DNA of 64,000 nucleotides, taken from positions 153,690 through 217,689 of the forward strand of contig JBDRJF010000001.1 of NCBI GenBank assembly GCA_043815185.1, given 5' to 3'. Source of the stretch: Candidatus Omnitrophota bacterium. Its GTDB lineage: Bacteria > Omnitrophota > Gorgyraeia > Duberdicusellales > 4484-171. The notes under the pieces were generated by a model. It saw only the letters and a program-made list of their open reading frames with translations, had not been told where the DNA came from and searched no databases. Made by a program: the position numbers and the translations under genes. Every line of letters starts with the position of its first letter. The stretch's first letter is position 1. Shown piece by piece: positions 1 to 64,000 of the stretch.

Positions 1-427
1 TCCTGTCCATACGCATATCTAAAGGCCCTTTTTTAGAAAAACTAAACCCCCGCTCCGGGTCACTTAACTGATAGCTGGAAATTCCTAAATCGAATAAGAA
101 AGCATCTACCTCATTTATATTTAATTTCTTCAATATCTGACCTAAATTGGCAAAATTGTCTCTGATCAGGCAAAACCTTCCTTTAAAAAAAGGTTCTAGA
201 TTGGCCTGGGCAACTTTTAAGGAGTTTTGATCCCGGTCAATGCCTATAATAAAGGCTTCCTGGCCCATAGATTCCAGCAACTTAAAAACATGAGAGCCGA
301 TACCTACGGTGCAATCAACAACAACCCGCTTAGGCTTTAAATCGAGGAACTTTAAAACTTCCCGATACATAACCGGATAATGATCAGCTTTTCTCATAAC
401 CTTATGGGGAATTTGAGAAACAATCAT
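1..427 (-). CDS. rsmH: 16S rRNA (cytosine1402-N4)-methyltransferase RsmH, 5' part only (gene continues past the window start)
   Basis: Absent from the ORF track because it is truncated. Hand translation of the minus strand from the ATG at 425-427 gives MIVSQIPHKVMRKADHYPVMYREVLKFLDLKPKRVVVDCTVGIGSHVFKLL...IGIDRDQNSL...FDLGISSYQLSDPERGFSFSKKGPLDMRMD, which is the RsmH/MraW N-terminal SAM-binding region. It lies downstream of mraZ, as in dcw clusters. Confidence 0.85.
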   Translation of the reverse strand, partial: MIVSQIPHKVMRKADHYPVMYREVLKFLDLKPKRVVVDCTVGIGSHVFKLLESMGQEAFIIGIDRDQNSLKVAQANLEPFFKGRFCLIRDNFANLGQILKKLNINEVDAFLFDLGISSYQLSDPERGFSFSKKGPLDMRMDR

Positions 428-446
428 TTCATTTCCTTAAAACAAA

Positions 447-599
447 TCATCTCTTGGATGTTTTTCGCTTAGCCAGAACAGTTGCTGAGGTCTTTTTATC
501 GGCCATTTGACAAACACCAAAACCGGACAGGCTAACTATTGACAAACCTAAAAGACGTCCTTTATTCTCCACTAACGGAGCTTTTCGAGTTTTAACCAT
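447..599 (-). CDS. hypothetical small protein (50 aa) in the mraZ-rsmH spacer
   Basis: Below the ORF-track size cutoff. Hand translation gives MVKTRKAPLVENKGRLLGLSIVSLSGFGVCQMADKKTSATVLAKRKTSKR. The ATG at 597-599 has GGAGG 4 nt upstream, and the TGA stop is at 447-449. No family recognised. Confidence 0.3.
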   Translation of the reverse strand: MVKTRKAPLVENKGRLLGLSIVSLSGFGVCQMADKKTSATVLAKRKTSKR

Positions 600-646
600 T
601 AGTCCTCCCCTATTTTCCTGGCTACCTTTGTAAAAAATGCCCGCTT

Positions 647-1084
647 CTATATTTCAAAGAGATTCTCGGCCATCCCTTCAAACTTCTTTTTATTGCCTTG
701 ATAGAATTTATTCCAACGGTCACTACTCCAAACTTCAATCCTGTCGGCTACTCCGATTATCACGATTTCTCTTCTAATCTGGGCAAATTCTTTCAAGTAC
801 TCAGGAAGTGTTATCCGACCTTGAGCATCAATATCAATTTCCGATGCCCCGCTAAAATATAAGCGGTTAAAGAATCTTGACTGCTGCTTTGTAAATGGTA
901 AAGATTTTAGTCTATCCTCCAGATTCTCCCAGGCTTCTTGGGAAACCAGGAAGAGACAACCATCGAGTCCCCGGGTAATAAAAAATTTCTTTTTTTTTAG
1001 GGTTTTTATCTTTTCACGAAACTTGGCCGGCAGAATAAATCGATCTTTATTGTCTAAGCTGTGTGTATACTCACCATACCACAT
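647..1084 (-). CDS. mraZ: transcriptional regulator MraZ
   Basis: 145 aa with a duplicated MraZ motif (DNKDRFILPAKFR and DAQGRITLPEYL). First gene of a dcw-type cluster, followed by rsmH. Confidence 0.9.
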   Translation of the reverse strand: MWYGEYTHSLDNKDRFILPAKFREKIKTLKKKKFFITRGLDGCLFLVSQEAWENLEDRLKSLPFTKQQSRFFNRLYFSGASEIDIDAQGRITLPEYLKEFAQIRREIVIIGVADRIEVWSSDRWNKFYQGNKKKFEGMAENLFEI

Positions 1085-1109
1085 TCCACTTTACTCCATT
1101 TTGTTCCAC
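1085..1109 (-). promoter_or_regulatory. candidate MraZ operator: three (G/A)TGGA direct repeats with 10-bp phasing
   Basis: The plus strand reads TCCAC at 1085-1089, TCCAT at 1095-1099 and TCCAC at 1105-1109 (minus strand GTGGA, ATGGA, GTGGA). They lie between the -10 box and the mraZ ATG. MraZ proteins are known to bind phased direct repeats in their own promoter. Confidence 0.5.
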
Positions 1110-1115
1110 AATATG

Positions 1116-1144
1116 AATATAAAACAAAACCTTTGGGTTGTCAA
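1116..1144 (-). promoter_or_regulatory. sigma70-type promoter of mraZ (TTGACA-17-TATATT)
   Basis: On the minus strand, TTGACA is at 1139-1144 and TATATT at 1116-1121, with a 17-nt spacer. The promoter sits about 30 nt upstream of the mraZ ATG. Confidence 0.55.
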
Positions 1145-1189
1145 GGGTTTTTGATGAATAAATGCTTACACCACAAGAGGTTGTGGATG

Positions 1190-2146
1190 TTAGTGCCCTA
1201 AAGCACTATATTTTGTGGTCAGGGTGGCAATATCTTTGCTAATAGCAGCGCCTAAAGCCGTTAAAGAAGAAAATTCTTGCTCGTTTCTTATCTTGACTAG
1301 AAAAACGATTTTGATGGTTTTCCCCAGAATATTTTTCCCAAAATTTAAAATGTGAGCTTCGATAACCGGCTGAGAAGCCTTAACAAGAGTAGGCCGAAAG
1401 CCGACATTAACAGCAGCCGGATAGACTTTTTTCCTGAAAATTACCCAAGCCGCATATACCGCCGGTGCTGGAGTAACATATTCTCCTGCTCGAATATTTG
1501 CGGTAGGAAAACCGAGTTTTCTCCCTAAGCCTTTCCCTTTAAATACCCTTCCGGTTAGGGAAAAATTGCGGCCCAAGAGTTCTTTAGCTTCTTTTAATTG
1601 GCCCTGTTGGATAACCTTCCGGATTAACGAACTGCTTATTATCTTTTCATTCTTACTCTTCTTCTTTATAGTTGATAACTGGAATTTATGTTTGCTCCCT
1701 AATTTCCTTAAATCTTTTAAATCCCCTCCGCCCTGATGTCCAAAACGAAAATCTTCACCGACGATAAGCCTTTCGATCTTAAAATATTTCTGGATATAGT
1801 TGATGAAATCTTGAGCTGATAGCCTTAGGAGAGATTCTCTGGTCTTTAAAAACCAAAGATAATCCAGGCCTAATGAACTTATCAAGGCAGTCTTCTGATC
1901 CTTCTCAGTCAAGCAACCAATAAAGGCTTTTTCCGGACGGCAATGAAGTTTAAGTTCCCTTTTAGTTAAGAATTGCTGGGGCGGGATATCAAAGGTGATC
2001 ACTAAGGAAGCTAAGCCTTCCTTTTCGGCGGCTTTTCTTACTTTTTTTAAGATATACTGGTGTCCCAGATGAATTCCGTCAAAAACACCGACGGTTGCTA
2101 TGCATTTTACTCTCTTAAGAGGTAAACTGTTGAAGATGACTTTCAT
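1190..2146 (-). CDS. ribF: bifunctional riboflavin kinase / FMN adenylyltransferase
   Basis: 318 aa. The N-terminal FAD synthetase motif VGVFDGIHLGHQ and the C-terminal riboflavin kinase motif LGFPTANI are both present. Confidence 0.9.
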   Translation of the reverse strand: MKVIFNSLPLKRVKCIATVGVFDGIHLGHQYILKKVRKAAEKEGLASLVITFDIPPQQFLTKRELKLHCRPEKAFIGCLTEKDQKTALISSLGLDYLWFLKTRESLLRLSAQDFINYIQKYFKIERLIVGEDFRFGHQGGGDLKDLRKLGSKHKFQLSTIKKKSKNEKIISSSLIRKVIQQGQLKEAKELLGRNFSLTGRVFKGKGLGRKLGFPTANIRAGEYVTPAPAVYAAWVIFRKKVYPAAVNVGFRPTLVKASQPVIEAHILNFGKNILGKTIKIVFLVKIRNEQEFSSLTALGAAISKDIATLTTKYSALGH

Positions 2147-2795
2147 TAATCTCTTCCGGGGCTACTGCTTTGGCTAACTCAAAAGTGCCGATTTTCAAGC
2201 GTAATATTTTCACCATATGAGCTCCGCAACCTAATTTTTCGCCGATATCCTCAGCTAACTTTCGCACATATGTTCCTTTAGAGCAGTGAATGCGAAACTC
2301 AACAAAAGGAAGACCTATTTTTAATACCTCTAAAGAGTGTATCCGTATCTTTCGCGGAGACCTCTCCACTACAATGCCCCGACGAGCTAAATTATAAAGT
2401 CTTTTACCCTTCACTCTCAAAGCACTAACCATGGGAGGAATTTGCTCTGTCGCACCGGCAAATAAAGAAAAAACTTCCCTTATGTTCTGAGCATCAATCT
2501 GGGTCCAATCGTGTTTTTCTCTAATTTCCCCTTGAGAATCTCCGGTAGTTGTAGCCTCTCCCAACTTTAGCACCCCGATGTATTCCTTATCGAAACTAGC
2601 AAATTTAGAAAATAACTTCGTACTCCTGCCGACTAAAACAACTAATAGTCCTTCAGCTAACGGATCCAAAGTCCCAGCATGTCCAACCCTTTTAATCTTA
2701 AGACGCCTCCTTACAATATCTACTACATCGTGAGAAGTAATACCTTTGGGTTTATTTATCAGAATGATTCCTTGAATGCTATTATTTTTAAACAT
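2115..2795 (-). CDS. truB: tRNA pseudouridine(55) synthase TruB (short form, no PUA domain)
   Basis: 226 aa with the catalytic motif GHAGTLDPLAEGLLVVLVG. The protein ends shortly after the catalytic domain. Confidence 0.9.
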   Translation of the reverse strand: MFKNNSIQGIILINKPKGITSHDVVDIVRRRLKIKRVGHAGTLDPLAEGLLVVLVGRSTKLFSKFASFDKEYIGVLKLGEATTTGDSQGEIREKHDWTQIDAQNIREVFSLFAGATEQIPPMVSALRVKGKRLYNLARRGIVVERSPRKIRIHSLEVLKIGLPFVEFRIHCSKGTYVRKLAEDIGEKLGCGAHMVKILRLKIGTFELAKAVAPEEINESHLQQFTS

Positions 2796-2823
2796 AACTT
2801 TCGGATGGCTTGAGGCTGGCCCT

Positions 2824-3792
2824 TTACTTCTTCCCTTTTCTTCTATTAATGCACCTTTTTACAAAAGAAATTACTTTTTCCTCAGCCCGCTTAAGGGGCT
2901 CCTCAACAGTAGTGCCACTTGCATTCTTGTGTCCGCCGCCGCCAAAGAATTTTGCGATTCTATTTACATCAACCCGGTCCCGAGAACGAAAATTCACCCG
3001 GGTCCTGTGTCTGTCTACTTTCTTGAAAAGAAGAAAGACTTCCGGGTCCTTTAATAATCGCATTATCGAAAAAATTACTTCCGTAAGGTCGTAGTTTTTA
3101 TCCCTCCAATCGGTTATTGTAGCCCAAGATATTTTTCGCCGCGGATCGAGTTTCAAAGAGGAAATAATCTTACCGATAAAGTTTAAATCAACCGGCATAC
3201 ACAAACTATGGATATTGTCGTAAATCTCATGAGGATGCAGATTATATTTCATTAAACTGGAAACAACTCTATGAGTTTGGTAGCCGGTATTAGCATAGGT
3301 AAAGTTGCCAGTGTCGGTAAAAATACCGGTGTATAAACAAAGGGCGATATTCTTATCCATGATTTTAAAATTCTCACAAAGCTGATAAAGTATCTGGGCT
3401 GTCGAACCACATGAAGGCTCTACCCAGTTAATATCACCGAAACCTGTATTGCTAACGTGGTGGTCGATATTAATAATACAACCAGCTTTATTTAAAACAT
3501 CTTTAACCTTACCGGTCCGTGAGACAGCAGAACAGTCTAAGACCAAGGCTACATCAAACTTATCCCCAGCTAGGCTATTTTTTATAACCCGGCTAAAGGG
3601 AAGAAACTTATAGATATTAGGGGTAGGATCATTATTATAAATAACCACCTTTTTTTTAAGTTCCTTAAGCAGCTGGTAGACAGCCAGCTCTGAGCCTAAA
3701 GCATCTCCTTCTAAATTCATGTGGGCGGTAATGAGAAAACTCTTGCTGCTGTTTATCTTCTCAGCTATCTTCTTCAGTAATCGTCTCTTCAT
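2824..3792 (-). CDS. nrnA: DHH/DHHA1 phosphoesterase (NrnA-like oligoribonuclease / pAp phosphatase)
   Basis: 322 aa with the DHH motif NIDHHVSN and the DHHA1 motif GGGGHKNASG. It occupies the classic position between rbfA and truB. Confidence 0.8.
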   Translation of the reverse strand: MKRRLLKKIAEKINSSKSFLITAHMNLEGDALGSELAVYQLLKELKKKVVIYNNDPTPNIYKFLPFSRVIKNSLAGDKFDVALVLDCSAVSRTGKVKDVLNKAGCIINIDHHVSNTGFGDINWVEPSCGSTAQILYQLCENFKIMDKNIALCLYTGIFTDTGNFTYANTGYQTHRVVSSLMKYNLHPHEIYDNIHSLCMPVDLNFIGKIISSLKLDPRRKISWATITDWRDKNYDLTEVIFSIMRLLKDPEVFLLFKKVDRHRTRVNFRSRDRVDVNRIAKFFGGGGHKNASGTTVEEPLKRAEEKVISFVKRCINRRKGKK

Positions 3793-4141
3793 TTTTTCCG
3801 TTCATCTCCTTGACTTCTTCTATTTTCTGATAAATATCGACACTATATTTTATTGACTCATCGGGTATGAAGTTTAACTGAGGCAAAGTTTTTAATCTTA
3901 TTCTCTTAGCCAGGCTGCTTCTGATAAACCCCTTCATCTGCTCTAGTGCTTCTTTAGCCTTGATGTAACTATTCTCATCAAGCAGAGTATAGTAAACCTT
4001 GCTTTCCTGTAAGTCTTTAGTTGTCTCGACCCTGACTATCGATAGAAAATCCAGGCCCGGATCATCAATCTCTCTCTGGATTACTGCCATAATCTGCTTC
4101 TTTAGCTCCTGATTGATCTTTTCCATCCGTAATGACATCAT
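3761..4141 (-). CDS. rbfA: ribosome-binding factor A
   Basis: 126 aa with an RbfA-like sequence (INQELKKQIMAVIQREIDDPGLDFLSIVRVETTKDLQESKVYY). GAGG lies 5 nt upstream of the ATG. Confidence 0.85.
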   Translation of the reverse strand: MMSLRMEKINQELKKQIMAVIQREIDDPGLDFLSIVRVETTKDLQESKVYYTLLDENSYIKAKEALEQMKGFIRSSLAKRIRLKTLPQLNFIPDESIKYSVDIYQKIEEVKEMNGKNEETITEEDS

Positions 4142-4186
4142 TTAAACCTCAACCTAAACTAATAAATCTATTCGTAAAGAAGGGAA

Positions 4187-4215
4187 ATTATAGCTTAACC
4201 TCCCTAAAATATCAA
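4187..4215 (-). promoter_or_regulatory. candidate promoter of rbfA operon (TTGATA-17-TATAAT)
   Basis: On the minus strand, TTGATA is at 4210-4215 and TATAAT at 4187-4192, with a 17-nt spacer, about 45 nt upstream of the rbfA ATG. Confidence 0.45.
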
Positions 4216-4281
4216 CACCTTTCTGGCCTGCGTTAATCCCTGTCTGCCGGGCAGGCAGGACGGCGAGATTAAACCAAACTG

Positions 4282-5553
4282 TTACTTCTTGTGGCGTTTA
4301 AAAATACGCTTTAATTCTTTAAGCTCCTGATGTTTACCTTTTAAATCCTTGTCGATCTTAGAATAAAGAGTCTGACGCAGAACTTTGCCGTATAAATCGT
4401 GGGGCCTCAAATCCATTTCTTTTAAGTCCTGGCCTTTAACTTTAAGATTGATATCTACTAACTTATCTAAAAAATGCTCAATATTCTTTCGTAGCCTGGG
4501 CTCTTTATAATAAGCATAAAAGAAAAGAATACTTTCAAAACTATAGGGCCCAAGAATCCGATAAATAGTACTCGCTTTAGCCTGCCGGCTTAATCTTTTT
4601 ATCTTGTGCTTACCTTGAACTATCGAACTAACTATAGTTCTTTCACCTTTACGAAATCCGAAATCATGGAAGAATTTCTTTAATCCGGGAGTAGTAAGTT
4701 TACTCAGGAGCGCCGCTAAATAAAGAAGCCAGACTTTAAGCTTACGATGCCGTGCAAACTTCTTTTGATAGTAATGGTATGCTTTTTCGATTCTTAAAAA
4801 AAGGCGAAAAAATTCCCCATCTGTTCTTATCCTTTTATCTAAAAAAGAAAAATCCCCTAATTCTTTAATCCTTCTGATACAGCGGTAAGGCCGGGGTTCA
4901 CTCAAAATGAGAATAATCTCATCCCTAAGCCTGTGTGGACTAACTAGCTTTAAGGCGCCTGTCCCCAAAGCCTCTTTCATCAGTTTAAAAGTATTAGCCT
5001 CAATTTTAAACGAAAGTCTCTGCTCAAATCTTATAGCCCTTAATATCCGGGTAGGATCCTCTTGAAAACTCATCGGGTGCAAAACTCGGATTAAACCTCT
5101 TTTTAAATCACTTAATCCATTAGATAAATCAATCAGGGCGCCATAATCAGGTTTATTCAAACTTATAGCCATAGCATTTATCGAAAAATCGCGGCGAAGT
5201 AAATCCTTGGCTAAAGGGGCCGGCGAAACACTCGGCAAAGCTCCCCAGTGGCGGTACTCCTCGGTACGGGCAGTAGCAAAATCGATTTTATGTTGATCAA
5301 AATATAAAGTTGCTGTACCAAAGCTATGGTGACGGTTAAATTTCGCCCCCAGGCGGCTGGCCAATTTTTTGACAAAAACAATGGCGTTCCCTTCTACAAC
5401 AATATCTAAATCAAAAACTTCCTTTTTTAAAATCAAATCCCTGACCACCCCCCCCACAAGATAAATATTAACTCCTAAAGATTTGGCTGACAAAGAAGAA
5501 GTTTTAAGAATTTTTTTAAACTGCGGTGATAATTTTTGTAATCTATTTACCAT
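4282..5553 (-). CDS. class II nucleotidyltransferase (tRNA CC-/A-/CCA-adding enzyme or poly(A) polymerase family), no HD domain
   Basis: 423 aa with head-domain motifs GGVVRDLIL..FDLDIVV (DxD), RRDFSINAMA and EDPTRILRAIRF. Confidence 0.75.
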   Translation of the reverse strand: MVNRLQKLSPQFKKILKTSSLSAKSLGVNIYLVGGVVRDLILKKEVFDLDIVVEGNAIVFVKKLASRLGAKFNRHHSFGTATLYFDQHKIDFATARTEEYRHWGALPSVSPAPLAKDLLRRDFSINAMAISLNKPDYGALIDLSNGLSDLKRGLIRVLHPMSFQEDPTRILRAIRFEQRLSFKIEANTFKLMKEALGTGALKLVSPHRLRDEIILILSEPRPYRCIRRIKELGDFSFLDKRIRTDGEFFRLFLRIEKAYHYYQKKFARHRKLKVWLLYLAALLSKLTTPGLKKFFHDFGFRKGERTIVSSIVQGKHKIKRLSRQAKASTIYRILGPYSFESILFFYAYYKEPRLRKNIEHFLDKLVDINLKVKGQDLKEMDLRPHDLYGKVLRQTLYSKIDKDLKGKHQELKELKRIFKRHKK

Positions 5554-5671
5554 AAGTTATAATTAATATGTAAATGAGTATCTGGGTAAATGAGGCAACG
5601 AGTATCTAAACAAACCTTTGTCAGCTTCAAAACACTTTTACTCATCTACACTTTTACGCACTTACTATTTT

Positions 5672-6559
5672 TTACTTAGCCCGAGGATGAAATTGGCTAT
5701 GAATTTGTTTTAGCCTTCTCTGGTTGACATGAGTATATACTTGAGTGGTGGTTATGCTGGCATGGCCAAGCATCTCCTGAACACTTCGTAAATCTGCCCC
5801 CCGTTCAAGAAGATGGGTAGCAAAAGAATGCCTTAAGGTATGGGGACTTACTACCTTCTTAATTCCCGCCTTACGCACCATCTTCTTGACCATCTTCCAT
5901 ACGCTTTGGCGGCTTATAGCCCGTCCGCCCTGAACCAGGAAAAGATAAGAACTCACCCTTTTACCTAAAAGCTTGCCGCGGGTCTCTTTAAGATATTTTT
6001 GCAAAAAGTGACTGGCACTCTTACCTAAAGGGACTATCCGCTCCTTAGCCCCCTTACCCTTACATTTGATGAACCCCACATCCAAGTTTACATCGCTAAT
6101 ATTAAGTTTGGCCAGCTCGGAAACTCGCAAGCCAGTGGCATAGATAAGTTCTAGAATTGCCTTTTCCCTTATTCCTTGCAGCTTCTTTAAATTAGGTGCT
6201 TTTAACAGCTTGATTACCTCATCAAAAGTCAAAAAATTGGGAATCTTTTTTTCCAGCTTCGGGGCCTCAATGAGATCCGAAGAATCTTGTAAAGTTATCT
6301 TCTCCCGCAGTAAAAATTTATGGAAGCTTTTAATTGATGAGAGAACCCGGGCAATACTTATCGGAGATATTCTCTTGCGCAAGTGAAATAAGAAATCAGT
6401 GATATTCTTACGGACTACACTTCTGGGATCAGCCAATCCTTGCTTTTTTAAATGCTTTAGATATTGCTTTAAATCCTGGCTATAAGCAGAGATGGAGTTG
6501 GCAGATAAACCTTTTTCTACCCTTAAATAATCAATAAATGCTTCCAGGTAAATTTCCAT
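5672..6559 (-). CDS. xerD: site-specific tyrosine recombinase XerD-like
   Basis: 295 aa with ATGLRVSEL, GKGAKERIVPLG, HTLRHSFATHLLERGADLRSVQEMLGHASITTTQVYTHV (the R-H-R-Y catalytic set). Confidence 0.8.
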   Translation of the reverse strand: MEIYLEAFIDYLRVEKGLSANSISAYSQDLKQYLKHLKKQGLADPRSVVRKNITDFLFHLRKRISPISIARVLSSIKSFHKFLLREKITLQDSSDLIEAPKLEKKIPNFLTFDEVIKLLKAPNLKKLQGIREKAILELIYATGLRVSELAKLNISDVNLDVGFIKCKGKGAKERIVPLGKSASHFLQKYLKETRGKLLGKRVSSYLFLVQGGRAISRQSVWKMVKKMVRKAGIKKVVSPHTLRHSFATHLLERGADLRSVQEMLGHASITTTQVYTHVNQRRLKQIHSQFHPRAK

Positions 6560-6568
6560 ATAGGTTAA

Positions 6569-7186
6569 TTAACCTAAAAAAGGATTAGTTGCGATTTCTC
6601 TGCCTATCGTAGTAGAATCCCCGTGCCCGGGATAAACTTGAGTCTCCGGAGGCAAGCTTAATAACTTTTCCTTTATCGACTTAAGGATTAACTCCTGGGA
6701 TGCTCCCGGTATATCAGTCCGGCCCACGGAACCTGAAAACAGGGTATCCCCGCTGAAAAGCCAATTATTCAGCTTAAGCGACACTCCTCCGGGAGTATGT
6801 CCGGGGGTGTGAATGATTTCAATCGGGTATTGGCCAAAATAAAAAGGCATTCCTTCCGCATAAAGGCGCGGTTTTTTATTAATTTCAAAAGGCCGGCCAA
6901 ATAAAACTGAACCGTTCAATTGAGAATTGTTTAAGAATCCTGAATCTTCCCGGTGGACATAAAAAGGAAACTGCAAACTCTCTAACCCGGCAATGTGGTC
7001 AAAATGAGCATGAGTTAAAGCGATAAAAGAAATTATTAAATTCCGGATTTTAACAAAATCTAAAATCTCATCCACCGGAGCCGGAGCATCAATCAGGAAC
7101 CCTTTCTTGGATTTAGGGCCAAAAACAAGGTAGCAATTGTTGAAGATATCACCTAAACAAAAGGTCTTTATGATTAGTTCATCCAT
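6569..7186 (-). CDS. MBL-fold metallo-hydrolase (glyoxalase II-like)
   Basis: 205 aa with the metal-binding motif THAHFDHIAG, plus HTPGHTPG and a later GD...GR...D pattern. Confidence 0.8.
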   Translation of the reverse strand: MDELIIKTFCLGDIFNNCYLVFGPKSKKGFLIDAPAPVDEILDFVKIRNLIISFIALTHAHFDHIAGLESLQFPFYVHREDSGFLNNSQLNGSVLFGRPFEINKKPRLYAEGMPFYFGQYPIEIIHTPGHTPGGVSLKLNNWLFSGDTLFSGSVGRTDIPGASQELILKSIKEKLLSLPPETQVYPGHGDSTTIGREIATNPFLG

Positions 7187-7656
7187 TTTTCAGCATCATT
7201 GTAATTGAAGTCTTTCTCAAGTCTCCGCTTCAGCCGCTCTATTTTGCGGACAAGAGCGTTTCTTTTAGTCTCGCTCATATTAGGTTCTTTCTCCATCGTT
7301 TCCCTTAAACCTTGCAATTCTTCATATAAAGGATAAATCTTCTCTTTCCCCTCAGGGTTGTAAAAAGTGATTATCTCCTCTAAATTCATTATGGCTTGAT
7401 TGACCGCTCTTCTCTGCCTCTTATTGCTAATTCCTTTTTTTAAAGCTTCAGTTAAATCTTCAAGCCAACCCCGGACAAAAAGATAGTAATTGACATAGGC
7501 GTTACGCGAAGGTTTGCCGGAATAGTCTTTAAAATTTACGTATACCGGAACCTCTTTTTTATACTTCTTTTTACGGATAAACTTCTTGCGGACATTTTGA
7601 CAGCCGGAAGTTAGGCTAAGTATGGCGATAAGCAAAAAAACTAATCCCTTTCTCAT
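7174..7656 (-). CDS. hypothetical lipoprotein
   Basis: The ORF track gives 7174..7701. I prefer the ATG at 7656, which gives MRKGLVFLLIAILSLTSGC (signal peptide plus a lipobox ending in Cys). The remainder is Lys/Glu-rich and matches no family I recognise. Confidence 0.5.
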   Translation of the reverse strand: MRKGLVFLLIAILSLTSGCQNVRKKFIRKKKYKKEVPVYVNFKDYSGKPSRNAYVNYYLFVRGWLEDLTEALKKGISNKRQRRAVNQAIMNLEEIITFYNPEGKEKIYPLYEELQGLRETMEKEPNMSETKRNALVRKIERLKRRLEKDFNYNDAEKWMN

Positions 7657-7771
7657 AAAAATAAAATCACTAGAATTCCTCTGGCCACTAATTAACACCA
7701 ATTATTATATCATATTTAGCGGCTAATTTGGTTAAAACCTCAGTCTTGAGAATTTAAAAACACAGTATATA

Positions 7772-8518
7772 CTAATATTTTACCTTGTAAAGATATAAGC
7801 CCTGGGCCGGGGCCGGGTTGTTAATATAAGGGGTTTTTTGCTTAAGGATAAGGGGTACGTCTTTAAGAGGAATTCCTCCGTTGGCTACCCTGACTAAGAA
7901 TGAGACCATGTTCCTGGCCATGCTTCTTAAGAAACCTTCGGCCTCGATATCAATATAAATCAAGTTTGTTCTCTTTCTGATTAAAATATCCTTGACTCTT
8001 CTGCGGCAATCCTTATAGTTCTTAGCTTCTTTGGCGAAGAGGGAAAAATCTCTCCGGCCTACCAATTTTCGGGATGCTTTGCCCATTTTTTTTAAATTAA
8101 GGGGTATGGGAATATGCCAGGCAAAACCTCGCCAGAATACCGAATCCTCTTTACTTTGAATAATTACATAGCGGTAAATCTTGGACTTAACTGAAAAACG
8201 GGCATGAAAATTACTGGCTACCGGTTTTACCTTTTTAACTCTTATATCCTGAGGCAAAAAAGTATTTAAAGCGGCCTTTATATTGGCTAAGGGAATTTTG
8301 CTATCAACCTTAAAATTCACTACCTGAGATTTTGCATGTACTCCTCTATCGGTTCTACCCGAAGCAACTACTCTTATTCTTCTCTTAAACAGCCTCAGCA
8401 GCGCCTGCTCCAAAACCCCCTGGACAGTTACCTGATCTCTAGCCTTTTTAGCCTGGACCTGAAAGCCAAAGTAATTCGTCCCCAGGTATTCTATTTCCAA
8501 AAATATATTCTTCTCCAT
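7772..8518 (-). CDS. truA: tRNA pseudouridine(38-40) synthase TruA
   Basis: 248 aa with YLGTNYFGFQVQ and the catalytic motif SGRTDRGVHA. Confidence 0.9.
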   Translation of the reverse strand: MEKNIFLEIEYLGTNYFGFQVQAKKARDQVTVQGVLEQALLRLFKRRIRVVASGRTDRGVHAKSQVVNFKVDSKIPLANIKAALNTFLPQDIRVKKVKPVASNFHARFSVKSKIYRYVIIQSKEDSVFWRGFAWHIPIPLNLKKMGKASRKLVGRRDFSLFAKEAKNYKDCRRRVKDILIRKRTNLIYIDIEAEGFLRSMARNMVSFLVRVANGGIPLKDVPLILKQKTPYINNPAPAQGLYLYKVKY

Positions 8519-8535
8519 ATCTAGCCTCGCTGCCC

Positions 8536-8556
8536 GGTTTAGGCGAATCCTAAACC
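8536..8556. repeat. palindromic element copy A: GGTTTAGG-CGAAT-CCTAAACC
   Basis: 8-bp arms with a 5-nt spacer, read directly from the sequence. Located 17 nt upstream of the truA ATG, at the predicted +1 of the truA promoter. The 19-nt core is identical to copy B in inverted orientation. Confidence 0.75.
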
Positions 8557-8562
8557 AAAGAT

Positions 8563-8590
8563 ATTATAAGTAAATTAAGCCTTATTTCAA
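8563..8590 (-). promoter_or_regulatory. candidate truA promoter (TTGAAA-16-TATAAT)
   Basis: On the minus strand, TTGAAA is at 8585-8590 and TATAAT at 8563-8568. Confidence 0.45.
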
Positions 8591-8710
8591 GTTTTTATTG
8601 AATTTGTTTATGTTGACACTTTTTTATCGCTATGAGATGATTTGCCTGGGTAGATTAAAAAACTGCACTTTTCCACCCTTAAGTTCAACTGTTAGGACAA
8701 AAAAGGTTGA

Positions 8711-9727
8711 TTAGAGATTTTCGGCGATTTGGATAGCGTTGAGGGCAGCGCCTTTATGCAGGTTATCAGCAACACACCAGAGCCAGAAAGAATTCTCCTG
8801 ATTGGGGTCCGGGCGCAGGCGCCCCACAAAAACTTCATCCCTTCCCTCAGCATCAAGCGGTAAGCAGAAACCGGCAGAAAGATATTTTACACCTGAAGAA
8901 TTCTTTAATACTGCTTCTAGTTCCTTGATTGTAGCTTTATTTTGAGTTTTAAAGTAAATTGCCTCGCTATGGGAGGTAAAAACCGGGACCCTTACACAAG
9001 TAGCTGATATCTTTATCGAATTATCCCCGAAGATCTTGCGAGCTTCATTGACTACCTTTATCTCTTCGCTAGTATAACCGCTTTGATCGAAATTGCCAAT
9101 CTGGGGAATAACATTAAAAGCAATCTGATGGTTAAAACCCTTAGGTTCACCTTTTATCTTCTTATCTATATGGTCAAAATCTCTATCCTTATTTTCTTCC
9201 ACCAAATTCTTAGTCTCTTCCCAGAGACCAATAGCCGGGCCCTTACCGGCGCCGGAAACAGCCTGAAAACTAGTAAGAATAATCTGACTTAAACCAAACC
9301 TTTTAAAAATACCCCCTAAAGCAGTAACCGCCTGGATAGTGGTACAATTAGGATTAGCGATTAACCCCTTATGAGTGGCTATTTTATCTTTGTTCACCTC
9401 AGGGACTATCAAAGGTATATCGTCTTTGAGCCGAAAATCATTACCATTATCAATTACTACCGCCCCTTTGGCGATAAACTTATCGGCATAAAGGATACTG
9501 GCTCCTTTTTCACCTTCAGTTCCGGCAAATAAAGCCAGATCAATACCGGAGAAATCAGCCCCTTCTATTGCTTCAACCTGATACTTTTGGCCGGCAACTA
9601 CTATTTCCCTGGCCGAACGGGCAAACACTCTTAAGCTATTAATCGGAAACTTTCTCTGCTTCAAAATCTTAAGGATCGCTGCCCCTACTGCCCCGACTCC
9701 GATTACCGCTACATTCTGTTTTTTCAT
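8711..9727 (-). CDS. asd: aspartate-semialdehyde dehydrogenase
   Basis: 338 aa with an N-terminal Rossmann motif VAVIGVGAVG, the active-site region IANPNCTTI, and SGAGK. Confidence 0.9.
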   Translation of the reverse strand: MKKQNVAVIGVGAVGAAILKILKQRKFPINSLRVFARSAREIVVAGQKYQVEAIEGADFSGIDLALFAGTEGEKGASILYADKFIAKGAVVIDNGNDFRLKDDIPLIVPEVNKDKIATHKGLIANPNCTTIQAVTALGGIFKRFGLSQIILTSFQAVSGAGKGPAIGLWEETKNLVEENKDRDFDHIDKKIKGEPKGFNHQIAFNVIPQIGNFDQSGYTSEEIKVVNEARKIFGDNSIKISATCVRVPVFTSHSEAIYFKTQNKATIKELEAVLKNSSGVKYLSAGFCLPLDAEGRDEVFVGRLRPDPNQENSFWLWCVADNLHKGAALNAIQIAENL

Positions 9728-9743
9728 CTTTTTTAGTCCGTCG

Positions 9744-10799
9744 TTATAAGTTCTTAACCACTAAGTCACCGACTTCAGTAGTAGAATAGCCCATCTTCCC
9801 GGCTGAAAGAGTAGTTAACTTCTCCCTGACTACCTTAATAACCGAAGCCTCTACTGCCTCGGCTGCCTTGGTTTCGCCTAATTGTTCAAGCATCATCGAA
9901 AGAGCGCAAATCGCTGCCAGTGGATTGATTACGTTTTTGCCGGTATATTTAGGCGCGCTTCCTCCAATCGGTTCAAACATGGAAACTCCGCCGGGGTTAA
10001 TATTGCCTCCGGCAGCAATACCCATTCCGCCCTGGATCATTGCTCCTAAATCAGTAATAATATCTCCGAACATATTATCAGTAACAATTACATCAAACCA
10101 CTCAGGGTTCTTAACCATCCACATACAAGTTGCATCAACATGAGCATAATCAGTTTTTATGTCGGGATAGTCTTTGGCTACTTCATAAAAGGTTCTCTCC
10201 CATAAATCAAAAGCATAAGTTAAAACATTGGTCTTACCGCAAAGAGTAAGAGTTTTTTTCTTATTTCTCTTACGGGTATATTCAAAAGCAAAACGCAGGC
10301 AGCGCTCTATTCCCTTGCGGGTATTGTAAGAGACTTGGGTAGCAATCTCATTGGCTCCTCCCTTATCCTTAAATTCACCTATACCCTTATAAAGGCCTTC
10401 GGTATTCTCCCTGACCACTACAAAATCCACATCCTCTGGTTCCTTATCTTTCAAGGGACAGAAACGGCTATCATAGAGCTTCACCGGCCTTAAATTTATA
10501 TACTGCTCAAGAGCAAAACGTAAGGTTAATAATATCCCCTTCTCTAAGATTCCCGGCTTAACCCTAGGATGGCCGATTGCCCCCAGATAAATCGCATCAA
10601 AAGCAGCTAATTCTCCTATGGCCTCAGGCGGTAAGACTTCGCCGGTCTTAAGATAGCGCTCCCCGCCAAAATCATAGTTAACGCTCTCATATTTTAGTCC
10701 ATACTTAGAAGCTGCAGCCTCCAATACTTTTAACCCTTCTTTTACTACTTCCGGTCCGGTGCCGTCACCGGGGATTACGGCAATTTTATAGGTCTTCAT
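9744..10799 (-). CDS. leuB: 3-isopropylmalate dehydrogenase (beta-decarboxylating dehydrogenase family)
   Basis: 351 aa with IAVIPGDGTGPEV, NLRP, VRENTEGLY and DNMFGDIITDLGA. Overlaps leuD by 4 nt. Substrate assignment (isopropylmalate versus homoisocitrate or tartrate) cannot be made by eye. Confidence 0.75.
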   Translation of the reverse strand: MKTYKIAVIPGDGTGPEVVKEGLKVLEAAASKYGLKYESVNYDFGGERYLKTGEVLPPEAIGELAAFDAIYLGAIGHPRVKPGILEKGILLTLRFALEQYINLRPVKLYDSRFCPLKDKEPEDVDFVVVRENTEGLYKGIGEFKDKGGANEIATQVSYNTRKGIERCLRFAFEYTRKRNKKKTLTLCGKTNVLTYAFDLWERTFYEVAKDYPDIKTDYAHVDATCMWMVKNPEWFDVIVTDNMFGDIITDLGAMIQGGMGIAAGGNINPGGVSMFEPIGGSAPKYTGKNVINPLAAICALSMMLEQLGETKAAEAVEASVIKVVREKLTTLSAGKMGYSTTEVGDLVVKNL

Positions 10800-11281
10800 C
10801 TTTTATCCTTTAACCACTTGATTAACCCGCCAGCTCCTACAATCTCCTGCATAAAAAGAGGGAAAGCCTGAGAACTAAATTCCTTATTTAAATCAAGATC
10901 TTTTATTGTCCCCTTTTCTAAATCAACCACTAATTTATCCTTATTCTTAATCGTCTTTGCCGCTTGAGAAATCAAAATCGGAAGCCCGACATTTATAGCA
11001 TTACGGTAGAAAATACGGGCAAAACTTTCAGCAATAACCAGGGCAATTCCGCAACCCTTAATCGCCCAAGGAGCGTGTTCCCGGCTGGAACCACAACCGA
11101 AGTTTTTACCGGCAACTATTATATCACCTTTTTCCACCCCTGGGGAAAACTTTGAATTGATATTCTCCATACATTTTGAGCCTAAAAACAAGGGATCCTG
11201 GGAATCAAGGTACTTAGCAGCAATAATGTCATCGGTGTTTATATTGTTACCTAACTTATGGACTTTGCCCTTAATAATCAT
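10796..11281 (-). CDS. leuD: 3-isopropylmalate dehydratase small subunit (short, archaeal-type)
   Basis: 161 aa with GKNFGCGSSREHAPWAI. Confidence 0.8.
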   Translation of the reverse strand: MIIKGKVHKLGNNINTDDIIAAKYLDSQDPLFLGSKCMENINSKFSPGVEKGDIIVAGKNFGCGSSREHAPWAIKGCGIALVIAESFARIFYRNAINVGLPILISQAAKTIKNKDKLVVDLEKGTIKDLDLNKEFSSQAFPLFMQEIVGAGGLIKWLKDKR

Positions 11282-11282
11282 C

Positions 11283-12551
11283 TCATACTACCTCATCAGG
11301 ATGAGTAATTCGACCGGTAATTGCGCTGGCTGCTGCCACAGCCGGAGAAGCAAGATAAACGAAACTCTTAGGATCTCCCATTCTACCGATGAAATTCCTG
11401 TTAGTCGTAGCCAAAGCAACCTCCCCCTTATCTAAAATACCGCTATGGCCCCCTAAACAGGGGCCGCAAGTAGCCGGGGAAACGATAAAGCCGGCTTGAT
11501 GGAAAATTTCTAAGTACTTCTTTTTTTCTGCTTGCTGATAAATCTTGGGGGTTGCCGGAATAACGATTGCCCTTAACCCTTTACTTATCTTCTTACCCTT
11601 TAATATCTTAGACGCAATTTCTAAATCGCTTAATCTTCCGTTAGTGCAGGAACCGATCACAACCTGATCAAGCCTAACCCCCCTGCAACTATCTACACTC
11701 TTAACCTTACTGGGCAAATGAGGACAAGCAACCTGAGGCTTTAATTTGCTAACCTCGATAGTAATGACTCTGCTATACTTAGCATCAGCATCACTTCTCT
11801 CCATCTTTATGTTTTTTACCCGGGGGTTAACACTCATAAGATAAGCAAGTGTTTTCTTATCCGGTTCGATAACTCCGGTTTTAGCTCCGGCTTCAACAGC
11901 CATATTACAGATAGTAAACCGGTCATTCATTCCTAAACTTCTAATTACCGGGCCGGAAAATTCCATAACTTTATACAGGGCACCATCTACCCCTATTCTG
12001 CCGATAGTATTTAATATTAGATCTTTACCCCCGATCCAGGCCGGAAGTTTTCCCTGATAAATAAATTTTATAGTCTCAGGGACCTTAAACCAGCATTTAC
12101 CGCCGGCAATCGCAGCTGCTAAATCAGTTGAACCGACACCAAAACTTGCTGCCCCCAAGGCTCCGTAAGTGCAAGTATGAGAATCTGCGCCAATCACCAA
12201 ATCTAAAGGCTTAATCAAACCGGCTTCAGGCAGGAAAGCGTGTTCTATACCGCACTGATCAATGTCATAGAAGTGTTTTAGCTTAAAAGCCTTGGCAAAC
12301 TCTCTTAAAACCTTTACATTATTCGCTGCCTTAAGGTCACGGGCCGGGGTAAAGTGATCGCAGATAAGACCGACTTTTGCCGGATTGAATACTTTCCTAA
12401 AACCAGCTTGTTTAAATTCTTTAACTGCTAAGGGAGCGGTTATATCGTTGCCGAAACAGAAGTCTATCTTAGCATAGATAAAATCTTCTAGCTTTCCGGA
12501 CAAAGAATGTTTAAGGAGAATTTTCTCAATTAAGGTTAAGCCCATATTCAA
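11283..12551 (-). CDS. leuC: 3-isopropylmalate dehydratase large subunit (aconitase family)
   Basis: 422 aa with the Fe-S ligand motifs GADSHT, GSCTNGR and CGPCLG. Confidence 0.85.
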   Translation of the reverse strand: MNMGLTLIEKILLKHSLSGKLEDFIYAKIDFCFGNDITAPLAVKEFKQAGFRKVFNPAKVGLICDHFTPARDLKAANNVKVLREFAKAFKLKHFYDIDQCGIEHAFLPEAGLIKPLDLVIGADSHTCTYGALGAASFGVGSTDLAAAIAGGKCWFKVPETIKFIYQGKLPAWIGGKDLILNTIGRIGVDGALYKVMEFSGPVIRSLGMNDRFTICNMAVEAGAKTGVIEPDKKTLAYLMSVNPRVKNIKMERSDADAKYSRVITIEVSKLKPQVACPHLPSKVKSVDSCRGVRLDQVVIGSCTNGRLSDLEIASKILKGKKISKGLRAIVIPATPKIYQQAEKKKYLEIFHQAGFIVSPATCGPCLGGHSGILDKGEVALATTNRNFIGRMGDPKSFVYLASPAVAAASAITGRITHPDEVV

Positions 12552-12569
12552 TTAGTTTCCGGTTGTCAG

Positions 12570-13805
12570 CTATTTTAGTTCTTTTACCAAGAGGGTAGCG
12601 TTATGGCCCCCAAACCCTAAGGAATTGGACATAGCGATTCTTATATCTTCGGCTTTAGCTTCATTAGCTGTATAATTCAAATCACACTCAGGATCGGGGT
12701 TTTCATAATTTATTGTTGGAGGAATAACTTTGTCTTTAAGAGCCAAACAGCAAGCAATAAACTCAATCGCACCGGCAGCGCCTAAGGTATGGCCGGTCAT
12801 TGATTTTGTAGAACTGATAAAAATATCCTTGGCATACTCACCAAAGGTATTTTTTATAGCCTTAGTCTCCGTAGCGTCATTCAGCTTTGTACTTGTCCCG
12901 TGAGCATTGAGGTAAATCTTCTCATCCCTGTTAACTCCCGCTTCATCCAGTGCTAAAGACATGGCAACTGAGGCAGCGGCTCCTTTAGGATCCGGGGCTG
13001 TTATATGGAAGGCATCACAAGTTGCTCCATAACCAGCTAATTCTCCGTAAATAAAAGCGCCTCTTTTCTTAGCGTGTTCTAACTCCTCTAAAACGATAAT
13101 TCCCGCACCCTCAGCTATAATAAATCCGTCTCGTTGCTGATCAAAGGGCCGGCTGGCTCTTTGGGGCTGATCATTACGCTTAGAGAGCGCTTTTAAGGCA
13201 CAAAACCCGCCTACTCCCAGAGCACAGATACAAGCCTCGGTACCTCCACAGACCATCAGAGTTGCTTTATCCTGCTTTATGGCTCGATAAGCCTCACCAA
13301 TAGAGTGAGCTCCTGAAGCACAGGCTGTAACTACGCAAAAGTTAACCCCTTTTAGATTAAACCGTATGGCTACATGGCCGGCAGCTTCATTAGTAATCAG
13401 CATTGGGATCATAAAAGGAGAGAGCCTCCTCGGTCCTTTTTCTAAAAGAGTCTTATACTCCTTTTCAATCGTCTCCAGACTCCCTACTCCCGAACCAATA
13501 ATTACACCGATCCGGTAAGGATCAATTTGCTCCAGGTTTACACCGCAATCAGCTATGGCTTCTTCAGCCGCCCGAAGAGCAAATTGTACAAAACGCGGGG
13601 TTTTTCTTATATCTTTGGGGGAAAAATAATCTGGGGGTTGGAAATTTTTTACTTCACCAGCAATTCGAGAATAAAAATCGCTGGCATCAAACTGGGTAAT
13701 CTTCCCTATGCCGCTTTGACTTTTAATCAAAGAATCCCAAAAAGAACTCTTATCCTTTCCTAAAGAGGAAATTACACCGCATCCGGTTACAACTACCCGT
13801 TTCAT
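12570..13805 (-). CDS. fabF: 3-oxoacyl-ACP synthase II
   Basis: 411 aa with the active-site sequences TACASG, NAHGTST and GHTLGAAG. Confidence 0.9.
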   Translation of the reverse strand: MKRVVVTGCGVISSLGKDKSSFWDSLIKSQSGIGKITQFDASDFYSRIAGEVKNFQPPDYFSPKDIRKTPRFVQFALRAAEEAIADCGVNLEQIDPYRIGVIIGSGVGSLETIEKEYKTLLEKGPRRLSPFMIPMLITNEAAGHVAIRFNLKGVNFCVVTACASGAHSIGEAYRAIKQDKATLMVCGGTEACICALGVGGFCALKALSKRNDQPQRASRPFDQQRDGFIIAEGAGIIVLEELEHAKKRGAFIYGELAGYGATCDAFHITAPDPKGAAASVAMSLALDEAGVNRDEKIYLNAHGTSTKLNDATETKAIKNTFGEYAKDIFISSTKSMTGHTLGAAGAIEFIACCLALKDKVIPPTINYENPDPECDLNYTANEAKAEDIRIAMSNSLGFGGHNATLLVKELK

Positions 13806-13822
13806 TTTTCAAAAAACTATCT

Positions 13823-14062
13823 TTACTTCTTGCTAGTTTTCCCTTCGATATATTTAATCGCATCGCCGACATTAGCAATCTTTTCGGCATCCTCATCAGG
13901 TATTTCTATTCCAAACTCTTCTTCCAAAGCCATGACAACTTCTACTGTATCCAAAGAATCTGCTCCTAAATCATCGATAAAGGAACTCTCTGGTTTAATT
14001 TCTTCTTTTTTCACTCCCAGTTGTTCGGAAATAATGTTTTTTACCTTTTCGTCAACACCCAT
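13823..14062 (-). CDS. acpP: acyl carrier protein
   Basis: 79 aa with the phosphopantetheine attachment site [11 protein letters not shown]. Confidence 0.95.
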
Positions 14063-14084
14063 ATCTAAACCTCCTTTAGCTTTG

Positions 14085-14822
14085 CTAAATCATTCCGCCA
14101 TCAACCACCAGAACTTGACCAGTTATGTAATTAGCCTCGTCTGAGGCTAAAAACAAGGCTGCCTTGGCTACATCCTCCGGTGTACCAAATCTATTTAAAG
14201 GTATTCTCTTTAACATCTCTTCTTTTACCTTATCGGATAGTGCATCGGTCATCTTAGTCTGGATATACCCCGGAGCAATAGCATTTACACAGATACCCCT
14301 TGAACCTAACTCCTTGGCCAAGGACTTAGTCAATCCGATTAAACCCGCTTTGGATGCTGAATAATTTACCTGCCCGGCGTTGCCAATTATCCCGATAATC
14401 GAAGAAATATTAATTATTTTGCCCTGACGCTGCTTTACCATGTATTTTACAGCGAACTTGGAACACAAAAACGCCCCTTTTAAATTTACGGCAATTACCT
14501 TATCCCAATCGTTTTCAGAGAGCCTCAGAGCCAGATTATCCCTGGTTATGCCTGCATTGTTAATTAATATATCAATCTTTGAAGACTTGTCAATAATTTT
14601 GTTTAGAGCCTCCTGGACTTGTTTACTGTCAGTAACATCCACCAGGTGATAGGAGCACTCGCTGTGGCTGGATAGCTGTTCCTTAGCCTGGTTTAAGCTC
14701 TCTTCGACCAGGTCTAAAAGCACTACTTTGGCCTTAAGCTTAGCAAAACTTAAGGCTATTTGCCGGCCGATACCCTGGCCGGCTCCGGTAACAACCACTA
14801 TTTTACCTTCAAAATTCATCAA
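14085..14822 (-). CDS. fabG: 3-oxoacyl-ACP reductase
   Basis: 245 aa SDR with [12 protein letters not shown] and YSASKAG. Confidence 0.9.
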
Positions 14823-14859
14823 CCCTCCCTGCCTGCCGGACAGGCTTTACTTAAAAATC

Positions 14860-15765
14860 CTACCCCGCAGATAAGCTGGCAAAATCCTGGCTCTCGCCAA
14901 TATTAATAACCTTGGCTTCAGGGTCTATTTTTCTGATTAAGCCCCTTAAAACCTTTGACGGCCCGATCTCAAAAAATGAACTAACCCCGGATTTTATCAT
15001 AAATTCTACACAACCCTTCCATAAAACCGGCGAAGTTAATTGTTCTAAGAGGTTTTGCTTAATCTCAACAGCTTTAGTATGGGCAGAAGCGGTAAAATTA
15101 CTAACAATAGGGATTTTAGCCGAGGAAAATTCCATTCCCTGCATAACCTTCTTGAGTTGTTCTTTGGCCGAATTCATAAACCGAGAGTGGAACCCTCCGC
15201 TAACCTCTAGCTCGATAGCTTTGGCCGCCTGAGCCTCTAAAGCTTTATATATCTCATCCTTCCTGCTCTTATCCAAAGAAATAACTATTTGTTTAGGTGA
15301 ATTTATATTAGCGATATAGAAGCCTTCCCTTTTAGCTATATCTTCCAAACGATCCGGCTCAAGGCCAATAACCGCAAACATAGTAGAAGGATTAGCCCTG
15401 GCCGCTTCCTGCATAGCCTGGGCTCGTGCCCGCACTAAAACTACTAAATTTTTCAAACTCAACACTCCAGCTGCATATAAACAACTATATTCACCTAAAC
15501 TTAATCCTGATAAATAGTCAACTTTTAAATTCTTCTGGCTAAATACTTCAAAGGCGGCTAAACTAACGGTTAAAATGGCTAATTGCTGGGTGGCTGTCTC
15601 TTTAAGCTCAGAGCTTTCTCCCCGAAAACACTTATCCGATAATGAAAACCCCAAAATACTGTCTACCGAGGAGAAAATATCCCTGGCCTGAGGAAAATCT
15701 TGGTATAAACTCTGGCCCATTCCCAGATACTGTGCTCCCTGGCCAGGAAAAATTACTGCCGGCAT
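14860..15765 (-). CDS. fabD: malonyl-CoA:ACP transacylase
   Basis: 301 aa with FPGQGAQ and the active-site sequence GLSLGEY. Confidence 0.9.
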   Translation of the reverse strand: MPAVIFPGQGAQYLGMGQSLYQDFPQARDIFSSVDSILGFSLSDKCFRGESSELKETATQQLAILTVSLAAFEVFSQKNLKVDYLSGLSLGEYSCLYAAGVLSLKNLVVLVRARAQAMQEAARANPSTMFAVIGLEPDRLEDIAKREGFYIANINSPKQIVISLDKSRKDEIYKALEAQAAKAIELEVSGGFHSRFMNSAKEQLKKVMQGMEFSSAKIPIVSNFTASAHTKAVEIKQNLLEQLTSPVLWKGCVEFMIKSGVSSFFEIGPSKVLRGLIRKIDPEAKVINIGESQDFASLSAG

Positions 15766-15769
15766 AGTT

Positions 15770-16753
15770 TTATTTAACCCACTTAATTACGCAGCTGCCC
15801 CAGACTAACCCGGCTCCAAAAGCATCTAGCAAAACAATGTCATTCTCCTTAATCTTACCTTCTTCCCAAGCTTCACAAAGGGCTACTGCACTGGAAGCAG
15901 AAGACATATTGCCGTAGCGGACAATATTCTTATATATCTTATCTTGGGAAAGGCCAAGACGCTTTGATACCGCAGTTATTATTCTATCATTAGCTTGATG
16001 GGGAATTATTAAATCTATATCGTTTTGTTTCAGGCCGGCTTTATCTAAAGCTTTGCTTGCAGCCTTAACCATTAACCTTACAGCAATACGAAAAAGCTCA
16101 TTTCCCTTCATTTTTATATAGTGAAGTTTTTGGTCTGCAACTTCGGGAGAAATCGGATTACGCGAACCTCCGCCGGGAATATTTAAAATATCGGTCTGAG
16201 AGCCATCGCCGCCTAAGTAAGCGCTTAAGAAACCTGATTCTTGACATCCAGTTAAAACTGCTGCTCCGGCCCCGTCTCCGAATAAAACACAGGTAGAGCG
16301 GTCACTCCAATCAGTGACTGAGGAAAGAACTTCGCTGCCTACCACTAAAGCATTCTGGTATAAACCGCCCTTTATAAACTGCCAGGCCGTAACTAACCCA
16401 TAGACAAACCCGGCACAAGCAGCTGAAATATCAAAACAGGCAGCCTTCTGGGCCTTTAAGTAATCTTGGAGATAACAAGCAGTTGAGGGAAATTGTGTAT
16501 CGGGAGTAATGGTGGCAACGATAATTAAATCTAAATCCTTGGGACTTATCCCGGCCCGCTCTAAGGCAATCTCTGAGGCTTTATGCGCTAAATCAGAAGC
16601 TGCCACCCCTTTTTCCACAATTCTTCGCTCTTTTATACCGGTACGAGCAGCGATCCACTCATCGGAGGTATCAACCATTCTCTCTAAGTCAGAATTAAGC
16701 AGTCGTTTAGGCGGCAAGTATTTGCCTAATCCCACTATCTTGGCAGATTTCAT
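15770..16753 (-). CDS. fabH: 3-oxoacyl-ACP synthase III
   Basis: 327 aa with AACAGF (catalytic Cys), HQAN and GNMSSAS. Confidence 0.9.
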   Translation of the reverse strand: MKSAKIVGLGKYLPPKRLLNSDLERMVDTSDEWIAARTGIKERRIVEKGVAASDLAHKASEIALERAGISPKDLDLIIVATITPDTQFPSTACYLQDYLKAQKAACFDISAACAGFVYGLVTAWQFIKGGLYQNALVVGSEVLSSVTDWSDRSTCVLFGDGAGAAVLTGCQESGFLSAYLGGDGSQTDILNIPGGGSRNPISPEVADQKLHYIKMKGNELFRIAVRLMVKAASKALDKAGLKQNDIDLIIPHQANDRIITAVSKRLGLSQDKIYKNIVRYGNMSSASSAVALCEAWEEGKIKENDIVLLDAFGAGLVWGSCVIKWVK

Positions 16754-17738
16754 TAATTCTCCTATTAATTGCTCCGGTTAAATCCCGGGACAGTTCACGA
16801 ACAGCTACCTTAATTGCGTTTTTAACCGCTAAGCTGTTAGAACGGCCGTGGCCGATAATCACAATCCCGTCTACCCCTAAAAGAGGTGCTCCTCCATGTT
16901 CAGCATAATCAATAGAACTTTTAAATCTTTTAAGGTTTCCCTTGGCCAGTAAAAGACTGATTTTACCTAAAAGGCCTTTTTTCATAGCTTTAATCAAAAG
17001 CCGGGCCATAGTTTCGACGCTGCCCTCAGCAACTTTTAAAGCAATATTTCCCACAAACCCATCGCAAACTATACAATCGCACTTACCAGAAAAAATATCC
17101 CTGGCTTCCAGGTTGCCGGTAAAATTTAGCGGCGAGAGTGTAAAAAGTTTATGCACCTGCTTTAAAATACCCAGGCCTTTTGAGGCTTCCTCACCGATAT
17201 TAAGTAAGCCCACGCTGGGATTATCCTTACCTAATACTAAACTATAGTAGACTGATGCCATTATTCCGTACTGAAGTAGATGTAGCGGCTTGCAGCCAAT
17301 ATTGGCACCGACATCAAGGATTAAAGATGTGTCTTCTTTTGTGGGAATCATTAAAGCAATCCCGGGGCGCTCTACTCCTTCAATTAAACCTAATATCAAA
17401 GTAGAAGCACAAACTACTGCGCCGGTATTCCCGCAAGAAACAAAAGCATCGATTTTTTTCTCTTTAAGCAGGGTTGCCCCGATTACAATCGAAGAGTTCT
17501 TCTTCTTACGCACTGAGTGAACCGGTGACTCTGCCATTTCAATCTTCTCAGGAGCATCAATAATTGTAAAATCCGCTAAAGAAGCTTTATACAAAACCAG
17601 TTGATTCCTGATCTCACTCTCAGCCCCGATTAAGACAATATCTTCAGATAACTCTTCCCGGGCCAATAGTGCACCTTTGATAATTTCAGCCGGAGCTGAA
17701 TCGCCGCCGGATATATCTATCCCGATTCTATAGCTCAT
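16707..17738 (-). CDS. plsX: phosphate acyltransferase PlsX
   Basis: 343 aa with IGIDISGGDSAP. Follows rpmF with a 4-nt overlap, which is the canonical arrangement. Confidence 0.9.
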   Translation of the reverse strand: MSYRIGIDISGGDSAPAEIIKGALLAREELSEDIVLIGAESEIRNQLVLYKASLADFTIIDAPEKIEMAESPVHSVRKKKNSSIVIGATLLKEKKIDAFVSCGNTGAVVCASTLILGLIEGVERPGIALMIPTKEDTSLILDVGANIGCKPLHLLQYGIMASVYYSLVLGKDNPSVGLLNIGEEASKGLGILKQVHKLFTLSPLNFTGNLEARDIFSGKCDCIVCDGFVGNIALKVAEGSVETMARLLIKAMKKGLLGKISLLLAKGNLKRFKSSIDYAEHGGAPLLGVDGIVIIGHGRSNSLAVKNAIKVAVRELSRDLTGAINRRINEICQDSGIRQILAA

Positions 17739-17941
17739 CTTCCCTTCTTTTTCTTCTTTTCTTTTTGTTTAACCGCAACTACTTCCCTATTGGCATAATA
17801 TCCACAAAAAGGACAAACCATGTGGGTGGGTTTGGGCTGGCGGCACTGCTTGCACTCTACTAACGACGGAGCAGATATTCCCTGGTGTGTCCGCCTTTTG
17901 CGGCTGCGAGAACGCGAATGTTTTCTTTTAGGATGCGCCAT
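17735..17941 (-). CDS. rpmF: 50S ribosomal protein L32 (Zn-ribbon form, Lys-rich C-terminal tail)
   Basis: 68 aa starting MAHPKRKHSRSRSRKRRTH, with CxxC...CxxC cysteines. Confidence 0.9.
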   Translation of the reverse strand: MAHPKRKHSRSRSRKRRTHQGISAPSLVECKQCRQPKPTHMVCPFCGYYANREVVAVKQKEKKKKKGR

Positions 17942-17994
17942 TTATTTACCTCCTTAAGAAGCCGTGACTTTAACTCGGCCGATAATATTTCTAC

Positions 17995-18402
17995 TTACTG
18001 GCAATTGCATTGTTGCTGATTTAAATTCACCCCGCAAACAGGACAGATTCCGCTGCAGTCTTCCTTACATAAAACTTTCATCGGAAAATTAAGCAGAATA
18101 TCCTCGCGGATATCATCATTAATCTCAAGATATTCTCCCAGCTCGCTAACCTTGTAAGCTCTTTTAAAATTATAATCAATAGTCTGTTGGGCCGTTAACA
18201 AACAACGTGAACAAATAATCTCTCTCTGGGTAGTCACTGAAGAATCGACGATGATTTCCTCACCGACTCGCAAGAATTTACTCTTAAGACAAATAGAATT
18301 TATGAAAGCAATGTCTGAAGAATCTATCTCCCAAGAAGAAGCCGGGATTTCTTCTTCTACTTCTATTGCCTTATCCTTTATTTTTTCTATCTTTATTCGC
18401 AT
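17995..18402 (-). CDS. YceD/DUF177 family ribosome-maturation-associated protein
   Basis: 135 aa, acidic, with a C-terminal Cys cluster CKEDCSGICPVCGVNLN. Sits immediately upstream of rpmF, as is universal. Confidence 0.8.
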   Translation of the reverse strand: MRIKIEKIKDKAIEVEEEIPASSWEIDSSDIAFINSICLKSKFLRVGEEIIVDSSVTTQREIICSRCLLTAQQTIDYNFKRAYKVSELGEYLEINDDIREDILLNFPMKVLCKEDCSGICPVCGVNLNQQQCNCQ

Positions 18403-18874
18403 CTAACTTATTCTTTAAAGCCCTGGTTACAACCTGCGGCAGAAACTTCTTCAAATCAGCGCCCAAACAGGCTGCTTCCTTGATCAAACGAGAAGAAATA
18501 TAAGAGTACTCGGGATGAGGCATCAGGAAAATTGTTTCTACCTCTGAAGCAAGGCTGCGATTAGTCAAGGCCATTTGAAACTCATATTCAAAGTCGGAGA
18601 TCATCCGCAAGCCCCTTACGATAACCTTGGCTTTTCTCTTACGGGCAAAATCTATTACCAGTCCCCTAAAACCCTCTACTTTAACCCCTTTTATCTCCTT
18701 GGTAGCTTCTTTGACCAGCTTAACCCTGTCTTGATAAGAGAAAAAAACATCCTTTGAGGGTGCTCTGGCTACTGAAACCAGCACCTCGCTAAAGATTGAG
18801 GCAGCTCTTTGGATAATATCAATATGACCGTTAGTAATCGGGTCAAATGTACCGGGGTAGATAGCTCTATTCAT
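18371..18874 (-). CDS. coaD: phosphopantetheine adenylyltransferase
   Basis: 167 aa with AIYPGTFDPITNGHIDII. Confidence 0.9.
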   Translation of the reverse strand: MNRAIYPGTFDPITNGHIDIIQRAASIFSEVLVSVARAPSKDVFFSYQDRVKLVKEATKEIKGVKVEGFRGLVIDFARKRKAKVIVRGLRMISDFEYEFQMALTNRSLASEVETIFLMPHPEYSYISSRLIKEAACLGADLKKFLPQVVTRALKNKLDANKDRKNKG

Positions 18875-18966
18875 CTTTTATCTACAATGGTTTATCCTGT
18901 TTTATTACTTACTGCTTTTAACAAATCTTTGATTTTCAAACCATTGCTTCTGATGGATCCAATATG

Positions 18967-18989
18967 CTGTTTAGGATTCGCCTAAACAG
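18967..18989. repeat. palindromic element copy B: CTGTTTAGG-ATTCG-CCTAAACAG
   Basis: 9-bp arms with a 5-nt spacer. Begins 2 nt after the rsmD stop codon. The core is the exact reverse complement of copy A. Confidence 0.75.
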
Positions 18990-18991
18990 GC

Positions 18992-19555
18992 TCACTTCGT
19001 GAAATTGGATACATCTTTCCTGTATATCAAGAAACTGGTCTGTCCGTATTTTTTGCTTACAATAAGCGAAAATCCCCTTCTGGCCTGGATAAAATCATCC
19101 TTCAGGGAGCAAAAAACTACCAGATAGCCCGAAACAGTTACTATATCATATTCCTCCAGTAGTTGCAAGATCTTTGTCAAAAACCCCTGATAATAAGGCG
19201 GATCCAAAAAGATAAGATCAAATTTTTCACCATAAGTAAAAAAATCCTTAATCCCTGAAACTGAGTCCTTTAAGAAAACCTTCTCTTGAGAGTTAATCCC
19301 CAAACAAGAAAGATTTTTCCTTATCGCAGCCACTGACCGCGAGTTTGAATCTAAAAATAGAGCCTCCCCAGCCCCTTGAGATAAAGCCTCCAGGCCTAAA
19401 GAGCCGGAACCGGCAAAAAGGTCCAGCACTCGTCTTCCGGGAACCTCTCCTCTTAAAATATCAAAACAGGACTTTTTTACCCGTGATGAGACCGGCCGGA
19501 TGCTTGAGGGAACAGCTAAGTTTCGTCCTTTAAATTTTCCTTCTAAAATTCGCAT
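18992..19555 (-). CDS. rsmD: 16S rRNA (guanine966-N2)-methyltransferase RsmD
   Basis: 187 aa with DLFAGSGSLGLEALSQGA and FLDPPY. Confidence 0.85.
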   Translation of the reverse strand: MRILEGKFKGRNLAVPSSIRPVSSRVKKSCFDILRGEVPGRRVLDLFAGSGSLGLEALSQGAGEALFLDSNSRSVAAIRKNLSCLGINSQEKVFLKDSVSGIKDFFTYGEKFDLIFLDPPYYQGFLTKILQLLEEYDIVTVSGYLVVFCSLKDDFIQARRGFSLIVSKKYGQTSFLIYRKDVSNFTK

Positions 19556-19558
19556 ATT

Positions 19559-21634
19559 TTAACTCCCACCAGAGTCAACTTGGGCCCTGATACAATGATG
19601 AGGAGCCTCTTCTAGATACGGATCTTGTTTAATCACCTTATAAGCTGAAAGCCGGGCCTCTTTAAGTATCTCTAAATCCTCTAGGGGGTTAGCGATCTTT
19701 AAACTCGGGAGGCCGTGCTGCAGATTACCGAAGAAATCTCCCGGCCCTCTTAATTTAAGATCCTCTTCGGCAATCTTAAATCCCGAGGTCTCCTGCGAAA
19801 TTATCTTTAACCGGCTGACAGCTTCCGGGGTGAGATTGCTTTTACTGATCAGAATAAAGTAAGGCTGATGCTGGGAGCGCTGTATCCTCCCCCGAAGCTG
19901 GTGGAGCTGGGCCAGGCCAAATCGCTCAGGATTCTCAACCAGCATCAGGGTAGCGTTCTTTATATCCAAACCCACCTCAACCACTGTAGTTGAGACTAAA
20001 ATATCTGCTTTTTTTTCCTTAAAATCATTTATCACCTTTATCTTTTCTCCTGACTTCATCCGGCCATGAAACATTGCTGCCGCGAAGGGAGAAAATTCCT
20101 TAACTATTTCTTTATACATCGCCTTCAGCGATTTTAAATCCTCATCCTGATTCTCCTCAATCACTGGATAAACAATATAAGCTTGCCGGCCCTGGCTTAA
20201 ATGCTGACGCAAAAATTCATAGACCTTAGGTCTCTGGCTCTCTTTTACCCATTGAGTCACCGGCTTAATCCGGCCATCAGGCATCTTATCGATCACTGAA
20301 GAATCAAGGTCTCCGTATAAAGAAAGAGCTAGACTTCGCGGTATGGGAGTAGCGCTCATTACTAAACAATGAGGAGCAGGTTTTCCCTTCATCGGAAGCA
20401 GAGCTCGCTGGGCAACTCCAAACCGGTGCTGTTCATCAATTACAACTAACCCCAGATTCCGAAACTTTACCCTTTCCTGGATAAGCGAATGGGTGCCGAC
20501 AATTACCTTAATCTTACCCCTGCTCAAACCCTGGTAGATATTTTCAGTCTGGGTAATGCTCAGTGAGGAAGAAATAACAACAATTGCCTCCTGATCAGGC
20601 TTACCAGCCAGAAATTTTAAACCATTTAAACTCTTAGTTAAAGTCTCTTTGTGCTGATAAGCTAACACTTCAGTAGGAACCATTAGTGCCGCCTGCAGGC
20701 CAGACTCGGCACAGATACCGATAGCAAAAGTAGCCACAGCAGTTTTCCCGCAGCCGACATCTCCCTGCAAGATTCGATGCATCGGATAAGTTTTGTCTAA
20801 ATCAGCCAAAATGCTGGCCACGGCCGCTTCTTGAGAAGAGGTTAGCTTAAAGCCTAAGTTTTTTCTTATTCTGGTTATTGTTTCCTGAAAAACTTTTAAT
20901 CTTACCCCGACCTGAAAAATCCGTTTTGCTTTGCGTAGATAGACTAAAACTTGCGAGAGGAACAACTCTTCAAAAATAAACCGCTCCCTGGCTCTTCTGG
21001 CTTCTTCCCAGGAACTGGGAAAATGAATTTCTTTTAAGCTCTTGGCTATATTAGGAATATTCTTCTCCTTTCTTAGGTAGTAAGGTAAACAGTCGGTGTA
21101 GTTACGGGAATATTTATCTAAAGTCGAAGCAATAATTTTTCGCATAAACTTCTGGGTAAATCCAGAAGGCAGCCGGTAAATACCGACTATTTTCCCCACT
21201 CCCAGAGAATCATCTCTTTTCTCAATCGCATACTCCGGGGCAACAATCTGCCGGGACCCGGAAACTAACCTAAGTTTTCCATAGATAACTAAACTAATGC
21301 CCTTCTTTATTGTCTGGGCAAGGTAAGCCTGGTTAAACCAAGTGCAGCGGATACTCCCGGTCTCATCCTCAATAATCGCCTCAAATACACTCCTTACCTT
21401 TTTAAACCGCATAAAGTAAGGAAACTCCTTTAATTTTACTGCCTGGACCTTAGCTTTAACCACTGAAAGTTCATCAAGTTTAAGGTCTTTTATCTTTTTA
21501 ATCTTTCTTCGGTCTTGATAGCGAAAAGGAAAGTAATAAAGCAGGTCTTTGATAGAGTTTATCTCTAAATTACTAAACAGAGCTGCCCGCTGCGGCCCAA
21601 CTCCCTTAAGATAACGTAAAGGAACCTTGTTCAT
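19559..21634 (-). CDS. recG: ATP-dependent DNA helicase RecG
   Basis: 691 aa with an N-terminal wedge/OB region, Walker A GDVGCGKT, and DEQHRFG. Confidence 0.9.
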   Translation of the reverse strand: MNKVPLRYLKGVGPQRAALFSNLEINSIKDLLYYFPFRYQDRRKIKKIKDLKLDELSVVKAKVQAVKLKEFPYFMRFKKVRSVFEAIIEDETGSIRCTWFNQAYLAQTIKKGISLVIYGKLRLVSGSRQIVAPEYAIEKRDDSLGVGKIVGIYRLPSGFTQKFMRKIIASTLDKYSRNYTDCLPYYLRKEKNIPNIAKSLKEIHFPSSWEEARRARERFIFEELFLSQVLVYLRKAKRIFQVGVRLKVFQETITRIRKNLGFKLTSSQEAAVASILADLDKTYPMHRILQGDVGCGKTAVATFAIGICAESGLQAALMVPTEVLAYQHKETLTKSLNGLKFLAGKPDQEAIVVISSSLSITQTENIYQGLSRGKIKVIVGTHSLIQERVKFRNLGLVVIDEQHRFGVAQRALLPMKGKPAPHCLVMSATPIPRSLALSLYGDLDSSVIDKMPDGRIKPVTQWVKESQRPKVYEFLRQHLSQGRQAYIVYPVIEENQDEDLKSLKAMYKEIVKEFSPFAAAMFHGRMKSGEKIKVINDFKEKKADILVSTTVVEVGLDIKNATLMLVENPERFGLAQLHQLRGRIQRSQHQPYFILISKSNLTPEAVSRLKIISQETSGFKIAEEDLKLRGPGDFFGNLQHGLPSLKIANPLEDLEILKEARLSAYKVIKQDPYLEEAPHHCIRAQVDSGGS

Positions 21635-22570
21635 TCATCTTGCTTTAAATCGCAGATAATCTTCTATTATATTTCGGTGATCAAAGGCTATTTTCTCCGG
21701 CAGGCAGTCTAACTTAAAAACTCGGGCAGCTTTAGCATCAGAATTAGCTTTTAATTCTCCTTTCCCCTGACCAATAAATACAACCGCGGCAGTATGAAAG
21801 CGGGGATCCCGGTTTCCTTTAGAATAAACCTTAAACTGCTTAAAATCTATAAAATCAAGGGAAGTCTCTTCCTTAACTTCTCTGGCTATTGCCTCCTCCA
21901 CCGACTCTCCGTAATCAACAAACCCTCCCGGTAAAGCCCAACCCAAAGGCGGGTTACTTCGCTCAATCATTACGATTCCCTGCTGATATTTGATTATCCC
22001 ATCGACAGTAAGAAAGGGCCCGGCACTTATCTTTTTACTTATATACTCAAGATAGCTGATTACATTTTTCTGGAAAACTTGGAAGGCTTGATCAGAATAC
22101 AAAACAAAAACTATTTTTTTCAAAGCCGGTTCTTTGGTTTGCCGGATATAGCGGAATACCTCCTGAGCCATTATCTTGGAAGCAGCCTCAAGGCTGAAGC
22201 CGCCCACACCGCAGCCTAAGGCACAGAAAGCTAACGAAGTAATTTTACTCATCTCTGCCAGCAGCAGGGAAGAGCAGGTAGCCCTCCTGATAATCTCTTG
22301 GTTAGTCTTAAAGTCCATCTTCATGGTTGCGGCATGGATAACATATTTTGCTTTTAACTTACCGCCGCCGGTTAAAATTGCCTCACCAACCTCTACCGGG
22401 CCTTTACTTATGGCTTCTTCTTCAATCCCCCTGCCCCCGGCTTTCTTGATAGTTCCGGCTACTCCCCCGCCCATAGAAAATTCATTATTGGCAGCATTGA
22501 CTATGGCTTCAGTATCAACCTTAGTAATATCACCCTTAACTACACTAATTACTACATCATTCACCCTCAC
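21635..22570 (-). CDS. macro domain / Nudix hydrolase fusion protein (predicted ADP-ribose processing)
   Basis: 311 aa with a GTG start. Residues ~10-160 form a MacroD-type macro domain (GDITKVDTEAIVNAANNEFSMGGGVAG, YVIHAA, AFCALGCGVGG). Residues ~190-311 form a Nudix domain with a near-canonical box at 216-238, GFVDYGESVEEAIAREVKEETSL. Confidence 0.8.
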   Translation of the reverse strand: MRVNDVVISVVKGDITKVDTEAIVNAANNEFSMGGGVAGTIKKAGGRGIEEEAISKGPVEVGEAILTGGGKLKAKYVIHAATMKMDFKTNQEIIRRATCSSLLLAEMSKITSLAFCALGCGVGGFSLEAASKIMAQEVFRYIRQTKEPALKKIVFVLYSDQAFQVFQKNVISYLEYISKKISAGPFLTVDGIIKYQQGIVMIERSNPPLGWALPGGFVDYGESVEEAIAREVKEETSLDFIDFKQFKVYSKGNRDPRFHTAAVVFIGQGKGELKANSDAKAARVFKLDCLPEKIAFDHRNIIEDYLRFKAR

Positions 22571-22590
22571 AAATACCCCTTTTACCTTAT

Positions 22591-22611
22591 TTCACACCCC
22601 CGGGGTGTGAA
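22591..22611. repeat. REP-like palindrome TTCACACCCCCGGGGTGTGAA (copy 1)
   Basis: 10-nt arms, read directly from the sequence. Followed by AGCGGTTAA. Lies between the RAYT stop and the macro-Nudix start. Confidence 0.8.
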
Positions 22612-22625
22612 AGCGGTTAATACAA

Positions 22626-23285
22626 CTACTCCTCTAATAATCTTTTAATTTCGGCTAGTTCTCGCTGATACTTTATTCGAGAATCCACAAACCTTTTGTA
22701 ATTATTCGGTGTTATTCTTAATAAATCAGAATAGTTACATACTTCTTCTTCTTTGCGTATCTTGTTTAAGAATTCTTTATACGAAGAAAATTCCCAATCC
22801 TCTGGTTTCTCAACTAAATGAGCAGTCACTGGGTTTAAGTGAACATACCTAGTAAAATGAAGCAGTTGATTATCTGTTTTTACTAAAACATTCTTAAACC
22901 GAGACTCCCACAAAGGTCCTTTTCTTTTTGTTTTAATATTAAAGTAGCGTGTATAACTATTGCAAACATTACTCATAAAAACAGAAATACCCTTAAGTCT
23001 TAATTGTTTCAAAATCAGATGTATATGAGTAGACATAAGACAATAAGCAATAATTTCCACTAGATTTTTCCCCTTACTAGAGCATTCTTTATAGAATTTT
23101 TCTCTATCCTTCATTCTAAGAAAAAAAGAAAATCGTAAAGGCATATTATCTATTTTGTAATATCGAAAAATATCTCTCATCCTCTCGTATTCTGAGACAT
23201 TTCGAAATATATCAAAGCCAGCGATACTCTTAGAAAAGATATGATAAATTTCTCCGCTAACTAAAGGATATTTTCTCTTTGGCAT
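22626..23285 (-). CDS. REP-associated tyrosine transposase (RAYT; IS200/IS605 Y1 transposase-like)
   Basis: 219 aa with the HUH motif in LMSTHIHLIL and the C-terminal catalytic-Tyr motif RYVHLNPVTAHLVEKPEDWEFSSY, both typical of the COG1943/RAYT family. Confidence 0.8.
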   Translation of the reverse strand: MPKRKYPLVSGEIYHIFSKSIAGFDIFRNVSEYERMRDIFRYYKIDNMPLRFSFFLRMKDREKFYKECSSKGKNLVEIIAYCLMSTHIHLILKQLRLKGISVFMSNVCNSYTRYFNIKTKRKGPLWESRFKNVLVKTDNQLLHFTRYVHLNPVTAHLVEKPEDWEFSSYKEFLNKIRKEEEVCNYSDLLRITPNNYKRFVDSRIKYQRELAEIKRLLEE

Positions 23286-23296
23286 TTTCTATTTTA

Positions 23297-24766
23297 CTAA
23301 CATTTATTCACACCCCCGGGGTGTGAAGTAGGGTTAAATGCCGTTTTACCGATGATTTTCCGGGCAAGCTTGTAAGCCTCAAGTTTGGTTGAAATCTTAC
23401 CCAGAGCCTGCTCTTCCTTAATTTTTTTCAAAATCTTTCCTACTAAAGGAGAGGCTGGGATTTTAAACTTTTTCATTATCGCATGGCCGTCTACTATCCC
23501 TATCAAAGGTCTTTTCTTCTTATCCTTAAAATATTCTCCTACCAACTTCATCATAATCTTCTCATGTTTTGTCCGCTTCTTAGCATTAGTAAGCGGTCCC
23601 CGGGTTGCCCGCCAATCGGAAAGCGAAAGAAGCACAACTGCTACTCCTTCCGGGCCGGTATCGCGAAAAAAACGATAGATTGCCCGCCGGGTAGGATTAA
23701 TCTGATCGGCTAAATATCCCGGACGCAAGTGCCAAAAGATTAACTTCTTCAATATATCCTTTTCCCGCAAAGACAAGCGTAGTTTATCGGCTATCTGCCC
23801 CGATAAATCCCGGCCAATTTTCTCGTGAGTATGGAAAATAGTCCTCTTCTTCAGCCTCTTCTTGGCCTGAGGTTTACCAATATCATGTAAAAGGCAGGCT
23901 AGTTTTATAATCTGAACCCTCTTTCTACCTTCAGCTAACTGATCATTAAAATAGGCAGTAATATCTTTATTGTTTAATAATCGCCGGCGGCACAGCAATT
24001 CAAATTGCCGCAAAGTCTCTAAGGAGTGTTTCCAGACGCCAAGATGATGGTAGGCCCCTTGATGCAGGCCACGCATCCTTTTAATTTCCGGAATAAACTC
24101 ATCGATTATTTTTAGTTTATCCATGGCTATAATGGTTTTATACGAATTGGAAGCGTTGAGTATTTTAAACAGCTCCTCATTTACTCGTTCTTTAGAGACA
24201 CTTTTAATTAAACCCTTATGTTTTGAAAATAAGTTTAAAGTCCCAGCCGCAATCCGGAAATCATAGTTAGCTACAAAAGAAAAACCCCGTAAAATCCGTA
24301 AAGGGTCCTGTACTATAACCTCATCCCTTACCACCTTAACTAGTTTTCTTCTTAGGTCTAACCGGCCCTGGAAATAATCAATAAGTTTTGCCGGCTTGGC
24401 CAGAAGAGAAAAAGCCAGGGTATTGATCGAAAAATCTCTTAACGCTAGGTCCTCTTTAAGATCCTTACCGCGCATGCGCGTAAAATCATAGCTATAAATC
24501 TTCTCTCCTCGTTTTAAGACCACCCGGAAGGATTTTTCAGTTTTATCGAGAATAATAAATTTAGCAGAAATTCTTCTGGCAAACTCTCTGGCAATTGAAG
24601 CAGTATTTTTCTCAACGCAAAAATCAAAGTCTACCAGCTCTTTTTTGGGTCTAAGATAGATATCACGAAGATATCCGCCAACCAGCCAAAGGCCAATATT
24701 TTGCTTCTGGCCAATCCAAGAAATTAGTGAAAAATAGGGGATTTTTTTTAAAGAAGCCGAGAGCAT
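23297..24766 (-). CDS. cca: CCA-adding enzyme type tRNA nucleotidyltransferase with C-terminal HD domain
   Basis: 489 aa with GGYLRDIYL..VDFDFCV (DxD), LRDFSINTLA, QDPLRILRGFSF, and HD-domain motifs HHLGVWKHS ... LLHDIGKP. Confidence 0.8.
   Translation of the reverse strand: MLSASLKKIPYFSLISWIGQKQNIGLWLVGGYLRDIYLRPKKELVDFDFCVEKNTASIAREFARRISAKFIILDKTEKSFRVVLKRGEKIYSYDFTRMRGKDLKEDLALRDFSINTLAFSLLAKPAKLIDYFQGRLDLRRKLVKVVRDEVIVQDPLRILRGFSFVANYDFRIAAGTLNLFSKHKGLIKSVSKERVNEELFKILNASNSYKTIIAMDKLKIIDEFIPEIKRMRGLHQGAYHHLGVWKHSLETLRQFELLCRRRLLNNKDITAYFNDQLAEGRKRVQIIKLACLLHDIGKPQAKKRLKKRTIFHTHEKIGRDLSGQIADKLRLSLREKDILKKLIFWHLRPGYLADQINPTRRAIYRFFRDTGPEGVAVVLLSLSDWRATRGPLTNAKKRTKHEKIMMKLVGEYFKDKKKRPLIGIVDGHAIMKKFKIPASPLVGKILKKIKEEQALGKISTKLEAYKLARKIIGKTAFNPTSHPGGVNKC
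23307..23327. repeat. REP-like palindrome TTCACACCCCCGGGGTGTGAA (copy 2)
   Basis: Identical 21-mer to copy 1, followed by GTAGGGTTAA. Lies inside the last 11 codons of the upstream cca gene. Confidence 0.8.
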
Positions 24767-24775
24767 TGGAAAGTT

Positions 24776-25168
24776 CTAGTATGTTTTTTCTAAGACTCCT
24801 TCTTCTACAAAGATAGGAGATTTACTCCTTAGGGCTAAAGCAATGCTGTCTGATGGACGAGCATCAACCACCTTAAGCGCCTGGCTATGGTCTTTTAAGT
24901 GCAGCTTGGCATGAAAGGTTCCGTCGATTAAGTCATCAATTACTACTTTATCTAAATTCACCCCTAAATGACCCATAATTGACAGCATCAAATCATGAGT
25001 TAATGGCCGCGGAGGGCTAAAACCTCCCAACTCCATTTTGATAGCTACAGCTTCATTAACTCCAATAATAATCGGCAGAAGCCGGGTCCCTTCTTTTTCC
25101 TTTAAAATAATAACCTGCTCTTTCTTATGCTCGTCAATTATAATCTTTGAAAGTTCTACTTCGATCAT
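24776..25168 (-). CDS. bifunctional nuclease family protein (DUF151/BFN)
   Basis: 130 aa with [20 protein letters not shown] and [14 protein letters not shown]. Confidence 0.75.
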
Positions 25169-25629
25169 TTTACTCTCTTATTAAAAACGCCTCTTAGCTC
25201 ACGCATGAATTGGTTAATATCCTTAAATTGCCGGTAAACCGAAGCAAATCTTACATAAGCCACATCATCTAATTTAGCCAGCTTCTCCATAACCAGTTCT
25301 CCGATATAGTTTGAAGCCAGCTCCTGATCAAACTTCTTCTGTAAGTCAGTCTCAATCTCAGCGGCGACATTCTCTAAAACTTCAACACTTATCGGCCTCT
25401 TCTCACAGGCCTTAATAAGGCCGGTTAAGATTTTTTGGTGGCTAAACGGTTCACGCCGGCCATCTTTTTTTACGACCATCAAAGGAGTCTGTTCTACATA
25501 CTCATAAGTAGTAAACCGTTTGCCGCAACCCGCGCACTCCCTTCTGCGCCGTATGGCTGAACCTTCGGAGGTATCCCGGGAATCGGTAACTTTATTGTGG
25601 CTGTGATTACAAAAAGGGCACTTCATCAA
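25165..25629 (-). CDS. nrdR: transcriptional repressor NrdR
   Basis: 154 aa with an N-terminal Zn ribbon MKCPFCNH...[12 protein letters not shown] and an ATP-cone domain. Confidence 0.9.
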
Positions 25630-26126
25630 ACCGCCTTAATGACAATCTTTCTTAAAACTATTCCTGCTTCTTTTAAAAAATCAATTGCCATCTTATCTGG
25701 ATATTCATTCTGTGTAATTACCTCTTTGATACCGGCATTGATAATCATTTTGGCGCAAATACTGCAAGGTGTATTGGTTATATAAATAACACTTTTTTTA
25801 GTTGAAACGCCAAAAGAGGCAGCCTGAAGGATAACGTTTTGTTCAGCATGAAGGCCGCGACAGATTTCATGTCGTTGGCCCGAAGTTACTCCTAAGTTTT
25901 CCCGTAGACAACCGGTATTCTCACAGTGATAGACTCCTTTAGGCGCTCCATTATAACCAGTAGCTAAAATCTGCCTATCCTTAACTAATACCGCTCCTAC
26001 TCTTCGCCGTAGGCAGGTTGAACGCTCCGAAACCAGGAGCGCAACTCTCATAAAATACTCATCCCAACTGGGCCTTTGGCTGCCTCTTGTGGCCTCAATT
26101 TTGTTATTTTTTCCCTTAAACGGCAT
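25626..26126 (-). CDS. deoxycytidylate (dCMP) deaminase, ComEB-like
   Basis: 166 aa with the zinc motifs HAEQN and PCSICAKMI. Confidence 0.85.
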
Positions 26127-26166
26127 TGCTTTCTTTTTTAGTATAAGACCGGATAGAAAAAATTCT

Positions 26167-27408
26167 CTAGCCGGGATAAAGTGGAAATTCTTTGGTAAAT
26201 TGAAGTACCTCTTGCTTTATCTGCTTAAGTTTTCCTGAGTTGTTTTTATTGGTTAAACCCTGATCAATAAATTGAGCGATTTTTTCGATAGCTGTTTCGG
26301 TCACCCCGCGAGTAGTAATAGCCGGAGTGCCAATACGAATTCCACTAGTTACTGCTGGCGGCTTAGGATCAAAGGGAATAAGATTCTTGTTTACGGTAAT
26401 ATTAACTTGACCTAATATCGCTGATGCCTCTTTTCCGCTAATATTCTTTGAACGTAAATCGAGGAGAAAAAGATGGCTATCAGTACCTCCGCTGACTACC
26501 CGATATCCTTTCTCTACCATTGCCTTAGCAAAACATTGAGCATTAATAACCACCTGCTTCTGGTATCGAACGAATTCACTCTTCAAAGCCAAGCCAAAAG
26601 CAACAGCCTTGGCCGCGATAACATGCATTAGAGGGCCGCCTTGAACTCCGGGAAAAACTGCTAAATCAATTTTCTTAGCAAACTCTTGGCGAGCTAAGAT
26701 AAAGCCGCCTCTGGGGCCTCGGAGAGTTTTATGGGTAGTAGAAGTTATAAATTCGGCATACCTACAAGGATTAGGGTATATCTTAGCTGCAACCAAACCG
26801 GCAAAATGAGCCATGTCTACTAAAAGATAAGCCCCTACTTTATCGGCAATTTCCCGAAAACGCTTAAAATCAATTATCCGGGGGTAGGCTGAAGCTCCGG
26901 CAATAATCATTTTTGGCTTATGCTTTAAAGCCAGTTCCTCTATTTGGCGGTAATCGAGGCATTCGCTATCTTTATCAACCCCATAAGCCGCTACATTGTA
27001 AAACTTCCCGCTAAAGTTTAGAGGATGCCCATGGGAAAGATGCCCCCCACAAGCTAAATCCATAGCCAGAATTGTATCTTGAGGTTTTAAGACTGCCATC
27101 ATTACTGCCATATTAGCCTGAGTCCCGGAGTGGGGTTGAACATTGGCATATTCAGCACCAAACAATTGCTTAGCCCGGTCTCGGGCTAAATCTTCAGCCT
27201 GATCTACGAATTCACAGCCTCCATACCAGCGGGCTTGGGGATATCCTTCAGCATACTTATTGGTTAAAACTGAACCTTGAGCTTCTAATACTGCTAGGGG
27301 AGCAAAATTTTCACTGGCAATTAACTCCAAATGTTCCCTTTGGCGCTTAAACTCCTGCATTATGCTCTTATAAACTTGAGCATCTTGTTGTTTTAATTCT
27401 TCAAACAT
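26167..27408 (-). CDS. glyA: serine hydroxymethyltransferase
   Basis: 413 aa with the PLP-lysine region [12 protein letters not shown], and SGGTDSHL. Confidence 0.95.
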
Positions 27409-27850
27409 TCTCTCTCTCCTCTATCTCCCTTATCTTTCGTAATCTCCGAGCATGCCTTCCAGCTTCAAACTCCTCACTTAACCAACGGGAAACTATCTTC
27501 TTGGCCGAATCAACTTTAAATAAATGTGCAGGGATAATTAAAACATTACTATTATTATGTCTGCGTGACATATAAGCGCTCTTTAAGCTGTAAACTAAAG
27601 CTGCTCTTACCCCTGTTACCTTATTCGCAACAATACAACTGCCAATCCCGGTATAGCAAATAATAATCGCCCGTTCAATCCTCTTGTTTTTTACAGCTTC
27701 ACTAGCCGGGTAAGTATAATCGGGGTAATCACAAGGGTCTTGAGAGTAAGTCCCGAAGTCAATAACCTCATGCTCCCGCTCAATGAGGTATTTTAGCAAA
27801 CTATTTTTTAATTTAAACCCTCGATGATCAGAAGCAATTCCTATCTTCAC
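27401..27850 (-). CDS. rpiB: ribose-5-phosphate isomerase B
   Basis: 149 aa of the RpiB/LacAB family ([22 protein letters not shown]). GTG start with AGGAGG upstream. Confidence 0.9.
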
Positions 27851-27897
27851 TGATTCCTCCTAATGAACAGATGATCTACGTAGCATAGCCAACGTAA

Positions 27898-27926
27898 ATC
27901 ATAGGTCTTGGCATCTTTTATGTCAA
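27898..27926 (-). promoter_or_regulatory. candidate promoter of rpiB-glyA (TTGACA-17-TATGAT)
   Basis: On the minus strand, TTGACA is at 27921-27926 and TATGAT at 27898-27903. Confidence 0.5.
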
Positions 27927-27961
27927 TACCGTCTGCGGATTGAGTTCGGCTAAAGCCTCAC

Positions 27962-29026
27962 TCAAAGCCACTCCTTTAGCTCTAAAATAGCCTCTTTTAT
28001 AAGTGAGTACACTTCTCGATACGTCGCTATATTTCTACCTACGGGATCGGGGATATCTTGCTCTGTCTCAGAAGGAAGAAATTTCTTTAGGTTAAACACC
28101 TTTCCTTCAACTTTAGGTTCAAGTTTCAAAATATATTGGCTCTGAACATCCTCCATGGTAAAAATCAAGTCAGCTGTGAGAACCGTAAATTGATCTAGCT
28201 TCTGAGCACAGAATCTACTGGCATCTAAACCTTCATTCTCTCTTAAAATACTTACCACCAAAGGAGACACTTTTAAACCGGGGGGTGCGGATATTCCCCG
28301 GGAAATTACCTCATACCCCTCCTCATAGTAAGGTCTTATCTCTTTTAGGTACTTACTGAGAAGAAACTGAGCCATCGGGGAACGACAACTATTGCCGGTA
28401 CAGACAAAAAGAATCCTTTTTCTCACAAATTCTCTAACTATATCACGTTCGGAGATAATCCCTTCTCTTAAGACTTTAAAAGGTTTACTGGTTATATCTA
28501 TTACTGTCGAAGGTTGTGACTGAAGGCATTTACCTCCGTCGACGATTAGATCTAACTCCTTACCAAAAATATCTTCTACCTCCTCGGCTGATAGCGCTTC
28601 CTTCTGGCCGCTTATGTTTGCCGAAGGAAGGTAAATAGCTGCATCCAATTGGTTTAAAATTTCACTAGTGATGATATGTGAAGGAATCCGCACGCCGATC
28701 TTCTCGTTCTTAAGCGTATAGTAAATTATTGTCAACGGCCCAGGCCAAAACTTTTCTATCAGGCGGTAACCATAAGGGGGCAGGGTATCAAAATAATCTC
28801 TGATCACCTTATCCACACTTCCCAAAGCAAAAGAAAATGGTTTATCTTTAGGCCTCTTCTTTAAAGCATAGAGTTTGTTAACCTTATCCTTTTTCTCGGC
28901 ACAAACACCCAAGCCATACACTGTCTCTGTAGGTAAGGCCACTATACCTCCCTTTTGAATAATCTTCACTACTTTCTTAATTAAAGAATAATCAATATCT
29001 TGGGGATTGATGAAGATTTTTTGCAT
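27962..29026 (-). CDS. tsaC: L-threonylcarbamoyladenylate synthase (TsaC/YrdC domain) fused to a low-molecular-weight phosphatase domain
   Basis: 354 aa. Residues 1-~200 form a YrdC domain (KGGIVALPTETVYGLG, KKRPKDKPFSF). Residues ~203-354 form an LMW-PTP/arsenate-reductase fold with the P-loop FVCTGNSCRS and the Asp loop DIPDPVG. Confidence 0.8.
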   Translation of the reverse strand: MQKIFINPQDIDYSLIKKVVKIIQKGGIVALPTETVYGLGVCAEKKDKVNKLYALKKRPKDKPFSFALGSVDKVIRDYFDTLPPYGYRLIEKFWPGPLTIIYYTLKNEKIGVRIPSHIITSEILNQLDAAIYLPSANISGQKEALSAEEVEDIFGKELDLIVDGGKCLQSQPSTVIDITSKPFKVLREGIISERDIVREFVRKRILFVCTGNSCRSPMAQFLLSKYLKEIRPYYEEGYEVISRGISAPPGLKVSPLVVSILRENEGLDASRFCAQKLDQFTVLTADLIFTMEDVQSQYILKLEPKVEGKVFNLKKFLPSETEQDIPDPVGRNIATYREVYSLIKEAILELKEWL

Positions 29027-29481
29027 TATTTAAATTTTTTCTTCAAGGCTTCTAATTTAGGTAAATATTCCCTATATTTCAAGGAAAGAATCTCTAAAGC
29101 CAGGATGATGGCATTGATAAAGGCACTCTTACCTACACCGGTTGAGGCTATACCTAATCCTTGGGGTGTACTGACCATAGAAAAAAGGGCGTCTACTCCC
29201 TCAAGAAGCCCACCCTTTAAAGCTACCCCTAAGACCGGGATGTTTACGTAAGAGGCAATAAATCCCGGCAGAGCTGCGGCCATTCCGGCGCAGCCAATGA
29301 TTACTTCAATGCCTTGGCCTTCTATGCCCTGGCAAAATCCTCTCAGTTTCTCCGGATTTCTATGAGCCGAGATAATCTCCAGTCTATAACCAATATCCAG
29401 TTCTTTAAAAATCCTGATTCCTTCTTTTAGTTGCTCAAGATCGCTCTTACTCCCTAAAACAACAGCAATTTTCTCACCCAT
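29026..29481 (-). CDS. purE: N5-carboxyaminoimidazole ribonucleotide mutase
   Basis: 151 aa with IAVVLGSKSDLE and ISAHRNP. Confidence 0.85.
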   Translation of the reverse strand: MGEKIAVVLGSKSDLEQLKEGIRIFKELDIGYRLEIISAHRNPEKLRGFCQGIEGQGIEVIIGCAGMAAALPGFIASYVNIPVLGVALKGGLLEGVDALFSMVSTPQGLGIASTGVGKSAFINAIILALEILSLKYREYLPKLEALKKKFK

Positions 29482-29581
29482 TTCCCCCCCCTTTTTTTTG
29501 CAGTAACTTATTTTATCGCTTAAATAAAAAAATTCAATCTTTTATTCCAGTAGACTATACTAAGGCAAGTTCTGAAGGAAA

Positions 29582-30865
29582 TTAGCGGTTTAGGGCTTTA
29601 CTTCCGATATCCCGGCGGTAATGCATCTGATCAAAACTAATAGACTCTATAGCTTTATAGGCTTTATCCTGAGCCTCTCCTAAATCCTGCCCCAAAGCGG
29701 TAATATTAAGGACTCTTCCTCCGTTGGTGGCAAATCTAAAACCAGAAGAAGCACCTAAGGACTTGGTCCCGGCGTGAAAAACAAAAACATCATCTAAACC
29801 TTCTAAAGCCTCAAGGCCCCGTATTTCTTTTCCCTGCTGGTAAGCGGCTGGGTAACCTCCGGAAGCTAATACCACACAAAGACAAGATCTTTTATCCCAG
29901 ACAAGCTCTAGCTCAGTGAGCTGATTATCCAAACTTTTTAATATAACCTCGACTAAGTCGCTCTTAAGCTTGGGTAAGATAACCTGAGTCTCGGGATCAC
30001 CAAACCTTACGTTAAACTCAAGAACCCAAGGCGAATTATCCTTGATCATTAAACCAATGTAAAGTATTCCTCTATAAGGCCGGCCTTCTTTCTGAAAACC
30101 GGCAATAAGCGGAGTGGTTATCCGCTTCTTAATCTGGGCTAAAATTTCATCATCCACTACCGGAGCCGGGGCATAAGCACCCATTCCACCGGTATTAGGC
30201 CCTTTATCACCGTCATAAACCGTTTTGTGATCCTGAGAAGAAACTAAAGGAATAACCGTATCTCCGTCAGTAATAACCAAAATAGAAGCCTCCTCTCCCT
30301 CTAAGCATTCCTCAATCACAATTTTTTCTCCGGCCGGACCAAACTTCTTCTCGATCATCATCAGATCAATTGCAGCTTCTGCTTCTTTAAGAGTCCTGGC
30401 TATAACCACCCCCTTACCAGCAGCTAAACCGTCGGCCTTTATTACCAGCGGAAGACTTTTTTTTCTTAAATAGGTTTTTGCCGGGGCCGGGGCATCAAAA
30501 ATCATAAAATCAGCTGTAGGGATATTGTATTTTCGCATTGTTTCTTTGGCAAATATCTTACTGCCTTCTAAAAGCGCCAACTCTTTTCTCGGGCCAAAGA
30601 TTTTTAAACCGCTGTCTTCAAACTTATCAACAATTCCCTCAACCAAAGAAGCCTCTGGGCCGACAATAGTTAAATCTATTTTTTGCTCTATTGCAAACTT
30701 TAAAAGCCCCTCAATATCAATAGCTGCTATATCTACATTCTCAGCAACTAGAGAAGTGCCGCCATTGCCAGGAGCACAATAGAGTTTACCGACTAGGGGA
30801 GACTGAGCTATTTTCCAGCTCAAGCAGTGTTCTCTGCCGCCGGAACCGACAATAAGTACCTTCAT
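29582..30865 (-). CDS. purD: phosphoribosylamine-glycine ligase
   Basis: 427 aa starting MKVLIVGSGGREH, with an ATP-grasp body. Confidence 0.9.
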   Translation of the reverse strand: MKVLIVGSGGREHCLSWKIAQSPLVGKLYCAPGNGGTSLVAENVDIAAIDIEGLLKFAIEQKIDLTIVGPEASLVEGIVDKFEDSGLKIFGPRKELALLEGSKIFAKETMRKYNIPTADFMIFDAPAPAKTYLRKKSLPLVIKADGLAAGKGVVIARTLKEAEAAIDLMMIEKKFGPAGEKIVIEECLEGEEASILVITDGDTVIPLVSSQDHKTVYDGDKGPNTGGMGAYAPAPVVDDEILAQIKKRITTPLIAGFQKEGRPYRGILYIGLMIKDNSPWVLEFNVRFGDPETQVILPKLKSDLVEVILKSLDNQLTELELVWDKRSCLCVVLASGGYPAAYQQGKEIRGLEALEGLDDVFVFHAGTKSLGASSGFRFATNGGRVLNITALGQDLGEAQDKAYKAIESISFDQMHYRRDIGSKALNR

Positions 30866-31851
30866 GCTAAGGCCATTTTTTTGTTTGACTTAACGATTTT
30901 GCCGATAAGGTGAGTTTTGCAGCTCTTATTTAAAGTGGTTAAGGCTTTCTTTGAAAATTTCTTATCTACAACTAAAACCATGCCTATGCCCATATTAAAT
31001 ACTGAATACATCTCTTTCTGGCCCAGGTGAGCTTTTTTCTGAATAATATTAAAAATCTTGGGAACTTTCCAGCTTTTTTTATCAATAACCATCCCGTAAC
31101 CTTTAGGTAGAATCTTTGTTACCTTATTGTAAAATGCTCCTCCGGTGACATGAGCAATCCCTTTCAGGGCTGAATAGTTATTCCCAAAAACCGAGAGCAA
31201 GGAAAGTACTGGTTTTACATAAATCCGGGTCGGTTTTAATACTTCTTTCTTGTATTTTTTAAGTCCTTTTAAACCAAGAACTTTCCGAACTAAAGTAAAG
31301 CCATTGGAATGAATTCCGTTTGACTCCAAACCAATTACCAAATCCCCTTTTTTAATCCTTCTGCCGTCGATTATCTTATTCTTATCAACAATACCGACAC
31401 AAAAACCTGCTAAATCATATTCACCTTTTTCATACATTCCCGGCATCTCAGCAGTCTCTCCACCCAAAAGTAAGCATTCAGCATCTTTTAAGCCTTTTTT
31501 TATCCCAGATACGACATCTGTCAGTGTCTTAATATTAACCTTCCCGCAAGCAATGTAATCTAGGAAAAATAAGGGTTTTGCTCCAATACAGACGATATCA
31601 TTGACATTCATAGCCACTAAGTCAATACCCACCGTATTATGAATATTTACATATTGGGCAATCTTTAACTTTGTTCCCACACCATCGGTTGAAGATGCTA
31701 ATAGGGGATTTTTGTACTTTTTAAACAGGGGTTGCAGGCGAAAAAGAGAACCAAAAGCTTCTACCTTGCTGACATTGTCAACCTTAATTCCTTTAGCAAA
31801 ATCTTCTGCTTTTTTAATATCTACACCAGCTTTCTTGTAAGTAATTCCCAT
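30862..31851 (-). CDS. purM: phosphoribosylformylglycinamidine cyclo-ligase
   Basis: 329 aa with STDGVGTKLKIA. Confidence 0.9.
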   Translation of the reverse strand: MGITYKKAGVDIKKAEDFAKGIKVDNVSKVEAFGSLFRLQPLFKKYKNPLLASSTDGVGTKLKIAQYVNIHNTVGIDLVAMNVNDIVCIGAKPLFFLDYIACGKVNIKTLTDVVSGIKKGLKDAECLLLGGETAEMPGMYEKGEYDLAGFCVGIVDKNKIIDGRRIKKGDLVIGLESNGIHSNGFTLVRKVLGLKGLKKYKKEVLKPTRIYVKPVLSLLSVFGNNYSALKGIAHVTGGAFYNKVTKILPKGYGMVIDKKSWKVPKIFNIIQKKAHLGQKEMYSVFNMGIGMVLVVDKKFSKKALTTLNKSCKTHLIGKIVKSNKKMALA

Positions 31852-31853
31852 TC

Positions 31854-34043
31854 TTAGTCTTCCACTATCTTAGGTATAGCTTGCTTATAAGTTTTCTCCA
31901 GATCACTAACGCTTAGGTTAATAAAATCGTTAATCTTTAAACTATCTCCTTTTACTTCTCCAATCAGATTACAATTAACGCTAGACTTCTTGGCTATCTC
32001 CATAATCTTATCTTTATTATCTGAAGAAGCACTAATGATAATTCTTGATTGAGTCTCGCCAAAAAGCAAGGCATCTTTACGAATATTATCACCTAGGTTT
32101 ACACTGGTTCCCTTTTGACCGGCAATACAACTTTCTGCCAAGGCAACAGCTAATCCGCCTTCAGAACAACCCTTAGCACTTTTTGTTATGCCTGACTTTA
32201 TCATCTCTAAGGCTGCGGCTTGCACACCCTTCTCCTTTACTAAATCTAATTGAGGAGAAAGGCCTTTTACCAAATTATGTACTATTCTTAGATACTGAGA
32301 GCCGCCTAATTCTTCTTCATTTTCTCCAAGCAAAAATATTAAATCATTTTCATCCTTAAAATCCTGGCTGGTTACCTGTTTAGCATCATCAATTGAACCT
32401 ACCATCCCGATTACCGGTGTAGGATAAATTGCGCCTTTAGGGCTTTCGTTATTGAAACTAACGTTTCCGCTTACTACCGGAACATCCAAAGCTTTACAAG
32501 CTTCGGCAATACCCGAGATAACCTTCTCGAACTGCCAATAAACTTCCGGGTTGTATGGGCTGCCGAAATTCAAACCATCAGTAACCCCCAAAGGCTCTGC
32601 CCCACAACAGATGAGATTTCTTGCAGCTTGAGCTACAGAAATCTTTCCTCCGGTAAGAGGGTCAAGATAGCAATAAAGCCCGTTACCGTCTACTGTAGCA
32701 GCAATTGGCCTATTGATTTCGGAAACATAATAAACCGCGGTATCCCCGCCAGCGGGAATACAGGAATCTTTAAGCAGATTGTTATCAACCTTTTTGGCAA
32801 TCCATTCTTTGGAAGCAAGGGTGGGATGGCCAAGAAGAGTAAGCAAAGTCTGGTTATAATCTTGAGGTTCTTCTATTTTCTCTAAATTTAAATCCCTTGT
32901 TTGCTTTAAGTATTCCGGTTCTTTTGTTTCCCTCGTATATTCAGGCCCTTCTGCTAAAAATTGAGGCGGAATTTCTGCTACCACATTGTCATTATCTTTT
33001 ACTCTTAAAACTTTATCGGCAATAACTTTACCGATAACTTTAGAATCAACTTCCCATTTGTTAAATATTTCTTCGACTTTAGGCAAATCCTCAGGTTTAA
33101 TGATTAAAAGCATTCTTTCCTGGGATTCAGAAAGCATCACCTCGTAAGGGGTCATTCCCTCTTCTTTGCGCGGAACAAAAGAAATATCTATTTCAATACC
33201 GGTGCCGGCCTTATATGCTGTCTCAGAAGTTGAACATACCAGTCCTGCTGCACCCATATCTTGCATCCCAACAATTAATTTCTTCTCAACAAGCTCTAAG
33301 CAGGCCTTCTCTAACACCCTGCCTATTTTAGGATCGCCTATAGCTACAGCACCGGTATTGCTCACAGAGCTCTCATCTAAACCAGCCGAAGCAAAACTTG
33401 CCCCTTCCACACCGTCTCTACCGGTAGGGCCCCCAACAATCAACACTAAATTTCCTACACCTTCCGCTTTAGCTTTCACCTGATTGCTTTTCTTCAAAAT
33501 GCCTACCACCATAGCATTAACTAAGGGGTTTCCTTGATAGAAGTCATCACAATAAACTTCTCCGGCTAAGGCCGGAAAACCAATTTCATTAGCATAATCA
33601 GTAAACCCTCGAGCTATTTCTTTAAAAAGAAAAACCGTTCTTTCATTATCCATTGACCCAAATCTTAAAGAGCTTAAAAGAAATTTAGTCGCAGCCCCCA
33701 CAGAAAAAATATCTCTAATACACCCGCCGCCGCCGGTAGCACTTGCCTCGTATGGCTCAACAGCTGAAGGATGGTTATGGGACTCGACCTTAAAAACTAT
33801 TGCGTAATCGTCAGTTACAGAAACTGCTCCCGAATTCTCTCCTGTCCCGATAAAGACCTTTTCCCCCTCTTTGGGTAAAAGCTTTAGGAGCCTTTTGGAA
33901 TTTTTATAAGAACAGTGCTCAGACCACATAGCACTAAATAATCCTAATTCTGTATAATTTAGTTCACGCTTTAATAATTCTTTTATCTTCTCGTACTCTG
34001 AATTACTTAAACCCAATTCCTGTGCTACTTTTAAACCCTCCAT
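31854..34043 (-). CDS. purL: phosphoribosylformylglycinamidine synthase subunit PurL
   Basis: 729 aa with WSEHCSYKNS and VESHNHPSAVEPY. No purS or purQ lies adjacent. Confidence 0.9.
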   Translation of the reverse strand: MEGLKVAQELGLSNSEYEKIKELLKRELNYTELGLFSAMWSEHCSYKNSKRLLKLLPKEGEKVFIGTGENSGAVSVTDDYAIVFKVESHNHPSAVEPYEASATGGGGCIRDIFSVGAATKFLLSSLRFGSMDNERTVFLFKEIARGFTDYANEIGFPALAGEVYCDDFYQGNPLVNAMVVGILKKSNQVKAKAEGVGNLVLIVGGPTGRDGVEGASFASAGLDESSVSNTGAVAIGDPKIGRVLEKACLELVEKKLIVGMQDMGAAGLVCSTSETAYKAGTGIEIDISFVPRKEEGMTPYEVMLSESQERMLLIIKPEDLPKVEEIFNKWEVDSKVIGKVIADKVLRVKDNDNVVAEIPPQFLAEGPEYTRETKEPEYLKQTRDLNLEKIEEPQDYNQTLLTLLGHPTLASKEWIAKKVDNNLLKDSCIPAGGDTAVYYVSEINRPIAATVDGNGLYCYLDPLTGGKISVAQAARNLICCGAEPLGVTDGLNFGSPYNPEVYWQFEKVISGIAEACKALDVPVVSGNVSFNNESPKGAIYPTPVIGMVGSIDDAKQVTSQDFKDENDLIFLLGENEEELGGSQYLRIVHNLVKGLSPQLDLVKEKGVQAAALEMIKSGITKSAKGCSEGGLAVALAESCIAGQKGTSVNLGDNIRKDALLFGETQSRIIISASSDNKDKIMEIAKKSSVNCNLIGEVKGDSLKINDFINLSVSDLEKTYKQAIPKIVED

Positions 34044-34094
34044 ATTACACCTCGCTTTAGCTTAAATTTGCCTCATACTTTAATAAAATACGCA

Positions 34095-34141
34095 TAAAAA
34101 AAGCGTCCTGCCTTCGCTTCGTCGCATTAAGAAAGGACGCC
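34095..34141 (-). terminator. intrinsic-terminator-like hairpin between purB and purL
   Basis: The minus-strand RNA reads GGCGUCCUUUCUU...AAGGCAGGACGC: a 7-bp G+C-rich stem, extendable by 4 bp across one mismatch, followed directly by U7 (plus-strand A7 at 34096-34102). Confidence 0.6.
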
Positions 34142-34154
34142 TCTGTCCTTCCTC

Positions 34155-34182
34155 AATATATCAATCTAAATTATTTTGTCAA
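34155..34182 (-). promoter_or_regulatory. promoter-like element (TTGACA-16-TATATT) just upstream of the terminator hairpin
   Basis: On the minus strand, TTGACA is at 34177-34182 and TATATT at 34155-34160. It could be fortuitous in AT-rich spacer DNA. Confidence 0.35.
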
Positions 34183-34256
34183 GAAAACTTTTTATTAAAA
34201 AATAACTTTTGCGGTATGCCGGTCAAGCTGGTTAAGCATAGGGGATTGAATAAGTC

Positions 34257-35549
34257 TTATCCTAACTTAAATCTCTTGTAAATCTTATCAATATTAGCCA
34301 AATAGGTATAGGGATTAAAAATAGCTTCTAACTCTTCTTTTTTCAAGAATTTTTTTATTTGTTTATCAGCTAAAGTTTCGGTTCTGAAATTTGAGTTTTT
34401 ATTGATAACTTTCAAAGCTACTCTTTGGACGATATCATAAGCTTTCATTCGGGTTAAACCCTTGTCCATAAGCTTAATAAGCAGCTTCTGGGAGTAAATA
34501 ATACCCCGGTTGATTTCGATGTTCTTGAGCATATTCTTGGGTTTAACATTCAGGTTTTTAATCACTTCTTTAAACTTCTTCAAAACATAATCCAGAATAA
34601 TTGTTGAATCAGGCAGAATCACCCGTTCAGCTGATGAGTGGGATATATCCCGCTCATGCCAAAGATTTATATTCTCAGAGCCGGCTATAGTATTAGCCCG
34701 TAAAATCCGGGCTAAGCCGCAAATCCGCTCACAAATTATCGGGTTCTGTTTATGGGGCATAGCGCTTGAACCTTTCTGGCCCTTGTAAAAAGGTTCTTTT
34801 ACCTCATCAACTTCGTTGCGGTGTAAGTGCCTAATCTCAGTAGCAAAACGCTCCAGTGTCGAACCAACTAAAGAAAGAACGAACAGATAATAAGCAATTC
34901 TCTCCCGGGAAACTATCTGAGTAGAAACATTGGCTCGGTTTATGCCGATTTTCTTGCAGATATAATCTTCGATCTTAGGCTGAAAATAAGCAAAGGTTCC
35001 CACGGCTCCGGAAATTTTACCCTGGGCAACATAACTTAAACTTTCAGCTAAAATCCGGCGCTCTTCGATTAAATCATTGTAAAGGTATAAGAATTTTAAG
35101 CCGAAACTATAGATTTCAGCATGAACACCGTGGGTCCGGGCCATGCAGAGAGTAACTTTATATTTAAGAGCCTTCTGCTTAACCTCAGCTAAAACTAAAT
35201 CAAGATCTTTTAAAATAATTTTGGTTGCATCCTTTATCTGCCAAGCTAAAGTCGTATCCAGAAGGTCCGATGAAGTTAACCCGATGTGCAGATACTGGGC
35301 TTTATTTTTTAGCTGGCCGGAGATATGTTTTAGAAAGGCAACAATATCGTGGTGGGTTTTCTCTTCAATTTTTCTTATTTTCTGAGGAGAAATTTTCACT
35401 CGCCTAAAGGCTTTGCTGGTACCTTGAGGTATTCTCTTGGCTTTTTCTAAAGCCTCGCAGAGTAAAACTTCAATCTTTAAAAAGCGTTCAAACTTTCCGT
35501 CCTCGCTCCAAACCTTACCAATTTCAGCCGGTGTATAGCGCTTAATCAT
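34257..35549 (-). CDS. purB: adenylosuccinate lyase
   Basis: 430 aa with the signature GSSAMPHKQNP. Confidence 0.9.
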   Translation of the reverse strand: MIKRYTPAEIGKVWSEDGKFERFLKIEVLLCEALEKAKRIPQGTSKAFRRVKISPQKIRKIEEKTHHDIVAFLKHISGQLKNKAQYLHIGLTSSDLLDTTLAWQIKDATKIILKDLDLVLAEVKQKALKYKVTLCMARTHGVHAEIYSFGLKFLYLYNDLIEERRILAESLSYVAQGKISGAVGTFAYFQPKIEDYICKKIGINRANVSTQIVSRERIAYYLFVLSLVGSTLERFATEIRHLHRNEVDEVKEPFYKGQKGSSAMPHKQNPIICERICGLARILRANTIAGSENINLWHERDISHSSAERVILPDSTIILDYVLKKFKEVIKNLNVKPKNMLKNIEINRGIIYSQKLLIKLMDKGLTRMKAYDIVQRVALKVINKNSNFRTETLADKQIKKFLKKEELEAIFNPYTYLANIDKIYKRFKLG

Positions 35550-35657
35550 ACCTCATATCCTATCAAAACATCACGCCAGAGTCAATGAGAATAGGCGGCT
35601 TTTTAGAAATGCCAAGAGAAATAGCACTCTTTCCAAACCTTGTTGGGAAGGGAAAAA

Positions 35658-36296
35658 TTACAATTTTTGCTTAAGCTTATCTACTGCCTGTTCCAGTGCC
35701 GAGATTTTCTCCTGCTGCTGTTTTATTGCCTCAATCAATACCGGTATAATACTGGTATAGTCAACGCCTAAGTATCCCTCCTGATCATCAACCACAGTTA
35801 CAGCTTCCGGCAATGTTTCCTGAACATTTTGAGCAATAAGGCCCAATTCTCGCTTATCTGAACCAATCATGTTGAAGTAGACACCATTGATGGCTTCTAG
35901 CTTTGAGATGGGATTACCGATAACCACAATATTTTCCTTGAGCCGCCGATCAGAAACATCGGTTAATGTACCAGTGTAATTAATATTACCGATTACATCC
36001 AGATTCCCCACTATATCCAAAGCAACATCAGGATTCCAGGTATTAATGCCGACGTTCCCTTCAACCAGTAAAATATCATCAGAATCGATGATATTGGTAC
36101 AAGCACCGCTCCAGCAATACTCTCCGGAGTCATAATAATTGGTTCCGATAGCCAATCTCAGCGAACGTACTTCATTATATACCCCATAGGGTGCCGGATA
36201 GTAAGTAGTCAGGGTAATGTCTTCGGCAAAAGCAAAACAGTAAAACAGACTAATAAATAAAGCAAACCAAAATTGGACAAGCTTTAATCTTCTCAT
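35658..36296 (-). CDS. secreted tail-fibre-like protein with C-terminal Peptidase S74 intramolecular-chaperone domain (paralog 1)
   Basis: 212 aa. The signal peptide is MRRLKLVQFWFALFISLFYCFAFA, followed by the conserved module EDITLTTYYPAPYGVYNEVR. Residues 115-212 (SDRRLKENI...GVYF...GLIAQNVQETLPEAV...VDYTSIIPVLIEAIKQQQEKISALEQ) match the endosialidase/tail-spike chaperone domain. A GAGGAGGAGG Shine-Dalgarno sequence precedes the start. Confidence 0.75.
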   Translation of the reverse strand: MRRLKLVQFWFALFISLFYCFAFAEDITLTTYYPAPYGVYNEVRSLRLAIGTNYYDSGEYCWSGACTNIIDSDDILLVEGNVGINTWNPDVALDIVGNLDVIGNINYTGTLTDVSDRRLKENIVVIGNPISKLEAINGVYFNMIGSDKRELGLIAQNVQETLPEAVTVVDDQEGYLGVDYTSIIPVLIEAIKQQQEKISALEQAVDKLKQKL

Positions 36297-36358
36297 TCCT
36301 GCCTCCTCCTCTTTTCTTTAAGCTTTAGCTGAAACATAGCTGATCGCTAATCAGGATT

Positions 36359-36387
36359 ATTATATATTTTATTTTCTGGTTATACAA
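36359..36387 (-). promoter_or_regulatory. candidate own promoter of fibre paralog 1 (TTGTAT-17-TATAAT)
   Basis: On the minus strand, TTGTAT is at 36382-36387 and TATAAT at 36359-36364. Confidence 0.4.
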
Positions 36388-36415
36388 ATTATTTTTGGGA
36401 AAAAATAGGTTACTT

Positions 36416-37234
36416 TCACTGCTTTGCTGAAAAACTCTCAGCTCTCGACGGAAATTTACCTTGCTTAACATCTTTAATAAAAAGAGCAGCGGCTTCTTTT
36501 ATCTCTGAAGCCAGATCCTTATAAACCCTTACAAATTTAGGCCGTTTCTCTTTATAAAGACCAAGAAAATCGTAACTAACCAGAACCTGGCCGTCGCAGT
36601 ATTTTCCAGCCCCGATACCAATAGTAGGAATTTTCAACTCCTTAGTAATCCTCCGGGCCAGTAAATAAGGAACGCACTCTAAAACCAGGCTAAATACCCC
36701 TAGATCCTCAAGCATTTTGGCCTGCTTGATTAAATTTAAAGCACTTTTAGGGTCTCGGCCCTGGACTTTGTATCCGCCCAAGAGATGAACAGTCTGGGGA
36801 GTAAGGCCAATATGGCCCATAACCGGTATTTTGTTTTTAATCAACTTCTTTACTACATAACCACAATCCTTCTTGTTTTTAGCCGAAAACCACTCTACTT
36901 TTACCGCTTCAGCACCGAGGCTAATGAACTTAGCCGCGTAGTCCAAACACTTTTCAGGACTCCTTTGGTAAGCAGCATAAGGCATATCTGCTACCACTAA
37001 AGCCCTGCTAACTCCTTTAGCTACAGCCCGGGTATGATTGAACATTTCAGCTAACTGGAGGTAACGGGTCTCCTTCATTCCCAAGACTACGTTAGAAAGC
37101 GAATCTCCGATTAAAACTATATCAATACCAGTAGAATCTAAAATCCCGGCAAAAGAGTAATCATAACAGGTAAGCATGGTTATCTTAGTTTTACCTTTCT
37201 TTTTGCGGATATCATTGATGGTTACCTTAGGCAT
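36416..37234 (-). CDS. panB: 3-methyl-2-oxobutanoate hydroxymethyltransferase
   Basis: 272 aa with ITMLTCYDYSFAG and VLIGDSL. Confidence 0.9.
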   Translation of the reverse strand: MPKVTINDIRKKKGKTKITMLTCYDYSFAGILDSTGIDIVLIGDSLSNVVLGMKETRYLQLAEMFNHTRAVAKGVSRALVVADMPYAAYQRSPEKCLDYAAKFISLGAEAVKVEWFSAKNKKDCGYVVKKLIKNKIPVMGHIGLTPQTVHLLGGYKVQGRDPKSALNLIKQAKMLEDLGVFSLVLECVPYLLARRITKELKIPTIGIGAGKYCDGQVLVSYDFLGLYKEKRPKFVRVYKDLASEIKEAAALFIKDVKQGKFPSRAESFSAKQ

Positions 37235-37260
37235 AAATGCAACCTTTTCCTTTTAATAAA

Positions 37261-38220
37261 TTATCTAAGAATATGCACTTCTTCCTGGTTACCTTTAGAG
37301 AGAACTAAAAATATCCTCATGGTTGAAGGGACTCTAGCCAGAAACTCCCTTATACCATCTAAGCCAAGAATAAAAAAAGCAGTAGCCAGGCTGTCGGCAG
37401 TAAAACAATTCTTGGTTATCACAGTCACACTTCTCAGATCATTATCTACCGGGTATCCCTTACGGGGATCAATCAGATGGGGGTAATCTTTACCTTGATA
37501 AGAAAAAAACTGTTCATAGCCCCCTGAGGTAGCTATAGCTTCATCAATTAATGATTGGGTCCTTAAAATATCCCTTAGCTGGCCGGGATCTTTTATGCCG
37601 ATTTCCCAGGGTTGCCCAAGTTGCTTTCCCAAACAATAGATGTCTCCGCCGGCATTAATCAAAGCACTCTCTATGCCTGTTTGCTTTAATTTAGCTATTG
37701 CCTTATCTACGATATAGCCCTTGGCAATGGCACTTAAATCAATAATTAAACCCTTCTTTTTTACTATTACTGTTCCGGTTTGGGAATCAACTTCTATAGC
37801 CTCTACTCCTCCCAATTCTCTTATCCTGGCCACTGCCTCGGGAGCAGGAAAACTCTTTACTGCTCCTTTACTAATTAACTCTTTCCAAAATTGATAGAGT
37901 GCGCCATGAGTTACGTCAAAGGCACCTTTACTTAAATCATAAACTTGCCGGCTAAGGCCTAAAATTTCGATTAATTCGGCCGAAGCTTTAAAAGGCTGGT
38001 TATAAGTCTTATTCAACCGGGAAATCTCCGAGTTTGGATCGTATAAATTAAAGATTTTATCCAAACGCTTAAACTCCTGATAAACAATACCGGCAGCTGC
38101 TGGATCAGCCGAGGTTACTTCCAGGTATGTTCCCAGGATTAGAAACTTCTTTCGATATAAAGGCTTTTGGCAAGAAGCAAAAATCAACAAAATGATTAAA
38201 ACTGCTATTTTTTTAACCAC
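37261..38220 (-). CDS. apbE: FAD:protein FMN transferase (ApbE family lipoprotein)
   Basis: 319 aa with a signal peptide and lipobox LLIFASC, then AKGY and AIATSGGYE. Confidence 0.8.
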   Translation of the reverse strand: MVKKIAVLIILLIFASCQKPLYRKKFLILGTYLEVTSADPAAAGIVYQEFKRLDKIFNLYDPNSEISRLNKTYNQPFKASAELIEILGLSRQVYDLSKGAFDVTHGALYQFWKELISKGAVKSFPAPEAVARIRELGGVEAIEVDSQTGTVIVKKKGLIIDLSAIAKGYIVDKAIAKLKQTGIESALINAGGDIYCLGKQLGQPWEIGIKDPGQLRDILRTQSLIDEAIATSGGYEQFFSYQGKDYPHLIDPRKGYPVDNDLRSVTVITKNCFTADSLATAFFILGLDGIREFLARVPSTMRIFLVLSKGNQEEVHILR

Positions 38221-39932
38221 TTAACAAGTTCCTCCCAACCCATACAATTCACAATATCTGCTTTTTCTAACCACCCCCGGCTGGCCAGGTTTAAACCCAG
38301 CTCCATGAATTCTAATTGTTCAATTGCATGAGAGTCTGTGTTGATGGCCAACTTCACCCCTCCTTTTTTTGCCCGCATTGCGCTGGAGTCTCTTAAATCC
38401 AAACGATAGGGGTGAGAATTAACCTCTAAAGCTACTTTGTAGTCGCGGCAAACTTGGATAATCCGGCCTAAGTCAATCTCATAAGGATCCCGGGAACCCC
38501 ACAATACGCCGGTAGGATGGGCAATAATATTTACGTACTTATTCTTACAAGCAGTAACAATCCTTTGAGTCAACTGCTCCCGGGATTGTTTAAAACCACT
38601 ATGAATTGCGGCAATAACAAAATCTAACCGGCTTAAGACCTTATCCGGATAATCAAGGCTGCCGTCGCCTAATATATCAACTTCTGCTCCGGCTAGTACC
38701 TTTATATTCTTTAACTTTTTATTTACCCTCTTAATTTCCTCAATCTTCTCATAAAGCTGCTCTATCGATACTCCTTTGGCTATTCTTAACCCTTGAGAAT
38801 GATCAGCTACTCCCAAATACTCATAGCCCCGTTTCTTTGCTGCCCTGGCGATTTCTTCAATACTGTTTCTTCCGTCACTATAGTTGCAATGAACATGAAG
38901 ATCGCCCCTGATATCTTTCAGATTAACCAATTTAGGCAGATTTTTCTTTAAGGCGGCCTCTATTTCTCCCAAGTCTTCGCGTAACTCCGGCCGAATATAG
39001 TCCATTCCCAAAACTGTGAAGATACCTTCTTCACTGGCACCGGCGATAAACTTCTCACCTAACTTCTTGCCTTGAGAAAATAATCCGTACTCGTTGATCT
39101 TGTAATTATTCTTCATGGCCAGCTGTCTGAGTTTTAGATTAAACTCTTTGGAACCGGTAAAATAAAGTAAGGCTGAACCAAAACTCTTTTTATCCACCAC
39201 CCTTAAATCAACCTGGATATTGTTGTCCCGGGCTAAAACTGAAGACTTAGTCTGGCCCTTAAGCAGAACTTGCGCCACTAAAGGAAGTGAGGCGAATTTA
39301 TCCATAACCTTTTTAGGATTTGATGAGATAACTAAAATATCAATATCTCTGATTGCTGCTTTCTTCCTTCTAAGCGAGCCGGCTACTTCAATCTTTCTAA
39401 CTTCTTTGATCTTTTTTAGCTCTTTAATAAAACTATCGGCAGAACATTGGGCAAGATAAAAGGGAGTTCTTTCGCGGCCTTTTTTTAAGATTGCCACCCC
39501 TCTTAAGATGTTTTCTACGGTTTTCTCTCTTATCCCCGCCAATTGAGCTAATGTCCCTGCTTGGGCAGCTTTGATTAGCTTATCAATACTATCAATTCCC
39601 TTCTTTTCATAAATAAGCCTGACTGTCTTAGGGCCTAAACCGGGAATCTGAAGCAGCTCAATTACTCCAGCCGGAATATCTTGTTTTAACTTCTGATAAA
39701 ACTTCAGTGAGCCAGTTGAAACTATCTCTTTGATTTTAGCGGCTAAATCACTGCCGATTCCGGGGACAGTAGTTAGCTGCTCCTGATTAACCTTATCTTC
39801 TAACTCATCGCCTAGTTTTTCTACTGCTTCTGCGGCTCGGCTGTAGGCCCGAATCCGAAAAGGGTTATCGCCTTTTAGCTCTAAAATCACAGCGATTTCT
39901 CTGAAGATGCCGGCAATTTCCTGACTCCTCAT
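38205..39932 (-). CDS. polX: DNA polymerase/3'-5' exonuclease PolX (Pol-beta-like domain plus PHP domain)
   Basis: 575 aa with HhH motifs VPGIGSDLA and IPGLGPKT, the nucleotidyltransferase motif GSLRRKKAAIRDIDILV, and the PHP motif DLHVHCNYSDG. Confidence 0.85.
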   Translation of the reverse strand: MRSQEIAGIFREIAVILELKGDNPFRIRAYSRAAEAVEKLGDELEDKVNQEQLTTVPGIGSDLAAKIKEIVSTGSLKFYQKLKQDIPAGVIELLQIPGLGPKTVRLIYEKKGIDSIDKLIKAAQAGTLAQLAGIREKTVENILRGVAILKKGRERTPFYLAQCSADSFIKELKKIKEVRKIEVAGSLRRKKAAIRDIDILVISSNPKKVMDKFASLPLVAQVLLKGQTKSSVLARDNNIQVDLRVVDKKSFGSALLYFTGSKEFNLKLRQLAMKNNYKINEYGLFSQGKKLGEKFIAGASEEGIFTVLGMDYIRPELREDLGEIEAALKKNLPKLVNLKDIRGDLHVHCNYSDGRNSIEEIARAAKKRGYEYLGVADHSQGLRIAKGVSIEQLYEKIEEIKRVNKKLKNIKVLAGAEVDILGDGSLDYPDKVLSRLDFVIAAIHSGFKQSREQLTQRIVTACKNKYVNIIAHPTGVLWGSRDPYEIDLGRIIQVCRDYKVALEVNSHPYRLDLRDSSAMRAKKGGVKLAINTDSHAIEQLEFMELGLNLASRGWLEKADIVNCMGWEELVKWLKK

Positions 39933-39944
39933 AAAAAAATGATT

Positions 39945-40376
39945 TTACTTACTGGCTTTATAGTCAGCAGAGACTTTATTTTTAATCCCCCCCCGGGAGG
40001 TAAATTCTCCGATTACTACAATCTGATAAGGTTTTAATACTTTTTTTAAATCTCCGAGGATTTTATTTACCACATGTTCATTGTAAATTTTTACATTGCG
40101 AAAGGAATAAAGATAGTACTTTAAAGACTTAAGTTCAATCAGCTTATGCCGGGGGGTATATTTTATGGTCAGCCTGGCAAAATCGGGAAGGCCGGAAAAG
40201 GGGCAAAGACAAGTAAACTCATCGGTAGCTAACTCGGTTGTAATTTTTTGCCGGGGATATTCGTAGGAGATAGTCTTTAAAATCGTTGAGTCTAAGTCTT
40301 GCGGCAGGGAAGCTTTACCGGCAGTCTTCCTGGCTTTTTTCTCACTCAAAGGAGCTGATCGGTTTTCGTAAATCAT
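39945..40376 (-). CDS. queF: NADPH-dependent 7-cyano-7-deazaguanine reductase
   Basis: Contains the QueF motif EFTCLCPFSGLPDFA plus the E..SLK.Y pattern. The ORF track extends to 40439, but I prefer the ATG at 40376 (MIYENRS...), which removes the overlap with the upstream gene. Confidence 0.85.
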   Translation of the reverse strand: MIYENRSAPLSEKKARKTAGKASLPQDLDSTILKTISYEYPRQKITTELATDEFTCLCPFSGLPDFARLTIKYTPRHKLIELKSLKYYLYSFRNVKIYNEHVVNKILGDLKKVLKPYQIVVIGEFTSRGGIKNKVSADYKASK

Positions 40377-40398
40377 CGGAATAGTTTTAAAAAGATTA

Positions 40399-41001
40399 CT
40401 AATTGCCGGGAATACAATAGGCGACCATCTCGGTAGCATCTACCGATTCACTAGTATCCCCTTGGCACCCGTAAGAATTTCCCGACTGCCTCAGAGCCGG
40501 TGCCCAGGAACCATTACCTTCACCGTCATTGGTATTGGACCCGTAGGCGCAAAAAACCCGGATATCTCCGGCATTACAATACACAATATTATTGGCACAA
40601 CCAACACAGCGGCCGGTAGAACGGGAATACATCCTGTTAAAAGTACTTTTTGCTGCCGCGCCGACAGCTTCCCAGCTTCCCACACCAGTAGCATCAGAAA
40701 CTAATATTTTATCAGCTCCCGGGCTGCCTTCGCGGATCCGAACCTGGCCGTTAACATCTAATTTTTGTGTTGGTGCGTCTGTCCCGATACCGGTACTACC
40801 GTTAACAACAAAATCACCGTCACCTAATGCCACATTCCGATAACTGCTGCCAATAGCCAGCTGATTAGTCCGAATCTCCTTATAAACCCCGTATGGCGCC
40901 GGGTAGTAGGTGGTAAGGGTGAAATTTTCGGCAGAAACAAAGTAATAAACTAAACCGATAATCAAAATAAACCAAAATCCAATAAGGCTAAGTTTTTTCA
41001 T
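40399..41001 (-). CDS. secreted tail-fibre-like protein with Cys-rich C-terminal domain (paralog 2)
   Basis: 200 aa. The signal peptide is MKKLSLIGFWFILIIGLVYYFVSA, followed by ENFTLTTYYPAPYGVYKEIR (colinear with paralog 1). Next comes a fibre-type motif GSTGIGTDAPTQKLDVNGQVRI..GSPGADKILVSDATGVGSWE, then a 6-Cys C-terminal region. An AAGGGGGGA Shine-Dalgarno sequence precedes the start. Confidence 0.65.
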   Translation of the reverse strand: MKKLSLIGFWFILIIGLVYYFVSAENFTLTTYYPAPYGVYKEIRTNQLAIGSSYRNVALGDGDFVVNGSTGIGTDAPTQKLDVNGQVRIREGSPGADKILVSDATGVGSWEAVGAAAKSTFNRMYSRSTGRCVGCANNIVYCNAGDIRVFCAYGSNTNDGEGNGSWAPALRQSGNSYGCQGDTSESVDATEMVAYCIPGN

Positions 41002-41060
41002 TCTTATCCCCCCTTTTCATTTTGTTAAGGTTAAGCCCCAAACGGATATCAATTATAGTT

Positions 41061-41089
41061 ATTATACGTTTCATCCTCTGCTTGGACAA
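41061..41089 (-). promoter_or_regulatory. candidate own promoter of fibre paralog 2 (TTGTCC-17-TATAAT)
   Basis: On the minus strand, TTGTCC is at 41084-41089 and TATAAT at 41061-41066. Confidence 0.4.
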
Positions 41090-41108
41090 ACTATTTTTAA
41101 AAAAATGG

Positions 41109-41861
41109 TTAAGGAATTAACTGTAAATTCCGGGCAGAGAAATCCGATTTAGCTAAATCATAAAATTCAAAGTGATAAGCCAGAAATCTTCCTAGAATAT
41201 AAGCAATCTCCTCTTGGCAAGAATTAGCAACCTTAAGCCGGCAAACAAGAGGAAAATCAGTCTTCTGAATGTAGAGTAAGGATTGTGAAGCTTGCTTGCT
41301 AATCCGTTTAGCATCTCCTATCCTTTCGATACAGCGCTTACAGATAAGCCCCCCTCTGGCCACGCTGAAGGAAAACTCGCTATCCAAAAGACTCTTACAG
41401 CTTAGACAGTGGTTAAGCTCGGGTTTAAACCCCGAAAAAGTAAGGAATTTTATTAAAAAAATATAAAGAATCTTAGATTCATCCTCATCCTTCAAAGAAT
41501 TTAAACAACTGTTCACTAATTTAAAGATATACTGATTACTATCCCAGAAAGGTGTTGTCTTATCTAAAAGATTAAACAAAAGCGCAGCCACTTTGGCCTT
41601 AGCGATATCTTCTCGTAAGTAAGGGTAATCGGAGATTAAATCAGTATGCGAGATAAGCCAAATTTCACTCTTTTTAGGATAAAAAATTAACTCATTGAGG
41701 CTGAATATATCTAAGGAAGAAGAAAATTCTTTCTTGGAGGTATAAAAACCTTTAAATATTCCGCTTATTTTACCAAAACGCGAAGTGTAAAGGGTAGCGA
41801 TTAGGCTTGTCTCCCTAAAATTATATCGCTTTAAAACAAACCCCAGGTCTTTTTCAATCAT
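41109..41861 (-). CDS. recO: DNA repair protein RecO
   Basis: 250 aa with an N-terminal OB region (VLKRYNFRETSLI) and a Zn finger CLSC...CKRC. Confidence 0.8.
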   Translation of the reverse strand: MIEKDLGFVLKRYNFRETSLIATLYTSRFGKISGIFKGFYTSKKEFSSSLDIFSLNELIFYPKKSEIWLISHTDLISDYPYLREDIAKAKVAALLFNLLDKTTPFWDSNQYIFKLVNSCLNSLKDEDESKILYIFLIKFLTFSGFKPELNHCLSCKSLLDSEFSFSVARGGLICKRCIERIGDAKRISKQASQSLLYIQKTDFPLVCRLKVANSCQEEIAYILGRFLAYHFEFYDLAKSDFSARNLQLIP

Positions 41862-42300
41862 TATATTTTTGGTTTAAATTAAAAAACTGGCGTTGCTTTC
41901 TTTCCATAATCGCCCGCTTAAGCCTAGTGCGGTCATCATATCCTAGTAAATGCAAAATGCCATGGATAAGATAAAGCTTTAACTCATCCTGCCACCTAGC
42001 GCCTATTTTTTTAGCAATTTTGGTGGCTGCTTCAACTGAAACTACTATCTCCCCTAAATAATCCGGCTCTAACGCATCTTTTAAGGGAAAAGCTATTACG
42101 TCGGTAAAAGAATCCTTTTTAAAATACTTCTTATTCAGTTTCTTTATGAGGGTGTTATCACACAAAAGAATTGATAACTTTTCAGAGGAAATATTTCCGC
42201 CTTCGGCGGAAAGAGAGACGAGTATTCTCTTTAAGTATTTATGTAAAGCTTTAAGATTTATTCTCTTTATTTTTTGTTGATTTATTACTTCTATTCTCAT
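41854..42300 (-). CDS. ybeY: rRNA maturation endoribonuclease YbeY
   Basis: 148 aa with the metal motif HGILHLLGYDD. Confidence 0.9.
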   Translation of the reverse strand: MRIEVINQQKIKRINLKALHKYLKRILVSLSAEGGNISSEKLSILLCDNTLIKKLNKKYFKKDSFTDVIAFPLKDALEPDYLGEIVVSVEAATKIAKKIGARWQDELKLYLIHGILHLLGYDDRTRLKRAIMERKQRQFFNLNQKYND

Positions 42301-43642
42301 CCTTGGGATAATTTATGCGGGTGTGGAAGATAGCATTTAAGATACGGATAAAACTTTGGGTGATTTTTTCTAACTCTTTCAAGGTGAGATTACTCTCATC
42401 TAACTCCCCTTCCATAAATCGTTTCTTAACTACTTCTCTGGCCAGCTCCTCTATTCTTGCCGGGGTAGGTTCCTCTAGAGTCCTCGATAAAGCTTCAATG
42501 GTGTCAGCTAAAGCCACAATTGCAATTTCCTTAACCTGAGGCTTAGGACCGGGATAACGATATTCCTCCTCATGCTTGCCCTCCGGTTCTAATTCTTTAG
42601 CCCGTTGATAGAAGTAATAAACCAGAGTCCTGCCATGGTGCTGAGATATAAAATCAATGATTTTGGGGTTAAGATGGTGTTTAATCGCCAGATCTACTCC
42701 ATCCTTTACGTGGTTGAAGATAATCAACTTGCTCATTGATGGCTTTAAATTCTTATGCACATCTTTATAGTTTACCAAGTTTTCCACAAAGTAATCGGGC
42801 TTAATCATCTTGCCAACATCATGGTAGTAAGCACCTACCCGAGCTATCAGGGAATTAGCACCGATAGATTCTGCGGCGGCCTCACTTAAATTCGCTACTA
42901 CCAATGAATGCTGGTATGTTCCCGGAGCCTCAAGAATTAATTTACGCAATAAGGGGTGGTTAAAATCGGACAGCTCAAGAAGGGAGATGTTGGTAACTAC
43001 CTTGAATATATACTCAAAAACCGGTAAGACTCCCAACACGATAAAGGATGATAACACTCCATTAAAAAGACATGTCTTTAAAAGATTAAAGTCTAAACCG
43101 GAGAGGCCAAAAAAGCTCTGCTCTCTCTCCATAAGAAAGGCTACGACGAATTGTATCAGGCCGGCAAAGAAGCCGGCACGGATTACCTGAAACCTGCGCC
43201 TAACCCGATAAGTTAACATACCGGCAATCAGGGCGGCGATGAAAAGGCTAAGACCGATATTAAGATTACCGCCATCCATACTTGCGCTTAAGAAAGAGAT
43301 AAAAAGAGCAAAGAGAAAAGAAAGCTCTAAGCTGTTAAAGAGCAGGGTAATCAGCATCACAAAACCAATAGCGGCAATGCCATATCCGGACAGCTTAAAG
43401 GTAACCATGGTCAGAAGCGGTATCAGAACTGCTACCGCTCCCAATATAGACAAATCCAGATATGAGGGCAAATTCTCCAGCCCCCTTATAAACCGGACAT
43501 AAATAAAAAGAATCAAGGCCAGAATTAAGAGAGAGAAGTCTATGGCATAGATAAAGAAGACAAAACCTGCGATACCGAAAAATACTAAACCAGTAAGTAG
43601 GTTGTTAAGATTAATTTCCCGTCTTGCTATAGAAATTTTCAT
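42251..43642 (-). CDS. 7TM-HD membrane phosphohydrolase (PgpH/YqfF-like), lacking the N-terminal extracellular domain
   Basis: 463 aa. About 7 hydrophobic helices start at residue ~15, followed by an HD domain (QHSLVVANL, YYHDVGK). The phoH-pgpH-ybeY-...-recO synteny matches that in Firmicutes. Confidence 0.75.
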   Translation of the reverse strand: MKISIARREINLNNLLTGLVFFGIAGFVFFIYAIDFSLLILALILFIYVRFIRGLENLPSYLDLSILGAVAVLIPLLTMVTFKLSGYGIAAIGFVMLITLLFNSLELSFLFALFISFLSASMDGGNLNIGLSLFIAALIAGMLTYRVRRRFQVIRAGFFAGLIQFVVAFLMEREQSFFGLSGLDFNLLKTCLFNGVLSSFIVLGVLPVFEYIFKVVTNISLLELSDFNHPLLRKLILEAPGTYQHSLVVANLSEAAAESIGANSLIARVGAYYHDVGKMIKPDYFVENLVNYKDVHKNLKPSMSKLIIFNHVKDGVDLAIKHHLNPKIIDFISQHHGRTLVYYFYQRAKELEPEGKHEEEYRYPGPKPQVKEIAIVALADTIEALSRTLEEPTPARIEELAREVVKKRFMEGELDESNLTLKELEKITQSFIRILNAIFHTRINYPKDENRSNKSTKNKENKS

Positions 43643-44591
43643 AAGCCTGGATTATTTCTTGAATTAAGGGATGACGCACTACATCTTTTTTGCCTAAATT
43701 AATAAAGTGTATACCTTTAATAGCCTTAAGAATCTGGATTGCTTTCTTAAGGCCTGTCGGTTGACCTCCAGGAAGATCGCTCTGGGTTATATCGCCGGTA
43801 ATCACCGCCTTAGAATCAAAGCCCAAACGAGTAAGAAACATCTTTAACTGCTCTGAAGTGCAATTTTGGGCTTCATCCAAAACAACAAAAGCATTATTAA
43901 GGGTTCGCCCCCGCATATAAGCTAAAGGTACAATTTCAATAATTCCCGTCTCTAAATAACCCTCGATAACTTCCGACTCCATCATATCATAGAGAGCATC
44001 GTATAAGGGGCGCAAGTAAGGACCTAGTTTAGCATGCATATCTCCGGGTAAAAACCCTAAAGATTCACCGGCTTCCAGAGCTGGCCGGGTCAAGACGATT
44101 CTGCTGGCCTCGGTCTTCATCAGGGAATTTACGGCCATAGCCATAGCTAAGTAAGTCTTACCGGTTCCGGCCGGGCCAGTAGCAAAAACAATATCATATT
44201 TTCGCATCGCCTCGAGATATTCTTTCTGTCCGGCAGTTTTAGGAAACACCAGCTTTTTCCGCGCTGAAGGAACTCTTATCCCCAGCTTACTATCGGAGAT
44301 CGCCTCTTCTTTCTTAAGAGAATACCTCTTGCTATTTAAAGAATGAGAGTTTAAGTATTGGCTCAATTCCTTCTGACTGAAAACAAAGCCCTCATTACCT
44401 AAAACGACAATCTTGTTAAGTAAAGAGGAAGCAGTATTTACCTTATCCTTGCTACCCTTAAGCTGAATTCCCTTTGGTTTTATGGCTATCGCTACACTCA
44501 ACTCTTTCTCCAAAAACTTTAGATTCTCATCAGCAACCCCAAAAATACACTGCAAACTTGAAAGGTCATTGATGACAATTATTTTTTGCAT
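43611..44591 (-). CDS. phoH: PhoH-like ATPase
   Basis: 326 aa with Walker A GPAGTGKTYLA and Walker B VLDEAQN. Confidence 0.9.
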   Translation of the reverse strand: MQKIIVINDLSSLQCIFGVADENLKFLEKELSVAIAIKPKGIQLKGSKDKVNTASSLLNKIVVLGNEGFVFSQKELSQYLNSHSLNSKRYSLKKEEAISDSKLGIRVPSARKKLVFPKTAGQKEYLEAMRKYDIVFATGPAGTGKTYLAMAMAVNSLMKTEASRIVLTRPALEAGESLGFLPGDMHAKLGPYLRPLYDALYDMMESEVIEGYLETGIIEIVPLAYMRGRTLNNAFVVLDEAQNCTSEQLKMFLTRLGFDSKAVITGDITQSDLPGGQPTGLKKAIQILKAIKGIHFINLGKKDVVRHPLIQEIIQAYENFYSKTGN

Positions 44592-44633
44592 AGTTATATT
44601 AACCCTGCCGGCTGCAGCTGATTAACCCGATGC

Positions 44634-45140
44634 TTAATTCTTGGGCAGAATTTTTATTTCAACTCCCGGGTATAACCGGTCAGGGCTCTTTAACACATCC
44701 TTATTAGCCTCGTAAAGGAAATTCCATTCTTTGGTTGTTCCATAAAATTTATGAGAGATCTTCTGCAATGTATCATTCTTCTGAATTGTATAATACCTGG
44801 TTTCTTCTATATCAACTGCCTCCGGTTCACTAATAACTTCTGCTGCCTCAGCCATCTCCTCTACCGAAAAAATAACCTCTGTCTCCCGGGTGGATTCTAT
44901 CTCCCCGGTTTTCTTAGCCTTACTAGCTTCAGGTGAATCAAACTCTACCTCTAATACCGATATTGTCCGGGTATTCCCCAGCCTATTTTCGCGTGGCTGA
45001 TCCTTAGTTTTTCCGGCTACATATCCCTGATTCCCGCTGATATCAAGATCTTTGCGGGGTTCTTCCTTCGTATAGTTTCGCATTGTTAAACATCCACTGA
45101 AAATGATAATCCCTATTACAATCCATAGCCTCCTCATCAC
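44634..45140 (-). CDS. LysM domain lipoprotein
   Basis: 168 aa with the signal peptide and lipobox IIIFSGC and a C-terminal LysM domain (YYTIQKNDTLQKISHKFYG...LYPGVEIKI). Confidence 0.7.
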   Translation of the reverse strand: MMRRLWIVIGIIIFSGCLTMRNYTKEEPRKDLDISGNQGYVAGKTKDQPRENRLGNTRTISVLEVEFDSPEASKAKKTGEIESTRETEVIFSVEEMAEAAEVISEPEAVDIEETRYYTIQKNDTLQKISHKFYGTTKEWNFLYEANKDVLKSPDRLYPGVEIKILPKN

Positions 45141-45176
45141 TACCCCCCTCCTGTTAAGCGTTACTTATAATCCCTA

Positions 45177-46568
45177 CTAATCCTCTTCGGGTTCTTGCTT
45201 TATTAGTTTTAAGTATAACTCCTCTAATTGAGCTTCTTTAATCTCCGAAGGTGCACCGCTAAGAAGACAACTCCCCTTCTGAGTCTTGGGAAATGCAATC
45301 ACATCCCGGATACTTTCAGAACCACTTATTATAGCATACAATCTATCTAAACCAAATGCAATCCCGCCATGCGGCGGAACCCCGTATTTAAAGGAACGGA
45401 GAAGAAATCCGAACTTCTTTTGAGCCTCTTCTTGAGATATTCCCAGAATTTCAAAAATTTTCTCCTGTAGGATCGAGGAGTGAATTCTTATTGAACCACT
45501 GCCAATCTCTGACCCGTTGAGGACTAAATCATAAGCCCGGGCTCTTATTTTCGATAAATCCTTACCCCAGGCCGATAGATCATCCTGCTGAGGCGCTGTA
45601 AAAGGGTGGTGGCAAGACTGCCAGCGCCCTGCATCTTGATTATATTCAAAAAGAGGAAAATCTACTACCCAGAGGAAACGATAGTCATCCTCTCCAAGAT
45701 CAGGTTTATCTGTTCCGTATTTTTCCATTGCCTCCTGATGTGATAAACGTAAAAAAGGTGTCTTGATATTCACTCCTAAGCACTTGGAGAAAACATCGGC
45801 AATCATCTTCTCGGCCAGTGAATAAATATCTTCTTCTTCCAAAAAAGACAACTCTATATCCAACTGCGTAAACTCCGGTTGCCGGTCGCTCCGCAAATCT
45901 TCATCCCGGAAACAACGTACAATCTGGTAATATTTATCCATACCGCTGACCATTAAAATTTGTTTAAAAATCTGTGGTGATTGGGGCAGGGCATAGAATT
46001 TATTGGGTTGCAGCCGTGAAGGAACCAGATAGTCCCGAGCTCCCTCAGGCGTAGATTTGGTGAGAAATGGCGTCTCTATCTCTAAAAAATTCTGCTGGTT
46101 AAGGAAATTTCTAAAGCCCTGGTTCAGCTTATGGCGTAAGACTAACTTCTGATAAACCGAAGCCCTCCTTAAATCAAGATAACGGTGTCTTAGGCGAATT
46201 TCCTCCCCCGCCTCTATTGCTTCATCGATATTAAAAGGCAAATCTTCTGCAGCGCTTAAAATACCTAACTCCTGAGCAGTGACCTCAATAAGACCGGTAG
46301 AGATTTTGGGATTCTCGGTCTTTTTAGGCCGACGGTTAACCGGCCCTCTAATCTTGATTACATCCTCATTTCTTAATTTCTTAGCTAAGGCGTAAGTAGC
46401 CGCATTAGGTTTGGGTAAAAAAATTACCTGAGTAATTCCGTATCTATCTCGTAAGTCAATAAAAATAAGCTTGCCATGATCGCGGCGGGAAGCCACCCAG
46501 CCGCACAAGACTACCTCTTTATCTACATTATCCTCTGTCAACTGGCCACAAGTATGCGTACGTAACAT
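45177..46568 (-). CDS. aspS: aspartate-tRNA ligase, bacterial type but without the GAD insertion domain
   Basis: Contains FRDEDLRSDRQPEFTQLD, HHPFTAP and GLDR. DKPDL is followed after only 8 residues by FLWVVDFPLF. I prefer the start at ATG 46568 (MLRTHTCGQL), which has AAGGAG 8 nt upstream; the ORF track extends to 46598. Confidence 0.85.
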   Translation of the reverse strand: MLRTHTCGQLTEDNVDKEVVLCGWVASRRDHGKLIFIDLRDRYGITQVIFLPKPNAATYALAKKLRNEDVIKIRGPVNRRPKKTENPKISTGLIEVTAQELGILSAAEDLPFNIDEAIEAGEEIRLRHRYLDLRRASVYQKLVLRHKLNQGFRNFLNQQNFLEIETPFLTKSTPEGARDYLVPSRLQPNKFYALPQSPQIFKQILMVSGMDKYYQIVRCFRDEDLRSDRQPEFTQLDIELSFLEEEDIYSLAEKMIADVFSKCLGVNIKTPFLRLSHQEAMEKYGTDKPDLGEDDYRFLWVVDFPLFEYNQDAGRWQSCHHPFTAPQQDDLSAWGKDLSKIRARAYDLVLNGSEIGSGSIRIHSSILQEKIFEILGISQEEAQKKFGFLLRSFKYGVPPHGGIAFGLDRLYAIISGSESIRDVIAFPKTQKGSCLLSGAPSEIKEAQLEELYLKLIKQEPEED

Positions 46569-46572
46569 TTCT

Positions 46573-47829
46573 TTACTCCTTAGGTTTAAATCTAGCAAGA
46601 AAATTCTCTAATCTTATATCCTCTTGAGTCGAGTCTTGCATATTTCTTAGGGCTAAATACCCAGTTTTATATTTATCTCCAGCTAAAATCACAACATATT
46701 TTGCACCTTTTTTCTGAGCAATTCGTAGCTGTGCTTTTAAAGACTTGCCACAATAATCAAAATCAGCGCTTATTCCTTTCTCTCTTAAGTTATTTAAAAA
46801 ATAAAAGCCTTCCTCAATCAGTGATTTGCTGTCAACGGCGATAAAATAATCTAACTTCTGCTTTTTCTTTGATTCGCCTAAACTTAAAAGAATACGCTCC
46901 AATCCTAAGGCAAAGCCAATAGCCGCTTTACTAGGACCTCCTAAAGATTCAACTAAATTATTATATCTTCCTCCGGCTCCAATTGCATCTTTAGAGCCTA
47001 AACCTGGAGCAGTAATTTCAAAAACAGTATTAGTATAGTAATCGAGTCCTCGAACCATGCAAGGATCGGGCTGAGCTACTACGCCTAACCGTTTAAGTAT
47101 ATTAAGCACATCTCGATAATGGTCAAAACATCCGGGACAAAGATTTTCTCCTACTTCCATATCTATATTAAAATACCCCCTTGCCGCCTTTTGACATTGA
47201 GGTTTTTTACAATCTAAAACTCTTAAAGGATTCTTATCTAACCTTCTCTGGCAATCCTCGCAAAGATCGCGCTTCCTTTCTAATAAATCCTTCCTTAACA
47301 TTTTGGCAAGCGTGTCCTTGTCTTCTTTACACCCCAAAGAATTTATTTTTAAAGTTTTATCTTTAATTCCTATTGCATCTAATATTTTCAAACTTAAGAT
47401 AATCATTTCAGCATCTAAATAAGCGCTGTTTGAACCAATGGCTTCAGCACCAATGTGGTGAAATTGACGCAGCCTTCCTTTCTGCGGCCGCTCGCCCCTA
47501 AACATAGCGCCTATATAAAACAACTTATGGAAATCACTTTTTTTATGGAGGGAGTTGGCAAGATAATACCTTATGACCTGAGCTGTTCCTTCCGGACGAA
47601 GAACTACATCTTTCCCTTCGATTTTAAATATTTGTCTTTCAACAATATCTGTAGTTTCGCCTACACTTTTAACAAATAAATCTTTTTCTTCTAATATCGG
47701 AAGGATAATCTCTTCATATCCGAATAGTTTAAATATTTTTGCAGCTGTTTTGTTGGCTCGATTAAATTCTAGAACGCTAGATCCATTAAAGTCAGACGTT
47801 CCACGCACACTAGAGTAAATTTTTTTCAC
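46573..47829 (-). CDS. hisS: histidine-tRNA ligase
   Basis: Contains LRPEGTA, FRGERPQKGRLRQFHHIG and AGGRYN. The ORF track begins at a TTG (47859). I prefer the GTG at 47829, which is preceded by AGGAGGAG. Confidence 0.85.
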   Translation of the reverse strand: MKKIYSSVRGTSDFNGSSVLEFNRANKTAAKIFKLFGYEEIILPILEEKDLFVKSVGETTDIVERQIFKIEGKDVVLRPEGTAQVIRYYLANSLHKKSDFHKLFYIGAMFRGERPQKGRLRQFHHIGAEAIGSNSAYLDAEMIILSLKILDAIGIKDKTLKINSLGCKEDKDTLAKMLRKDLLERKRDLCEDCQRRLDKNPLRVLDCKKPQCQKAARGYFNIDMEVGENLCPGCFDHYRDVLNILKRLGVVAQPDPCMVRGLDYYTNTVFEITAPGLGSKDAIGAGGRYNNLVESLGGPSKAAIGFALGLERILLSLGESKKKQKLDYFIAVDSKSLIEEGFYFLNNLREKGISADFDYCGKSLKAQLRIAQKKGAKYVVILAGDKYKTGYLALRNMQDSTQEDIRLENFLARFKPKE

Positions 47830-47905
47830 TCTACTTCTCCTCCTGCTAATTTTAGGCAAGTCAACTTTAGGGGAAAGATGATGGGATTCATCTAAACAGA
47901 TGGGA

Positions 47906-48178
47906 CTACTTTATGGACTTCTTCATCTCTAGGCCAGGCTTAAACACAACAGCACGCCTTTCGGGGACAGGCACAACCTCACCAGTTTTAGGATTTCGGC
48001 CAATTCTCTTTTTTCTCTTTTTCACCTGAAATACCCCAAAATTTCTCAGCTCAATTCTTTTTCCAGCCTTTAAAGCATCAAAAATAGCATCAAATGTCCG
48101 TTGCACAACCTCTTTTACTACAACTTGTTTTATCTGAGTATCCTGGTTAATTTTAAGAACTATATCTCTTTTTCTCAT
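47906..48178 (-). CDS. HU/IHF family DNA-binding protein
   Basis: 90 aa with ELRNFGVFQVKKRKKRIGRNPKTGEVVPVPERRAVVFKPG. Confidence 0.85.
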   Translation of the reverse strand: MRKRDIVLKINQDTQIKQVVVKEVVQRTFDAIFDALKAGKRIELRNFGVFQVKKRKKRIGRNPKTGEVVPVPERRAVVFKPGLEMKKSIK

Positions 48179-48201
48179 AGAGTAAGTCTATCACCGGTAA
48201 A

Positions 48202-51200
48202 TTAAAGTGTCAAGGACAAGTTTCCCTCCCCTACTAGGGAGCCAATCTCATTTAATGCCTTCTCGCTCAAGGTGATGTAAAATTTACTACCGGTCTTAAC
48301 TTTTACCCCTTGGAGCTGGGAATTCTTGAAAGAAAAGAATACCGGCGTATCTCCTTGATATTTGGTGACAATATTCTTTAAGTTGCTTAACGAAATTCCC
48401 TTGTCCTCCAGTACAATGTCGGCACTCTTGACGTAATCAGTAATCTTTTCGACCGGGATAACCTGTGTGGCTAATATCTTAGGGACCTTGTCTTTAGTCT
48501 CAACCTTACCCTTCAATACCACTATCGCTTTTTCTCGAAGATAAAAGGCACAATCCTCAAAGAGGCGGGGAAAAATAAAAACTTCAATGCTACCAGTCTC
48601 ATCTTCCAGTTTTAGAATCGCCATCCGTTGGCCCTTCCTGCGAGTGATAATATTCTTTACCTTCTCCACCACTCCGTAAACCATAACCTCTCCCTGTCGC
48701 GGATGTTCCCAGAGACGGATTATTTTTCCACACTTAAGGTAATTAGCTACACCGGAGTAGCTGTGTAAAGGATGGCTAGTTAAGTATATACCCAAGAGAG
48801 ACTTCTCGAAGTTTAGTATCTGTAAAATTGGCCACTCCTCAACATCAGGGACACTCTCATCAACGGGGTCAGAAAAAAGCCTTAGTTGAGCCGGGTCTTC
48901 CCGTTTTACCCCTTTATTTAATATTTTATCCAGAAGTGCCATCATTTGAGCCCGGCGAAGATTAAAACTGTCCATTGCTCCCGACTTTATAAGGCTCTCA
49001 ACAACCTTCTTATTCACCACCCGGGAATCAACTCTTTTGGAGAAATCAAAAATGCTCTTAAATTTACCCTGCTGCCTGGTCTCAATGATATTTTCTAAAG
49101 CGGCTTTCCCGACATTTTTAATCGCCATTAAACCAAAGCGTATATCCTGATCATCGGTCACCGTAAAATTATTAAAACTGGTATTTATATCCGGAGGAAA
49201 AACCTTAATTTTCATCCGGTTTGATTCATTAATATACTCTACAACCTTATCAGTATTATTGCGCTCACTGGTTAGGAGAGCTGCCATAAACTCTACAGGA
49301 TAGTTAGCCTTGAGGTATGCCGTGCGATATGAAATTAAGGCATAAGCCGTAGAATGGCTTTTGTTAAAGCCGTAACCTGAGAAGTAATCAATCAAGTCGA
49401 ATATCTGGTCGGCCGTATTTACCGGAATGTTATTCTTACGGCAACCTTCTATAAACATATGCCTCTGTTCCTCCATAATTTCCGGTATTTTCTTACCGAT
49501 AGCTTTTCTTAATAAATCTGCCCGGGAGAGATCAAAACCAGCTAATCTGGCCACTATCTGCATAATCTGTTCCTGGTAAAGAATTATCCCGTAGGTCTTC
49601 TTTAAAATCGGCTCTAATTTAGGGTGAACATAGGAAATATTCTTCTTGCCTTGCTTGCGGTTAATAAAATCATCGACCATGCCACTGCCTAAAGGACCAG
49701 GACGATAGAGGGCTAAGACAGCAATTAAATCTTCAAACTTATTAGGATTTATTTTCTTTAAGATTTCCCGCATCCCTCTACTTTCCAATTGAAAGACACC
49801 AATGGTATTACTCTTGACTAGCAGCGAAAAGGTTTTCTTATCAATAAGAGATATCGTGGTAATATCTAATTCTACCCCTTTAGTTCGCTTGATAATCTTA
49901 ACAGTCTCATCGATTACCGTAAGGGTTTTCAAACCTAAGAAATCCATCTTAAGTAGACCGGTCTTCTCCAGCGACCCCATATCAAAACCAGTAACTGTCT
50001 CACCTTCTGCACCGCGAGTTAAGGGAACTCGCTCCATCAGCGGTTTATCGGAAATAACTACTCCGGCAGCATGGGTTGAGGCGTGACGGGAAAGCCCCTC
50101 AAGCTGCATAGCTACATCAATGAGACGTTTAACTCTATCATCAGAATCATAAATGTCAGCCAACTCGGAGTTCAAAGATAAAGCTCGGCGCAAATCAATG
50201 TGCTGGCCGGAACCATAAGGAATCATTTTGGCAATTTTATCTACCTCAGCATAGTTAAAACTCATAACCCGGCCGACATCTCTGATTACTGCCCGAGCCA
50301 ACATTGTTCCAAAAGTAATTATCTGGGCCACATTGGCCTTGCCATATCTTTGGGCCACATAGCTTAGGACCTCGGCCCGCTTCTCATAACAGAAGTCGAT
50401 ATCAATATCAGGCATCGAGACCCTTTGGGAATTTAGGAATCTTTCAAAAAGAAGGTCATAATTTAAAGGATCGACATCGGTAATATGCAAAATATAACTT
50501 ACAATGCTGCCGGCGGCACTGCCCCGGCCAGGACCTACCGGAATATGATTTTCCTTGGCAAATTTAACTAAGTCCCAGATTATTAAAAAGTAGCTGGAAA
50601 ATCCGGTCTTCTTAATCGTCTCTAACTCGTAGTTTAATCTTTCGGTGACAACCTTACCTTTCCCAGGGTATCGGAACTTTAAATTTTCTTGGCAAACCTT
50701 TCTTAAATAATCACTATCACTTACACCCTCAGGAAGAGGAAAATGGGGCAGGTGAATTTGGGAAAAATCCATGGTAAGATTGCACTTTTGAGTAATCTCA
50801 ATAGTATTCCTTATAGATTCAGGAATATCCTTAAAAATCTGCTTCATCTCAAGCGGGCTGCGAAAATAAAAAGTATCGCTATTAAATCTAAAACGATTAG
50901 GGTCAGCCAGAGTAGTCTGAGTTTGAATAGCTAAGAGAGCTTCGTGAGCAAATGATTCTTCTTTCTCCAGATAATGAATATCATTAGTAGCAACTAAAGG
51001 AATGTCTAAATCCCGGGAAATTTTAACCAACTGATCATTTACGGTTTTCTGCTCAGCCAAACCGTTCTCCATAATCTCCAGATAAAAATTCCCTTTGCCG
51101 AAGATATGCAAATAATCATCAGCCAGTTTAGAAGCCTTATTTAGATTACCGGAGGTAATCGCTGAAGGGATTTCTCCTTTAAGGCAGGCACTGGAAGCAA

Positions 51201-51606
51201 TTAACCCTTGATGGTGCTGACAGAGAAGTTCTTTATCCACCCGGGGCTTGTAGTAAAATCCTTCCAAGTTGGCTAAACTGACCAGCTTTATAAGATTAGA
51301 ATAGCCTTCTTCGTCTTTAACCAGAAGAATAAGATGGTAGTTATCGTCGCCATTTGGTTTATAATCTCTATTAAGGCGTGAGCCTTCGGCCACATAGACT
51401 TCACAGCCGATTATCGGCTTTATCCCCTTTTTTACACAAAGATTATAAAACTTGATTGCTCCGAATATATTGCCATGATCAGTCATGGCTAAAGCCGGCA
51501 GCTTATGCTGCACAGCCTTATCCACCAACCGGTCCAACAAACAAGCACCATCTAAGAGGCTATATTGGGTATGCACATGGAGGTGTACAAAATCAGCGTG
51601 GGTCAT
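48202..51606 (-). CDS. dnaE: DNA polymerase III subunit alpha
   Basis: 1134 aa with an N-terminal PHP domain FVHLHVHTQYSLLDGA, followed by Pol III alpha palm/fingers, HhH and OB regions. Confidence 0.95.
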   Translation of the reverse strand: MTHADFVHLHVHTQYSLLDGACLLDRLVDKAVQHKLPALAMTDHGNIFGAIKFYNLCVKKGIKPIIGCEVYVAEGSRLNRDYKPNGDDNYHLILLVKDEEGYSNLIKLVSLANLEGFYYKPRVDKELLCQHHQGLIASSACLKGEIPSAITSGNLNKASKLADDYLHIFGKGNFYLEIMENGLAEQKTVNDQLVKISRDLDIPLVATNDIHYLEKEESFAHEALLAIQTQTTLADPNRFRFNSDTFYFRSPLEMKQIFKDIPESIRNTIEITQKCNLTMDFSQIHLPHFPLPEGVSDSDYLRKVCQENLKFRYPGKGKVVTERLNYELETIKKTGFSSYFLIIWDLVKFAKENHIPVGPGRGSAAGSIVSYILHITDVDPLNYDLLFERFLNSQRVSMPDIDIDFCYEKRAEVLSYVAQRYGKANVAQIITFGTMLARAVIRDVGRVMSFNYAEVDKIAKMIPYGSGQHIDLRRALSLNSELADIYDSDDRVKRLIDVAMQLEGLSRHASTHAAGVVISDKPLMERVPLTRGAEGETVTGFDMGSLEKTGLLKMDFLGLKTLTVIDETVKIIKRTKGVELDITTISLIDKKTFSLLVKSNTIGVFQLESRGMREILKKINPNKFEDLIAVLALYRPGPLGSGMVDDFINRKQGKKNISYVHPKLEPILKKTYGIILYQEQIMQIVARLAGFDLSRADLLRKAIGKKIPEIMEEQRHMFIEGCRKNNIPVNTADQIFDLIDYFSGYGFNKSHSTAYALISYRTAYLKANYPVEFMAALLTSERNNTDKVVEYINESNRMKIKVFPPDINTSFNNFTVTDDQDIRFGLMAIKNVGKAALENIIETRQQGKFKSIFDFSKRVDSRVVNKKVVESLIKSGAMDSFNLRRAQMMALLDKILNKGVKREDPAQLRLFSDPVDESVPDVEEWPILQILNFEKSLLGIYLTSHPLHSYSGVANYLKCGKIIRLWEHPRQGEVMVYGVVEKVKNIITRRKGQRMAILKLEDETGSIEVFIFPRLFEDCAFYLREKAIVVLKGKVETKDKVPKILATQVIPVEKITDYVKSADIVLEDKGISLSNLKNIVTKYQGDTPVFFSFKNSQLQGVKVKTGSKFYITLSEKALNEIGSLVGEGNLSLTL

Positions 51607-51735
51607 AATATTAGTTTACAAGTTAAAAGCCCAAAGTCTAAAGTTTAAAAGTTAGAAACCGAAATATTTTCCTTTTTCTCAGAAAAAATCGTTTACCAGC
51701 TTAGCTTTTTTAAATGGGGTCTGTCCCGATTTAAT

Positions 51736-52059
51736 TTAATATGCTGATTTAATCATAATCAGCAGCATTTTAAACTTTTCCTTGGCTTTTAAAGCATGGG
51801 GTTTATTAGCCGGCATTATAACCATGTCGCCTTTGTTTAAAATCATTGTATCACCGGCAATGGTGGCTTCGGCCTCACCCTCAAGGATATTAACCATGGC
51901 ATCAAAAGGCGCGGTATGCTGACTTAACCCCTGATCCTTATCAAAAGCAAAGACTGTTACTGTCCCGGTTTGTTTCTTGATCAAGGTCTTACTGACCACC
52001 GAACCCTCTTGATAATCAATCAACTCACTTATTTTTTTTACCTCAATTTCCTCGGTCAT
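51736..52059 (-). CDS. cupin domain protein
   Basis: 107 aa with a small beta-barrel pattern: QHTAPFDAMVNILEGEAEATIAGD...GDMVIMPANKPHAL. Confidence 0.6.
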   Translation of the reverse strand: MTEEIEVKKISELIDYQEGSVVSKTLIKKQTGTVTVFAFDKDQGLSQHTAPFDAMVNILEGEAEATIAGDTMILNKGDMVIMPANKPHALKAKEKFKMLLIMIKSAY

Positions 52060-52079
52060 TTTCTCTTTATTTTATAAAC

Positions 52080-52099
52080 GGTTTAGGCAGGCCTAAACC
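52080..52099. repeat. palindromic element copy C: GGTTTAGG-CAGG-CCTAAACC
   Basis: Same 8-nt arms as copy A with a 4-nt spacer. Located 16 nt after the guaA stop and 20 nt before the cupin ATG. Confidence 0.7.
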
Positions 52100-52115
52100 C
52101 TACTATATACTCTCT

Positions 52116-53660
52116 CTACTCCCACTCAATTGTGGCCGGGGGCTTAGAGCTTATATCGAAGACGACCCGGTTTATCCCTCTTACATTATTAATAATCGAG
52201 TTAGAAATCTGATCCAGAACTGCGTGGGGTAACTTAGACCAGTCAGCAGTCATCCCGTCAAGGCTGCTGACTGCCCGTATTGCAACCACATATTCGTAAG
52301 TCCGCTTATCGCCCATTACTCCTACTGTCTTAAGCGGAAGCAAGACACAAAATGCCTGCCAAACGTCATTATAAAGATTGTTCTTCTTTATGATCTTTCC
52401 TAAAATAGCATCAGCTTCACGTAAAATATTAAGCTGCTTAGTGCTTACTTCACCGATTATCCTGATTGCCAGGCCCGGACCGGGGAAAGGGTGGCGGCTA
52501 ATTATCGCTGGAGGGAGCTTAAGGATTTTAGCAATTTCTCTGACCTCGTCCTTAAACAGCTGACGGAAAGGTTCGATTAATTTTAGTTCCATATCCAAGG
52601 GCAGGCCCCCTACATTATGATGAGATTTTATACAGGCTGTAGGGCCGCCGAAAAAGGATATTGATTCGATTACATCGGGATAGAGAGTCCCCTGCACCAG
52701 AAATTCAACATTTTTTATTTTGCGGGCTTCAGCTTCAAATACCCGTATAAATTCATGGCCGATTATCTTACGCTTGGCTTCAGGGTCAACAACACCCTTT
52801 AATTTAGCTAAGAATAATTTTGAAGCATCAACATAGCGCAGGTCCATTTTAAAGTGATCCCGGAAAATACTGATTACCTTCTGAACTTCAAACCTCCGCA
52901 ATACTCCGTTATTGACAAAAATACACTTAAGTTTTTTGCCTAAAGCTTTATGAAGAAGAACAGCAGCAGTAGCTGAATCTACCCCTCCGCTTAAGCCTAA
53001 AATAACGTTTTTCTTACCTACCTTTTTTCTTATCTCTTTTATCTGCTCGGCTGCAAAATCTTCTAACTGCCAGGTTGCAAAACAACCAATAATTCTAAAT
53101 AAAAAATTGGAAATTATCTGAATACCTAATTCAGTATGAACAACTTCCGGATGAAATTGAACCCCGTAGATCTTCTGCTTGCGATTACCAATAGAGGCAT
53201 ATTTAGTATTAAGGGTATGACTGAGTAGTTTAAAACCGGGGGGTAGCTTGATAACCTGATCAGTATGACTCATCCAAGAAGTAATTTCTGCCGGAAGCGA
53301 GAAGAATAGGTCGTCATGGCCATCAATATACATCTTGGCTTTTCCGTATTCCCTCTGCTGACTCTCTTTGACCTTACCCTTTAAGACTTTGACTAGAATC
53401 TGCATCCCGTAACAAATGCCCAGAATCGGTATACCTAACCGCAGAACTTCCTCCTTAAGGCAAGGGGCTCCTTTTTCATAAACGCTGTGGGGGCCGCCGG
53501 AGAGAATTATCCCTTTAGGTTTAATCTTCTTGATCTTACTTATACTGATAGTGCAAGGCTCAATAACACTAAAAACCTTAAGTTCTCTAACCCGGCGGGC
53601 AATCAGTTGGGTATATTGAGACCCAAAATCAAGAATTAAGATTAAATCTTTCTTCTTCAT
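52116..53660 (-). CDS. guaA: GMP synthase (glutamine-hydrolysing)
   Basis: 514 aa with GATase GICYGMQ, the ATP-PPase motif SGGVDS, and a C-terminal PPATIEWE. Confidence 0.95.
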   Translation of the reverse strand: MKKKDLILILDFGSQYTQLIARRVRELKVFSVIEPCTISISKIKKIKPKGIILSGGPHSVYEKGAPCLKEEVLRLGIPILGICYGMQILVKVLKGKVKESQQREYGKAKMYIDGHDDLFFSLPAEITSWMSHTDQVIKLPPGFKLLSHTLNTKYASIGNRKQKIYGVQFHPEVVHTELGIQIISNFLFRIIGCFATWQLEDFAAEQIKEIRKKVGKKNVILGLSGGVDSATAAVLLHKALGKKLKCIFVNNGVLRRFEVQKVISIFRDHFKMDLRYVDASKLFLAKLKGVVDPEAKRKIIGHEFIRVFEAEARKIKNVEFLVQGTLYPDVIESISFFGGPTACIKSHHNVGGLPLDMELKLIEPFRQLFKDEVREIAKILKLPPAIISRHPFPGPGLAIRIIGEVSTKQLNILREADAILGKIIKKNNLYNDVWQAFCVLLPLKTVGVMGDKRTYEYVVAIRAVSSLDGMTADWSKLPHAVLDQISNSIINNVRGINRVVFDISSKPPATIEWE

Positions 53661-53696
53661 CGGCTTTACTTCTAATTTTTAAGCTTAAATTTATCG

Positions 53697-54857
53697 TTAT
53701 TTGCCCATTCCCACTCGCTGGGTGGCCTGGAAGACCTTTCCTTCAGATTGAATAGAGGGAGCAATAATCATTTCCACAAAATGCATATCTTTAAGTGTCT
53801 TTGCGCCTAACGAACCCATAGAGGTCATCAGCGCACCGATTAAATTCTGAGAACCATCATCAACTGTTGCCGGACCAAAAAGAATCTGCTCCAGGCTGCC
53901 GGTTACCCCCACTTCTATTCTTGTGCCGCGAGGTAAATTGCCGTGCGAGGTAGCCATTCCCCAATGGAATCCCTTTCCCGGCGCCTCTTGGGCCCGGGCA
54001 AAGGCTGAACCAATCATTACGGCATCAGCGCCAGAGGCAAAGGCTTTACAGACATCACCGCCCCGGTTCATTCCGCCATCAGTAATTATCGAGATATACC
54101 TTCCGGTTTTCTGGTAATAAAAATCTCTGGCCGCTGAACAATCAATGGTAGAGGTTACCTGGGGAACACCAATGCCTAAAACTCCCCGGGTAGTACAAGC
54201 TGCTCCGGGACCTACCCCGACTAAAATACCTGAACAGCCAGTCTCAAAAAGTTCCAAGGTAACATCGTAGGTAACACAATTACCGATAATTACCGGAATT
54301 TTTCTCTGTTTGCAGAATTTATACAAATCCAAAGGTTTATACTTAGCAGCTACATGAATCGGAGTGGCTACGGTAGATTGAAGTACAAAACAATCTATTC
54401 CGGCATCCTCGGCAATAACAGCAAACCGTTTGGCATTTTGAGGAATACAGCTAACTGCAGCGTAACCTCCGCTTTTTTTTATCTCTTCAACTCGCTTAGC
54501 AATCAAAGCCTCCTTAATCGGAGCAGTATATACTTTTTGAATTAAATTGGTGGCCTCTGCCGGAGAACTCTTAGCAATTTTATTTAACACCTGCTCGGGA
54601 TTATCATAACGTGTCTGTACCCCATCTAGATTTAAAACAGCAATCCCCCCTAGGCGCGACATCTCAATAGCAAACTTAACACCAATCACTCCGTCCATTG
54701 CTGCCGCCAGAATCGGAACCGGGAAACTCTTTCCGGCAAACTCCCAGGATACATTTACCTCTTCGGGATTTATGGTAACTCTTCCCGGAGCGAGAGCAAT
54801 CTCATCAAAACCATAGCATCTTCGCGCCCTTTTCCCTATGCCAATCCACTCTGCCAT
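53697..54857 (-). CDS. IMP dehydrogenase family protein without CBS domains (GuaB3-type)
   Basis: 386 aa. The N-terminus IGIGKRARRCYGFDEIALAPG is typical of the IMPDH-related (GuaB3-like) subgroup. The catalytic-loop-like sequence GVGPGAACTTR retains the Cys. No CBS pair is present. Confidence 0.8.
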   Translation of the reverse strand: MAEWIGIGKRARRCYGFDEIALAPGRVTINPEEVNVSWEFAGKSFPVPILAAAMDGVIGVKFAIEMSRLGGIAVLNLDGVQTRYDNPEQVLNKIAKSSPAEATNLIQKVYTAPIKEALIAKRVEEIKKSGGYAAVSCIPQNAKRFAVIAEDAGIDCFVLQSTVATPIHVAAKYKPLDLYKFCKQRKIPVIIGNCVTYDVTLELFETGCSGILVGVGPGAACTTRGVLGIGVPQVTSTIDCSAARDFYYQKTGRYISIITDGGMNRGGDVCKAFASGADAVMIGSAFARAQEAPGKGFHWGMATSHGNLPRGTRIEVGVTGSLEQILFGPATVDDGSQNLIGALMTSMGSLGAKTLKDMHFVEMIIAPSIQSEGKVFQATQRVGMGK

Positions 54858-55804
54858 AATTTAACCTCCTTGGAAATATCTTCTTGGTTTAGATTTAAGT
54901 CTTTCTGCTCAAGATTATCTTTGCTGAAAACAGGCCTCTGGCCAGTAGCCATAAAATCAATGAAAAGATCGGCTTGCTTTTTGGCAGCCTGATGATTGGT
55001 GGAGAAAAAAATCTCATTGGCTGCGTCTTTCCGATTTACATCGCCTAAGAGATAAATTCCCTCAAAATTGGTAAAAAATACATCCTGGGTTGAGACTTCT
55101 TCTTCGAAAAACTTAAGGTTAGAAATAAATCCACTATCAATAAAAACTAATTGGGAAGAGAAAACCATCAACGGCGATAGCTTAGCAGCCTTAACTACTC
55201 CTTCACCCACAGCTTCCTCAATAAAGGCATCGAGGTACAAAACAATCTTCTTCTCCTCTAAGGCATTGATTACCTTCTGCTTATCCTCCTCTAAGAAACT
55301 TAAATTAGCGCTGACTATTCTCACTTCTTTATCTAAATCGGCTAAAGCTATAGCCAGGCGTAACCCTAACCAGGTAGAAACATATACGCAAACTTCTTTT
55401 GATATCTTAAGCAAACCATTTAATTTAAGAGAATCGATTCCCGAAAGATAGAAAAATCCGTCGCGATGTTCGCCTTTAATTGGTAATTTCTTGGAAACTA
55501 AGCCGGAAGCGATAATCAAATTATCAAAATCACGGGGCTGGCCGTCTTTAAAAAAGAGCCTGCGGCGCCGGGGGTTAATCCGCTCCACCTGGGCAAGAAA
55601 AAAATCAACCTTTCTTGCTTCAGCCCACTGGTTTAAATCTATCCGCTGAGAAATATCGGCCGGTGAAGATATTATTGCCCGCCGGGGAAAAGAATAACTA
55701 TCCTTGTTAATAAGGGTAATATTACAGGTGATATTTCTTGCCCTAATCTTCTCAATTAAAGCCAATCCTGCCACACCTGCGCCTAAAATAGTGATGTTTT
55801 CCAT
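54836..55804 (-). CDS. FAD-dependent pyridine-nucleotide-disulfide-oxidoreductase-like protein, function unknown
   Basis: N-terminal Rossmann motif ITILGAGVAGLAL and C-terminal IYLLGDV. No redox-active Cys pair seen. I prefer the start at ATG 55804 (MENITILGAG); the ORF track extends to 55819. Confidence 0.6.
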   Translation of the reverse strand: MENITILGAGVAGLALIEKIRARNITCNITLINKDSYSFPRRAIISSPADISQRIDLNQWAEARKVDFFLAQVERINPRRRRLFFKDGQPRDFDNLIIASGLVSKKLPIKGEHRDGFFYLSGIDSLKLNGLLKISKEVCVYVSTWLGLRLAIALADLDKEVRIVSANLSFLEEDKQKVINALEEKKIVLYLDAFIEEAVGEGVVKAAKLSPLMVFSSQLVFIDSGFISNLKFFEEEVSTQDVFFTNFEGIYLLGDVNRKDAANEIFFSTNHQAAKKQADLFIDFMATGQRPVFSKDNLEQKDLNLNQEDISKEVKLWQSGLA

Positions 55805-55811
55805 AGTAAGG

Positions 55812-56657
55812 CTAACCATTTAAACTTAACTTATATGCTAATACTAAGTTATAGTAAAGAAACATTGTTGTTAGCTTCCCTACTCCTCCCGGAACAGGGG
55901 TAATAAAAGCTGCTCTTTTTTTAGCTTTATCAAATTCTACATCACCGGATATCTTGTTATCTTTATGTCCGGCTCCAACATCAATAACTATTGCTCTCTT
56001 TTTTATCCACTTACCCTTTATAAGGCCGGGTTTGCCAACAGCTGAAATTACAATATCAGCACTCTTAATATAAGCAGGGAGATCGCCCTCCTCATCTGTA
56101 GCAATGTGAGTGATGCTTACTGTTGCAAACTTACTACCAAGCCACAGGGCTAAAGGTCGGCCAATAAGAGGAGAAAAACCTACTAGAGCTACTCTCTTAC
56201 CGCGAAGTTTAACTTTACTCTCATCAAGCATTTCCATAACACTTAACACTGTAGGGGATATAAATCGCGGTTGACCAAGAAAAAAACTTCCCAGATTAGC
56301 CGGATGCATCCCTTCAATGTCTTTTTTCTCATCCAGCAGAGAAAATACATCTGTATCATTCCATTCCGGAGAAAAAGGTTTATTAAGAATTATGCCGGTT
56401 ACTCCCTTATTATTATTCAATCTTCCAATTTCAGCCTTAAACTCTTTAAAGGGAAAATCTGATTCTCGATCGAAAGGACGATACTCAATTTTTAATTCTT
56501 CAGCTAACTTTTCCTGGGCCAAGCGATAGCTTTTAGCTGAAAGATCCTGTCCTATGGCTACTGAGGCCAGGCATAGCTTAGGCAGATCATCTAGCTTTAT
56601 TTTAATTTCAGCTAGTAAAAAATCATATTTCTTTTGGGCATCGAAAATTATCGCCAT
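55812..56657 (-). CDS. folD: bifunctional methylenetetrahydrofolate dehydrogenase / methenyl-THF cyclohydrolase
   Basis: 281 aa with VGFSPLIGRPLALWL and TPVPGGVGKLT. Confidence 0.9.
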   Translation of the reverse strand: MAIIFDAQKKYDFLLAEIKIKLDDLPKLCLASVAIGQDLSAKSYRLAQEKLAEELKIEYRPFDRESDFPFKEFKAEIGRLNNNKGVTGIILNKPFSPEWNDTDVFSLLDEKKDIEGMHPANLGSFFLGQPRFISPTVLSVMEMLDESKVKLRGKRVALVGFSPLIGRPLALWLGSKFATVSITHIATDEEGDLPAYIKSADIVISAVGKPGLIKGKWIKKRAIVIDVGAGHKDNKISGDVEFDKAKKRAAFITPVPGGVGKLTTMFLYYNLVLAYKLSLNG

Positions 56658-57160
56658 CTTTTTAAAGATTTTTTAAAAGGGCCGATAAATTTGCTTCTTT
56701 TCCCAAACATTTTTTCATTTGCCTCTAGGTTTAAAACACACCCTAGGAGAGCTATCCTTGCACACTCCAGCCCAATGTTGAAGTCACTAATTATACTCTT
56801 TTTTATACCAGATTCTACCCCTTTAGCAAGAGAAAAGACTTTTAAAGAAGCCCGGGCCAAGTCAATAATCAAACTCTCGCTTTGCCTTATCAATTGGGCT
56901 CTCTTGGCTGCCTTCGAACTTATGATTTTGGCAAAAATAAGGCTATCCTTATCAATATTAGGGTAGATCTTCTCACCTAAAGCTTGTAGTTTTTTTAATT
57001 GTTTTTTGAACTTGGCCGGAGAGGAAAAATTGATTGCTTTTTCGATCAGGCTAAGACCGGTGCAGAAAATCAAAGCAACCGCACTGCCGCCGCCGGGAGC
57101 CGGTTTAGGCTTACCCAAATCATCTAAATATTTCTTAAAGCCAGCCCGGTAATGTTTCAT
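56648..57160 (-). CDS. cyclodeaminase/cyclohydrolase family protein (FtcD C-terminal domain / FchA-like)
   Basis: 170 aa, all-helical, with the hallmark PAPGGGSAVAL near the N-terminus. Overlaps folD by 10 nt. Confidence 0.7.
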   Translation of the reverse strand: MKHYRAGFKKYLDDLGKPKPAPGGGSAVALIFCTGLSLIEKAINFSSPAKFKKQLKKLQALGEKIYPNIDKDSLIFAKIISSKAAKRAQLIRQSESLIIDLARASLKVFSLAKGVESGIKKSIISDFNIGLECARIALLGCVLNLEANEKMFGKRSKFIGPFKKSLKRWR

Positions 57161-57161
57161 C

Positions 57162-57740
57162 CTAACCCCCTAAAAGTTTGCTGCGCTTACAAGGAGAAAA
57201 ACTGCGGCGATGAAAAGGCGTTAAAGCCTGTTTTTCAATCAAGGAAAAATGTTCTGCTGTAGGATAACCTTTATGCTGGATGAAATTCCACTGAGGATAT
57301 AAAAAATCTAATGAATTCATTAAATAATCTCTTACCACCTTAGCTATAACCGAAGCGCAGGCTACCTCTTTAACTTGGCAATCAGCCTTCGGCCTACAGA
57401 TGTATTTCAATCTTAAATCACTGCGAAAATGATTACCGTCAACAATAAAGGTGGCTTTTTTTAACTTCGGGGATTTGGCTAAAAGTTTCTTGATGGCCCG
57501 GTTGAAAGCTAAAAAAGTTGCTTCCAGGATATTAAGCTTATCTATCTCCCGATTATCAGCCAGGCCGACCCCAAAAACAGCGCCAGAGGCAAGCCAAGCA
57601 AAAACTTCATCTCTCTTTGCTGATGAAAGACTTTTGGAATCTCTCAGGGCAAAAGGAGGGGTTTTGCGAAGATACAAAGCGCAAGCCACTACTGCCCCGG
57701 CTAATGGCCCTCTTCCTGCTTCATCCAACCCCACTACCAT
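57162..57740 (-). CDS. rnhB: ribonuclease HII
   Basis: 192 aa with VVGLDEAGRGPLAGAVV. Confidence 0.9.
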   Translation of the reverse strand: MVVGLDEAGRGPLAGAVVACALYLRKTPPFALRDSKSLSSAKRDEVFAWLASGAVFGVGLADNREIDKLNILEATFLAFNRAIKKLLAKSPKLKKATFIVDGNHFRSDLRLKYICRPKADCQVKEVACASVIAKVVRDYLMNSLDFLYPQWNFIQHKGYPTAEHFSLIEKQALTPFHRRSFSPCKRSKLLGG

Positions 57741-57752
57741 CTTTTTAATTAT

Positions 57753-58100
57753 TTAGGCTAAGAGTGCTTTTTTACCTATTTTTTTCCTCAAATAATATAA
57801 GCGCTTTCTGCGCGGGTTGCGGCGCCCGGATTTTATCATCTCAATTCTATCGATGTTGGGCGAATAATAGGGAAAGGTTACTTCATAAGCCTCACCGTAA
57901 GCTATACGTCTAACTGTAAAAGATTTACGATGCATTGCTCCCTGAATCTTTATTACTACCCCCTCTACCGGGTGTAATCTGATCTTATCCTTTTCTCGGA
58001 TTTTGTAATAGATTTTTATAATGTCTCCCTGTTTAAAACCAGGATACTCCTTTTTTAAAGCATCCTTTAGTTCCTTCTCCACCATCATTAACTTATCCAT
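57753..58100 (-). CDS. rplS: 50S ribosomal protein L19
   Basis: 115 aa with FKQGDIIKIYYKI.E...R...EGVVI and SFTVRRI. Confidence 0.95.
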   Translation of the reverse strand: MDKLMMVEKELKDALKKEYPGFKQGDIIKIYYKIREKDKIRLHPVEGVVIKIQGAMHRKSFTVRRIAYGEAYEVTFPYYSPNIDRIEMIKSGRRNPRRKRLYYLRKKIGKKALLA

Positions 58101-58134
58101 TTTTACCTCCTGACTCCCTGATTAGGGTTTAACC

Positions 58135-58833
58135 TCAACTATTTAATAAATCCGGCCTTTTCCTTTTGGTAACCTCCCAGGCTTTTCTTTCCCGCCACTT
58201 CTTAATCTCTTGATGATCTCCTGAAACCAAGATTTTGGGAACCCTCAGGCCCCGAAAATCAGCTGGCCTGGTATAGTGGGGAAAATCTAACCCTGAACCT
58301 TCAAAGCTCTCCTTTTTTATCGACTCCTTATCAGAAACAACACCGGGGATAAGCCGGCATAAACAATCAATAAAGACCATTGAGGCTAATTCACCGCCGC
58401 TTAAAATATAATCCCCCAAGGAAATCTCTTCCTCAGCTAAGTGCTTCCTGACTCGTTCATCTACGCCTTCATAACGCGGGGCCAGAAGAACCAAGTGTTC
58501 ATAATTTAAGAATTCTTTAACCCTCCTCTGATTTAAAGTTTTCCCCTGAGGGCTAAACAGAATTACCTTCTTATTTTTATCCTTTCTTTTTTTAGGGTAA
58601 ACCGGATAACCTAAGATCGTCTCAACCGCCCTGAATAACGGTTCAGTCCTAAAAACCATTCCTCCGCCGCCATAAGAAGGTGCATCTACTTTTCGATGCG
58701 GAATATCGGCAAAATCACGAAGGTTATGAATATTTATCTTAACCAGCCCTTTACTTTGGGCTCGCTTAATCATTGCCTCACCCAATACCTGAGAACACAC
58801 TCGGGGGAAAATCGTAATCAAATCAATTATCAT
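58135..58833 (-). CDS. trmD: tRNA (guanine37-N1)-methyltransferase
   Basis: 232 aa with IIDLITIFP, YEGVDERV and SLGDYILSGGE. Confidence 0.9.
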   Translation of the reverse strand: MIIDLITIFPRVCSQVLGEAMIKRAQSKGLVKINIHNLRDFADIPHRKVDAPSYGGGGMVFRTEPLFRAVETILGYPVYPKKRKDKNKKVILFSPQGKTLNQRRVKEFLNYEHLVLLAPRYEGVDERVRKHLAEEEISLGDYILSGGELASMVFIDCLCRLIPGVVSDKESIKKESFEGSGLDFPHYTRPADFRGLRVPKILVSGDHQEIKKWRERKAWEVTKRKRPDLLNS

Positions 58834-59950
58834 TATCTCCTGTCGATCTAAATTTATCTAAAAAATCTTTTTTAAACTTCAACAACTCTCCGCTCTCTAT
58901 AGCCGCTCTGATTTTTACCATAAAATCTTTATACCAAAACACATTGTGATAGGTAACCAATTGAACCCCTGACATCTCCTTTACATTTATAAGGTGCCGA
59001 AGATAAGCCCGGGAAAAGTTACCGCAGGTATAACAGGAACAATCTTGATCCAAAGGTTCCTGATCCTGGCTATAGGCGGCGTTTCTTACGGTAATCTCAC
59101 CCCGGCTGGTGAAGGCTGTACCGGTGCGGCCAAAGCGCGTAGGCACAACACAATCAAAAAGGTCTACGCCTAAACTAACTGCCTCGAGAATATCCTCGGG
59201 CTTCCCATAACCCATAAAATAACGTAAATGCTTCTCAGCGACCTTATCATTGATAAAAGAGAGAATATTATATCGTAAATCTACGGGTTCGCCAACACTT
59301 AAGCCTCCGATACATAAAGCCTCTAAACCTAAAGCCAGAAGCCTCTCAATGCAGGCACCTCGCAGGTCTTGGTAGGTCGAACCCTGAATAATTCCCCAGA
59401 AAAGGCGGTTGCCTCTATTATGCTGATCAAAATAATCCTTACCGCGGCTAGCCCAATCAAGGCTTCGCTCCATTGCTTTGCGGGCCCGCTCATAAGAGGT
59501 AGGATATTTAACACACTCATCTAAAGGAACAACAATATCGGAACCTAAATCAAGCTGAATCCTAATTACCTCCTCAGGGGTTAAAAAAAATGGTTTTCCG
59601 TCAATATGGGATTGAAACTCAACCCCTTGGTCACTAACCTTACGTAATCTCTCTAAACTAAAAATCTGATATCCACCGCTATCACTAATAATTGTTTTAT
59701 TAAACCCCATAAAGGAGTGCAAACCTCCGGATTTTTTTATTACCTCAACACCCGGTCTTAAAAATAAATGGTAAGCATTAACTAACAAACCATCGATGCC
59801 TATCTCCTGAAGCTGTTGAGGAGAAAGGCCCTTAACTGTAGCTTGGGTAGCCACCGGAAAAAAACAAGGAGTGCTAAACTCATTGCTTTGAGTTTTAAAA
59901 ACTCCTAATCGAGCTTTAGTCCCTGTATCTTTTTTGATTATCTTAAACAT
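58823..59950 (-). CDS. tgt: queuine tRNA-ribosyltransferase
   Basis: 375 aa with FFPVATQATVKG, SDSGGYQ, and the Zn site CSCYTC...H. Confidence 0.9.
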   Translation of the reverse strand: MFKIIKKDTGTKARLGVFKTQSNEFSTPCFFPVATQATVKGLSPQQLQEIGIDGLLVNAYHLFLRPGVEVIKKSGGLHSFMGFNKTIISDSGGYQIFSLERLRKVSDQGVEFQSHIDGKPFFLTPEEVIRIQLDLGSDIVVPLDECVKYPTSYERARKAMERSLDWASRGKDYFDQHNRGNRLFWGIIQGSTYQDLRGACIERLLALGLEALCIGGLSVGEPVDLRYNILSFINDKVAEKHLRYFMGYGKPEDILEAVSLGVDLFDCVVPTRFGRTGTAFTSRGEITVRNAAYSQDQEPLDQDCSCYTCGNFSRAYLRHLINVKEMSGVQLVTYHNVFWYKDFMVKIRAAIESGELLKFKKDFLDKFRSTGDNDN

Positions 59951-59958
59951 CCTCTTGT

Positions 59959-60984
59959 TTAAAAAAGTTCTTTTTGAGTCTGCTCTTTATAAGGAATGTT
60001 TAAGCAACGGTAGGATAATTCTGCGGCCACTCTGCCTCGGGGGGTACGGATAATCAGTCCCTCTTTAAGTAAATACGGCTCCACAACATCTTCTAAAGTC
60101 AATCTATCCTCATGTAAAGCTGCTGCTATAGCTTCAATCCCTGCCGGGCCCCCATGATAAAGGTTAATTATTGTCAAAAGGTATTTACGGTCTAAATCAT
60201 CAAGCCCCTGGCTGTCTACACCTACTTTTGCTAAAGAGTCCCGGGAAATCTTAATATCAATTATACCCTCACCCACGACTTGAGCATAATCGCGCACTCT
60301 TCTTAAAAGCCGATTGCATAACCGAGGAGAACCCCGGGAACGTCGGGCAATTTCCAGGGAACTCTCCTGATCAATTTCAATGCCTAAAAGACCGGCGCTC
60401 CGCTTTACAATAGTTGAAAGTTCATCTGGCCGATAAAAATCAAAGTCAAAGAATAATCCGAATCTGCCCCGCAGGGGTGCACTTAATAAACCTTTACGGG
60501 TGGTCGCACCGATAAGAGTAAAAGGCTTAAGGTTAAACTTAACACTTTTAGCATAAGGTCCTTTATCGATAATAAAATCTATCTGAAAATTTTCCATTGC
60601 CGGATAAAGGAACTCCTCTACAACTCTTGAGAGACGGTGGATCTCGTCAATGAATAAAATATCTCCAGCTTCCAGATTGGTTAAAACTCCTACCAGATCT
60701 CCGGCTCGCTCTATGGCCGGGCCGCTGGTAGCAGTAAGTTTTGCTTTCATCTGATGAGCAACACAGAAAGCTAAGGAAGTCTTGCCTAATCCCGGGGGTC
60801 CGGCAAGAAGCAGATGTTCTAAAGGTTCGGACCGCTTTTTGGCTGCTTCCAGGGAAATATCTAATGAAGCAATAATATTTTTCTGTCCTAAGAATTCCTT
60901 TAAATTCTTAGGCCGGAGGGAAAGATTAATAACCTGTTCTTCCTCACTCTCTTCCCGATAATTAGCGAGTCTCTCTTCGTCCAT
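59959..60984 (-). CDS. ruvB: Holliday junction branch migration helicase RuvB
   Basis: 341 aa with LRPKNLKEFLGQ, GPPGLGKTSLA and DEIHRL. Confidence 0.95.
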   Translation of the reverse strand: MDEERLANYREESEEEQVINLSLRPKNLKEFLGQKNIIASLDISLEAAKKRSEPLEHLLLAGPPGLGKTSLAFCVAHQMKAKLTATSGPAIERAGDLVGVLTNLEAGDILFIDEIHRLSRVVEEFLYPAMENFQIDFIIDKGPYAKSVKFNLKPFTLIGATTRKGLLSAPLRGRFGLFFDFDFYRPDELSTIVKRSAGLLGIEIDQESSLEIARRSRGSPRLCNRLLRRVRDYAQVVGEGIIDIKISRDSLAKVGVDSQGLDDLDRKYLLTIINLYHGGPAGIEAIAAALHEDRLTLEDVVEPYLLKEGLIIRTPRGRVAAELSYRCLNIPYKEQTQKELF

Positions 60985-61015
60985 AAATCCAGCATTAATT
61001 ATTAACTATCAATCG

Positions 61016-61726
61016 TTAATACTTCGAGGCAAAAAAACTCTCTCTGCGGGCAATTAAAATCGGGCCAAATAATTCTTCCTGAATAGTAGCTATCTCTCTT
61101 AATTTTATCAACTCCAGGATAGCTAAGAATGTCACCACTATTTCTAACTTATTCTTAGCTGCGGAAAATAGTTCTTCCAGTGAAACCTTCTCTTGCGCTA
61201 AGAGAAGGTGCAATAAATCATGAATTTTTTGCTCTACTGTAAACTCATCCTTAACTACTTCAAAGAAAATATCCTTAGGAACTTCTTTAAGGGCGTTCTT
61301 AAAAGCACTGATAAGGTCAAATATTGAAGCTTCAATGAAAACTTCACCGGCCGGAGTCTCAAGAGGCGGCCGTTTAAAATAGCGGTTCCGTTCTGCTTCC
61401 TTATCCCTTAAGAATTCTGCTGCTTCTTTAAACTTCTCGTATTCAAGAAGTTTCCTCACCAGCTCATCCCGAGGGTCAACTTCTTCTTCTTGAGGTTCTT
61501 CTGCCCGAGGAAGAACCATTTTGGATTTAATACTGATTAAATTTGCGGCGGTAACCAGATACTCCGAAGCAAGGTTGATATCTAAGAGTTTCATTAACTC
61601 CAAAAATTGCAGATACTGCTCGATAACTTGAGCTATTGGTATATCGTAAATATTAAGATGATCCTTCTTAATCAGGTAGAGGAGCAAATCCAGAGGCCCT
61701 TCAAAAATATCTAATCTTATCTTCAT
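61016..61726 (-). CDS. scpA: segregation and condensation protein A
   Basis: 236 aa with the kleisin N-terminus FEGPLDLLLYLIKK. Confidence 0.8.
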   Translation of the reverse strand: MKIRLDIFEGPLDLLLYLIKKDHLNIYDIPIAQVIEQYLQFLELMKLLDINLASEYLVTAANLISIKSKMVLPRAEEPQEEEVDPRDELVRKLLEYEKFKEAAEFLRDKEAERNRYFKRPPLETPAGEVFIEASIFDLISAFKNALKEVPKDIFFEVVKDEFTVEQKIHDLLHLLLAQEKVSLEELFSAAKNKLEIVVTFLAILELIKLREIATIQEELFGPILIARRESFFASKY

Positions 61727-62712
61727 AATCCTAAGACTTTCTTAACTTCACCCAGTGTTTGTTGAGCATGCCTTTTAGCTTTCTTTGCGCCGGCATCTAA
61801 AATATCTCTTAAATAATTCTTCTTTTTCAATATCTTCCTTTTTTCTTCTCGCCGGGGAGCGATAAACTTCTCTAAGATCTTAGCCAGTTCTAGTTTACAC
61901 TCCCGGCAACCCCGCTTAGCTTCGGTACACTCCTGATAAAGGTAAGACTCCTGCTTAGGGTTAAAGATCGAGTAGCAATTAAAGACATTGCAAACATCGG
62001 GATGACCAGAATCATTCCTCCGCTTACGATCCGGATCGGTAAACATTGAAAGAACTTTACGCTCTAAGCTAGCTGCTGGCTCAGAAAGTCCAATGAAATT
62101 ATTATAACTATTACTCATCTTTCTCCCGTCCAAGCCTAAGAGACGCGGTACAGAAGTAAGTAAGCCTTCGGGTTCTGGGAAAACTTTACGCCGGTAAGTA
62201 AAATGGAAACGCCGAACGATTTCCCGGCATAGCTCCAGATGCGGCAGTTGGTCTTCACCTACCGGGACAAAATTAGCTTTATATAAAAGAATATCTGCAG
62301 ACTGTAAGACCGGGTAACCTAAGAAAGCATGGGTATTTATATCTTTACCCTTTAACTGGGCGATCTGTTCCTTAAAAGTCGGGCAGCGGAATAACCACCC
62401 CAGAGGCACCAGGGTTGAAAAAATCATATATAGTTCTAAATGCTCCGGTACCTCAGATTGGATAAAAATAACACTCTTTTTAGGATCTACTCCGTAAGCT
62501 AGCCAGTCGCTGGCATTATCGAAAATAGACTCTTTAATGATTGAGGAATTTTTATACTCACTCATAAAGGCATGCCAATCAGCCACCATAAAAAAACATT
62601 TATACTTATCCTGCAGTTTAATCCAATTAGATAATGCTCCTACCCAATGCCCCAGGTGCAACTTACCGGTAGGCCTGATTCCGCTTAAAATTATTCTTTC
62701 TCTTGAGCTCAT
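61723..62712 (-). CDS. trpS: tryptophan-tRNA ligase
   Basis: 329 aa with the HIGH-type motif TGKLHLGHWVG and the KMSKS-type motif RKMSNSY. Confidence 0.9.
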   Translation of the reverse strand: MSSRERIILSGIRPTGKLHLGHWVGALSNWIKLQDKYKCFFMVADWHAFMSEYKNSSIIKESIFDNASDWLAYGVDPKKSVIFIQSEVPEHLELYMIFSTLVPLGWLFRCPTFKEQIAQLKGKDINTHAFLGYPVLQSADILLYKANFVPVGEDQLPHLELCREIVRRFHFTYRRKVFPEPEGLLTSVPRLLGLDGRKMSNSYNNFIGLSEPAASLERKVLSMFTDPDRKRRNDSGHPDVCNVFNCYSIFNPKQESYLYQECTEAKRGCRECKLELAKILEKFIAPRREEKRKILKKKNYLRDILDAGAKKAKRHAQQTLGEVKKVLGL

Positions 62713-64000
62713 TTTAGTTTCCGGGCAATTACCTCTTCGTTAAAAACATCAATAACATCTTCTTCTTTTATTTTATCATAATTCATGCCGATTCCGCACT
62801 CAAGGCCCTCTGTTACTTCCCGGACATCATCCTTAAACCTCCTTAGGGTTACTACTTTACCTTCAAAGATTACTTCATTATCCCGGAAAAGATGGCAGAC
62901 CGCGCCCCGAAAAATTTTTCCTTTCATTACTATACAGCCGGCGATTATCCCGGTTTTAGAAAGCTTAAATACTGTTTTTACCTTAGCTCTCCCCAGGAAT
63001 GTTCGCTTTATTTGGGGAGTCAACAACCCTTCTACTGCAGCTCTAACATCATCAATAAGCTCATAAACAATCTGGTAAGATCTGGTCTCAATCCCCTTCT
63101 TCCTGGCTAACTCCCTAACCTGGGCATCTATATTAACCTTAAATCCTACCACAATAGCATCAGTTACTTCGGCTAAGAGAATATCTGATGAATTTACTGA
63201 CCCTACCCCTTTGTGGACAATAGCCAACTCTACTTCCTCGGCAGGAATTTTCATTAAGGCCCCTTCAACTGCCTCTAAGGTTCCGCCGACATCAGCCTTT
63301 AAAACAATCTTCAACTGCTTTAAGTCCTCTTCTTTTACTTTTTTATACAAATCCTCTAATTTAAGATGGGTTACCGGAACAAGTTTTTTCCTCTCCTTTT
63401 CTTCCTTCCTCTTTTCAATAATTTCGCGAGCAAACCTCTCATCAGGCACAACTAACAACTGCTCTCCGGGATTCGGTACACCATCTAAACCTAAAATTTC
63501 TGCCGGATAAGCCGGTAGGGCTTCCTTAAAAGCTTTTGCTTGATCATCATGCATCGCTTTTATTTTTCCCGAACAGAAACCACAAACGCACCAATCTCCC
63601 ACTCTCAACACTCCTTCTTTAACTAAAACTGTGGCTAAAGAACCTTTGCCCCGGGATAACCTGGCCTCAACTACCACCCCAATAGCTGACCGTTGGTAAT
63701 CAGCCTTCAGCTCCATTATATCAGCCTGTAAAATAATCAGTTCTAAAAGCTCGTCTATACCTTCCCCGGTCTTAGCTGATACACCCACGGTAATAGTCTT
63801 TCCACCCCAATCTTCGGGAACAAGTTCTAGCTTAGAAAGCTGTTGTTTTACCATATCGATATTAATGGTGGGCCTATCAATCTTATTAATCGCCACAATT
63901 ATCGGAACCTTAGAAGCCTTAGCATGATCGATTGCTTCTATTGTCTGGGGTTTAACCCCTTCATCAGCTGCTACCACTATAACTACAATATCAGTAATAT
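62709..64000 (-). CDS. infB: translation initiation factor IF-2, C-terminal ~430 aa (gene continues past the window end)
   Basis: The frame is open to the window edge (..DITDIVVIVVAADEGVKPQTIEAI..). Contains the G4 motif NKID, followed by the IF-2 domains II to C2. Confidence 0.9.
   Translation of the reverse strand, partial: ITDIVVIVVAADEGVKPQTIEAIDHAKASKVPIIVAINKIDRPTINIDMVKQQLSKLELVPEDWGGKTITVGVSAKTGEGIDELLELIILQADIMELKADYQRSAIGVVVEARLSRGKGSLATVLVKEGVLRVGDWCVCGFCSGKIKAMHDDQAKAFKEALPAYPAEILGLDGVPNPGEQLLVVPDERFAREIIEKRKEEKERKKLVPVTHLKLEDLYKKVKEEDLKQLKIVLKADVGGTLEAVEGALMKIPAEEVELAIVHKGVGSVNSSDILLAEVTDAIVVGFKVNIDAQVRELARKKGIETRSYQIVYELIDDVRAAVEGLLTPQIKRTFLGRAKVKTVFKLSKTGIIAGCIVMKGKIFRGAVCHLFRDNEVIFEGKVVTLRRFKDDVREVTEGLECGIGMNYDKIKEEDVIDVFNEEVIARKLK

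What the first reader, a model, noticed from the sequence alone, without database searches (positions are those of the whole stretch)
35658..41001. Two paralogous secreted tail-fibre-like proteins share an unrecognised, strongly conserved N-terminal module (TLTTYYPAPYGVY)
ORFs 35658-36296 (212 aa) and 40399-41001 (200 aa) lie 4.1 kb apart. Each is wedged between unrelated housekeeping genes and each has its own TTGTnn-17-TATAAT promoter and a strong Shine-Dalgarno sequence. Their N-termini are colinear. Both have 24-aa signal peptides (MRRLKLVQFWFALFISLFYCFAFA and MKKLSLIGFWFILIIGLVYYFVSA), followed by E(D/N)(I/F)TLTTYYPAPYGVY(N/K)E(V/I)R...LAIG. Across the 13 codons TLTTYYPAPYGVY (36177-36215 and 40882-40920) the genes differ at 8 synonymous third positions and at no amino acid: ACC CTG ACT ACT TAC TAT CCG GCA CCC TAT GGG GTA TAT versus ACC CTT ACC ACC TAC TAC CCG GCG CCA TAC GGG GTT TAT. 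That pattern indicates an old duplication with strong purifying selection on this peptide. Downstream, both carry the G-x-x-G-I-(G/N)-T..P...LD(V/I).G motif familiar from phage tail-fibre/tailspike-like proteins. After that they diverge completely, into an S74 chaperone domain in one and a 6-Cys domain in the other. A conserved proximal docking module with exchangeable distal domains is the design logic of phage tail fibres. Here no phage, tailocin or secretion genes are nearby. My hypothesis is a family of trimeric cell-surface fibres or adhesins anchored through the YYPAPYGVY module. I do not recognise this module as a described domain.
Basis: partly seen in the sequence, partly recalled or inferred. 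Interest (0 to 1): 0.75.

Follow-up and report, generated by a model that had tools for sequence, protein, structure and literature searches.

The report
Miniature trimeric fibre proteins, new N-terminal tag
Two small exported proteins in this Omnitrophota genome belong to a large, unnamed family of miniature phage-tail-fibre-like trimers; they resemble the prey-recognition fibres of Bdellovibrio and all begin with the same invariant 16-residue peptide, which may tether them to the cell envelope.

Summary
ORFs 35658-36296 (A, 212 aa) and 40399-41001 (B, 200 aa) both carry TLTTYYPAPYGVY. The 13 codons differ at 8 synonymous sites and at no amino acid.

The window is a Candidatus Omnitrophota MAG. 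The N-terminal module is a signal peptide followed by E-x-[ILV]-T-[LI]-T-T-Y-Y-P-[AS]-P-Y-G-[VAI]-Y. It defines at least 5,547 protein clusters, always at residues 1-55. They come almost only from Omnitrophota and Elusimicrobiota, with several dispersed copies per genome. The module has no match in Pfam, NCBIfam, PDB, IMG/VR viral contigs or the literature.

Downstream, the VGIGTxxPxxxL loops match solved Bdellovibrio MAT (mosaic adhesive trimer) fibres; Bd2133 scores E 3e-14. Tips are exchangeable: S74 self-cleaving chaperone (protein A), Cys-rich knobs (protein B), C1q, lectins, YadA heads.

I read these as miniature MAT-like trimeric envelope fibres with a new, very short N-terminal docking or sorting peptide. 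The docking role, the partner and surface exposure are inferred, not shown.

Most copies sit among housekeeping genes. Three contexts recur: pheS-X-pheT, upstream of HxsD-HxsB (an antiphage system), and beside type IV pilus genes.

This is a new variant of a known kind. Interest is moderately high.

The parts
35658..36296 (-). Gene A, 212 aa: signal peptide, N-terminal module, one capping loop and an S74 intramolecular chaperone. NCBI names it 'tail fiber domain-containing protein'.
   Evidence: ORF. Identical to P0046 from a Candidatus Omnitrophota MAG. An orthologue with 84% identity sits at the same panB/purB position in L001, with dN/dS of about 0.25.
36225..36296 (-). Signal peptide of A, residues 1-24 (MRRLKLVQFWFALFISLFYCFAFA), with an A-F-A|E site
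   Evidence: Sequence. AlphaFold predicts a helix at 2-21. Family-wide rule-based check.
36177..36224 (-). N-terminal module of A, residues 25-40 (EDITLTTYYPAPYGVY)
   Evidence: Y, Y, P, P and G are invariant across the family and T, E and the final Y are nearly so.
36018..36059 (-). Capping-loop motif of A (GNVGINTWNPDVAL), 17 residues before the S74 cleavage serine
   Evidence: It aligns with the Bd3182 and Bd2133 capping loops. The motif is described in PMC10769870.
35661..35954 (-). S74 intramolecular chaperone and autoprotease domain of A, residues 115-212. The SDxxxK motif is S115-D116-R-R-L-K120, so cleavage after S115 is predicted.
   Evidence: Pfam PF13884, E 4.5e-13. PHROGs tail-fibre C-termini, E 5e-31. 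Alignment A3. pLDDT above 95. Foldseek hits to 7dc3, 3gw6 and 3gud.
36359..36387 (-). TTGTAT-17-TATAAT promoter-like site upstream of A (weak -35), followed by the Shine-Dalgarno sequence AAGAGGAGGAGG
   Evidence: Read. The scan does not call it. It is consistent with a promoter but is not evidence for one.
40399..41001 (-). Gene B, 200 aa: signal peptide, N-terminal module, one capping loop and an orphan six-Cys tip. NCBI names it 'hypothetical protein ABIE75_01045'.
   Evidence: ORF. Identical to P0001. No other protein covers more than 55% of it. The gene is absent from the syntenic sister genome L001.
40930..41001 (-). Signal peptide of B, residues 1-24 (MKKLSLIGFWFILIIGLVYYFVSA), with a V-S-A|E site
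   Evidence: AlphaFold predicts a helix at 2-23 with pLDDT above 90..
40882..40929 (-). N-terminal module of B, residues 25-40 (ENFTLTTYYPAPYGVY)
40759..40800 (-). Capping-loop motif of B (GSTGIGTDAPTQKL), followed by DVNGQVRIREGSPGADKILVSDATGVGSW
   Evidence: pLDDT is 77-92 over residues 41-100. The top Foldseek hits are all Bdellovibrio MAT fibres. Profile match.
40402..40659 (-). Cys-rich C-terminal tip of B, residues ~115-200, with six Cys. No detectable homologue. GC is 0.50 against a gene mean of 0.41.
   Evidence: The AlphaFold model is not confident here (pLDDT below 50).
41061..41089 (-). TTGTCC-17-TATAAT promoter-like site upstream of B
   Evidence: 10 of 12 matches. The number of such sites in the region is not above the shuffle expectation.
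40377..41108 (-). 732-bp recO-queF interval that holds gene B with its promoter-like site and Shine-Dalgarno sequence. The same interval is 42 bp in the sister genome.

Best explanation
A and B are two members of a large, unnamed family of miniature MAT-like trimeric fibre proteins of Omnitrophota and Elusimicrobiota.

Proposed mechanism, step by step:
1. Each precursor is exported by Sec. Signal peptidase I cuts 0-1 residue before a conserved Glu. The invariant peptide E-x-[ILV]-T-[LI]-T-T-Y-Y-P-[AS]-P-Y-G-[VAI]-Y thus becomes the extreme N-terminus of the mature chain. This step is inferred from sequence rules.
2. Three chains assemble into a short beta-helical stalk bounded by VGIGTxxPxxxL capping loops. 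The homology to solved Bdellovibrio MAT trimers is shown; trimerisation here is inferred.
3. In A, the C-terminal S74 domain chaperones trimerisation and then cuts itself off after Ser115, leaving a stub of about 91 residues per chain. The domain and its catalytic motif are shown; cleavage is inferred.
4. In B, the stalk ends in a disulphide-rich knob that has no detectable homologue.
5. Because dozens of different tips across thousands of family members keep the same N-terminal peptide, that peptide most likely engages one conserved component of the cell envelope. It would either dock the base of the fibre or be read as a sorting tag, so that a changeable repertoire of ligand-binding tips is displayed. 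This step is inferred and the partner is unknown.
6. In these ultra-small organisms, which are suspected to depend on hosts, the tips would bind glycans or proteins on other cells. This step is inferred by analogy with Bdellovibrio MATs.
For: Family size and position: a profile of the N-terminus finds 5,547 clusters (50% identity) at E<=1e-3 and 1,332 at E<=1e-10. In the 150 best hits listed, the match lies within the first ~80 residues, mostly at 1-55.

Distribution: exact TYYPAPYG occurs at 246 confirmed places in GTDB species genomes. Of the 78 loci kept, 49 are labelled Omnitrophota and 15 'uncultured Planctomycetia'. One of the latter, L001, is syntenic with this Omnitrophota window. Eight are Elusimicrobiota. 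One complete chromosome (CP070807.1) has at least 7 copies at 5 sites. A further 391 places were confirmed in metagenomes.

Invariance: Y, Y, P, P and G are 100% conserved, T 99%, the final Y 99% and the Glu at -6 95%, across 262 members.

Export: signal-peptide features are present in 186-191 of 191 members, and the cleavage site is 0-1 residue before the Glu in 154. 91 of 262 members have at least 4 Cys in the last 90 residues.

Fibre nature: the family profile matches Bd2133 (E 3e-14), Bd3182 (2.6e-5), Bd1334 (5.8e-4) and Bd2439 (3e-3), aligned on the capping loops. All of the top 11 Foldseek hits of model B are these fibres.

Tips: among 140 members, Pfam finds S74 in 19, YadA_head in 2, Gp53-like_C in 2, ApeC in 2, and Peptidase_G2, C1q and H_lectin in 1 each.

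S74 in A.

Selection: pN is 0 and pS 0.76 in the motif between A and B; orthologue dN/dS is 0.25.

Not phage: no confirmed hit in 2.9 million viral contigs, housekeeping neighbours, and a conserved pheS-X-pheT position in 13 + 11 loci.

Precedent: Bdellovibrio MATs have a signal peptide, an invariant N-proximal domain thought to bind an unidentified surface element, S74 or non-S74 tips and 21 paralogues, and they were localised to the predator surface (PMC10769870). Omnitrophota are proposed to be predators or parasites (PMC10066038).
Against: No partner for the N-terminal peptide was found. No unknown gene recurs next to family members.

AlphaFold monomer models leave residues 25-40 unstructured with pLDDT of about 50-64. 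No multimer prediction was possible.

Only Sec export can be inferred, with no route across an outer membrane, so a periplasmic location is not excluded.

The proteins are far shorter than MATs (median mature length 184 aa against about 600-1,000). Mature A would be little more than the module plus one capping loop, which is hard to picture as an adhesin.

The homology to MATs rests on the repeated loop and beta-helix motif. I could not compare the N-terminal modules because no full-length MAT sequence was available to me.

There are no expression data.
Confidence: 0.55

Rival explanations
1. The N-terminal peptide is mainly a sorting or processing tag read by dedicated machinery, not a static anchor. 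Candidates are the type IV pilus/T2SS apparatus, which could translocate the fibres or mount them on the pilus tip, or a modifying enzyme. The fibre part would be as in the best explanation.
For: Family genes sit directly after pilB-pilC-pilin(-pilT), or between pilin genes, in L029, L031 and L131, and near pilin-like genes in L008, L038 and L025. Type IV pili are near-universal in Omnitrophota (PMC10066038). The basic / hydrophobic / motif layout mirrors C-terminal sorting signals such as PEP-CTERM (my own knowledge). The peptide is unstructured in the monomer models. Caulton et al. also raise a possible interplay of MATs with type IV pili.
Against: Only about 6 of 156 loci are near pilus genes. 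Most are among housekeeping genes. The proteins have ordinary signal-peptidase I sites and no prepilin G|F motif. The window itself holds no pilus or secretion gene. Known sorting tags are usually less invariant than this peptide.
Confidence: 0.2
2. The proteins stay in the periplasm, free or tethered to the inner membrane by an uncleaved signal anchor. There they act in envelope defence against phages, for example as decoys for or sensors of phage tail proteins. This would fit their tail-fibre ancestry.
For: Family genes lie immediately upstream of HxsD-HxsB in L008, L043, L049 and L061, and within about 0.5-3 kb of HxsB in L041 and L065. Two further independent metagenome loci, L091 and L123, show the same arrangement. 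These loci span two phyla and several tip types. HXS is a periplasmic antiphage system that blocks DNA entry (PMC13128918). No outer-membrane export route is evident. The proteins are very short.
Against: Only about 8 of 156 loci are next to Hxs, and the window has no Hxs gene. Canonical HXS needs only HxsABCD. Lectin, C1q, ApeC and YadA-head tips are typical of extracellular adhesins. The homologous MAT fibres are on the cell surface. The (-3,-1) sites sit at a fixed position, which argues for cleavage.
Confidence: 0.1
3. The family forms pilus-like polymers. The N-terminal strand (I-T-L-T-T-Y-Y, with alternating hydrophobic residues) would be donated to the next subunit, as in chaperone-usher or type V pili. 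The short pheS-pheT subfamily would be the major subunit and the others would be tip adhesins.
For: The peptide lies at the mature N-terminus and has a beta-strand-like alternating pattern. A short (111-187 aa), conserved core subfamily sits at a fixed housekeeping position.
Against: S74, C1q and YadA-head tips and the MAT homology all indicate closed homotrimers, not head-to-tail polymers. No chaperone or usher-like neighbour was found. No common acceptor fold is evident among the very different C-termini.
Confidence: 0.07
4. The genes are stray remnants of prophage or tailocin tail-fibre genes with no cellular function.
For: The S74 domain of A matches many phage tail-fibre C-termini (PHROGs, E down to 5e-31). 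NCBI names A a 'tail fiber domain-containing protein'. B is present in this genome and absent from a sister species.
Against: The proteins have signal peptides, which phage tail fibres lack. The N-terminal module has no confirmed hit in 2.9 million viral contigs. There are no phage genes within about 15 kb. Purifying selection acts on the genes. The pheS-X-pheT synteny is conserved across many species. There are thousands of intact members and several per reduced genome.
Confidence: 0.03

Closest known systems
Bdellovibrio bacteriovorus MAT (mosaic adhesive trimer) fibre superfamily (Caulton et al., Nat Microbiol 2024, PMC10769870; PDB 8ond, 8ojn, 8oml, 8ol4)
   Same: Both have a Sec signal peptide followed at once by a family-invariant N-proximal module. 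Both have a trimeric beta-helical stalk with VG(I)G/N-T-x-x-P-x-x-x-L capping loops; the sequence-profile match to Bd2133 is E 3e-14. Tips are either an S74 self-cleaving chaperone or non-S74 domains, including TNF/C1q-like and lectin folds. Both have many paralogues scattered in the genome. In both, the partner of the N-module is unknown. Both organisms are predatory or suspected host-dependent.
   Different: The proteins here are 110-570 aa (median mature length 184), against about 600 to over 1,000 aa. The invariant module is a 16-residue Tyr/Pro-rich peptide, at most about 65 residues up to the first capping loop, against a ~130-aa beta-rich domain. The phyla differ (Omnitrophota and Elusimicrobiota against Bdellovibrionota). 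Nothing has been localised or assayed here. I could not test whether the two N-modules are related.
Phage tail fibres and tailspikes with a C-terminal S74 intramolecular chaperone (K1F endosialidase 3gw6, T5 pb1, GA-1 neck appendage 3gud)
   Same: Protein A has the S74 domain with the SDxxxK motif and the preceding capping loop. The design logic is shared: a conserved proximal end and an exchangeable distal end.
   Different: These proteins have signal peptides and lie in cellular housekeeping contexts. Their N-terminal module is absent from viral contigs. There are no virion genes nearby. The shaft is tiny.
Myelin regulatory factor (MyRF) ICA domain, 7dc3
   Same: It is the best structural match to the C-terminal half of A (Foldseek E 2e-6). 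Like A, it uses the phage chaperone/protease outside a phage to trimerise and then release an N-terminal part.
   Different: MyRF is a eukaryotic membrane-bound transcription factor. The released part there is a DNA-binding domain, not a fibre.
Adenovirus fibre N-terminal tail (conserved FNPVYPY motif) docking into the penton base (my own knowledge, not tested here)
   Same: It is a short, invariant Tyr/Pro-rich peptide at the N-terminus of a trimeric fibre with a variable distal knob, and it serves only to dock the fibre onto a conserved base. This is the closest mechanistic analogy for a 16-residue anchor.
   Different: There is no sequence relationship. It is a viral capsid context, and the partner is known there and unknown here.
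Trimeric autotransporter adhesins (YadA family)
   Same: Some family members carry YadA-head repeats (2 of 140; for example the 464-aa protein in L073). Both are trimeric surface adhesins with modular heads.
   Different: TAAs are anchored by a C-terminal 12-stranded beta-barrel. These proteins have no such anchor and carry the conserved module at the N-terminus.
'Tail fiber domain-containing proteins' of Bacteroidota, and small GIGT fibres with other N-termini
   Same: They share the same GIGT-x-x-P-x-x-K-L-D-V-x-G loops and the following KVLTSDxxGxxSW segment, have signal peptides, and are often S74-terminated (P0010, P0014 and P0031).
   Different: They lack the YYPAPYGVY module. In the Bacteroidota-type proteins the first loop follows the signal peptide directly. 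Another set carries a different N-terminal motif (AWT-x-PT-x-x-PP). Their function is also unknown.

Membership tests
MAT (mosaic adhesive trimer) superfamily | N-terminal Sec signal peptide | tested here: met
   Rule-based check only, as SignalP was not available. 191/191 members have a hydrophobic core, 190/191 have K/R before it and 186/191 have a (-3,-1) site. AlphaFold predicts N-terminal helices.
MAT (mosaic adhesive trimer) superfamily | [quoted passage not shown] | tested here: inconclusive
   A family-invariant module does follow the signal peptide, but it is 16 residues long, or about 65 up to the first capping loop. Whole mature proteins can be as short as ~80 aa. No full-length MAT sequence was obtainable, because the third homology search did not return Bd2133. 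Sequence relatedness of the N-modules was therefore not tested.
MAT (mosaic adhesive trimer) superfamily | Trimeric beta-helix stalk with capping-loop motif V-G-(I)-G/N-pi-x-x-P-x-x-x-L | tested here: met
   The motif is present in A and B. The family profile matches Bd2133 at E 3e-14, Bd3182 at 2.6e-5, Bd1334 at 5.8e-4 and Bd2439 at 3e-3, aligned on these loops. Foldseek top hits. The trimeric state itself was not testable.
MAT (mosaic adhesive trimer) superfamily | C-terminal S74 domain or an alternative adhesive tip (beta-sandwich, TNF-like, C-type lectin) | tested here: met
   S74 occurs in A and in 19 of 140 members. C1q, H_lectin, ApeC, Gp53-like_C and YadA_head occur in others. B has an orphan Cys-rich tip.
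MAT (mosaic adhesive trimer) superfamily | Long fibre (~600 to over 1,000 aa) | tested here: not met
   Family members are 110-570 aa, with a median mature length of 184 aa.
MAT (mosaic adhesive trimer) superfamily | Located on the cell surface and binds prey glycans | not testable with these tools
   Needs microscopy, proteomics and glycan arrays.
Peptidase S74 / intramolecular chaperone auto-processing domain (protein A only) | Domain fold and the S-D-x-x-x-K catalytic motif | tested here: met
   PF13884, E 4.5e-13 against a cutoff of 22 bits. S115-D116...K120 aligns with near-invariant D116. pLDDT above 95. Foldseek hits to 7dc3, 3gw6 and 3gud.
Peptidase S74 / intramolecular chaperone auto-processing domain (protein A only) | Autoproteolytic release after trimerisation | not testable with these tools
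   Needs expression of the wild type and the S115A mutant.
Phage or tailocin tail fibre (prophage remnant) | Encoded within a cluster of virion or tail genes, with no signal peptide | tested here: not met
   Housekeeping neighbours over at least 15 kb. Signal peptide present. The module has no confirmed hit in IMG/VR.
Type IV pilin / pseudopilin | Prepilin leader G|F-x-x-x-E followed by a hydrophobic helix | tested here: not met
   The hydrophobic segment precedes the motif, and there is no G|F site and no TIGR02532 hit.
Trimeric autotransporter adhesin | C-terminal YadA-type membrane anchor | tested here: not met
   No YadA_anchor hit in A, B or the 140 members scanned. Only head repeats were found, in 2 members.
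HXS antiphage system component | Encoded with HxsA/B/C/D and required for defence | tested here: inconclusive
   About 8 of 156 family loci adjoin HxsD/HxsB. There is none in this window. Published HXS systems consist of four genes without such a protein.

The most novel reading that the evidence does not exclude
The invariant peptide E-x-I-T-L-T-T-Y-Y-P-A-P-Y-G-V-Y would be a new kind of N-terminal envelope-docking or sorting tag, specific to Omnitrophota and Elusimicrobiota. It would plug a rapidly exchangeable arsenal of miniature trimeric receptor-binding proteins into one conserved envelope structure, possibly the type IV pilus or an outer-membrane complex. The family would then be the host- or prey-recognition repertoire of these uncultured nanobacteria, and the tag would be a handle for finding and pulling down that apparatus.
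Probability: 0.35. Interest if true: 0.8.

Novelty: new variant of a known kind. Interest (0 to 1): 0.62.

Why it matters
Omnitrophota are abundant, uncultured, ultra-small bacteria thought to live as predators or parasites. How they recognise partner cells is unknown, and discussion so far has centred on giant ORFs and pili.

This finding points to a multi-copy, fast-turning-over family of small fibres homologous to the prey-recognition fibres of Bdellovibrio. The family comprises thousands of clusters, which suggests a shared phage-derived toolkit for cell-cell recognition in unrelated predatory lineages.

The invariant 16-residue peptide is a simple sequence tag. It can be used to catalogue the whole repertoire in any metagenome, to follow tip swapping, and to fish for the still unknown envelope partner. 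The same question is open for Bdellovibrio MATs.

The family also shows how small a functional S74-matured trimer can be.

Tried and rejected
- Pfam, NCBIfam and PHROGs scans of A, B and homologues found no model covering the N-terminal module. The precomputed label PF26696 on P0007 and P0064 could not be reproduced with the local Pfam copy.
- A PDB search with the N-terminal profile gave only chance-level hits (E >= 0.68).
- Full-text searches for 'YYPAPYG' and for Omnitrophota plus 'tail fiber' found no paper. Two Omnitrophota genome papers do not mention the family.
- AlphaFold monomer models gave no structure for residues 25-40 or for the tip of B. No multimer tool was available.
- A search for a conserved unknown neighbour found none. 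The recurrent neighbours are housekeeping genes (pheS/pheT, trkAH, thrS), Hxs genes or pilus genes.
- I tried to obtain a full-length Bdellovibrio MAT sequence so as to compare N-terminal domains. The search with a Bd2133 fragment returned only other small fibres, and the paper's supplement holds no sequences.
- Conservation at the nucleotide or RNA level was rejected, because synonymous sites in the motif are saturated.
- A RiPP or bacteriocin-leader reading was rejected. The proteins are 110-570 aa with structural repeats and trimer domains, and the Hxs-adjacent members have no His-x-Ser repeats.
- The promoter claim cannot be supported statistically.

Full report
**1. The observation**

Both ORFs are present on the minus strand: A at 35658-36296 (212 aa) and B at 40399-41001 (200 aa). 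TLTTYYPAPYGVY is encoded at 36177-36215 and at 40882-40920. A six-frame search allowing five mismatches finds it nowhere else in the 64 kb. The two 39-nt stretches differ at eight positions, all third positions and all synonymous. By Nei-Gojobori counting, the proportion of synonymous differences in the motif is 0.76, which is saturated, and the non-synonymous proportion is 0. Over residues 25-51 the values are 0.93 and 0.15. The conservation therefore acts on the peptide and not on the DNA, and the duplication is old.

BLASTP aligns A and B only over the first ~100 residues (44% identity, E 3e-25). The flanking genes are housekeeping genes: purL and purB | A | panB, apbE, polX and queF | B | recO, ybeY, an HDIG protein and phoH. 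Further out lie dnaE, guaA, aspS, hisS, purM, purD and recG.

The promoter claim is the weakest part of the observation. TTGTCC-17-TATAAT upstream of B is detected. The site upstream of A has a poor -35 hexamer and is not called. Promoter-like sites in the region are no more frequent than in shuffled sequence.

**2. Source organism and size of the family**

B is identical to a hypothetical protein, and A to a 'tail fiber domain-containing protein', of a Candidatus Omnitrophota MAG on a 265-kb contig.

Homologues share a basic/hydrophobic leader and then E-x-[ILV]-T-[LI]-T-T-Y-Y-P-[AS]-P-Y-G-[VAI]-Y-x-E-[LM]-R. Across 262 members, Y, Y, P, P and G are 100% conserved and the Glu six residues before the T-Y-Y is 95% conserved.

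A profile of this N-terminus was searched against 1.84 billion representative proteins. It finds 5,547 clusters at E<=1e-3 and 1,332 at E<=1e-10. In the 150 best hits listed, the match lies within the first ~80 residues, mostly at 1-55.

Exact TYYPAPYG occurs at 246 confirmed places in one-genome-per-species GTDB genomes. Of the 78 loci kept, 49 are labelled Omnitrophota and 15 'uncultured Planctomycetia'. L001, one of the latter, is syntenic with this window, so at least that label is too coarse. Eight loci are Elusimicrobiota and six are other or unclassified. A complete 1.8-Mb chromosome has at least seven copies at five sites. JGI metagenomes add 391 confirmed places.

No Pfam or NCBIfam model, PDB chain or searchable paper covers the module. 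In 2.9 million viral contigs it has no confirmed hit.

**3. Anatomy**

*Leader.* All 191 members tested have a hydrophobic core and 190 have K/R before it. 186 have a (-3,-1) signal-peptidase site, and in 154 of them it lies 0-1 residue before the conserved Glu. The invariant peptide would therefore be the extreme N-terminus of the mature protein. Many members have an even number of Cys clustered in the C-terminal 90 residues. That fits an extracytoplasmic location.

*Stalk.* Both proteins have one G-x-(x)-G-I-(G/N)-T-x-x-P-x-x-x-L loop, and they are the only genes in the window that do. Other members have one to five such loops. A profile of 140 full-length members matches solved Bdellovibrio fibre fragments: Bd2133 at E 3e-14, Bd3182 at 2.6e-5, Bd1334 at 5.8e-4 and Bd2439 at 3e-3. 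The alignments fall on exactly these loops. The eleven best, individually weak, Foldseek hits of the AlphaFold model of B are the same fibres. In the crystal structures these loops cap trimeric beta-helix domains, and the same loop precedes the S74 domain in MyRF (PMC10769870).

*Tips.* A ends in an S74 intramolecular chaperone. The evidence is Pfam at E 4.5e-13, PHROGs tail-fibre C-termini at E down to 5e-31, the SDxxxK motif at S115-K120, pLDDT above 95, and Foldseek hits to the MyRF ICA domain and the endosialidase and GA-1 chaperones. After self-cleavage, mature A would be only about 91 residues per chain.

B ends in a six-Cys domain of about 85 residues. This domain has no detectable homologue and no confident model.

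Across 140 members, Pfam finds S74 in 19, YadA_head in 2, Gp53-like_C in 2, ApeC in 2, and Peptidase_G2 IMC, C1q and H_lectin in 1 each. These are trimer-forming or carbohydrate-binding head domains.

**4. Genomic context and dynamics**

No phage, tailocin or unknown gene recurs beside family members. Three contexts do recur.

- A short subfamily (111-187 aa, with YG(A/N)Y) lies between pheS and pheT in 13 GTDB loci and 11 metagenome loci.
- Family genes lie directly upstream of HxsD-HxsB in L008, L043, L049 and L061 and near HxsB in L041 and L065. L091 and L123 are further independent cases. These loci span two phyla and different tip types. HXS is a periplasmic antiphage system that blocks DNA entry, and it is rare outside Pseudomonadota (PMC13128918).
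- Family genes follow pilB-pilC-pilin(-pilT), or sit between pilin genes, in L029, L031 and L131.

The window holds none of these partner genes.

Gene A has an orthologue with 84% identity at the same position in sister genome L001. Its dN/dS is 0.25 overall and is highest in the stalk (0.39). Gene B is absent from L001: there recO and queF are 42 bp apart, against 732 bp here. B is also somewhat GC-richer than its neighbours (0.47 against 0.41 +/- 0.02). The family therefore combines stable members with gain and loss of members that carry unique tips.

**5. Most likely mechanism**

The design is a signal peptide, a family-invariant proximal module, a trimeric stalk with capping loops, and an S74 or other adhesive tip, present as many dispersed paralogues. 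This is the design of the MAT fibres that Bdellovibrio displays on its surface to recognise prey. The stalks are homologous.

I therefore read A and B as miniature MAT-like trimers exported by Sec. A is matured by S74 autoproteolysis and B is capped by a disulphide-rich knob.

Thousands of proteins with unrelated tips keep one identical 16-residue peptide at the mature N-terminus. The most economical reading is that this peptide engages a single conserved envelope component, either as a docking site or as a sorting tag. A mechanistic analogy, from my own knowledge, is the FNPVYPY tail of the adenovirus fibre, which docks into the penton base.

The shown steps are the sequence features, the homology, the distribution and the selection. 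The inferred steps are signal-peptide cleavage, trimerisation, S74 cleavage, docking, surface exposure and ligand binding.

I give this reading a probability of about 0.55. The rivals are:
- a sorting or pilus-linked tag, 0.2
- a periplasmic, defence-linked protein, 0.1
- a donor-strand polymer, 0.07
- a phage remnant, 0.03

**6. Comparison with known families and novelty**

Against the MAT definition, four features are met: the signal peptide, the capping-loop stalk, the S74/non-S74 tips and the multiplicity. The length criterion is not met. The ~130-aa N-domain criterion is unresolved, because I could not obtain a full-length MAT sequence. The module here is far shorter in any case.

The proteins are not phage tail fibres by context, not pilins and not autotransporters. 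The N-terminal peptide itself is undescribed.

I classify the finding as a new variant of a known kind. It matters because it offers a simple tag for cataloguing, and a handle for isolating, a probable cell-recognition apparatus of an abundant uncultured phylum that is suspected of predation or parasitism (PMC10066038).

Noticed in passing
window 40377-41108; L001 3880-3921: Gene B, with its promoter-like site and Shine-Dalgarno sequence, is a presence/absence difference between sister genomes. The recO-queF interval is 732 bp here and 42 bp in L001. B has a higher GC than its neighbours (0.47, tip 0.50, against 0.41 +/- 0.02). No flanking repeats were looked for.
   Followed up: partly
window 39945-40439: The mechanical queF ORF overlaps the 3' end of gene B by 41 nt. 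The L001 orthologue starts at MIYENR, so the real queF start is probably the ATG at 40374-40376 and there is no overlap.
   Followed up: yes
L007, L023, L032, L033, L048, L064, L068, L070, L074, L076, L078 and 11 metagenome loci (e.g. L082, L087, L095, L096): A short subfamily (111-187 aa; motif YG(A/N)Y; C-terminus ...NATAYSxGG...TVxNGIIT) is inserted between pheS and pheT, normally an uninterrupted operon, in many Omnitrophota species. It may be the conserved core member of the family.
   Followed up: partly
L008 7977-11495; L043 7998-10851; L049 5485-7986; L061 1977-5413; also L041, L065, L091, L123: Family genes lie immediately upstream of HxsD and HxsB, the His-Xaa-Ser radical-SAM antiphage system. 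HxS-repeat ORFs are present in L008 (~12402) and L041 (~13676). This occurs in two phyla and with different tip types. The adjacent family proteins have no HxS repeats.
   Followed up: partly
L031 2155-9738; L029 12-9011; L131 3425-9884: Family genes are embedded in or appended to type IV pilus clusters. In L031 the order is secretin-PilB-PilC-pilin-pilin-FAM-PilV-like, where FAM is the family gene. In L131 the order is PilB-PilC-pilin-PilT-FAM.
   Followed up: partly
P0253, P0254, P0258: Other small fibres with the same GNVGIGTxxPxxKLEVAGTIHSTSGGIKFPDG stalk carry a different N-terminal motif after the hydrophobic leader (AWT-x-PT-x-x-PP...N). This suggests lineage-specific proximal modules on a shared stalk.
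   Followed up: no
L001 and 14 other loci labelled 'uncultured Planctomycetia': L001 is syntenic with this Omnitrophota window; the family protein is 84% identical and the flanking proteins are visibly very similar. The NCBI label on L001 is therefore too coarse, and the other 14 binchicken MAGs with the same label are probably Omnitrophota too, though this was not checked.
   Followed up: partly
L054 (Patescibacteria-labelled MAG), L071 (Lysobacterales-labelled MAG): These are isolated family members in MAGs assigned to unrelated phyla. Possible causes are mis-binning or rare transfer.
   Followed up: no
P0007, P0064; L039 7845-8678: Some members carry a segment GFLLPRMTxxQRDAI...G.xxYN...W after the first loop. 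It is labelled PF26696 in the precomputed annotation, but the local Pfam copy could not reproduce this.
   Followed up: partly
window 45177-46598: The AspS here is only 473 aa and matches the 590-position bacterial model in two stretches. It appears to lack the insertion (GAD) domain.
   Followed up: no
window 27962-29026: A single 354-aa ORF appears to fuse L-threonylcarbamoyladenylate synthase (TsaC/Sua5-type, residues 7-194) to a low-molecular-weight phosphotyrosine phosphatase or ArsC-like domain (residues 204-349).
   Followed up: no
L073 6483-7877: This family member has YadA-head-type repeats but no autotransporter beta-barrel. The TAA-like head would depend on the N-terminal module for attachment.
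   Followed up: no
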